This document shows, in pieces, positions 1 to 64,000 of a stretch of 64,000 nt of DNA (its first letter is position 1; every line of letters starts with the position of its first letter). Origin of the DNA: Marsupella aquatica. Lineage: Eukaryota; Plantae; Marchantiophyta. The position numbers and the translations under genes were made by a program. Location of the stretch: contig OZ316893.1 of NCBI GenBank assembly GCA_973895155.1, positions 12,540,359 through 12,604,358 on the forward strand. Direction: 5' to 3'. The notes under the pieces are model-generated. The model made no database searches. It saw only the letters and a list, made by a program, of their open reading frames with translations, and was not told the origin of the DNA.

Positions 1-44
1 TGGCTTTCAAAATCTTTTGATAACTGTTGCACCCTGTCTAGCAG

Positions 45-1296
45 ATGCTGCTGTCGGTTCATTTGAGGAATGCCTTAGCAGGTACTTGTCTTCATGATGG
101 CATCTTTTTCCATATGCTATCTGTGCTGTGGCCTCAAATCCCAATTTGTGTCCCTTTACGCTTGTATTCAAAGATTCAGTCCTCACGGAACGTTTCTTTC
201 TTTCAATCCACAGAGGGCAGAGATACTTATTGAAGAAGTGGGAGGACTGCGGGCAGCCAAAAATTGTTGTTACATGTAATAGTCAAAATGAAATGTACGC
301 GATCTCGCTGAGTTGCCTCCCTTATGCCGCTCTATCACTATGACGGATTGAGCGGGAGTTTATGTGTAGGTTAATGTATGGGTTTTGTTGTGGTGCATAA
401 AAATGTCAGCTGTCCAACTCTAACGATTGGAATGGTAAATTTTGATTTTAAAATTCAGCGATGTCACCAAGTATTACAGGCATTAGAGTAGGAGCTTCTT
501 GTGGTCTCTTCGCATTCCAATGTAAGATGCTGGTCGAGCATTGGTATCAGCTAAGAGTCCTTTTTGATCTTTAGTACGGGATTATTGATGACAATGGTCG
601 AATGTGTAGGAATCAGCTAAGGGCAAAAGCAGAGAATGTTGGTCTGCCTGTCTTTACTGTGGCAGATGCTGGCCGCACTCAGGTGAGCTTTATTGTCAGT
701 TCAATTTGTCTAGAATGGGGAAGGATGTAGACTGAATTCTCTAGACTTGTATTATCTTGTTCTCTCTCTAGTAGCTCTCGAATATTCACTGTGTCATGGT
801 GCGACATGTATTTGGTTTTCATCCTTCAAGATGTAGGAATGATTTTGTTTGACGTCTAAATAATCTGATCTTACGCTTGACAGGTGGCTGCTGGATCACA
901 AACGGTTCTAGCTATTGGCCCAGGTGAAACTCATGGGATCCGGTCTCGTTTCATGTCCTCTGACTCCCGTATCTCAGTCATTACCAATTTTGTTCTAGCT
1001 CACTCCAGATGCTTGAGAGTAAAACTTTCTGTACACATGTCAAGTTTGCCTCTTGATTGGAGCAAAAAAGCGGTGGACGAGTCTGGGCAATAATAAATAA
1101 CAGGCTTCTGTCTCGATTTAGTTTGCCTAAACAGAGAACCTTTCAGGCTCCTTTTCTGCTGTGTACAGAGGACCTTGTCGTTGGTTCGAGTCATACTCTG
1201 GAAAAATATACACTGGTTGCAACTAAATTGGATGACTCCATGGCAGGGTTGAAGACAACTGTGGACTCCGTAACTCGACATCTGGCGCTACTTTGA
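45..1296 (+). CDS. PTH2: Peptidyl-tRNA hydrolase 2 (PTH2 family), 3' part; 5' exons lie upstream of the window
   Basis: GT-AG exons 45-81, 214-294, 610-682, 884-923 and 1247-1296 join in frame to (H)AAVGSFEECLSRGQRYLLKKWEDCGQPKIVVTCNSQNEMNQLRAKAENVGLPVFTVADAGRTQVAAGSQTVLAIGPGLKTTVDSVTRHLALL*. HAAV, GQPKIVV, DAGRTQ and TVLAIGPG are PTH2 signatures. Confidence 0.95.
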
Positions 1297-2142
1297 TGTG
1301 TGGGGTCTGAGCGTGTCGTGTATTTCCGTCATTTGCAATCTGCACAATTCAATGACACCGATCTGTGACCACGAACGATTGATTTAAAGATTCCCGAAAA
1401 GGACGCAGACAATCAGACAATTTCCACAAGGAAGCTCCGCAAGGAAGAAGCACGTAAGTTCGGCTGGACCGCGGGACGTGTTATTGACAGAAGGGAATGG
1501 AAGTCTGAATGCAGGGAGATACCAGGGTGGGTGATAACTGGTCGGGTGATCATTGGTTGATATTCCCCTTTTCACAGATAAGTAGCTAACTGGCGTACAG
1601 TATCTGAATATGGATGTTGGATTCCACAACGTGATATGCTGTCCAGAAGCTAAGTCATAGGCAGCATTTATAGCCCTGCTAAATGTCGGGAGATGCTTTC
1701 TGAGATGCTAATTAGATCTGCTCGAGTGAGTTGTGGATATTGGAGACCGTTTGATGATGTCGCCAATTTTATTAATTGGGAGATTCTGCAGCCCGCAATC
1801 AAGTTCCGGTGAATTGTGATGTTACCCTAAACAGTGGTGGTATTTGGATGGCAAATTACTGTAAAGTCGCGTAAAAGGATCGGAGCGAAAAATAAGTGGT
1901 CCTTTGGTCTGAAGTTGTTACTGTGCATTTGATCTCCATAAACAGAACAATGATGTACCCGATGATGTACCCGATGATGGACCCGACATTGATAAGAAGC
2001 ATTCATAAACATTGTGCAACTGTTGCGCCATCTCAGAATTACATTTATTTTGGAGACCCTGTACAAGTCAACTTCTCAATCAGTCAGCTACACAAAATTG
2101 GAGTACCAATGACGTCCTGATGAATGCCCCTCTAAGATATCA

Positions 2143-3926
2143 TCAACGAAAAGTGAATCCTCCCCTCTCGTCCTCGTGAACGTCCTCCTTTTTTGGCCTA
2201 ATATCATGATCGCCTTCAAACCATCTGAAGATTTCCTCATTTTTTCTAGCCAGGGTGGTGTGCATGGCATAAGCCACCCTCATCTCCTGGTCAATGGCTT
2301 CCTTGTAGAGCAGCTGGCCTGGCTTCTCCGGGTCGTCTGGCAGAATGCTTTTCCTTCGAAGGGCAATTTGCCAGTTCGTCACTTTATTTATCAAATAACC
2401 ATCCTTGTCAAGGATCGACCCATGACTTTTTAAGGCATCGAAGATGGCTCGAGAGGTGGGCGGATCCAAACCTGGAATGAGCTGTGACAACCAAGTCGGG
2501 GTGATGGGATGTGGATTCCAGGTGACCTCTTCGGCCGGAATTCCCAGGCGGCGGAGGTAGGCCATGATGTCCAGAATTGCCTCCGCTGATTTCGAGTCCC
2601 TGGGGCAATGCACAAAGAGCGTAGGAGGGTAGTAACCTCTCCTCACATGCCGCCAGGCCTCCCTGATCCCCTTCGACACCATCAAAACGATGGAGTCGAA
2701 CAACTGCGTCCCGTGGAGGCCCAGAGTGGACAAAGCATGGCCTCCCGATGAAGGCCCGAGTGCCACTGTGGAAGTGTTTACAAACCCGTGAGTTGCTTTC
2801 CAATCGGAGAGGATCGTCATCGCGTTGATGAGATCAGGGGAGTCTTGCGGCCATGCTTCCCATTCCTGGCCGAAGTTGAGAGGTGAGATCAACACTACAG
2901 CGTACCTCTGGCATAGAGCGTCCAGGACAATCTTGCGCATCTCTGGGAGCCCTGCTAGACAGACAGACAAGAAAGCAAGTCGTTCATAATTATCAGAAAA
3001 CCCGCCCTAGGTGGATGAATTATATGGTCAGTCTCAATCATCTCATCTCATATAATAAAAGATTGGCATATTGTAATCCAAAAAGTCATTTAGGCCGATG
3101 TTCACAAACTCTCAAATTTCGATACGCAATGCTATTTCCTATGTCTCATGTTGACGATGTCAGAAACTCACAATGAATTAATTGAATCATGGTCCCAGTG
3201 TCAGTCATCTCATCTCATCTCATCTCATCTCATCTCATCTCATCTCATCTCATCTCATCTCGGAGATGCAAAAAGATGGCATTATGTGCACATTGTAGTC
3301 ACATACGTGTTAATCAGGTCAGAGTTCACAAACTCTCGAATCTCGTTCAATGTTCATCATAATGAATTAATTACTGATTATGTCTGCCGCTTTCCTAAAC
3401 CTCAAATAAAATTTCAGTAGGCTGTCACTAAGAAATTGCATTTTAGCCGATATTCATGAACTCATGTCTAAGCACAAACTGTCCAATGTGGCCTCTAAAG
3501 CAGACTCAATCCATAGACCTTGCCTGTTAAATGCATGCAAAACCGCCAATAACTTCTCGGAGAAAGGACGAGAGGGTTATCATCGAAGTTCCATCCAGTA
3601 CCTCTGCATAGCGGGCAACTGGGAGTACGGTCCCAGAACTCCCAAGGAAGCGTCCCGCTGGCGATGGCTATGAAGAGCACCCGTTTGACTGGGCCAGGAG
3701 GAATTTGCCACAGCGTGACTGTCCTGTGAGGCCCAAGGTACTCTACAACGGGATCTAGCTTAACCTTTGGGCCGTCAATAATAACATGCGAGGGGATGTG
3801 GTGGTTCGTCGCCAAAGATAATGACGGGGCTGATGAATCCACGACGACATGACTGCTCGCAAACATACATAGAAAAACAATGAGCTCAAATGACCACCAC
3901 CACCACCACCACCACCTGTTGCCCAT
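2143..3926 (-). CDS. Uncharacterised alpha/beta-hydrolase-fold protein with hydrophobic N-terminus (~377 aa, 2 exons)
   Basis: Exon 1 3926-3602 (ATG at 3926, donor GTACTG) and exon 2 2951-2143 (acceptor TAGCAG) join as ...WQIPPGPVKRVLFIA...FWDRTPSCPLCRGLPE.... Nucleophile elbow GPSSGG, PPTLFVH-x-P-x-D segment and C-terminal AYAMH give a plausible Ser-Asp-His triad. Confidence 0.85.
3206..3260. repeat. (CATCT)11 pentanucleotide microsatellite in the hydrolase intron
   Basis: Perfect tandem run read directly from the sequence. Confidence 0.95.
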
Positions 3927-5662
3927 GCCAGATCTCAACGCAAGACACCCGAATGCGTTGTTTGGAGAGCTCGCGAACCACATCCAGCACCGCTCAAAAA
4001 TGCTAACGTATAGAACCTTTGTAATTCTTCAAGTGCTCAGGGACCTAGTTGATGGAACTCATGAGCGCAGGCCGGCCGTTCTTGTGACCGTTGAACTGAG
4101 CTCCAAACCCTCCGAGCTCCACAGTAACTTAAGGCTGCTAAAATTTGTGCCTTGACTCCTTGAGGCCATACTGACAACGATTCTACGGATCCGGAACTAG
4201 ATGTTCCAAAGCTCCAAGAGCTAGATGAGTTCGAGGCAAAAAGGGAGAAAGAGCAGTACGGTGGGCAGAGGAGTCCCTGCAGATTTCGCACAGTGCCACA
4301 CTTACAATTCCAACACTGCCAGCTCAATTGCACTGTACCGTTGAGCTCAGCAGTTCTGTAATAATCGAGGAAAGTGGGGGACGAACGAATGCAGTGGAAC
4401 TGTGGAAGGAAAATCAAGCTTGCTTTTAGAATTCGTGCTCGAATCCAACGCACGAGAATACACTTCCAGTGGCGGTGTCCTCGGTTCCCTGACTCTCTTC
4501 CTCGTCTGTTTGCAAAATGTGGTCATCTTCACATTTCTTTCTCTGTGGAACACACTTTTCGATTGAGCTCACTGTTTTAGAAAGTGTGGCCTTCTTGGAG
4601 CACCACTGCACTCTCACCCTTCCAGAGTGCCGGCGGGCAAGGGAGACGCTACTCATGAGAGTGTTTACTCCCTGCTCCCATTTTAATTCTCTGGGCCCGC
4701 TTGGACATAAGCTTTTCTTCTCGAGATCTGTTTAAACGAAAAAGAATATATATATATACACACTTTTTCCAGAAAAGGGCCAAAGAGAGTACAAACTAAC
4801 AAACAAGACAGGTCCAAGTGTACAAACGCAAAAGAAGTGAGCAAAAGAAAACCCCTAAAAACCAAGAAAATGGAACTAAAATTATCGCAAATGGACCGAG
4901 GTACTCATCATTCCTAGCAAATGTGGCCAAAAGCTAATGGTCTATATCAAGTGTCGAAACTAATCGGCAAGTGGAACTAGAATGTCCTCTAGGGGGTCTG
5001 TTTGGAAGTGGAGAGCTTAGTTGGTGATCTCATTGTAACCCTTTAGCTCATCACCCTATTAGTGTAGACCATGAGCTCATCTTGTGATTTGTGTAGATTT
5101 TGCTAGTTAGAAAACCATGGGAAGTTAGATTTTCTAGTTAGGGACTAGGGTCACTTCCATGGAAGTGACATATCACGAGCGACAAAGCATACGGCAATTT
5201 AATGATTTTTGATAGAATACTTATTAAGTTGTTCATGGAAATATAGAGATATTGTATTGTACAGATCATCATGTGATTGATGTCGTACAACTTTATATAA
5301 AGTGACTTAGGAGGGTCATAAATAAACCAAACCTTTGCATGTGGTGTATGACACTCCATAAAGTCAACACATGGAGAGACTTGGCTGCAAATTATCAAAA
5401 ATGAGACATTCTCTCATCTGTGTAATCTATACTATATATATAGCAGAAAGAGGGTCTTGCGGCAGCCCATCCAGGTTGCAAAAATCTATGTGGGCCTTTA
5501 GGCAACCATGGAGGGTTAATAGGGCTACAATTATTGGAGGAATTGGACTCCAATGAGAAGTAAGAATGCACTAACTTCTAAGAAGATTAGTGAGTCTACA
5601 CAAAAGAATGCACATGCCCATAAAACAATCAAAGCCAGGGTGTAGAATCCTAAGGACCTCCA

Positions 5663-6012
5663 TGTTAGGATTTACTCTTAGGTCTAGAGTTATGACTGTA
5701 CCGTAGTTAAAGTTAACCTTAGTCGCAGACTTCAATTGGTTAAGTTAGTCATGCTGTGCACACTCTATAACCAAGCGGTGTTTGCTTGGAGAGAGGGAAC
5801 TCAGGCTCATTGTTACGGAGCTAGTTGAGAGATAGAGAGAGCTTGCGTTGTGGATGCTTGGTATAGCCGGTCGGCCTAGAGTGCAGTAAAGCTCATGTGT
5901 GTTCCCGTGGACGTAACCTCATGTGGAAGTGAACCACGTATCTCTTTGTGTCGACTCTTGAGTGTTGGATGGTTCATGGACTTGCCGTTGCAATGGTCGT
6001 CTACGCTCAACA
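5663..6012 (+). mobile_element. Solo LTR (350 bp) of a Ty1/copia family
   Basis: TGTT...AACA termini with a perfect 5-bp target-site duplication CTCCA at 5658-5662 and 6013-6017. 5796-6012 aligns closely with 19582-19798, the LTR that follows a copia RNase H. Confidence 0.92.
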
Positions 6013-6907
6013 CTCCAAAGCAAGCAAATAGAATAGTTCTCTAAGGTGACAAGTAAAATATACCTTCTCCATGAGCTGGGTTGCCTTGGATGTGGCACAA
6101 CATGTTGGTGGCAGTTTCCACCTTTTTTTAGTTTCCAAGATCTGATTAGGGTCATCCATTGGAGAAAAAACTGCTGCTTTTCACTCTACAAAACACTTGG
6201 GGCACTTTCAACCTAAACATGATGGTATATTATGTATGACATGAATAATTGTTTTTTTATCATTTCATGAATATTTAAAGAATGGAAATTATACAGTGTC
6301 TTGTAAAGCCACCCTAAGTGCATAATATTTAAAAAATGGAAATAAGAAATATATTTTGTTAACGTTCATTGTCCTCTTCTCTACTCTAGTGTCTTGTAAA
6401 GACACCCTAATGGCACTAGTCAAGCATAGCAGCGCTAGAGTAGGACGCGTCTCCGTTACCGGCTGACACCGAACTGGCCCGGTCATCGTGGCTCCTAACC
6501 AGTCAGTTACCTGAAGCAAATCTTTACGCAAGGTCTTACAGTGTAATTCAGCGGAGCGTGTAGGTCCATTGGAAACTTCCTCAATTTTGATCATCCTCTT
6601 CTCCTCTCAGCTCCTCTCCTCTCCTCTCCCTTTCACCAGGTTTTAAGAATTCTTCGACCGCAACTATTGCTATAACTGCGACATCGTAGTGCTAATAAGC
6701 GGAGCAGGATCAGAGAGAGGCAGATTTTTGGAGTCGATAGTGGTTCGTGAATTCGGCACGGTCGAAAGGACTACGTATTGAGCCCGATTTACACTTGCCT
6801 TGGCGTTGGACGGGTACTTGAATCGTATTTGTCGTCGTCGATGATAGATTGTTCTTGTGCTCAATTGGTGGAGGTCGCTTAAATTCGAGTATTTGTGCTG
6901 CTGCAGT

Positions 6908-6933
6908 GCAGAGCAGAGCAGAGCAGAGCAGAG
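6908..6933. repeat. (GCAGA)n microsatellite in the presumed NFU 5' UTR
   Basis: About five tandem GCAGA units 60-85 bp upstream of the ATG. Confidence 0.8.
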
Positions 6934-6991
6934 CGAGTGGTTTGTTGTTTTGTTGGAGGATGAGCAGCCTTTGTGTCAAGTGTTGATTATT

Positions 6992-9900
6992 ATGGCTTCG
7001 AATTCGGTTCGATCGCTCGGGGCGGTGCTCCTTAAGAGGATTTTCGAGAGAGGAATTGGAGTGCGTAGTGGTAGCGGCCCTGCTCTGTTACTGCGACCTA
7101 TTTCCAGCTGCTGCTGGTCCGGAGGAATACTCGGAGATGGCCAATGGCGCGATCGATCGCTGTTGGGAAGACGTGCTGGTTTGGAGACGAGTTTGCTGGT
7201 TACACCTGCCCAAGGCTCCATCGGCCATCCATCGCAAGGTTGGTTCAAGCATCTGATTTTTGTGGACGTTTCTTTGCACCCGAATATTGTCAGATTCCAT
7301 CCCTAACCCCCACTTCTCGTTTTCTCTCTGGCCACGGACTGAGGGCACGATTGCTTATACTCGCTTTCTCGATCTATGTATCTGCCGCCTACTCCCAATA
7401 TGTTGCAGCTGCACACCTTGAATCTACCTTATGACTTGGATCATGAAGTTCTGTCCCATCTGCAGCCTAGTATATCCTGTCACTTATTTCCTTGAGGCCA
7501 TGTGGACTTTAGAGTGGAATCAAGTCAGTCAATTGGATTGAATTCGGTTCTCTCTGCGTTGTTGTCATTCCGTCGCCTTCACCCTGGACACGCTAACTCT
7601 TGAATGGTCCACCTAGACGCAGTCGATGTCACTGCCAATGGGGTTTGTCGATTTCATAACTAGCGCAGAGTTGTCTTGTCTTTCGCTGCTCTCCAGCAAG
7701 ATTTTTAGTTAGGACTACAAAGTTCAGGGAGAGAAGGCTCGAGTTTTACTACATTAAAGCGTTAACCCGTCCGAAAACATCAGCATCAGCAGCTGTCGAA
7801 AGGATAGCATCAACCAGTTGTACTGAAATTAAGGAGTGCAGTAGTCCATACAACAAGAAAAGGAAATCTGGATAAATGGCCCGGAATTAGGGTTTTCCTA
7901 GGAAAGCCTGTTAAGCGTTGTCGTAGCAGGCAGGTGAAATCTCGAGTGCACAAACTGAAGGAAGTCCAATAACTGTAAAAGTTGGCACTTCGCTGTATCG
8001 ATGCTTGCCCGATAGAGTTAGGTTAGTCTCCAGGAAGAATATTGATTCGGTCCATATTATCTGCGGCTGTATACTTCTCGTTTGGTGTAGGTCTCAAAGC
8101 CAGTGTATACCGTCTCGAAGTTGAAGTCCAAAAGCTCTTTTCCACTTTTTTGTGATATTAATTTTGCGACTTCGTTTTCTTCTTGTTTCAGTTTTACATC
8201 GACGAACGATGTTTATACAGACACAGAGCACACCCAATCCGACCTCACTCATGTTCTTTCCTGGAAAACCGGTCATGGAGGTCGGCAGTTCAGACTTCCC
8301 AAATTCACGAGTAGCGATGGGATCGCCACTTGCAAAAGCTCTCTTCAGAATCGATGGTAAGTTTGCTGCTCTGGACTCTTTCCAGAAGCCTAGCAAGAAG
8401 GAAAATTTGCCTTTAGAAATGTCTTAAGTTGATTTTGTCATTGAAATTCAGATTTGGTGATTTCCTCGGTCTAGGTTAGGTGACCAAGATGTGGAAAATG
8501 GAGGTGGGGTGGATTTTATATTCTCACGAGTAGATGGATTTTCTTTCATTAGTAGTAAAATTGGCTCAATCGGACGGATGGGATTGATGGAGTCGGTGCT
8601 GTTATAAATCGTTTATGAATAAAAATTTCTCCAATTACAGAAGCGAGACATAAAGAGACTGGTAAATTTAGAGGCACTGTCAGTTACGAGGGACGAAAAC
8701 TATGGAAAGTGCCTTGACCAATTTGGGAACCAGATGTAGAGAATGAATGAATGCACATATAACATAGGCGTTAGTGGGCTGCATGACCAAAGTGTATGAT
8801 TAAGAATAATCTCGATCCCTTCACCAGAAAGGATCAAAACTGTTGACGTATGAAGAAAATTAGTGGGTGCCAGAAGATACAAAAGACCGTCAACCTTCAT
8901 CTGGTGTCAAACTGAATGGGTTCCTTGATGCAGATTAAAGACAATAAAATACAGATAAAAGTCACGGTCTTCTGAGACCTAAGTTTAGGGCACTAATCAT
9001 CTGAGCAAATATGGCAGGTGTTGTTCGTGTATTCTTCGGGGCAGACTTTGTCACAGTAACAAAGGATGAGGACATATCTTGGGATGTTTTGAAGCCCGAA
9101 ATATTTGCAGCCATCATGGACTTTTACACATCCAAAGAGTCACTTTTTTATGATGCTCAAACAAAGGCAGCATCAGATACAGCAATCAATGAGGTCGAGT
9201 CTCCCACTTACTAGTATTGTGGTAAAACAGATTGTTGACTAGTATTCTGTCAAAAGTGACTTAATTACTCTGTTGTTGTTAAAACAATTTTGGGAGCCTC
9301 CTGTGATGGACTCATGGGAAACGTTGTATCTGGAACTAAACGATGGGATCCTGGGTTAGTTTTTACGTCTTTGGTGAAGTCCTAGTGGCTGAAATATGTA
9401 CGTGTCAACACAGGATGATGATGAGACCGTCGCTATGATTAAGGAGTTATTGGAAACCAGAATCAGACCAGCTGTTCAAGACGACGGTGGTGATATTGAG
9501 TTCCATGGTTTTGACGAGTAAGTATTATTTGGTTGTATGTTGTAAATCCGCCCAAGACGCTTTCAACCTGAGGCAGCACAATATTGTTGGATTTGCCTTC
9601 GATTCTCTTTCGTTTAGGAATGCAATTATGTTTATTTGTTCAAAAGTTATTGTTTGTCTTTTTGACATTGTTGAACGGATCATGTTACAGGGACACAGGT
9701 ATTGTAAAACTGAAGATGCAAGGGGCTTGCAGAGGGTGTCCGAGCTCTGCAGTCACGTTAAAGACAGGAATTGAGAATATGTTGATGCACTACATCCCAG
9801 AGGTGAATCATTGTTTCGAATATCTTTCTTAGAACTGAAGAGGGACTTCTATTCTGTTCTGTCCCTGCGATAATTTCGGTCTGCTTGGTCGGGAATGATT

Positions 9901-10217
9901 GTTGACTTTTGTTGCGTCAGAGGTTTGGTGTCGTGATTTGTAGCTTAGGACACCTCAAATAAGAATCTGGAACCTAATTGAACACACTTGGCATGTATCA
10001 CATCCCACTTCTTTTGCTGACATTTGTTTCTGTTCTTCAATATTCCACATTGCGGTCCTTGTGGGGATTTGTGAATTTTCAGTGGTCTTCTTGCATTTGC
10101 CTCTTAAATATCTGTCAATATTTTTGACAAACGTCAAGTTGGTTGGAGCAGATCAAAGGTGTAGAGGAGCATCATGATGAGGACAGTGAAGATGAGGCAG
10201 CTAGCCCTGGGGTTTGA
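6992..10217 (+). CDS. NFU4: Mitochondrial NifU-like Fe-S cluster carrier (NFU4/NFU5/NFU1-type), ~289 aa, 6 exons
   Basis: Exons 6992-7238, 8192-8356, 9018-9193, 9414-9517, 9691-9802 and 10152-10217 total 870 nt in frame. An Arg/Ser-rich presequence is followed by [43 protein letters not shown] and [31 protein letters not shown] (CxxC). Confidence 0.96.
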
Positions 10218-13200
10218 TTATAAAGTTTCATCCAATCAAAAAGTTAACAGCATCTTTAGCCCATTTGGAGACGAGGGTCTTCAGGAGATTATTTTTCAGC
10301 TTGAGTGCGACAGTAGGTCAACAGTGCACCTTGTAATGTATTTTAGTCGGTGACTTGTATTGTATCTGGGGATAGTGGCTTTACATGTGCTTAATGATGA
10401 TAAGACGGAGATGCGCCAGGCGAACATGTATATCCCCTAATCGAGCTGCGCAAAGGACCCGAAGGTAACGATGACATTAGGATACACAAACACATAAATG
10501 GACACTTTTATGTGTGAATGTTTACATGCCCTTCGAGATGTGCGGTAGACTTGAGGTTGGCTGTGCTGTGGACATTGGTGATTGACAATTATTTGAGTAG
10601 GGGAAGAATGGAATTAAATTACGGAATTAGGAGCCAGAAGTTCCATTGTTACTTAATAGGACCACGTATCCATGTCACACTTGAAGCAATGAAAGAGTTC
10701 TACCAAATTACAGCACGAATTAAGGAGGTCGACCGACAAAGTGTGATTGATTGGTTAACAAAGGTTACTGCTGAATGTCCTGCAGAGCCTTCTTGTGCCC
10801 TTTAAGCACTTGGGATTCCTTCACATTTTCAGCAAATAGAAGTGTGCCACAACACTACACACAGACGAACAAGGAGTATCTATGCGCTTGTTTCTTGCAG
10901 TATTAGATGGGAATGGTGGGGTCCGAATTGCCAGGTTCGTCTTTAGAAAAGTCAGCCCCAATGGAGCATACGGTTGGAGATGATTTCTATACACTTTGGG
11001 CATTTTCATCCACAACATTGAGATCAGAGTTTCCTTTATGGTTAGACTAGTTAGGGAAATAATATGATTGTCACTGACCTGATGTTCTCGCATGTAAAAT
11101 GAAATGAATGCACAGTGTGCAAAATTAATCTTTGAGCTTATGCAAAGTCCGGTTTTTGGAAGAAACCTGAGCATTTTGTTCTTGCTGTTGTATCTGAGAA
11201 CCAAGGCAAAATTTTGATGAGAATTCCATCCGATGGGAGAAATTTATAACTAAGTGACTTGCAGCCATGGAGTGCAAATGCACATTTGATGAGAAACTCT
11301 AAACTGTTGCAATGGGCATGTTGCATTTCCTCTTTCCAACCTTCTGGGCCAAATAATCAGTCAACTAAATCAGCCAGTCCAGGACTCTGGCCACTTTGCC
11401 ACTATGCACCATTTGAATGGTTGAATTGTGGGTTTATGTCCAGAAAAAGCTCAAGGGCCAACATCAAGGAGCTTTTGGCACGGCGAGACCTACTAGTTGA
11501 GCAAGCACAACATAGGCCCAGGCTAATTCATAGCTTTGATCAGTCGTCCGTCTTAGACCATTGAAGAACTCAGGCCAAAATTTAGACAATGGAGCAAACT
11601 GAAGAGACTATAATTGTACCTTTTCCCAATTTGAGAACTCCCACATCTCTTTTTGGAATGCACCTCGATCGCTCATACTATTTTTTTATAGCTAGACGGT
11701 TTCACCTCTGCAAAAATAACTTATCATGTGTAACAAAGCTCAATGCCATTTTATTGGTTCTAAGGGAAGATTTAAAAACATTATGGTATTTTTGAGACTT
11801 ATAAGACCATTAAGATATATCTAATCGTGTTTTGGAATAATTATTTCAAGAATAGTCCAACTTGAAACGGGTAAACCATATATACTTCTTACATAATTTG
11901 TCCATAATTTCTTACATAATTTGTTTTCTCCTTGTTTTGTGGGGCCTGACCTCTCAAAAGATGATGGGGAGGCTTCCATATGATGAGATCCCCAATTTTT
12001 GAGGGTTAGAGGCAAATAGAATGTTTTTAAAACCAAAATTTGAATTTTAAAATTAGTTTTAAGATGGAGGTAAAAACAGAGTAATTTATTTCATAAGTTC
12101 TGCTCAAGGTTACAAACTGTGGCTCTGCATGACTCAGGCCTCCATATAGTGAGACCCTTGAGTTTTGTAGGTGAGATCCTGAAACTCAGTAGCAAAACTT
12201 AAAGAAGCTTAGCCCAAAAATAAACCAAAATATCGCCAAGCCTTGAAGACAACAACCTAACATGAAACCTCGCTAAAACAAACTCCCAGTCACTCAAGAG
12301 GATCACTATTTGTAAGAATTTCACATCAAGTGTGATGGTTTTTTTTTCTTGAAAATCCTTATGAAAAATAAGTCATGCGGATATATATAAACCATTATAA
12401 AATTTCTTTGCATAATTGTTGTACTTAAAAATCATGTAATGGTAATTTTGAACTCTTATTTCCATATTATTGGTACTTACCTCTAAAGCTTTGCTAGGTT
12501 AAGTTTAACCATAGTTAAAGGCTGCTGAGGTTAGCTAGTGGAGACTAGGCACCTTGAAGGAGTTCTTGAATGAGCTCACACTTAAAGACCTTGGACAATC
12601 ACTAAGTGTAAAATTCCCTTATATATGCACAACAATTTGAGTGAAGAAATTAAAAAAACCCTTGTACCATTTATTGTATGAGTGACTTTGACAAATTTTT
12701 AATTACCTTGTTGAATATAGAATATAACCTTCATTTTTCCGCACCCCGTTCTAACATTCAATGGGTTATGCCCTATGCTGGGCTAGAGATCAGTTTCAAG
12801 GAGAGACTAAATGAGAGATAGAAAACAATAATAATCTACAACTATAATAGACAATCCCGCCATTTTTGTCCTTCCTCCTGTTACAAAATCCAATATTGGC
12901 GGGAATCAAAACTGACCATTAGATATTTGAGTGGATTTATTGTATCCGTTTGATTCACTTGCGAGGACTTCCACTCCCGACAATACCATCCGGTCCCTCT
13001 ACGCCTGCCTCCTGCCTATGCCTTCCTTGAAAATACGTGCCTCGCGCCGGACCCTCACGCCACCATCAATGAGGGGATAACGATGCCTCATCATCCCCCC
13101 TCTCCACCGTGCCTCATCATTCCCTCCCTCGCAAATGCTCCCCCCATGCCTATGTCAATCCGTCCCCTCCCCTCTGTGCCTCATCATTCCCTCCCTCCCT

Positions 13201-15160
13201 CGCAAATCCCCTTGACTTTAGCAATTCCATCTTTCCCGTCATTATGGACAATCCCCCCTTGCAAATGCTCCCTCCAATATGGGTCGACTCTCCTTGCACA
13301 GTGCAACACACTGGCATAGGGCTTGTTTAGTCATAATAGAGGAGCTTGTGGCTTGCCATGCCATAATAGATGTATGGTGTTATGCATAGTGGACAATAAT
13401 TTCTCAATGGGAAGTCCATTAGAGGACTTTTGGATGCGTTGAAAATCTCGTGAGGAATCCTCCTGAGCTCAGCTGGGTTTGGAGGCGTCGTTGGGTCTTG
13501 AGGTTTGCGGTGGCTATCTTGCCTGCCAGCTTGCCAAATCCTGCCAAAATAGTAGCCAAGTCGCGTTCAGTTTTCCACGAGAGCTTGCATTGGGGAGGAA
13601 ATGCATAGTAGGTACGGGTGTTGAGGCCCAAGTGCAGTTGGTCCCTAGATTCTCAGTTGGGTGGAACCTTTGGGATGGTTGCTGGAGTCAAGGCCAAACT
13701 GGTCGGACCAAAGTTTAGGCAAGCTTTGGACAAGCTTCGGGACAAGCTAGCTTATTTGGGCCATGAGCATGTCCTGGGAGCAAGGCAATCAGCCAACGAC
13801 AAATTATAGGAAGTGGGGAAGCACGGGCGACATCCGTAGAGGGGCTATTCTAGAGAAACAATGGATGTCGGCTGTGGCTTTGGACTTATGGCAAGGCCAT
13901 GCGGTCCCGGGAGGTTCTATTCTCTGGCCTACTTACTAATGTCTATTGAGCTTGAGTCAAGACACTAGTCTTAAAATTCCTAAATCCTACGGGGTTACTT
14001 ACCAAGGTGTTTGGTTGCTTGTTTAGATAGCAAGGACTATTGAGCAACGGTCGTGTTAGGGAGCAAGTGTGGCTTTGTATGGGAGTTGCCACGTACTAGA
14101 GGTGCTCGAGATACCATTTTACTTGCTCAAGGAGTTTTGTGTAGGCGTTCGGGCACCAACTAGAGGGTACTTAGGCAAGGGTGTTGGGCTTGGTGAGGGC
14201 GTTGGGTGGCTGGGTCCACCACTCTTTGGAATCCTATCTCCTTCTTTTGCACCTTTGGTTCTTTTGCAGTGCAATATATATAAATAAAATTCCATTGGAG
14301 GTATTGCAGTGGGATATACCATAAGAATTTGCAAAAACAAACATTAGAGAGAATTCAGCACCTTCGAAAGTGATAGAAGAATATATTGTGATGGTGCTCA
14401 TGTAAGCAATTTAAGAAAGGCAAAACAGCAGGTAAATTGTTGCAATGTGTGCCCACTGTTCTTAAACAAAGGCAAAAAAGCAAGCCCCATAACATATCTG
14501 CCAGCCTGGCCTATGTCAACACAGGTGTTCCTCAATCAGTCAGCATAAAACAAATATGTGAACACAAAAAGTTACTTCATGATGACAAAATACTGTATTT
14601 TTTATTACGCATCATAACCCATCTTTATGCCTGGCCTATGTTATGACATGTAACTATGCAGTATACTCCAGGGCCATACTCCAGGGCTCAACCAGGCTTT
14701 TCAGTTTGTAGTTCAATAGGGCTTTGGTTCATTGTTGTTCCTACCGTTGAGGTTAACATCTCTTAGGCTTTTCAGGTTCCTTGGTCTTCCCAGTTTCTTC
14801 CATTGCTTGCCCCCTTTGTAGTGTAGTGTTTCTTGACTTTTGGGATCCTGTCTACCCGTATGCCACTTTTTATTATCCTGCAATCAAAGATTATAATAAA
14901 CACTCCTACTACTTTTTGCAGTGGTGTTTGCAATGCCAAAAATTTTCTAGGAAGGAACCAAAACAAGGAGGACACACAAAGAAACTAGAACAAGGGGAGA
15001 AGGTGACACAGAAAGAATGGGAGAAAAGGGAAGGGATAGAGGAGAAGGGGACTCAAGGGAGGAGGATCAAGGAGTATTTTTCCTCCCACCACCCCGGCCA
15101 GAACTTTGCACCAATTGCATAAAGTCCTAAACATGGTCCACCAATGTCAATCCTAAGAGT

Positions 15161-15304
15161 TTTTGGGGTTTTGACTCGACCTTGGCTAGGTTAACTAGAG
15201 TAAGTTAACTGGAGTTAACATTAGTGAATTAGTGAGTCTTCATGAAGGGATAACCCTCTTTGTATCCAATGGAGAGACTACATGATTGTAGTAGTTGAGA
15301 ACTT

Positions 15305-15343
<39 letters not shown>

Positions 15344-15577
15344 TAGAGAGAGAGCTTGGACTATGGACCCAACTATGGAGGTATGGTGATGTATTCATTG
15401 TGAAGCTCTTGATGCGGCCATGTATGTAGCCCGGACACCGGCTCAAATGGGATGAATCAAACACATACATATATATGTATATATCTTAGTTTGTGTCGGT
15501 GTACTTGTGTGCTATGTGTGCAGTGATTGATTTTGAGACGTCATACTCTCGGTCATGCTGTCCATTTTGATCTTACA
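15161..15577 (+). mobile_element. Probable solo LTR of a second family, containing a (GT)n run
   Basis: Flanked by AGAGT at 15156-15160 and 15578-15582 and ends in TTACA. The 5' end reads TTTTGG, so the expected TG would be mutated. Composition resembles the other LTRs. Confidence 0.6.
15307..15340. repeat. (GT)17 microsatellite
   Basis: Direct reading. Confidence 0.95.
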
Positions 15578-18500
15578 AGAGTACCCTGTTTGTGGCAATT
15601 GCCAAACACTACAAATTGAGACTTTTAAAATAATTGGTTAGAGTGTGAAGTGGGCCATCAGCTGCATTTCTTTGTAAGGCCAAACTAGAGCCTCTTATTA
15701 GCCTATGCCCAAATGCCTGCCCTTGTCCTCTTTTACGCAAAACATTATTTCACATAACTATGTCCTTTCCTTCATGATATCTTTTGTGAAGTGATTTTTT
15801 TTATGCAATGACTTTTGGCAGCATGTCGTGCACATAGACATGCACATAACATTGCTACGCACACAACATACATCGATTGTCAATCCAAACATAGTTGCAA
15901 TCTAACATCACAAACATAAGATAATGAAGTACATGTCAAGTGAAACTCATGCCCAAAACCCACTATAATCTTTCAAGAATTAAACAACGATTGATATTTG
16001 CAATGCACAACCGATCCCGTCCGATGCAATCACCAATGTATGTCATGCCAATTAATATAATTATGCACTCAAGAAATCCATATTATTTCCTACACACATA
16101 ACCTGGTCAGTCACACTGTAGTTGCTAGAGCTTGTCCCTTGAAGGTTCAACATCAAAAGATGAGGCCCTTGAGCCACCACAAAGGGATAGATAATTATCA
16201 TTCCCCAAAATGTATTAATAAGAGCCCTAAAATGCCCCAAATTAGCACACATGCAAAAACTCTAAATCTAGATAGCACATTATACTATACAAACCCCTGG
16301 GCCCTCACTAAAGGGCAATGTAACGAGATATACCTATGACCAAAGCCTCCCCTGGTACCCCTTATTATATTTTTGAGGAATATTTAAATCCATCTTGTTC
16401 ATTCCAAACAGAAATTTCAGTCCTATATAAAATCCTCGTAGGTTATTATCATCGTTGATATTTTAGGATTTAGAACACCCTTCATTTGTTATAAAAAACA
16501 AGGTTAGGGGATGCATATAAGGGTCTTCTTCACCTTGGGCCGTCCATTCAAGGGCAACCTCTCATTGACTCGCTCATTGAACGGCTCCAAGAACCCAAAA
16601 TCCAGGTTACACCCAAATACAAGAGGGTCGGGGAGGGGGTTTAGGGTTCTCATGTGAAAACTAGTATGAGAGACTAACCCTGTCACATACCCTAAACCAA
16701 TGAGACCATGACACGTGGACCAATCAAATGCTGACACCTATCATGGAGTATTTAATACCCCACCAGCTTATGTAATGGGCAACCAAATTTACAATAGTCT
16801 CCATTCCTTCTAACCTAGACTACAAGCTAGATAAATAACATAAGTATGCCCTCAAGGGCTCGTTCAAGGGTCTGACTACATGGAGACCTCCCTATCACCT
16901 GCAATGTTTTTAGGCCTTGAGCCCCCAAAAATGTAAGATTTAAAAAATAAAATTTAACCCCTACAAAGTTGGAATATTTTTGGAATATTCAAAATTTTGA
17001 TTAAAACGATCTTAATGCTCTTATGAGTCTCAAAATTGAATTTAAAAGACCCTAAATTGTACGTTCTTTTGCAAAAATTCTTAAATCTTCCCTTAGAACC
17101 AATAAAACTACTTTATCTTTCGTTGCACTTGATGTGCCATTTTTGTGGAAATGAAACCCCCAAGAGTATGCCAAGAGATTTGATGGATGTGGACGGGGAG
17201 CAATATTTAGACATGTCCATTTTTATCTAAATCTCACTTTCCAGAATTTGTTTGCTCACTATAAACTAAGACTTTCTTCTAGCATTTTCAGTGGTCTAGA
17301 CTTCATAGACCCCCTACTTAAAAACTTTTACTTGATCAACCCTCTCAAAACATTTTTGCCCCAATAGGCCCCCTCTTCATGAGCCATACCTTTGATGCCT
17401 GGAGGTCTACTGGGAGAGAAAATGCCAGTTGGGTCTAGTGAGAATGAAAGTTTATTTAAGAGGTCCACAAAGCATACCTTTACGAACGCCTTATCCCCTG
17501 TTTGATTTCTATCTTGATGGTCTTCTTTAGACATCTGGAGTGTGTCCGGTGTACTTCAAAGGGCTAGGGCTTTAACTGTTCTTTGTAGAGTCAAGGGGGC
17601 TGGTTTTAGGCTCTCTAAACAGATTCTTTATGTGACACTCCTAGCTATACTAGGCTTTTCAGTTTTTTGCCTAGTAGGGTTATAGTCAGCTTGGCTACTT
17701 AGGTTTTTATTTATTTATACATTTGTTCCCTTTGTTATTATGGTGGTCTCCCTGATTGTTTGAGTCTCTTTGGTCTTTTGGGGTCTTTCCTTTTCCTTTC
17801 CCTCCCTTTAGTGGGTCCTTGTGCCTTCGGAATCCTCTCTCCCAGTTTGGCAGGTTTGTCCTTTGGCAGCCTGATATATATGTTTGCTATCTTGATGCGA
17901 GTCTCGATGTAACACCCTAGAGATTCTTGAAACAATAACCCTCAAAATCCTAACTTTAAACCCATTAATACAAAAGATATACAATCAATAATGTAGATCC
18001 CATTTCATTCTCTTAGCAGGTGCGTGAACCAAACAGAAAAGGTCCACAAGGGCGGGTTTCCCTGAGTGAAAAACAGAGAAAAAAACAACAAAAAAACAAA
18101 TAATGTTGTCTATTTTGTTAGGTAGCACATCAGCTTAACGTATCAGATTTTATTCCAGCATGGCAATTAACACACGGCAATGTTCAGTTCAATACGTTGT
18201 ATATGTCACAGTCACAGGTAATGGAAAAAAAACTATTGTCTAAACATACTCCTGGATAAGAATGGCTTTACAAAAAAAAAAAGATGGTCTGGGTTGTAAT
18301 CTAAACATACTCCTGGCTTATCCTAGCTACTATAAAATCAGATTGGGTTTTTAAAAAACATTTTGGTCATGAGGGTTATAGCCTAATAACCTTTTACTAT
18401 ACATGGACTGCCAAATGCCCTTTTATCGTAATTTTTAAAATTTTGTATTGTACTACTTTTCCCAAGGCCCTTGAGCACTACTTCCTTGGCACTCACAGTC

Positions 18501-18749
18501 ATTATAATTATTTGCTGACATTATGTGGTGAGGTGCCCATGGTCCAGAAGTTTTTTAGTGGCTATATGTCGTTAAAGTTACTTGTCTGAAATGTCTTAGC
18601 CACTTTGGCAAAAGACCCAGCTAGAGACTCAATCCAGTAACCAGAATGGCAGGGTCATTTTCAATCTAATGAGATAAATTTATCTATTGGGCCTCCCGAC
18701 AGGTTTCGCTTAGTGACCCTCTTATGCAATTTATTTCACAGCCAACTAA

Positions 18750-19241
18750 AGATTACTATTTGATAACAGATCAGATAGAACGTTAGTTGGCTATGTAGAT
18801 TCTGACTATGGAGGCTGTCTGGATACAAAGAGGTCTACAACTGGGTTTGTATACACTCTTGGAGGAGGATATATCAGTTGGAAATCTACCTTGCAGAAGT
18901 GCATTTCTCAATCTATTACAGAAGCAGAGTATGTTGCAACAGCAGAAGCAGCAAAGGAAGTAATTTGGTTGGATAAGTTGATCGCAAAGATGGGTTTAGA
19001 GCATGGCAAAATGACTCTAAACTGTGATAGTCAGAGTGCTCTTCACTTCGCTGCTAACCAGGTGATGGATTGCAAGGTGAAGCACATTGATATCAGATAC
19101 CATTTTATCAGGCAAGCAATGTCTGATAAAACTTTTGAGCTAGTCAAGATTGATGGAAAGTTCAATCCCGCTGATGCCTTTACCAAAGTGATTCCTTTGG
19201 AGAGTTTCTCAAGACACCGTGCTACTTTGCAGGTTTTGTAG
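18750..19241 (+). pseudogene. Ty1/copia pol 3' fragment (RNase H domain), 5'-truncated
   Basis: LVGYVDSDYGGCLDTKRSTTGFVYTLGGGYISWKS...SITEAEYVA...CDSQSA...KHIDIRYHFIR...NPADAFTK are canonical copia RNase H motifs. No RT, integrase or gag is visible upstream. Confidence 0.95.
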
Positions 19242-19454
19242 TTGTAGAGCAAGTAGAGTTATTTAGCAATGTGTGACTATTTGTATATGGATTACTAATT
19301 CCTGTTTGGCTACGGCTTAGTTCTAGTTAACCCTTAGTTAACCCTTGTGGTTTTTTGGGGGAGACCTAGTTTGGTGATTGTCTAGAACTTCCCGCTGAGG
19401 ATTCCATATGGTAGCATTTAGTCCAGTCCCCAAGACAAGAGTCAAGGGGGAATT

Positions 19455-19798
19455 TCTTAGATATTGCTCTAGTCTTGGGACTCATGAGCTAACTACAGTT
19501 AGGCTAACTTGGGTTAGGACTTAGCTAATGTTAACGGTAGTGCTATTGTGTATATAGCCAGGGCTGATGCCAGACCCTGGTGGAACTTAGGCTCATTGTT
19601 ACGGAGCTAGTTGAGAGATAGGGAGAGTTTGTGCTGTGGATGCTTGGTATGGCCGGTCGGCCTAGAGTGTAGTAAAGCTCTTGTGTGTTCCCATGAACGT
19701 AGCCTCATGTGGATGTGAACCATGTATCTCTCTGTGTCGACTCTTGTGCGTTGGATGGTTCATGGACTTGCCGTTACGAATGTCGTCTATGCTCAACA
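19455..19798 (+). mobile_element. LTR of the truncated copia element
   Basis: Preceded by a polypurine tract (AAGGGGGAA, 19444-19452), begins TCTTAG (TGTTAG in the solo copy) and ends CAACA. The 3' ~217 bp match the solo LTR at 5796-6012. Confidence 0.9.
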
Positions 19799-20507
19799 AA
19801 TGGTATAAATTCTTCACTCAATAGGGTGTTAACTTTTATAATTATTTTTTGGTAAATATGGTGTTAACTTTTATAGTTATTTTTTGGTACTTGTTCCTTT
19901 GTTGGCTTTTGGGTTGTTTTTATTGGGGCCGTTCCCTCTCGATTACTCCCCTTCATATCTTTTCCTTTGCCGTTAGGATCATGTCTCCCCATTGACGTTT
20001 TCTAACCTTGGGCACTGTGATATATACTATAGTGAAATTAGATACACAATCTTTCTGGCATCTTGCTCTGGCAAGGGCACATTCGTCACTGTGGCTAGAA
20101 AGACAATAACATAAAAAATTAGACTGCCATGGACGGCGGTATGTCGGAGCTTTCGGAGTTTGGACAGCTTTCTCAACCTTTCAAGGATTGGCGACTTGAA
20201 GAATAACGTACTTTAGAGTGGCCCCAATCATGTTCCCGAGGATCAATTCCGCATGGCATTTGCTCTTTTAAATGGACCAGCAGGATTAATTAGTGGTCCG
20301 CAACTTCGCTCTGCACCCTTGCAACTGAGAAATGGGTGGTCGGAAACTGAGCTTCCCAAGCTCGGCCAATGCGGAAGGGCGGAAAATGAAACGTATGGCG
20401 GTGCAATTTCCCGAAGCCTGAAGACAACAGTTGTGGGTCACTAGTTTTTCCAGGTAGTCAAACAGCACACGAGTTAAAGTTTCCGCTCCCGCAGTAAAGG
20501 CAGCAGC

Positions 20508-20588
20508 TACCGGTCTAGACAATCCTGGATCAACTCCGCTCCCAATTTACCGGTCTAGACAGACCTGGATCAACTCCCCTCCCAATTT
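20508..20588. repeat. ~40-bp tandem duplication
   Basis: TACCGGTCTAGACA..CCTGGATCAACTCC.CTCCCAATTT occurs twice, with a partial third copy near 20615. Confidence 0.85.
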
Positions 20589-20699
20589 GCATGCAGTAAG
20601 ATAAACGCAGCATCTACCGGTCTAATTAATAGACAGATTGGTAGTGGCCCACCAAGAAAGATTGAACTTGGCAAGTCGACGAGTCGATGGCATCATGTA

Positions 20700-22870
20700 A
20701 GCTGTTCTCGTGGGGCGCGAGGAGCTCTGCTGATTGCTTGATTGCTATCCAGAGGCGTTTCAATTATTTGCTCTAGACTCAGGCTCTGAGGGCAAGAATG
20801 GAGGACGTCGTTCTTCAGCTCCGATTCGCTTTCAATTAAGTATATCAGATTCGATATTGTGCTCTAACTTATCAGTTCCCTCCGAATTTTGGAAAGCCAG
20901 TTTTTGCCGTAACCGGATGTTTCTCTCTGCGAGGCCCATTCCTTTCCAGTACGTTGGAGTGCTTGGGAGAGACAGAGTCGGCGCTTCTCAGCTGGGTTGC
21001 TGCAAATCTCTAATGCTGGATGTCTGTGAGCCGTTTCCAACTTGATTGTGTGGCCTAGTAAGAGCGCTTTTGGTTTTTTCGCATCCGCATGGCATTCGAG
21101 TTGTTCGCCGAATGGAGCAGACAGCCCTGACTCTGCCAATTTTAGGCCGTCAGACGACTAACGGGTATTACTTCTGATGCAAAATCTGCCGATCCTGCTT
21201 TCAAGTCTGGAGCTGTCGCATCTTCTTCGTTTTTCCGAGGATTGATTTTCAATTTCTTTAAATGTGGCGCTGTTCACAGATCTACGTTTCCGATTGCTTA
21301 AGCTGCTGTCTGTTTGTCTTATTGCACTTGGTTGCTCTTTGTGTAGCGCAATGGAATCGATTGTGGGATGCACTGGCCAGATCACTGGAATGGCTGCTTT
21401 AGCATCGACAATGGCGAAAACAAGCAGAAAGTCAATGATGTTGGCCCTCCAGAGGCCCCATGCGGAGTTTTTCCAGAGACGGATGACAATGGATGATCGG
21501 AGGATATAGATTCGCCTTTGACTAAGTATATCTTTAGCACAAATTCCCATTTCATTCAAGACTATCGTCTTTGCACCCTCATGACCCACAGGGGTTGTGC
21601 TACTGATCCACCTAGTCCAGACCAATTTGTTCCCGATTTTGTTCCATAATCTCTGCAAGTGTAGAAGCCCCCTTGTGATTCAGAGCTAGGTGAGTATTCC
21701 TAGATTAAATACTCACCTTAACCACCAAAAGAACTTCGAGATTGAACTACTTGCCGTTGGAGCAACAGCCTTGTATTTTCCACACTGGAACATGAATGTG
21801 ACTTCTGTTTTTCTTGAATGGTGTCTAACAGGAAAATCCAGGTGAGGACATTGGAATCTGAGAGGTAATTCAAGCAAGTTGCTGCAGTCCAACGAAATAT
21901 TGGACAGGTACTTTTAAACGGAACGTTCCAATCCAGTCCATAGTAAAACAGTTCCCTTTCCAGATGAGACTGAAGTTTGTCACTTATTCTTTTGTTCCTC
22001 TAAACACCGGCACCTCTTTGTCTAAGAGAGAATTTGTTTCTAAGTGATTTTCCGTGGGCTGTTACAGGCAATTCGTTCGGCAACAGCTTTGAATCTTTCC
22101 TAGGATATAAGTTATTGGTGAGGTTCTGGTTCGTTGGCTGGTCTTTGTTTGGTTATCTAAATATTTATATGGCTTTCCTTAGCTGTACATATAACTTCAT
22201 ATGGATATAGGAACAATGCTGTTCAAAAATTCTTCCAGGATAAGGTCCCTGAAAAATCTCAAGTCTACTATTGTAAACAAGTATACAATCATTTGGCAAT
22301 TGATGTTTGCAACTATGCCGTTTGAAAGAAATGTAGCAGGTGCTGAGGATTGTGTGCCTGTATGGCTTGTGCGCAGGTGCCTGCTCTGACATTGATTCAT
22401 ATCATTGAGACAGACAATTTCTATTTGTTTATTACTATTGTCAAGATTGGTCCTTTTCACTGTACTGATTCACGTCGTTTAGATGGGAACTTCTGTCTGT
22501 TGGCACTAACTTTCTATTTGTTTATATGCTCTATTCTTTGTACTCACACTGACCCTGCTTTTGGACAGATTTCCTAGTCATTTTCTACTCATCTTCTAAA
22601 GGAACTGTAGTACTGTTTATGCTGTCCATGGCTCACAAGTTCTCAGAGTGACCTATGGTACCTTACTACATAGACGGAGGAGTAATTTAGGAGTCTGTGT
22701 GCGCACTTGAAGAGCGGTGCTCTCGTGTCAGACCATTATTGAGGATTGCAAGCTTTCATTTTCAAGCTTGAGAGATCCCATTTGATCTCTGTGCGGACTA
22801 CTTTTCACCCGGCTGACATTGCGGATAGAACTACTAGGAATTAATCTTGTTTGCATTTTACAGCTTGGGC
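20700..22870 (+). ncRNA. Putative spliced transcript without a recognisable CDS (boundaries approximate)
   Basis: Chain of good + strand splice signals: donor 21690 (AG/GTGAGT), exon 21832-21907, exon 22068-22117, acceptor 22568. No homologous ORF recognised. Confidence 0.35.
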
Positions 22871-24329
22871 AAAGCTTGGTGCAAGAGGCAGTTGGCATAG
22901 TTCAAGTTACTTTGCAGTCTTAGCATCTTTGTCAAGTTTTCTTAGGCTAAATTGAGGTTTAGCTAAGTTCTAGCAAATTGGGAAAAGTAGAGGGTAAGTA
23001 CAAGGTTAGAAGGTGGAGTATGTTTTGAGAGGCAAACTATGGACAAACTACACGGTGAACTATATCGTGGACAACAGTATTCATAATTTGGCTTAAAAAT
23101 ACAAGTTAAATTGATTTAAACAATGTAATCCAATAACTCTCATAGTAATCTGGTGTGAGGCACATGTATCTTTCTAAAAAATGATATATAAAGTATCTCT
23201 ATAATATTTATACAATATATTTAATGCTTTATTATTTTCAATTTGTTTTTACTAAAAATCCCCAAAAGTTTGCTAATTTGGTTGTAGATTGCTGTACTAA
23301 AAAAACGTATACAATTTGGGGACAGTTTGGAGAAGCCAAATTTATTACCAAGGTCTCTACTGAACAAGATAAAGATGAACAGGTACACAAAAGAGACATA
23401 CTACTAGAGAAACCTACCATGCAAAGTGGGGGAATACATGGTGTAATTTCTCCTACTTTGCATAGTAGGTTCTTCTAATAATCTGTCAACCCATACATGC
23501 CATCATTGGCTCCATTTGGAGAGGCAATGTTCTTGAAAATATTGTAAAACCTTACAATCATGCTTCAGATACAGGTCGGCAAAGTTATTGAACTGCTTTG
23601 TATTTGAGGAATACTTGTGATTTTTTTTCTGAATTGTCTTGAGAGCAACTCTACTAACCAGCAACATGCAGTAGCAAAATCAGGAGTCAGGCCCCAAGAA
23701 TGGAGGGAGAATACAGACCCATTGAGCCACCTCAAACAGATGCATCCAGTGAGGAGATGTGGCTGAATAATAATAATAATTCAGCTTACTATAATTGGTG
23801 ACTCATGGGGTTTGCTTGTTATTTCCAAATCAAATCAAATGGGGTTTGAATGTACTAAATGTTTGAGGAAATGTTTTGGAAATGGAGAAAATGGTCTCAG
23901 AAAATACTCATACTTTGTAACGTAAGAGATTGGAAATTCGAGATTATGTGGACATAATTTGAGCTCAAACATAGATCTAAAAGTTGCCCAGATAACTACA
24001 TAATTCTGCCAAAAACCAGTTGCACAACTCTGCATAAAACAAGCAGTTTACAGTTTGTTCGATGTCTACCCGAGGGGCCCCAATCCAAGGGGTGTCCCAT
24101 ATCACATGCAAAGGTCTAGGAGAATAAATACCCTGAAAGTTAAGTAAATAATGTTTGACAACTATATTTTTGCCCTAATTTAGTGGAATATTCTTGGAAT
24201 ACTTTATTTTGTCCAAAAACCCCTATGAGTCTTACAATTCTCCAAACTAGACTAAAACAACCCTAATGCCACTCAACAAAAATTCTTCTTCTTTGCTTGT
24301 GATGGGTTGGAAGAAAAGAAGTGAGAACC

Positions 24330-24680
24330 CCGGGTGTCTGACTGTCAAAGAAACCCATCAAACAGATGATGGAGATGCCAAAGTATGTCAAGAGCAAAGA
24401 GAAGAGCAAGGGAAGGAAGCTAGATGACAAATCAAGTGCAACACATTTGGCCTCTTTTGTCATTGCTCCCCTAGTTGCTGCTTCCCCCACCATTGTTGCC
24501 ATTCTCTGATATAATATTCTCGTACAAAGGGTTGGCCACCACAATATCAGCCAAGGTATGCCGACCATCACAGACCACGTTAAGATCAACCCGTAATCGG
24601 TGTGGTGGAGGACCAGGAAAAATTGAGCACCAGCTCCCATCACACATGTGCCAAAGTCCGAAGAAAACCTGAACACTAGC
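24330..24680 (-). pseudogene. Relic of a non-LTR retrotransposon restriction-like endonuclease (RLE) C-terminus, CRE-like
   Basis: RLRVDLNVVCDGRHTLADIVVANP then, after a frameshift, AATRGAMTKEAK...FLPL. This fits the R-x-D...D-x-x-x-x-P...A..K..K...F-x-P pattern of RLE domains. Confidence 0.6.
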
Positions 24681-27600
24681 ATCCCTAAATGCATCATCAA
24701 AGCAAAAGAATTTAACAAACAGTAAAGAAAAGGCATATGCAAATGTGAAAATGTAGGAGGAGGAAAAAGAAAAGAAGCTAACGCTCACACTATAAAGAAG
24801 AGGCAAATGCAAATCTGAAAATGTAGGAGGAAAAAGAATAGAAGAAGCTAAGGCTGACAAACACTAATTAAAGAAGAGGCAAATGCAAACCCCCAAAAAT
24901 GCAGAAAAAAACAGAAAAGAAGAAGCTATGGCTGACAAAGACTAAAGAAGAGGCAAATGTCAACCCTCAAAATGTAGAAGAAGGAAAACGAAACGAAGAA
25001 GCTTCTTTTGAGTAAAATAAATGAAAAGAATGAAAAGCGCCAACAAGGAATTATAAAGAAAGGCATGAAAAGCGCACTCCAACGAAAAAGCTCACTCCAA
25101 GGCAAAGCTCACGGTTCGAAGGTAAATTTGCCGGAGTTACCCTGGTTGGGGACTTTTTGGTCGAAGACACTTTGGAGATCGAAGCACGCAAGCGACTCGA
25201 CGACGACTGAACGCTAGACGACTGCGAACTTGCGAAGTGCTGTGATCTGCGATGCGATTGGAGTGGATGGGGGGGATCTTCGTCTCGCGCAGGTTTGTTC
25301 TGAGTCACGAAAATGTTTCGCTTTGCCATGCTGTCTTGCATTGTCACGAGTTCAAATTCCGACGCGTGTGAAGCTCCGAACAATTTCATGTCGACCCACA
25401 ATCGGCCCGGGCCTGGCGAGACGGGTGAACGAGACGACACGAGGCGAGGCGAGGCGAGAGGACTGGTGTCACTCTCGTCCGTCCGGCTGCGGGACGTCAA
25501 GAGTAATGCAAAGCCGAATACGGCTGTGGCCTGTGCAGGTTGGAAGCGCAGTAGTGCAGGAGTGGAGCTAGGAGGCCGCCGCAATACCCACCTTCACAAG
25601 ACATCTTGTTCTTGTACTTTACTACCACCTTCTTCTCCCACCTTAAACTGTCACTCGGGCTGCTCGCTTCATCGATCGATCTGAAAGGGGTGATGTCTGC
25701 AACAGGCGGAGTTGTGGAGGTCGGAGCCCGAATGTGTGTTTCTATCTGTCGGTTCTCAATGTAGCATCTCTACTGTTGAATGAGGCAGACTGATTGAGAA
25801 GGATTGGACTGATCAATTCGCTTGAAGGAGAAGGGTCAGCTCGGTTATTCGTTTGTGATTGGCAGTGCATTGTGACTGCAAGCGCCACGCTCGCGCGGCA
25901 CTGGGTGACAGATCTCCAGCTTTGCTATCCCGCAGGAAGGATTAGAGTTGGTTTTCACAGTGGAAGCTGAAAATTGGCAACGCCGAACATTTTCTTGGAA
26001 GCTCCCCGGTCCGAGACGTGGATTGCTGGTTCGAACTCGCCGGTTGACTTTTGTTGCGCCACAGGCAGGCAGCTCGATTGGTGCCGGTACCGGGATAGCG
26101 CATGAAGCATCAGCTAAAATAATTTCAGCAGCTGGTGGCGCGATGCTTGAAAATGTAGGAATCAAAGTTCTCCGTCACTTACTACATTTGGTGAAATTCT
26201 AAGGTCGGGAAGTAGTCTAAGGCTGGAGATGATGCCTTTTCAGCCTTTGATGAATCGATCACGTGGCTAGCTAGCATCAAGGATGTGGAGGAATTTTTTG
26301 GTGTATATTGTGTAGCTGAAAATCTTTCTTCTGTGTGTGACTGGATGTAAGTTGTCGGAATGCAAGAAAGTGGCTCTACGTTCCAGAAAGAAGACGGGGG
26401 TGGTTTCCGGACCCGTCATTGAATCGTTGTTTCTTTTTCTGCCCGTTTCGGAACTCTTAACTCTGTTTTCCCCTTCGTGCCTTGCATTGAGTGCTCAGGA
26501 GCCTGTAACTTGCGAGAAGGACAAACTGGCCATCGAGAGTGAGCTAAACTGAGGCTAAAGTTTCTAGAAACTATCCTTGTCCTAGCTAGGTTCGTATTCA
26601 TCTTGCTCGCAATTTAAACAGTGGCTGGGGTTTAATTTGGACCTTCTTGTTTGGATGTAAAGTTTTTCATTTATGTGTTTGGATTATTTATGAGGTTCAA
26701 TCAATTTTTGTAGATGATGACATGATATTTACCTGATTGTTGGTGCCGGTTGTTACCAGATCGAATTAACAATAGTATGTTAATTAATAGGATGGGGGAG
26801 GTTCTTACCAGACTGAATGATAGTGAGGCCAAACAACAGGCACACTCAGTTTCGGCGGTCGGAATGTTTTGTGTCTGAAGTTTTTATTCAAACGTAGATA
26901 ACCCTGGGCAGCTTGCATATGTTGGGTAGATTAGCTTATTACAAGCGGAGTGCATTGGTTATTGATTGAAATATGCCGGCGAGGGAAAATCACTCATCTG
27001 CTGGGTGTTCTTGCAGGCTTTGGGGTAAATGAGGAAGCAGAGTCGATGTCTACGATAATTTCGAAGACATTTACTCTCACAGGTTTGATCCAAAATCTGG
27101 TGCTACAGAATCAATTTTGCATTCATTAAGGGCACTCAATGGAAAACGAAGTCTGCTCAGGGAAACAGTACGATCATTGCGGATGAGGCTGTAATATTGA
27201 GTAATAATTTGAAGAACTTCATTTCATCCCCATACGATTCAAGCATTTCCGGTCAGGAACCTAGCGTTACATTGTCGAACAATCCCGGGTAGCAAACTTT
27301 GTCGATTGGTAGTACGCACGCCACTCATGCACTGTTGTTAATCTGTGGTTTTTTCCTGCCTCCTCTCACAAAAGAGAAACACTTGCGGATTGATCGTCAG
27401 TACATACAGGCAACCCATGCCTGTACTGTTTTATTCTCTGGCTCTTATATTTGGCAAACTCTTACTTCGAATGAATTGAGCTGAAGAACTTCAACTTACA
27501 AAATTCATCTAGAGCAATGGCCCGGAGGACAAAAACCCAACTCGATCAAAGGCCTTTGAACGCAAAATTTTCCCGATTGAGAGCCACCCTGTAACAAGTC

Positions 27601-28242
27601 TGGCAGATATGCTAGTTTTTACATGTTGATTCTCCCTTCTTCTCACCTGGCAAACTTCTGATCCAGGTTCCTTGTGAGGATCTTCGTTCATTCTAATTCC
27701 AGATTATCAGCCTTAATCCTAGTATTGAGATATGCGGGGATTCCAAACATTTATCTACACACTGGCGTATATAGCGCTAAGAAATTGCCTAGAGCTTGAA
27801 GGTAAAGGAGACTCATCTGCTTTCACCGAAGAATTATTTCCCCATTGATTGGCGCCTGCAAAGAACCCCTGCTTGAATGTAAAGCGGGAATTTCTTCTTA
27901 ATTCTTTGATATGATGTCGTCAAGGCAAATTGTGGATGGCCACTTGGAAGAGATACACTGATACCCTCTTACAGTCTTACCAGAGAAGTTCGGCGATGTG
28001 AACCCAGGACTCATGATTTTGGACAATACATTCAAGACCAACTCATGGCTGCCAGTGTTATGTCTGCGAAAACTAGTTGAAACGAAAGAAAAACTGGAGA
28101 TCAGGTGGAGACAAGATCGAATGGGAAAGTAAGTTCTAAATGTGCTGAAGGAATTTAGGGTGTAAGGAACAAGTAAGTAGGGAACTCGGTAAGCTGTAAT
28201 GGTAGGTAGCATACACGAGGGCAGTAAAATGGAGGTGGCCTA

Positions 28243-28493
28243 GTAAGGTGTAAGGGAGAGGTAAGTTATGGTGTAAGATAATATAAGTAAGGTGTAAGGG
28301 AGAGATTATGGTGTAAGATAATATAAGAAAGGTGTAAGGGAGAGATTATGGTGTAAGATAATTTAAGTAAGGTGTAAGGGAGATTATGGTGTAAGATAAT
28401 TTAAGTAAGGTGTAAGGGATAGATTATGGTGTAAGATATTTAAGTAAGGTGTAAGGGAGATTGTGGTGTAAGATAATTTAAGTAAGGTGTAAG
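28243..28493. repeat. Minisatellite, six ~38-45-bp units AAGGTGTAAGGG(G)AGAGATTATGGTGTAAGATAATWTAAGT, decaying into related sequence to ~29030
   Basis: Units read directly. The AAGGTGTAAGG core recurs sporadically until ~28975. Confidence 0.92.
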
Positions 28494-29225
28494 GATGAAT
28501 TGAGTAAGTGGGGATGGTAAGGTATATGGGGGATGTGAGTTGTAAGGGATAGGCAAGCCGGTACAAGAGGGCAGGTGGCCTGGTAAGATCCCAGGGTGAG
28601 ATTTATGGTGCTAGAAAATTTAATTAAGGCTTCTGGATGAATTGGTAAGTGGGGGATGTAAGGTGTAAGGGGGAGACAAGCTGTTAGGGAAGGGCAAGCC
28701 AGATACAAGAGGTCAGGAAGAGGGAGGTGTCCTGGCAAGGACTAAGGGTAAAATTATGGTGCAACATACTCTAACTAAGGTGCAAGGTTGAATCAAGTAA
28801 TTAAGTAGTGGATGTAAGGTGTAAGGGGGAGGTTAAACATTGTAAGCTTAGGGATAAGTAAGGTACAAGATGGGTAGGAATGCGGGTTCTTTAGGTCTAA
28901 GGGTGAGATGATTGAGGTGCAATCTAAAAGTAAGGTGTAAGGAAGAAGGGAGTGGGGGATGCAAGGTGTAAGGGGTAGGTAGATTCCAAGGTGTAGATAA
29001 GGCATAAGAGGGCAGTAAGAGGAAGGTGATTTGTTAAGGAATTGGGTGGGAGATTTGACGAAAGGCATCCCATTGGAATGACGCTCTCCCCAAGCTCTAT
29101 ATGCCTCCACAATTTGTAGCACTGGATTCAAAAGGGCTTTGAACTCTAGCATTCCTAGAGGCCCTGAGAAATGAGTTTAGCTTACCTTCTCTCCTTAAAC
29201 CACAACTTCCCCTGTATAAGGGGAA

Positions 29226-29316
29226 GTGTCCAAGACCTCCCTTTTTTTTCATATTTCAATCACTCTTCTCGTGTGTCCAAGACCTCCCTTTTTTTTCATA
29301 TTTCAATCACTCTTCT
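29226..29316. repeat. 47-bp-period tandem duplication
   Basis: GTGTCCAAGACCTCCCTTTTTTTTCATATTTCAATCACTCTTCT at 29226 and 29273. Confidence 0.9.
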
Positions 29317-32300
29317 TGTCTAGTATGCCAGTTTGCTCCACAATTTCAAGAAAAATCTAACTATGGGTAACCAGTAGCTTTTGAAGGGCAGTTGTGCTTT
29401 AAACTACTTTCTCTATCCTTGTGGTGCCCTCTCCCTTCTATTCTCTGCACTGCCTGTAACTCAACTGTTCTCCCCGGAGAGAATAATCTTCAAAAGTACG
29501 TTTCAGCGTATAGAAATGTGGCTATTGATATTGGTTAGATTCTCCTCTACAGTCAATCATGATCAGAAGTATTGGTCCAATTTTCTATTACTCTTTGAAG
29601 GAAAACACATATGGTTCGCCACAATTAATAATACTTAATTGGGTTGCTGGGAATTCAAGCTCAGTCATTATTCCACAAATGGATCTTAGAAAACCATTCA
29701 TGGTTTGTAGTTCTTTGAGTTTGATATTTATCTGTTGATATCATTTATAGAATAATTATCATATTTGATTATCTTTATCAGGGCTGTACAGTTTATTTAA
29801 TTGGAAGATAGACCCTACCACATGATGTGAAAACTCTGAGGCGATTTTAGTGATTTGTGATGTTTACAGTAAATCAGTCTTACTAATTTCACATTCCTTT
29901 TACTACATCCGTTTCAGATCGCGAGTCGTCTTTTTCAACTCACAACCAAAACCAGAATACAGTTTTAGTAAAATACTTAAAGACTTATAACTCGAAAAAA
30001 GGAAAAATGAAGGAGGACAGTGCCTCAAAACCTGGCAATAGGAATTCCCGAATCTTTTTGATCTTTTGGATGGTAGTATTTGGTTTGATTAAGCACACCC
30101 TAGAAAATCCTGCCGTAGCTTACAATAGCAGTAGAAAGGGGCCAAGCGCGACATCCGTCGCGGACAGTTGAATAACTCTATTATCCGAGCTAGGCTGTAG
30201 TCGTCGAGTTGTCCGTCGGGAAACTCAGTGGTTGGTCTACGAGGCAACGAAGCAGTGGTTGGGGCAATGGATATTCCATTGCAATGGTCTGCGTGCCGGG
30301 TGTCTGGTCTCTTGTATCCAGTCCAGCAATCGGCCAATCGATGGCATTTCTCCACTGCGCAGCATTTTCATCTCTCCAAGCTCTGGACCCACATTTCTCA
30401 CGTTTAGAAGATGCAAAGAATACTTACTTAGCGAGTTCTATGTTATGAGAATTTTTTCTGTTGGGAGATTTCGTAGGGGAATTTCCTTTACTTCTCACGT
30501 CTCTTTCTCTGTTACAAACCTTCGTGGTTACCAACCGTATGGCAGGAATGTCATAGTCGGGCAAAGTAATATAGGAGAGCGATTTATTCTTACTCCAACC
30601 ATTCACTTGCTAGATTTTAATGTCATTCCCTTAGGATCAAGGGAATACCCAAATTGAGTAGATTAGTGAACACTGCTTCATAGACCAGTGACGAGACGAG
30701 CTGGATGACTTACAAGTGTCTTTTTGTGAGAAAAATAAATTCATTCAGCTCACCAGCTAGCAGCTTTGTAAAGATTGAGAACATGGCGGATAGTTCTCTT
30801 TGGTCATGCCACGTACTGGAAGCTCGAGTGCTGTATAATTAGTGTTCTGAACGAAAGAATGTGTCTTCTTCGCTTGTCAGGTTTGACAGAAAGTAGCGAC
30901 TGATTTCCACCAAGTATGACTGGAGCTCGAGATCAGATCTTCAACAAGCTGCAACCAATTCCAGGAATTGTTGAGACAGATTGGTACTTGGAGGAAGGTT
31001 TTATTTCTAGCTACAGAATTGTTTCTGAAGAGTTGATTCTATAAGCAAAGATCCGAACTCATGATAGTCAAGCATGAACATAATGATTCATTCTGCAACG
31101 TCTTAATACGTCCTTCAATTAAACATAATCAACCAGTCCTCAACAGTACACATCTCTTTACGTCTATCCTGTTCAATTCTATCTTAGTAGATGGTTTAAT
31201 TGGAAATGTATTCACATTTCTGCAATACGTTTATATCCTGCTTCTCTCTCAGACGATACGTTTGGTTGGAAATCCAATCACATTTAGCGATATTGTGGTT
31301 TTCCATGAATTGCACAGATTACACATCTCATTCCCAAGCCGAAACAATCACTCAGAAGTAGGTCGTCAGAACCGGATTGTGTGTGACCACGATATGTATC
31401 TCCTCAAGCAAGGGCTTAATGACTTGCTTCTGAACTCATGAAAATTCTTACATCGTCTTGCTATGATTTGCAGGATAGGATTCCCATCATAAGTTTACCC
31501 CTTCACAATTTTTTCCACATTCTAAGATGCTGTAACTGGGTAAGCCTAACATGTAAATGAGAGCTTTAATTCAATGCTTGAGTCGTGTGAGAGCGCTGGA
31601 TGCTTGAATCACCTGAGAGCGTTGGCCTTTGAATTGTAGAAAAGGTTTTGAACTAGCATGTACTGTGGAGATGATTTCTAGCATGAGTCTTTGACGTACC
31701 TAGCTGCTCAATAGTTAGTCACAGACTGTAATTGAATGAAATGAAATCAAAACGATCGAGTTGAAGCTTATTAAGAGTAGACGTAGCCTCATGAGCCTGT
31801 AATCTTGGAGAACTTCAGATCTTTGACAGATCAGTTATCTTCCAGCTCTCGAAATTTCATCAGGCTGGGTAAGAGCTAAGAAATTCTGTAAGTCAGAGCT
31901 CTTACAGTATTACAAACCAAAGCTACAAAAGCTGGAAGGTGAGATTGAACCTCTACCAACCAATGGTAGCCACGCACAAATTTGCGGTTGGCCGGTACAA
32001 ATGCACTCATCATCCTGACCCAACTACCAGAGCTTACGCTTGGGTTGGGAATTGTGCGAGGAGTGAAACAGTATCTGTCTATCTATCACAGTACGATAAA
32101 AATCTGCTCGCACGAGTAAATTTTTATTCAAGGATATTATTGGGTGAACAAACTTTGTTCACAATTTTTTAAGCCTTCTCTTGAAAAGGAGCACTTTACT
32201 TATCAGAAAAGTGAAACTCAGTAAGGAGTAAACCTACCAGACAAAAAAAAACAGTCACCCATATACCAAACAAATTTAGTCACGTACTCATCATTGGCAG

Positions 32301-32519
32301 AACAACTTGTTCAGTTGTTGGGATGGGGTCTGGCAATGGCCCTCAAATAATCACTCTCTGAAATGTATCGTCCCAAGGATTGAACAAGTAATGTCAAAAC
32401 AGGAATACTTAGCGTTTATTTGTCACAGGCCTGGTCTGAAGTATTGCCAAAACAGGAACGGGGCCTTGTGTCACAGGCCTGGCACAAACAGGGGGTATCA
32501 AATATAAGGTTGGCCATTA

Positions 32520-32992
32520 AGAGCCAACTTGCAAGTGTGGGTCATCAGAAATGCTGCCCTCAGCTGCAATGAAAGATTAGGGGAAAAAGTAGATCTTATT
32601 GCCCTCAGCTGCAATGAAAGATGGATTAGGCAAAAGTAGATTTTGTATCACAAATGGATCTTATCCATCAAGTGCAACATGGCATACTTTCAAGTTGGTG
32701 GCCCTCTTTGTCCCTTACCATCAAAGGTAATCAGGGCACAGCAAAGCTTCCAGTGTTACACTTTTGTAACATGTCACTTTCTCCCTTTTGTTTTAATTAC
32801 GCGAAAGTTTGATGTTGGGACCTCAAGGGTTGGAAGCTTTCCAGCACTTCACCTTGGAAGTGCTAATTTTATGGCCTCCCGCCTTGGATGTGAGGGGATA
32901 ATGGCAATTTCTCTCAGCCATTTGTATGTTGCCTATCAACAGTCAGGTTTAGGACTGAATTTTAGAGGACCTATGACATGCAAGTTGGCTCT
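32520..32992. mobile_element. MITE (473 bp), possibly PIF/Harbinger (Tourist)-like
   Basis: Perfect 14-bp TIR: AGAGCCAACTTGCA (32520-32533) and TGCAAGTTGGCTCT (32979-32992), extending imperfectly to ~24 bp. Flanks are TTA and CTA (3-bp TSD with one mismatch). Non-coding interior with an internal ~45-bp duplication. Confidence 0.7.
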
Positions 32993-34682
32993 CTAGTTCT
33001 ACGAGGAGTGCCAGTGCATGTAACTTATGCCTTGGTTACTTAACTTTTGTGAATTAGGGTAACTGCCAGGGTTCACTTTAATTGTGAATTTGGGTATCTT
33101 TGTCCAGTTCTTACATCCCATGATGGAGTGCTGTGCTAACACTGAAAGTTCCAACGCATTGTTTTAATTCTTAAACCACACCTCCCATATAGGAGCCTCA
33201 TTCACTCCCTCATTACTTCTCATTCTTGTCATTTGGTGAATAGTGTCTCACCATAAAAGGCGGAAACACTTAGTTGCCAATAAAAGATTATGCACTCGTC
33301 ACCTTTTGTGGCCCATTCCTGAACCTCTCAAATTATACCGTAGCTCTTTACTTCTACCCTATCGGTGCACTGGTAGTTGAAGCAGTCAGGGCATTATAGC
33401 TTACAGCTGCTGCAATTTCGGGATTGGCCGTTTGGCTGAGAACTGCAGGATGACTCTGCGGGCTAGCAACAGGGAGTGCGGCCCATTTTTTATCCGTCCG
33501 GCCAAAGCGAATGCGGTCATCTGTAAAATAGCAGCAGCCTTACAATTGACACCAGTGGTTGCTACATGCGCCCTGACCGCCATATTGTGCCTTTTTCTGG
33601 GCCGACAACAATTTTTTGCTTGCACCCATCCTAAGGATCCCGAGACAGATGTATGTGCGCCACCAAAAGCAGTTTCCTGACTGATGTTTTGGGCAATTTG
33701 GCAGGCGCCAAATGTGATTTCCTCGGCCTGCAAACTGAATCAACGGGCCACAGGATGCCACCCGTCGCACATTGATACTCATGGTTGTGAAACATTCCCT
33801 CCCATGGCCTGTGGGTTGGTCCATGATGATCAAGACCTCCATGTTTCAGTCAAATCCATGAGTCCAATACAGAAGAAGATTCTAAGATGTGTGCAAACTA
33901 ACTAAAAATGAGTGCCAAAGGAATCAAAGATTTTCATTTTTTAATAAAAAGAGAGCTTGATATGCTTTGCCTGCTGGGCTCACTGAAGGAAGACGTACTT
34001 GCGTGAGGTCTGACAGTAAACGCACGTGTGGTTCGAACCCGACCTACTGTAATAGGTTCGAACTTCGAGTTAGGGCAAGTTGGCGGGTCAGGTTCCAAGT
34101 ACCGGTGCCTTTTGCGATGGGCCTGTAAATGTTACAGGCAGCGAAGCGGGACCCTAAACATTCCCTTTCCAGGCCGCAACTCGCTAAACCGGTGCGGTCG
34201 CTCTAATAATGAAACGGCTGCGATACACGGGCGATTGAGTTTTAAAAGTATTGTATGTTGAGATAGATTCTTATTATATGTAACACTGCCACGCCAAACC
34301 GGGACACGTGGTCGTAGTACCCTTATCACCGCAGGTTCTAGACCACATCGTCCGGTGCGTTTCTAAACGGAGCTACCACCGACGTCGCTCACGATTGGGC
34401 ACGAGTCTGCATGCGGCATCTTATCGATAAATCGATAAGATATGTTTCGAAACCGCAGGTTGTCGAGACGCGAGAGTAGTACATTGTGGAGCGCGCGGGG
34501 ACGGAGGATATGATTGTTTCCGCCTGGAGCATATTCGAGACTTCTATACAATTCGTTTGGTTGATGATCGTACGAATGTGCGCGGGAGGAGAAGTATTTG
34601 ACGACGCAACTACTCTACTAGGTGCGTTTGATCTTTGATGATTCTTCATTCACACAAACGTCGGTCGCGCGCGCGCTGTCGC

Positions 34683-34806
34683 ACCTAAGATAGTAGACTG
34701 ATCGATTCACTCAAAGATTTGTCGGACCTAAGATAGTAGAATGATCGATTTACTCAAAGATTTGTCGGACCTAAGATAGCAGAATGATGGATTCATTCAA
34801 AGATTT
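34683..34806. repeat. 43-bp tandem repeat, ~3 copies
   Basis: ACCTAAGATAGTAGA(C/A)TGATCGATT(C/T)ACTCAAAGATTTGTCGG starting at 34683, 34726 and 34769. Confidence 0.9.
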
Positions 34807-36327
34807 CTTCATCATAGGTTGACACATAAGCTCCCGGTCCTCCGGCAGAGAATGGCAGCAACATCCGGAAAGAACCATTGCCAGTTTACTGCGTTCTGAG
34901 CAGGACTTCACACCGGAACATCATGAGAGCGCATTGTACCTCTGAAGAATTTCGAGAGCAACCAGACGCTGCATAAACTGAGATGAACATTGTATCTTTG
35001 AAGAGTTGAAGACTCTGATTAAAGCTTCCGTGGATATATGGGAGCCCGTTTAATTAGTCTGAGATGAACATTGCGGCTCTGGAAGCACAGAACATTGAAC
35101 TTGAGTCTGATTCTTCGATCCCGGCCCTGATTTCAAATTGATTTCGAACGGTAGTCACGGGGGCAAGGCAGACCAACGGAAGAATGTGCCAAGGGTCGTG
35201 TACATAGCCAGATCTTGGTTTCGTTCCGTACCTGACTTACTGTGCATAGTCGCTAGAAACCCCTCAGCTGTCAAGCTACAAAGACAGCAAGCTACCAAGC
35301 TCGGAAGGCGTATTAATTTCGATTTTGTGACACTTTTCGAGCCACCGATATGTGATCAGCCTTGAGCTCATTCATCGCTGTCAATCAAAACCTGCGTATT
35401 GACCAGATTGATTGCCTCAATCACCAATTCGCGAGATGGCTGAAGCTTCTTCATGGTCTGAACGTGGAATTTGCTTCAGCATGCCGAATCCAGCTTAGTT
35501 CACACTAGCTACAGTTGCTAGCGTCCATGTTCCACTATTTTTGAAAGGCCGCCGACTTAAACACCTAACCTATCGGACATTCGGACTGGAGCCGTAACAG
35601 TTGTCAAGGCTGGAGTAAGTGCAGTTTGTCTAGATTCAAGCTACAGCTAGCTATAGATTTGACAAACGACAGTTACATGACAACATTTATAGCTGTAGCT
35701 GTGACAAACGAATGTACGTAGGCGTCAGCTGTGAGTCTGTGACAGTCGCTTGTCGACGCTTTCAACGCTTTCACATAGACATCGACCGAAAGCTCTCCAG
35801 AGCTTTTCAACTGCAACAATTTGCCAGCGAGTTTTGTCTTAAAAAACTCATCTCCACGCACCGAGCTAGGCACATGGCTGATGTCCCCGGCCGAGCCAAT
35901 TACTTTCAGAAGGCCACAGCTTCAAGAAATCGAGCATGAAACTCTTCCATGCTTAGTAGTCCCCGAGTTCGATAGTGAACTAGGACCGGATGGCTTTTCG
36001 AAAGGGAAGTGTGTTATATATATGTCTTTATTACTGGGACTGTCTTATACTCTTATTAAAGATCAAAAGTTAAGTTTATTGAATAATAAAAGTAATGAAG
36101 TTAATGCGTGACTGGCCTTAATATTACTGGAATCACTCTGAGGTGCCTACAATATCTAAGTGCATAATCCCACCACCAGGTAGCAATTATCCATGGAATT
36201 GATAATATAATTGTTATATGGATAATCCATGGACAAAACAATATTTACGTATTTTTTTATTTGTGCATTGTCTGCATTCTCTAATAAGTGCATGGGAAAC
36301 GCAGGGTTAGGGGTTTAGACCCTGATC

Positions 36328-36535
36328 TCTCATATTGCACATTTAAATTGGATAAGTGCACAAAACTATTTAATGTATTTTCTGTTTATTAATAAATGAT
36401 GTATATATGCATTACAATAACCAATAATTGGATAGATTTCTCATATTGCACATTTAAATTGAATAAGTGCGAACTACTTTATGTATTTTCTGCTTATTAA
36501 TAAATGTTTTATATATGCATTGCAATAACTAATAA
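36328..36535. repeat. ~111-bp AT-rich tandem duplication
   Basis: TCTCATATTGCACATTTAAATTG.ATAAGTGC... starts at ~36328 and ~36439. Confidence 0.85.
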
Positions 36536-39500
36536 ATAAATCTGTACAATCATAAAGGAAATGCTTTCATGTATTTGACATTTAGTGTCCATATTTTGAT
36601 GTATAGCGAAGGTTGCTCGGCGCATTTTTTTGTTACAGTTAGAGTTAGAAAGCTAATCCTTGTAATATTAGGGGATTGACCTGCACGGAATGTTCCTATC
36701 CACGTGCATTTATACACGGTAGTCTCGAAATTCCGCATCCAGGAACGATGAGTGGTTTTGTGGAACCAGTCACGGTTTTTCGGTTGGAACGCTAGCTGCG
36801 GGAATCTGGTATTTCACTGGTCAGTCGCTTACTGTGGGGATCCCCACGATCCGAGTTCGTTCAAGTAACGATTCTCTTCTAGAGACTCACTGGGATCGGA
36901 GTACTCGGGCCTACTGAGATGCGAGAGAACTCCGAGGGAGAATTTTTTCAGACGTAACTTTTTTTCGTCTCGCACGGTGAGCAGTCCTTTGCTGAACGAA
37001 ACGAGGATTTAGACTACAATATGCACAGCTTGTTGGCATGCATAGGAAGATATATGACAGTTGTTATCTTTGGCAAGTATCTTTGCCCATAGGTTTCCTG
37101 GCAGAACTCAACAGATCCCAATATCGTTACAGCTAGCAATCGGCTCGAAATCAGCAGTGCATTTGAATAATTTCCGCCTGTAGACCTGTCATGGATTGCC
37201 TTTTCAAGTTTGGTACGTTCCTGTTGCATGCATGCACTCCCAATCGATTCTTCTTTGACTCTCGAGCATTATTTCCATCCCCGGTTTTTATGATGAAACA
37301 CTTGCAGACAGGTGTCAATAATCAATTGAGGACAGCCTCTTCGAATCCTTCGCTTGAAGGACGTAGAGAGGAGAGCGTGCTCTGGGTAGCGTGTCCATAT
37401 GTAATTTTCCTTTTACAGTTTGCTTGAAAGGGAACAAACGTATTTCCAAATTTGACAGTTACAGAATTGGAGCTCACTGATAATGACTGCGTCTGGTTTG
37501 GGTTCCGGGATTTCCCTGAAGTTCGATCTGGGAAGAACTGAAACAGAAACTCTTAACTATTGTGAGACTAGGTGCCTTTTCGGCAATGAAGCTCGTCAGG
37601 GCTGAATGATCTTCAAGTAGCTCAAATATAACAATGGTTACTCCTGTCTGGATGGTCGACCAGAGTGTCATCATAGCTTTATTGAAATTTCAACAAGAAG
37701 CCTTTCAAGTATTCCACCTCCTTTTGTATTTATATTCCACTGATTAAGAGCCATACCAGGGAGTCTCATAAAACAAAAAAAACTGGCACCTCACTGGAGG
37801 CCGATGAGTCCGGAGAGTCCGGAGCACCGCAACAAGGTACAGACGACCAATTATTTGTGGTCTCACGATACACTGAATGCTATTGTGTTTACTGTGAAAT
37901 CCGGGTCTCTTCTGTTTACTGTGAAATCCGGGCCTCTTCTTTTCCTGTGAGTTTGCTTTTTTCCCCGTTTTTTCTTCCTCTCCCCCTCTTCTCAGTTCTT
38001 TGTCCGTTTCCGTCTGACAGACATAGTCCGGAGGCAAAGATAAAAAGTCCGGCTTTGGGGCCGCCCTTCGGCGGACCCAGAGAGCGCAGATACTGAAACT
38101 GACTCGGCGAAGACAGTAGGTCGAAATCCATGAGAACACGGAAGAGAAGATGTTGTTGTTGACAACACAGCATATATTTTTTCCTTTCCCTACCTCATAA
38201 GGTACCTTTCTGAAATCGGGGCCTCTTCCTGTCCCGGGTGTGACTGGTCTGTCCTCACAATAGGTGCACAACAAGTCATGATTGTTATCCCAAGGCGCAA
38301 AAAAATGGAAGTATTTGAGATGCCCTCCTACAAAACAAAAGAGGTGCTTTGCAAATGATGACGTCGAATCTGTTCGTTGTCGAGGTTCTTTGTCTTCGAT
38401 TTCGATAATGATGATAGCATGCGGGAGCATGCCAAGAAACCTACGGAGGCCCACGCCTTTGCAGAGTACTTTGAAACCCTAGCCTGGTTCTGATTTCTCA
38501 CGATGAGGTGCTCTCTACACTCGCGAAAGCTTCCAATACAGCTTACTCTGTGGGGGTGCATGAGCGGCTGGTGGTCGTCCGCAGGGGCCACTAATTGTGA
38601 CTGTTTTGCAAAATGGGGCGCCTCGGATTCGGGCTCGGGTGGGTTAGCACACGGGGTGGTTAAATCCGGGCAGGGTGTAAGCTCATATATAAAATATTCA
38701 CGAAATGTATCTTGGGATACCTAAATTGTTTTATTACCTCTTATAGGCGTTTTAGCCAGCCGGTGAGTAAGAAACACCTTGTGGATATATTTGACACAAT
38801 TATGGAGTTGACGTACTGGAAGTCCCGGACTCGGCTGCCATGATATTGCTTGTTTGAGCTACGGACCTGCGAAACAAGGGTAAGATCTATATATAGCTCG
38901 TTCGATATAGTCAGTTAAGATAGAAGTTTATTTTAATACCATGGCTGTTTTGAACACATTACGATCCGAATTCTGGACCTATCCTGGAAGGCGTATATGC
39001 ATGATCGTTAGAGCGAGTGGGTCCCCACGTAATTAATGGAACGCTGCGGGGCGTGCGATTTTAGCTGCGCAAACCTCTATGCCAGCGATAATACAAATGA
39101 AATAGATGCATTCCACAGATTTCAGGCTATACAGACTGAATTCTACCTTATATTTACCCTTTCGGAAAGTCATGCTTGAACACTATAAAAGTGGAAGTGA
39201 AGTATGTCGTCAATATGTGTCAGTTTGGGTTACAGATTGTCAAATATATATATGAAGTTCATGTACAGTCACGGGACGTCAGCTATGAGCGCGCCTCACC
39301 TATACTATTGAACATGATCCTTAATTTGATCGAATCTAAATCAGGTGTAGGGACTTCCTTTTGGATGTTCGAAATCTTCATGAATTGTGAGCCATCACTC
39401 TTGCGGGTCAGCAGTCGTTTCAATTTCAGATAATATGTATATAACTACTTGTGCATGCTCCATTCTGGAATTCGATCAACACTCCGAGTGTGTCTGCTGC

Positions 39501-41311
39501 CGGTCAGTTACCACTAGAAATGAATTGCAAGGTGTACAACCTCGGGGGATTTTAGTTGTCGGAAACTTGATGCTGCCAGGCCATTGATTGCATGTGCTGC
39601 AGTGTATAGCTGACAGACATTTACACACGTTGGTTCTACCATCAATTTTCGAGGTACTGCAGTCCCTTGAGCTTCAAGCCCAACTATAGATTCTGTGATT
39701 GGAAATCTTCGTATCTTAAGTGCTTAGTCGACCCCTAGCTCCCAATTGCGCCCACGGGGAAGGTAGAGAAATGATTAGTGAAGGAGGAGGGTTTGCCTTC
39801 CTTGGAATATAGGAGACGATGCCATCGCTCAGTCAGGGTTCTAGCTCGCTCCTCAATCTTGCAAGATCCAAACCTGCTCAAATGATTTCTAAATGGAGAA
39901 ATCATATCATGATAAGAAGTACTTATTCAACAAGGCCGGTCCCATTAACGATCGGGTCTGTGATAGAACTCCGCAGCAGTAATATTCATAACAGTTCCAT
40001 AGTTACACACAGTGCGACAAGCGGGGCGACAAGATGAAAACACGACTAAAAGACCTGTAATTTTTAAGCGGAAGAGTTACAATCGTATACCATGACAGGG
40101 TGGACAATTGGAAACCTTGCCAGATGGTGACACTGAGACATTCCCAACACGTGGCATACTAAGACAGTCTATATGAATATACGTGACCGATCTCCTACCA
40201 AAGGTTTGGCAATCTTAAACGGCTACGGATTGAATCATATGTACAGTGAGGATCCTTTACCCCAGGAACAACTGTCAGTCCTTTACTGAAGCTTTTGCTT
40301 CCAAGGACCATGACATTCGCAAACTTAGGAATCCGAAGGTACTCAAGGGCCAGGCAGATACCTAGATATAACCTCGTCATGATAGATCGAGCCATCGACA
40401 GGTAGTTCGTAGTATATATCGGAAGATGACTGTCCCAATAGCATTTGTGTACGTTTGACCTCGTCGAAGACTGTCCATAACACTTTAACGATTACATTTG
40501 GCAGTTCTTCAGGCCTAAATTTTAAAAGTTATATCCTAGTCTATCGAAAACTTAGTTTTCATACCACTTATACGGTCCATTCGATAATTCTGTTGTCCTG
40601 CAACTGAGTCTGCCAACACAGCAAAGAGGCCACTACCTAGCCTCCTAACTTTGTTGTTATTGTACTCTGGAAATGGCAGTTTCTAGAAAGTTGAAGTCAA
40701 ATATGTCGTCAAATATATGTCAGTTTGGGTTACAGATTGTCCCTTCCATAGCTTGAAAGCGACTGGTCCAGTTTACCTACATTGCACCATTTGAATCCTG
40801 TCCACAATTAATCGTCTACTAAATATATCACTTCCTGCATGTATATCTGGCCGGTGTCGTATCTGCTAGGAAATCGCATTTCTGCTAGGATGTGCATACC
40901 TGCTAGGAAGTTTTTATTTCGGGCCGATGATCAACCTTCTTCAGCTATCCAAGTACTTGCATTAACCTCCATCTCCAATAGAAATGTTGAACCTCGTTTG
41001 GAATTCATTTGAGTGGAGCATTTTCAAATTAACTACACTGAAGATTGAGCAGAATGTCTAACTCAGGCTGAACCAAACTCCTCAATGACATGACCACTCT
41101 AGGATCGATCTGTCGATCAAGGTTCATGCTGAAGCAACTTCAAAGTTTGGAAGAGCTACCACTTGGGACATCCGTATCTTCAAGAGCCTGCTACAGCTTC
41201 CAACACTAGTGGACCGTCATCTGGGCTGCATCTCAATTAAATCTCTCTACTTGAACCTGCTAGCTACAGCTTGCGACAACAGTGCTAGTAGGCTGGATCG
41301 ATCTCATTTTA

Positions 41312-41434
41312 TTTCTTTCGAAGCTGTAAGGGTCGAATAAAAACAACCTAGTATCGACTATTCTAGAATGATTTTAATTCTTTCGAAGCTGTACGGGTCG
41401 AATAAACACAACTTAGTATCGACTATTATAGAAT
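41312..41434. repeat. ~65-bp tandem duplication
   Basis: TTCTTTCGAAGCTGTA.GGGTCGAATAAA.ACAAC.TAGTATCGACTATT.TAGAATG occurs twice. Confidence 0.85.
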
Positions 41435-44355
41435 GGAAAGTTTCCATTCATTCGAGCGTCTCGGGGTCTTGCAGTGGTACATATATCAGTAAGTTGCCTG
41501 CTTGAAATGAGAATCGAAGTTCAGCAACTTCGATTCACGATTTTGAGTGATGCCCTGTCTTTGGCGAGTGGTTGCTCACCAAGTCAGTGGATGCAAGGAT
41601 TTGCGTAATTTCTAAAATCATGATCGATCGTGGAAGAGCTTATGCGGGATTTTGATCGAATGAGAGTACAGGCAAGGAAATGCTATCGTACGATCGTCTG
41701 ATGAAGTTGCTTCGATTTATCTTAATTGGGACAAATTTCGTTGACGAAAGTAGAAGCTGTTGCCCAGCGCTGATGAGGCATGCAGTATGTACGAGGAAAG
41801 CTAAGAGACATGAAGGCAAGCATGAGTAGTCAATGAACTCCTGGAGAATCCGCCGAAATACTGCTTCAGCTGGACAGGTGTGTTATCTGTAGGAGTACGT
41901 CTAGATAATATTACCATATTAGACCGATTTCACACCCACGTTGAACTCACGTCTGAAGAACAATCACTGTATTGTTTCCCTCCGTGCGCACGTTTTTCCT
42001 TCGGGGAACAAAGGGGGTTTAGAGACGAGTTTGACGACCGGTACGTCTAAACCGGTGAACAAAATATTCACTCCGACACCATTTCCGAATTTGAACTTTA
42101 ATTATTAAGATTTGTGTTCTCCAAGCGAGTACTGCATCCAGGTTGTAGAATCCTGTCAATTCTACGTCAGTTCACTAAGTTGCAGTCGGCCAGTGTTGGG
42201 TGTTCCCGACGTTCGCCCAATCCTATCTAACGAGCCGCTGAAACGTCCATACCCGAACAGAGACTTTTTAGAGCGTCATGATCATGACCTTGTTCTTTGC
42301 TTGTGAAAAGCTTGTATACGCATATCACTTTAGCCGCAGTGATTGTTGGGAGTGGACCAATGCTTCATAAAAATTATGCTGAGAATATTGACATTTAGTG
42401 CAAATCCGGATCGATGTTCTCGCTGAACAGAACGAGAATCCTTTTCATTTTTCGTGTCTAAGTCCCTTCGTGCCTAAGTCCCGATCTATTCGATTTCTCC
42501 CGGGTGTCGATCAACGTCTCTAGGCTACCTCCACAACTTCAGGAGTTTACCCTGCTTGCGAATGATAGAGTTCTCTTCACAATATCACAGGCATCAACTC
42601 CGTGACGTGAGCTAGCGGAGAAAATTAATGAGGTTGGACAGGTGTTTAAGAACAAAGCTCGCAATGGAGAAAACGGCGTACCTCGCTCCGGCGCGCGTCC
42701 CGCTATTGCAAGGTCGAATGACGTCTCGACATATGGTACTCGTTGTGGACCAAGTGTACTATTCTGTCTCAGGTTAGCGTCTGGCACAGCTTCCACTGGC
42801 CTCCATGAGTTCGATCAAACAGAGCTGTGCAGCATTTCGTGCGAGGAGAATTCTGCTCTCCTGGCGATCGCCATAGTGCGATCACAACTCGCAAAGGGAC
42901 TCCCGTGACAGCACTCCCGTGAGCTGTTCCCGTGCACAAACTTGCCCGTGCAACACTAGGCGAGCTGATTGGCCCGAGTTTAGGACCTTGGCCTACTGTA
43001 TAGTGTACAAAGGGGTCATGGGTAAAAAGCGTTTCCGCGGTACAGAGCAGTTCCCGACCACGTTTCGGGCAAGACGTGTCGACCGGGCGCCTCACGGTAC
43101 CTTGTTCTCATATTGATACCTATCACGTGGACGACCACTACCAAGATCCCGTTGGCGTTCTGTTCCCACTGTTCCAAACTACTGGAAGACCCAGCTCCGC
43201 CAGCTCGGGCCAATGAGAACTGCTCCACTCGGTACGGCTTTGAGTTGAGAGTCTCAGCTTCCCTCTCGGCTCTGGACGTACGTCGATGATTGCTCGAGTC
43301 CTCGACCACAGATGGTGGCAGTGTTCGACTGCACCGGGCTTCTCACACCTCTCAAATCGACGAAGGTTTCACGAGAGTCGGGTTCCTGTCCTTGGAGTCT
43401 CGATCCTCTCTGTGGCCCTCGATGATGTACCCTGATTACTATTTTATTGTTATCTCAAAACTACTCTTTCGACGCAGTGTAGAAAATAGCTGGACCACGC
43501 ACGACATTATCTGATGGCGGCGTAGGCCAGACGCTGTGGGGGAAGTCGACATAGGGCTTGACGATATATCAGCTTCGAACCGGTATGGCAGTGGTTTCAC
43601 CAAATCCAGGGCGGGCAGTATTTTCGGTTGGTACTCCAAGCGAGAGGCTTTCGAAGGTAGCAACTCAAGATTTGCTGGCGAAATGAATGATTTTCAATCA
43701 AAACCCGAAAATCGAGTACTATAAATTGTCGCGCCGACACATACACATAGGATTGACTTATGAAACGCTGGTTCATATGTGGGGCAGTGTTGTGAACTCA
43801 AAGTTGTCACATTCTGCTCCAGGAGATCTGCCCGTGATTTGAAGCCAAGCAGATCCCTAGCCTAACGGAGAGAACGCTCAACTCATCCTGGATCCGTGTC
43901 TAAATAACTCAACTGAGCCGGATTTGGCCATATTACGTGCGGACGGGCGTGCGGACAACTCTATTTGCCTACTCTTTGCCTTCAATCATACGAAAGGGAG
44001 GCAACTAAGTAAGTCGGACAATTTCTGCAAAATACCTCTTGATCACTTGGCCAAGCCTGAGGACCGAGGATTATTGCAAGTGCTTCGAGCAACCGATGTA
44101 CCAAGCTTTATGGGTGGACTTGAATACACCCATAAATCTTTGAAGTCCTCACTCGGTTGGCTAACCATAACGCGTCTAGTAAATGCTAGGCCATCAGTCC
44201 AAACGATTTCACTTCTTAATGTATCTTTCTTTGGACCTAGCTGCGCTCCCGTCGACACATGCCTCACTAGCTAAATGTGGTTCTTAGCTTACTGAAGCTA
44301 GCTTACAATGGCGTGTACATAGCGTATTTTATTGCAGAATCCTGAGTGAAAGAGA

Positions 44356-54617
<10,262 letters not shown>

Positions 54618-55416
54618 GTAGCATGCTTGAATTTAGATTAAAGATTGGACGTTCTAGCTAGGAGACATGGACATCGCACGATGTGCAATACAGATGAAAA
54701 TTTCCCTCAGGTTTTGTTTTTTCTATAGTCGGAAAGTTGATGAACTCCCATGATTTCCTTACGTCGTGGTCCAGCCTCGTGGGAGGACAGACATGTAGAT
54801 GCATACACAAACCCCGGTTAACGAGTCAAAACATTCTACTAGCTAGAACCTCTGAGGTAAAGCTTATGTTTGCTATTGCTTTTAAAATTCTCGTGAAACA
54901 CGTTATTCCATGATTAACAATGGACTGTAATTATCGCATTTGGAATTTGATAGACACGTTATTCCTTTTTTGATTCCAATTGCAGGTTTTGATGAATGGT
55001 CTACTATGTCTAGCATGGAATCGGATGAAGAATGGCCATATGCTAACTTGATTTCCAATTAGCTAGGCTGGCACTAAGGATTATAGGATGACGAGGAATT
55101 CGTTATAATTTCAGTTAAAAAGTTGGAGTCACATTTTGATTCGAAGTTCTGTTGTTAGCTCGACCTGTTTACTAACAGCAAAAAATGACTTGGAGTGATC
55201 GAGGTACTCATCTTGTTTCTTAACTTCGCCGAAAGCTCGAAAGCAATACCAAATCAATTTGTTGCTGACTGTGAGCTAGGATTTGTGTATGCATGTACAT
55301 GTTTGTCGTCCCGAACAACTCTAGCAAGCTGCTCCACGGCCCAAGCATGGAGGCAAGGGTAAGCTGAGATGTCTCTGTAAATCGCAGCTCAGACGGTTCA
55401 CATCTCACTTGGTCTG

Positions 55417-55489
55417 TCACGTGACCCGTTCAAAGGGGTCACTGAGCATTCACGTGACCCATTCAAAGGGGTCACTAAGCAGTCACGTG
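55417..55489. repeat. 33-bp tandem repeat (2.2 copies), each unit with an internal hairpin and a CACGTG
   Basis: TCACGTGACCCRTTCAAAGGGGTCACTRAGCAK at 55417 and 55450. GTGACCC pairs with GGGTCAC. Confidence 0.9.
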
Positions 55490-55756
55490 TCCGCAGAACA
55501 GGGACCCTTTGAGACTGGTTCTGCTGTACATTATAATAGCATATTTAGTTTCCGCCGCACGATGCGATTGCTGCTGAGATCGGACCGTACAGCTGTGCCT
55601 TTTCGATATTGTCACGCCGCAGATCGAGGTGCTCAGTGGACATGAAAGTATGAAACCTCGCTTCCTCGCCGTCGGTGACGTAATCTTGGTCTATAGTCCA
55701 TGTTACCGTCTGGTGAAAGGATCTGGCGGACCTCACCATTTGCATAATGTTGGTGG

Positions 55757-55888
55757 CTGACACAACCACTTTCTTGTGAGTTTACTGCCTGACACCGTAA
55801 GTTTGCTTTCTGACACTATAAGTTTGCTTCCTGACAGCATAATTTTGAGTCCTGACAAAATGTCTTTGTGTAAATTTACATCCTGACA
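55757..55888 (+). repeat. Subterminal array of six CTGACA motifs on a 21-bp period
   Basis: CTGACA starts at 55757, 55789, 55810, 55831, 55852 and 55883. Confidence 0.85.
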
Positions 55889-56123
55889 CAATATCTTTCA
55901 ATTTTGAAAGGTGCAGCCAGCGCATGGAAGTAGGTGGCATCAGTCAATGAATAGTGGACAACAAGTACGACAGATTTTGTGAGACTCATGCCCAATGAAA
56001 GTAACATTTTTTGAAGAAATTTTCACTTTATTTGTAGGCCTCATTGCTACACTTTAAATTGTAGTGACATGTCATACATGACTCATCTGTCTGGCCTATT
56101 ATAGTAGATAGGAACTGAAAACG

Positions 56124-56248
56124 TACGCAGATTCATGATCTGTCTACTGAGCTAATCCTAAAGTTTTATTGCCAAATCTATCAAACCTACGCAGATTCAT
56201 GATCTGTCTATTGAGCTAATCCTAAAGTTTTATTGTCAAAACTATCAT
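56124..56248. repeat. 64-bp tandem duplication downstream of the recombinase stop codon
   Basis: TACGCAGATTCATGATCTGTCTAYTGAGCTAATCCTAAAGTTTTATTGYCAAA.CTATCA occurs twice. Confidence 0.9.
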
Positions 56249-56278
56249 ATCTGACTTCTTCACTGCCAAAGTCTAAAT

Positions 56279-59200
56279 TCATAATGTCATATTCTCCTTC
56301 TCCTCCTCCTCCTTAGTAGGCTGCACAATCTTGATTGTGACGGAACAATTGTGAAATTGGTTCCCTGTCAAGCTGTTCTTCACAGACACGTTAGGCCTTT
56401 TAAACGCCCTCCCGCACATTCGTTTGTAAAGGATCGGATCCTTGGCAAATTCACTCTCGTAGTCAAAACCATCATCATAGTAAGGAATTTCTGACTCGTC
56501 CCTCTTTGCCTGCAACACCTTCACAGCATTTGAGTTTGACTGTTGAGAATAGCCAAAAGTACAAAATTAATTAATAAGCTCTACGGGGCAATTTCATTCG
56601 GGTCACATACTCTCCCTCTGCACCTGCCTTACTTTATTCTTTGGACTTCAAAAATGGTTGTCGTAGTTTTACGAGGCTACCCGGGGCGAGCAAGGCAAAA
56701 TCTTACCCTAATTTTATAATTTTCACACAACTGTCACTATGACTTCGATTGCACAATCCCAGCCAAGTCGATCACAATTTAGGGGCTTGGTTCAGAATAA
56801 GGACGTAATAGCACACACGATCTTTTGAAGAGCTGAGGAAAGAAAGACACAAAAAAGAAGAAACATGGAAGTCAATTACAAGTAGGTCAATCCGAAAACA
56901 AAATCTACTTGAAATCACTAGATGATTACGGCAGATATTATAGCTGAGACATGTATGATTATTGAGACAACAAAAAAAATCTCCGCTCGACGCGATGCAC
57001 TGGGAACCAAGCTAATCAAAATCACCAGACTACTGCAAGGCAGACTCCTGAAAGGTAATATGAAAGGAAGAACGGAAGGACCCGGACTACCGAGCTCCAA
57101 TCCACACCACCAAATCCTTCCAATTAAAGGAACCAAATAGACCCGTGCCTAAAACCGAACGTACAAGGAATCCTGCGCTTAAAAGCGCAATACTACACTG
57201 TCAGCAGACATGAAAACTTTGAATAGCCTTTCCCTCATGGAAACATCAGGGAACACGGTACTACTGCCGACAAAAGTTAGCTGTGAAGTCCCAGGTATCA
57301 AACTCGCCCCACTAACACGGAATAAGCTCAAAAGCGAGGCTCCATCACAGCCACCCTACAGCCCCTGCCCCGAGGAAGAACACCATCTCCTCCTATCCTT
57401 TCCAGATGAAAACGAAGCGGAGAGAAACACACCAGAAACCTAACGAGCCCTATTTTGACATGTGACAGACACTAGAGCCAGTCCGAGTCTTGATTTAGGT
57501 CACACCAGTCACCGACCTCCCATAGCGCTGTTTGCATGGACATGACCTTGAGCTCTCTCCCCTCTCCTACTCTCTTCGACCGCCAACTCTTCCCGAGACT
57601 AGGTAAAGTGGACACACACAAGAAAAAAACCACAGAGCAGATTGACCGAAGCCATAGATACACACTTTTGAAGAGCTCTTTTGACGTAAATCTTTTGAAG
57701 AGCGAAGGTGTCTTGACGGCGATGCCTCAAGACAGGCGTTTGTCTGAAATGCCAACCACACAGAGCCTCACTACTAACACCTCACCAACAACTCACCTGG
57801 TTGTTCTGTGTTATTGCCAACTCTTGCTTCTGTGGTGTGTTCGATCCCTATAATCCAAGAAGAAAAACAGATAATTATTCTGGTCAACAATTCTGGTATA
57901 GTCGGTTAGACATTGTTTTCCGGCTGAACACAAATTTACAATCAGACAATAATACATAAAGACACCTTTCCGAAAACAGAGCTGCGATGCTCTTCCCCTC
58001 TCCACTAAAACCCCTAAGGACGAACAAGACACAAAATGTACAAGTTGAAAAACTATGCGAGTCAAAAACAAGGTCGGAGACAGAGATAGAGACAGATCCT
58101 TCTGTCGCCTCGCGACGTGCCGATTTCACTTCTTGGACCGCTGAGAGATCGATGCATTCATGGAAGATCGACAATTCTTTCTTGTAGTTCAAACTTCACG
58201 AAGAATTGTAGACAGGTTATTCTTATCGAAATGAGGCGGTAGTCCGTAATTTTTCGGAAGTGATAGATTGCAAAATCCAGTACGTACTCACCTGTACTCC
58301 ATTTTGCAACGCCAATTGCATGTTGAATTTCTCACTCACCCTGTCAATCAAGGGTTTCAAAGCTGTAGAGGAACCGACTAACTCCTCCTCCACGAAAGAT
58401 TTTGACACGTGAGCTAGTGCCTGTCCATAATCCACATTCGGACTTGAGGAGACTAAGGCTGCAGCTTCCATTTTCAACTTTTGAGTTCTATCGTATCTCT
58501 TGTACCCTCCAGTACTGCGATGACCAGTTATGGCCATGCCTACCTCGTCAGGCACTCCTTTGGCAGCCATGCGCGTCACTAATGTTGCCCTCCCACTTCG
58601 GTTTGTAAAAATTTCAGGGGGCAATCCCACAAGTAACGCCATATTCTTCAGCCAACCTCCTGCAGCCCCCTTCCCAACTTTTTGACACTTATTGTACCAC
58701 ACAATGCTAACAGGGTTAGTTATAGCCTGCATAAACAAATCAGGCTTCTCTGTCTCCTCAGGGCATGGCAGATGACGCTTATATTGTGTTACTGTCATGA
58801 CAAAATCATCTTCGTAACTATGATAAACATTTCTGAATTGCTCTTCACTGTAACGATCCATGCTATAGTTGTTGTTCTTACTTAATCGCTCCTCAAATCT
58901 GCCACACGAACATCAGTAAAACTCTTAGAAAGAGTGCGCAAACCAAAGAGTGTCAGCCGCAGGTTCCATTCTCCCGTGGATAGGCTCTATTACAGGGAAG
59001 TCTCACAGGGCGGGTCTTGAGAAAGAGGAAATATAACATCAAACAATTAAACTCATTCATGGTTTCAATCGAGCACTCACTTCACATACTCCTTCCCAGA
59101 CCTATCAGTGCAGACAATAATATCATCTCTGTGTAAATTCCACAGTTCCATGCCTCCACGAATACCGAGCCTGACAAGGAAAAAAAATGCCAAACGTTTT

Positions 59201-60980
59201 TGGCATCCATGGCTTGATGTCACTTGATGGTCGATGTCTGCCAAAATTGCTTTCTCGTGTTCTTCCGTCAGTATTTCCGACTGCAACAAAACACAACCAA
59301 AAGTCTATCAGAAATCAGACAGTGCATTGAAGTCTCTAACTCCAGAACACAGGCAAAAGCCAGGACAGATAGTCGATGGACCATCCCCCTACAAGCTTTG
59401 CGGTCACAGAATAGCTGAGTCGATCGATCATCATGTCCAGTTGTTCCACTCAGTCGGGATCGATCATCACGTCCAGTTGTTCCACTCAGTCGGGCACTCA
59501 TTGCGTACGATTAGATTTTATTTTGTTTTAGTGAATTGAAGTCTGTGACTTAGCAAATTGAGAATAGTGGTGCACATTGCTAATTCTAGTATATCGATAC
59601 ATTGAGAACAGGGAATCAAAGGATGAGCGACCCTGGGAAGACTGAGTCAGCTGCGTCCTCACAAGTCCCTGTTAAGTACGACACCGAGCCACATCTTTGG
59701 CAGAAACATCGTAGCTTAAGCCCTGAACGTTGTTCTCGGATGACTCCCAAGTCAGAAGGTCTATTAATTGTCTGAGATGACCCCATTCGGTCTCGGACAA
59801 GCTCTCCACATTTCTGACTTAGACAAGACCGATTTTGATAGCTGATAGCTGCTCTCTGTCGGGAGTTAAACCTCGTGTCAATGAACTCCCCTCCAGTGCA
59901 TCAGGAAACCAACCTTGAGTGACGTGCCTATGCGAAGGAGCTCAAAGATTATCGGTCGCCTAGAGTGAGCACAAAGCATTTGCGGCTGGAGGTAGGAATT
60001 CAACAAGATTTTACATAGAATGCACCTATTGCACTACCATCGGTGCCAGATGATTTTGCTTCAATTAAAAGAACAGTATGCGGAAGGACTAAACAATACA
60101 GTAAGTGCGAAAGGCTTATGAATCAAGTAATACTCACTTTCAGCCTCTTCTTGTTTAGTCCTTCCTTCGCGCTTTTTTTTATTGCAGCAACGACAACCAT
60201 CCGCGTTTTTGCAAATGCTGGATGAGAGTTTATGTTGAAGTCTCTCTCAACTAGATTTGTCTGTTCTGTCAAGGACCTGATGTCACTCGCTCTTCTGATG
60301 ATCCGATTGAATCCATTACACATGTTCATAAGCGTGGATGAGGGATAAGGTGTCCCATCGACCTTAACAACTCTGGAAAATAGGTTACTCAATAACTCAT
60401 CGAGTTGCCTCAATGGCAAGTCTCCTAAACCTATAGACATGTCCCAACCTAACCCTTTCCTCAGGTCGTTAGCTCGCTTCGAGGCCCACTTGTCATTGTT
60501 CTCTGAAGGAAGTCTCTCCTTTCCTTTCCCTGCATCTGCTAAACCAGGGTCGGGGAGCGCCCGCAGCCCTGGCATGCTTACCTTTGTTGCCTCTGTAGCC
60601 TCGATCTGTCCGTCGTTAGGAATGTTTACACAATTCTCAGCAAGAACAGTGACGATATTGACTGTTGCACTCTCTCTGGATAACTCATCAAAAACATTTG
60701 ATAAATCAGGACTATCTACATCCATCTCCTCACCAGCGATCAACTCATCGACTAATAGGAAATCAGAGTCTTCAGAGCTCCAGTGCTCTTCAACATCGGT
60801 TATTGCTCTGTCGATTGTCCCTGAATTGTCACTCACGTCCTTAACAATGCTCTCACTCACTTGCATTCCCCCACTCACGTCCGCCATCTCTTCGTCCAAG
60901 ACTTCACATCCAGCAAACATGGGTGCTATCGACATTAGTATTTCAGAGAATGAGACCAAACTCTCGACCTGGGCTAACAT
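56279..60980 (-). CDS. Crypton/DUF3504-type tyrosine recombinase, ~636 aa, at least 4 exons
   Basis: Exons 60980-60138, 59280-59081, 58898-58292 and 56539-56279 (three GTGAGT donors, CAG acceptors; 1911 nt, no stop). Motifs: LDELLSNLF..V.KVDGTPYPSSTL, LGIRGGMEL (Arg), ERLSKN (Lys), VWY...VG, TNRSGRAT (second Arg), ITGHRSTGGYKRY (His, Tyr) and C-terminal FHNCSVTI. The start codon and linkage of the last exon are less certain. Confidence 0.85.
59421..59494. repeat. 36-bp tandem duplication in recombinase intron 1
   Basis: GATCGATCATCAYGTCCAGTTGTTCCACTCAGTCGG occurs twice. Confidence 0.9.
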
Positions 60981-61749
60981 AGTTACTAAAAAGATTGTAG
61001 GTACACAGCGAATGAGAGTCTTCTATCAACTCGACTGTATGCAACTCAACTGTCTTCAAGGCGCTGTTGCAACTCGCATAGACAAACACAAATTCAAAAA
61101 GGATATCGGTCACTCCCCGCTCCATGCAACTCGCCATTCCTTCATCAACTTGCATGGAAACAAGATTGTCATCTGCCAGTCACCGCTCCAAGAAACTAGC
61201 AATTCTTGGCTGAAAGAAATTTGAACCCGATGCTGCCATTCCCCGCTCATTGCCACTGTACTCAATTGATCTCCATCGCTCCATTGATCTCCATTGCATT
61301 CAAGCTCTCCATTGGCGCTATTGATCGTTTCATCGTTGGCAGCTACTGCTGCTCGTCTGCACGAAGCTCAAACTCAAATCGGGTGCTACTGCTTGTCGCC
61401 TCCGCCCAAAGCTCAAACACAATTCGAAATGTTGAATGAGGAGCTAGGCGCCCCTTTCCTTCTTTACCCCGCTGCCACGGCTCGCACTGCATCGACGTTC
61501 CCGATTGATTGAACTGGTCACAGCCGGTAATATGGACTAAAAACCATGATTACGTACGTTAATAACGATCTCGGTCGTCCGTTACTACGTTGTACTGGCC
61601 CTCCCCGGTTCCTCCACAGTCGCTCCCGGCTACCGCCGGTCACAACTATGTCAGAACCTGGTCGTCCCATTACAACCTAGTAACGGTCGACCAGACCGTC
61701 ATTATCCTAGACATAAAAAACCCAACTTCGTCACGTCAGCGAGGTTCCT

Positions 61750-61982
61750 GATTTTTTGCCTTCCATTCCATTCGTTGAGTATCAGTTTCATTCAGTTTCG
61801 TTTCGGTGGGGTTTGCACTAGACGAGACAGTCGACGGAGGGGCAAGACGGGCGGCGGCCATTTTTCGGCGTTGGTCGTTCACAATTGGTTCCTGAAGCTT
61901 TTGGAAGAGATTCCTCGATCGGAGCGGGAATTGGAGCAGCGGTATTGACGGTCGAGTTCTGTCTGTCTCGTCGATCAGCAAG
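61750..61982 (+). other. Probable non-coding first exon of a downstream + strand transcript
   Basis: UTR-like sequence ending in a strong donor (CAAG/GTATGT at 61983). A candidate acceptor lies at 63883. No CDS recognised within the window. Confidence 0.3.
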
Positions 61983-64000
61983 GTATGTGTATGATCGATT
62001 GCGAGCTTTTTTGGATTTGCGAATGAATGATGATGCTGCAGTCATTGACGTCTTCAGGTCTTAGATTGCGTATGGCTGAAACATTGGACAGTTTTCAGTT
62101 CCTGTAAGATCAACTCGAAATGCTCGACGTCGGTGGCCTGGAATAATCTGGAAGCTAGGTTCTGCGGATAAAACTTCGCTTATCTTGGATAATGAGCTCA
62201 TTCGTGCGAGATCAAACCTTTTTGACTTGGACTTCCGCTGCCCACCTTTCAAAGTGCACGACCCTGGTAACTTTTCGATCATTATCTACGCAACGAGCCA
62301 CCTGCATTTTACAGACGGAGGCTGCCTCGGTCTGTCGAGAAGCTCGTTGTACCAGCGTCGTTCTCAGATGTGCTTCCGGTCTCGTTCGGAGTTAGTTTGC
62401 AAGTATCTAGCTAGATGGTGATGACCTAGAAAGCTATTCTGTACGCGTTACAACAGACTTCTCCAAGCTTATTGTCTTCAGATATTCTTCGGGCTGCTGA
62501 TACCTGAGGACTTGAAGAGGCTCTTCCTCGCATGAGAAATGACGCTGTCGTTATTGGACTCTGATTGGACATTCGTATCATATATGGCAGCCGTCTCCTG
62601 TAAACTGTACAGGAAAACAGCCTTAAACCCTGTCAAATGCAAGCACGGAGTTTATTGGCTTCTGATCACAACGTGCTAACATCCTAGCCTGCATCGATCT
62701 TAACAACATCCTACTTTTGGTGACACCACTGAAGTACGTTAAGCTCTTGTCAGTCTGCACAATTTCAATTCGCTACTGGCTCATTGAGGTGAAGCAACAC
62801 TTTCTTGGCTTCCTATTACAAGGGAGTCCTGACATGACACCGGCTAGGCCCTGTACGTCACTGTGAGCGAAATCCAACCCCACATTTTCTTTCTCTGGAT
62901 CAATTCTCTGTTTCTTCCTTGTCATTTTTCCTCGTTCACAAATCCTTTCGAACAGATTGTTCACCATATTCACGTAAGCGCTTCAGACTCTCCTAGCTGA
63001 ACTGCGTGCCTCTTACCGTGGTGTACTTCAAGATCACGATATCTACCCTATAGACCCTAAACTTCTTGACATTTATTGAGACTGTCAATTGCAGTTCAAT
63101 CTTTTACAATCAAGCAAATCAGTTCTGCTGAATGAATTGTACCCCACGCACTGAGTGTTTCCACTTTTTAGATCGAAAGTGAGTTCGATCCAGAATTCAA
63201 TGGTGTACAAAGATGTTGCACTTGAAGTGATTGGGTTGGTCGTTCGTCTCGGCTGCGAGAGACTGCTCGATACCGCCGAAACTGTATAGCTGCAGGCATA
63301 CGATCCAGCTCAGCTAAAATTTCTTTCCATGCCTCATTTTAGTTGACAATAACTGCATATTTTACTGTTTTTAAGAAATACTCTGTATAAGGAAATTACT
63401 AGCTTTGTGCACATGAGGGGAATTATGAATACAGTCTTCACCTCGATATCTTCCTCTGACCTAGAATTGGGGACCCCATAGACAAACTAGATAGCCAATA
63501 GAATTATTTGCATAGTGGCGTGCTGACCCTAAACTATAGCCAATAGAACCTTTATGAGTAAACCTTACTTGTACGGTGGTTTTATTACACCCTAATGATT
63601 GACAGTTGGATTAGGCGGTGATCGATTGTCATGTTCTCGCTACAAGCTATCTCAGCTCGGGAGTAGCTGGAGAGCGATACATTTTCCGCTTTCAGTCGAG
63701 GCCAATTATCTCTACTCTCTATGTGCGTCACGTACTCTTGCATAACCATTTACGATTTCACAAGGCCAGAAAACCCCGCGTAGCTACTGTAGCTGTACGT
63801 ACCCTCAAAGTGCCAGTCATCTAGAACCCTAAATTAAAGTTTCAGAAGCTCGCTGTTGTCGCATTTGAAATTTTGCTGTGCAGGTTTAAGATTTGATTGT
63901 TTGCCCTCACAATTCTGGGGATTGCTGTTTCGCAACAACGAATCTGTGCAATTGGTTCAGCAACGTCTTATATTTACATACCAGAGCCCGCCTTTGGTAC

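Follow-up and report, generated by a model that had tools for sequence, protein, structure and literature searches.

The window, that is, the whole 64,000-nucleotide stretch of Marsupella aquatica DNA analysed, holds an element of 6039 bp (55678..61716, both terminal hexamers included) carrying a gene for a tyrosine recombinase. The gene lies on the minus strand and consists of four exons separated by three GT-AG introns (857, 182 and 1752 nt), which together encode 636 amino acids with no internal stop. Exon 1 (60138..60980), with its predicted start at the first ATG of the open frame, appears from its sequence and from the model of a relative (P0001) to comprise an acidic N-terminal region and a helical core-binding domain; exon 2 (59081..59280) contributes R322 in a GIRGG motif; exon 3 (58292..58898), which gives a weak Pfam match to Phage_integrase (E 0.11), contains K355, the N-R-S-G-R motif with R448 and R451, H474 and Y483; and exon 4 (56279..56539), placed by splice reconstruction, includes the stop codon. 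Apart from the antisense of exon 1, there is no other frame of at least 130 amino acids within 55678-61716, and the tyrosine recombinase is the sole mobilising enzyme, with neither a reverse transcriptase nor a DDE transposase. Two small tandem duplications are also present, one in the 3′ region (56119-56246, 64 nt) and one in the first intron (59422-59493, 36 nt).

The predicted protein is 51% identical over 617 residues to the Calypogeia fissa protein P0001; another gene of the window, belonging to the host, has 80% identity with a C. fissa protein, which makes a leafy liverwort the likely host. R322, K355, R451, H474 and Y483 align with the DUF3504 catalytic columns, in agreement with a first-pass annotation that had described an open four-exon gene with R, K, R, H and Y at the catalytic positions, and the motif spacing (33/96/23/9) is that of the DUF3504 rows. 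The R, R and Y of the R-H-R-Y tetrad are present, but the His of H-x-x-R is replaced by Arg448. Since Lys or Arg stands at this position in most of the plant relatives, the replacement is, on the sequences compared, a trait of the plant group rather than decay of the window copy. Neither the four exon frames nor P0001 and P0002 gave a Pfam DUF3504 match above threshold, and two near relatives gave sub-threshold matches; phmmer connects P0001 to DUF3504 proteins (E about 1e-14), and Atlas places this relative among DUF3504 clusters (feature score 0.98, structure TM 0.79). In the AlphaFold model of P0001, confident for about residues 210-575, the best solved fold is that of Cre (Foldseek E 6e-7; VIA Z 18.4, rmsd 4.3 over 298 residues), with IntI (2a3v) fifth at Z 14.5, the Atlas, Foldseek and VIA results all pertaining to P0001 and not to the window protein itself. 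A sequence search of the PDB gave chance matches only. The DUF3504 or phage integrase fold that the annotation had proposed to look for is borne out by structure in the relative and falls below threshold in Pfam. With its open gene the element is autonomous-looking, and the recombinase may be active.

The search with P0001 returned 561 proteins at E ≤ 0.001 among 1.84 billion representatives, the weaker matches carrying DUF3504. Organism names are attached to 13 of the 20 relatives looked up, all of them seed-free land plants (Calypogeia, Marchantia, Ceratodon, Adiantum, Selaginella and Diphasiastrum) that span liverworts, a moss, ferns and lycophytes; no related locus was confirmed in metagenome or viral contigs. 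In a tree of 50 rows (six short rows of 56 having been dropped), midpoint-rooted without an outgroup and built without Repbase references, a branch with support of 100/98 parts 30 rows, including the window protein and all named plant rows, from 20 classical DUF3504-type rows, and a 24-row group containing all named plant rows receives 87/97, below the starred level. Homology to the CryptonA/DUF3504 group is evident in sequence, features and structure, whereas the Pfam threshold is not reached and the tetrad is incomplete; with its single mobilising enzyme and a terminal direct repeat in the 4-6-bp range, the element is of Crypton type and allied to CryptonA, without having every feature by which CryptonA is recognised. 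Among the relatives, Marchantia MPTK1_5g04240 and its M. paleacea match (P0028, P0158) are almost identical to each other and keep R, K, R and Y with the second His lost; on its sequence, MPTK1_5g04240 is a candidate domesticated Crypton gene. The Diphasiastrum and Selaginella proteins P0062, P0069 and P0077 form a well-supported lycophyte clade whose members lack the catalytic residues and have annotated isoforms; it likely represents an old domestication parallel to that of ZMYM/QRICH1 in animals.

The extent of the element was read from public contigs aligned to the window, namely four runs (X1-X4) from two studies, one of them possibly the source of the window, each run containing at least 93% of the words of the region, and run X6 of a further study, from a lineage about 90% alike; run X5, which gave scattered pieces only, was left out. 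On the left, foreign sequence precedes 55678 in at least three contigs, all from X3, among the listed 24 of 274 loose ends, and these contigs together with one X6 joint place the left end at 55678. On the right, among the listed 24 of 68 loose ends, at least ten contigs break behind 61716 (two in X1, three in X3, four in X4 and one in X6) and at least six more scatter over 61709-61719; the depth of the aligned contigs falls sharply at 61713-61727, in X3 from 1504 to 89 across 61701-61739. The ends so mapped bear the plus-strand hexamers ACGTAA (55678..55683), the likely crossover core, at which the other copies break on the left, and ACATAA (61711..61716), which form a 6-bp direct repeat alike at 5/6 positions. 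Contig depth in the public runs is several-fold higher over the element than over the flanks, and difference-free internal contigs exceed the flank in depth (58 versus 19 in X1, 353-355 versus 27-69 in X2, 92 versus 28 in X4), contig depth being, by the alignment tool's own warning, not a copy number. The element is present in several near-identical copies with different flanks. That it is a transposon with ends at 55678 and 61716 seems to us hardly in doubt.

An apparent empty orthologous site is seen in one X6 contig (depth 3.7; short side of 26 nt, below the 30-nt caution level), which joins 55679 to 61716 and skips the whole 6 kb. Its joint reads AC-AAATC-A, with five other letters between, so that no exact ACRTAA is present and the core is degenerate. 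Diverged flank contigs that start exactly at 61716 (X3 record 16, X4 record 24) have about the depth of the occupied allele; the parts seen, from 61716 onward, are consistent with an empty allele. The flank 61716-61841 itself occurs in X3 and X4 in two versions about 9% apart and of similar depth, a pattern that a hybrid or allopolyploid would show if one of its sites were occupied and the other empty. A deletion form joins 61132 to 61679, lacking the subterminal repeat and most of the terminal hairpin described below; its depth (117 in X2, 81 in X3) is about twice that of a single allele, so this form may have been copied without the hairpin. No circle junction or other end-to-end joint was found in the public contigs, in which rare forms are dropped.

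The ends form no true pair of terminal inverted repeats. Instead, a 35-bp inverted repeat has one terminal arm (55678..55712) and one subterminal arm (61521..61555), the latter 161 bp inside the right end and terminating in the inverse core TTACGT (61550-61555). The arms match at 30/35 positions, against 21/35 for the best other match of the 35-mer in the 64 kb and 23/35 for its own partial palindrome. These arms correspond to the sites that the first-pass annotation had taken for the bounds of the element: both 31-mers (55678-55708 and 61525-61555), their inverted relationship and the likeness of their 8-bp spacers (6/8 inverted, 4/8 direct) were found as described. Their reading as cognate loxP/dif-like sites with crossover in the spacers, however, does not hold, as each palindrome has only 7/11 complementary arm positions and contig homology stops not in the spacers but at 55678, where the left site has its outer limit, and at 61716. 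The annotation had named homology running past its sites as evidence against itself; on the right this is what is seen, contigs passing through 61555 to 61716, whereas on the left homology does stop at 55678. It overlooked the 6-bp terminal direct repeat and the foldback at 61550-61716. Under the mechanism proposed below, the inverted pair would have a role, though not as two crossover sites. Inside the left end, six plus-strand CTGACA motifs (55757..55888), four of them spaced by 21 nt, may be accessory binding sites.

The 167 bp from 61550 to 61716 fold back on themselves: the terminal ACATAA pairs with TTACGT (61550-61555) at the foot, followed by a 4×6 internal loop and a long hairpin (61560..61704) made up of a 12-bp outer stem, a bulged base (61572) and a main stem of 58 positions, with a GGTA loop on the minus strand. 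Of the 76 positions of the foldback, 57 are Watson-Crick pairs; every one of the 19 mismatches is G·T or purine-purine when read on the minus strand, and C·A or pyrimidine-pyrimidine when read on the plus strand. The 19/19 was tested against even odds, the expectation if a perfect stem had decayed (p 3.8e-6), and also under a composition null (p 2.7e-4); in the main stem alone, where the register came from a strand-blind tool, 16/16 mismatches favour the minus strand (p 9.8e-4), and two other inverted pairs in the window give 1/4 and 3/5. The foldback (folding z −9.0) is predicted to fold far better on the minus strand (−45.2 versus −31.0 kcal/mol). Three tandem GA/GA mismatches (plus-strand 61602, 61613 and 61624) lie 11 nt, or about one helical turn, apart, and variants among the copies strike 1/12 tandem-GA positions as against 10/20 other mismatch positions. 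Of the 25 listed variants in the foldback, 13 restore a pair or have a partner change, compared with 5-11 in 24 shifted registers, and five break a pair; with 40 of 73 variants listed and partner changes unphased, this compensation is a modest signal. The favoured strand is also the coding strand, and an RNA role of the hairpin is possible; a comparison of 55500-62000 with Rfam yielded nothing at E ≤ 1. A protelomerase-like role, suggested by the Lys/Arg motif and the long palindrome, was rejected, as the hairpin centre is a 4-nt loop rather than a perfect palindrome and protelomerases come low in the fold comparison (Z 6.9-8.0).

From these features, a mechanism can be proposed in which the folded strand is the substrate. 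The recombinase would join the two ACRTAA cores to release a circle. In the circle, the joined core would be followed by the left end, which could pair with the subterminal repeat and add about 30 bp to the stem, so that the folded minus strand would be a rod some 100 bp long; it is only after circularisation that the inverted pair would have this effect. In this rod the core would lie in the stem above the 4×6 internal loop, the 12-bp stem and the bulged base, an order matching the R box, unpaired spacer, L box and extrahelical base of attC. One strand would then be exchanged with a duplex ACRTAA-like target, and replication would resolve the junction, which would allow the copy number to rise. 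Precedents exist for its parts: attC sites undergo recombination in the form of folded single strands resolved by replication (PMC3458562, available text) and, on the strand that recombines, show a bias to G:T and purines (PMC5027507, in the portion available), and active Chlamydomonas Cryptons gain copies despite clean excision, according to the accessible sections of PMC9977147. The modelled circle junction has a folding energy of −71 versus −50, a gain that the 30/35 repeat already entails and that therefore adds no independent evidence. If the element is a transposon with the mapped ends, we think it somewhat more probable than otherwise that the folded strand is its substrate; the explanation as a whole, a 6-kb multi-copy Crypton-type transposon recombining the folded single strand of its right end, has in our judgement a bare balance of probability in its favour.

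The most serious competitor, which we consider a real though lesser possibility, is the ordinary Crypton route, in which double-strand recombination of the 6-bp cores would yield a duplex circle able to insert into a matching target, and the hairpin and subterminal repeat would serve as a replication origin, as a host-factor or accessory site, or as an RNA structure upstream of the gene. It is this route that has been published (PMC3212892, PMC9977147, as far as their accessible text goes), and circles have been detected for Starships (available text of bioRxiv 10.64898/2026.09.21.753150). It would also suit a circle junction in which short inverted arms, CCTAGA and TCTTGG (5/6), flank the core, a hairpin-less deletion form that may exceed one copy, and a nearest fold that is Cre and not IntI. 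Taken alone, however, it does not account for the pairing of the terminal core with an inverse core at the base of the foldback or for a copy of the left end lying exactly where the stem would extend, and use of the foldback as duplex or cruciform gives no reason for mismatches that favour one strand in 19 of 19 cases. Against the folded strand stand the roughly twofold depth of the deletion form, the imperfect core of the X6 joint, the missing circle junction in the contigs, the coding role of the favoured strand and the Arg at the H-x-x-R His. We favour the folded-strand route over the plain duplex circle.

The remaining readings bear on parts of the same evidence. It is improbable that the terminal 160 bp represent a small element of their own, such as a Helitron-like or MITE end, abutting the Crypton. 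This reading is suggested by the terminal 120 bp being far deeper than the interior (930-2355 versus 326 in X3), a peak that at 61675-61700 may arise partly from both hairpin arms aligning to one place and gives no copy number for short derivatives. Contigs nevertheless run unbroken from the interior through the hairpin, even where a subfamily shows 26 differences over 206 nt; GGTAAC...TACGT-like letters from the subterminal repeat persist in related copies; gene and hairpin are both absent from the X6 joint; and the core pairs across the supposed border. Short derivatives of the element itself are likely abundant, and non-autonomous derivatives outnumber autonomous Cryptons elsewhere (PMC3212892, in the text available). 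The invertible cassette that the annotation had offered, in which the recombinase would flip the 5.8 kb between two inverted loxP-like sites, draws on the 30/35 inverted pair and its 6/8 spacers, but it is largely refuted and, to our minds, very improbable: the arms are complementary at only 7/11 positions, copies end elsewhere, related copies, with loose ends before 61548 and 61552, no longer have the inner TGG/CCA palindrome of the right site, and in the five runs with the element or its relatives no strand-change joint occurs, neither among the 11 joints of the whole-element alignment nor in the right-end alignment, which has no joint of any kind, rare forms being dropped from such contigs. 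Introns and the domesticated look of some plant relatives, namely Marchantia without the second His and the lycophytes without catalytic residues, would fit a domesticated single-copy host gene; with several copies in different flanks and an apparent empty orthologous site this reading falls and is scarcely credible, and the annotation's view of a Crypton-like tyrosine-recombinase transposon in a land plant is upheld by the copies, the empty site and the fold.

The proposed folded-strand transposon is worth comparing with known systems. Like the CryptonA elements and DUF3504 recombinases of animals and the Glomhoppers of Glomeromycota, it has a single tyrosine-recombinase gene, a DUF3504-like fold and spacing and no GCR1_C domain (PMC3212892, PMC13465315, in their accessible parts), and introns occur in Glomhoppers as well (PMC13465315, same parts). 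It differs from these in its land-plant host, in lying below the Pfam DUF3504 threshold, in the Lys/Arg that the plant group has at the His of H-x-x-R, and in having defined ends with a direct repeat, a subterminal inverted repeat and a hairpin; in the available text of PMC3212892 no terminal repeats are reported for animal CryptonA, and those of Glomhoppers are described in that of PMC13465315 as unidentifiable or poorly conserved, with ends that could not be defined. A terminal direct repeat of this kind is found in fungal and oomycete Cryptons (PMC3212892, available text), and CryptonF and CryptonS, with the active Chlamydomonas element CryptonF-1_cRei among them, share a 5-6-bp terminal direct repeat matching the target (PMC3212892, PMC9977147) and insertion into intergenic DNA near genes, the window element lying between a peptidase M49 gene and a probable downstream promoter; the proteins of CryptonF and CryptonS, however, belong to another group, and the portions of these papers available report no hairpin or subterminal inverted repeat. 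With attC the foldback shares an imperfect hairpin, core/inverse-core pairing, an unpaired spacer, a second stem, a bulge, a purine loop and the one-strand G:T and purine bias (PMC5027507, in the portion available), whereas its core is ACRTAA/TTACGT without the RYYYAAC/GTTRRRY consensus, it measures 167 nt versus 57-141 bp, the element carries its own recombinase, and single-strand use is here a proposal. As regards Cre/loxP, Flp/FRT and Xer/dif, Cre is the nearest solved fold to the modelled relative, but the crossover points have no pair of 11-13-bp palindromic sites. The attP of CTX phage is grouped with integron attC for such comparisons. In Helitron2/Helentron ends a terminal inverted repeat and a subterminal one precede a hairpin, and these elements use a HUH Rep-helicase; no such protein is encoded here, and the window hairpin is much longer.

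No land-plant or hairpin-ended Crypton was found in the openly accessible papers searched, and Repbase, subscription reviews and bioRxiv supplements may contain some; in the text available, a review of plant genomes refers to Cryptons only to say that they are rare among eukaryotes (PMC11630846), and a paper on introners names no plant Crypton (PMC12130899). In the one study of active Cryptons, copies gained in number despite clean excision (PMC9977147, accessible sections), and the ends of DUF3504-group elements could previously not be defined (PMC3212892, PMC13465315, in the parts available). With an intact element, mapped ends, an apparent empty site and a strand-specific hairpin, the mechanism becomes directly testable. 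The findings extend Cryptons to land plants and point to repeated domestication there (Marchantia, lycophytes). We propose, tentatively and at a little short of an even chance, an undescribed Crypton lineage of seed-free land plants that inserts a folded single strand with replicative resolution, as a counterpart of attC. To our knowledge, folded-strand recombination is confined to bacteria and their phages; if the proposal is true, a eukaryotic counterpart of integron attC recombination would exist, and the intact, recently amplified copy would be a ready substrate-and-enzyme pair and possibly a plant-native, one-way, structure-specific integrase.

The surroundings of the element contain several further features. 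The 3′ exons of the peptidase M49 (dipeptidyl peptidase III) gene lie at 53708-54617 (Pfam E 8e-13), with the element about 1 kb downstream, and just to the left of the Crypton a MITE-like pair of 34-nt inverted repeats, 88% complementary and 464 nt apart, occupies 54781-55312. At 63734-63772, a 39-nt piece occurs in other, mutually identical flanks in all four runs and is therefore likely a scrap of conserved or organellar sequence. An open frame at 18750-19241, which we take to resemble a Copia RNase H fragment, gave no Pfam match at E ≤ 0.01. Three nested inverted matches (81, 50 and 26 nt) at 11698-17158 delimit a 5.5-kb element with long AT-rich terminal inverted repeats, on its sequence probably a decayed transposon of the Mutator or foldback type, and at 23395-23487 there is a hairpin with 40-nt arms, 80% complementary, and a 13-nt loop.
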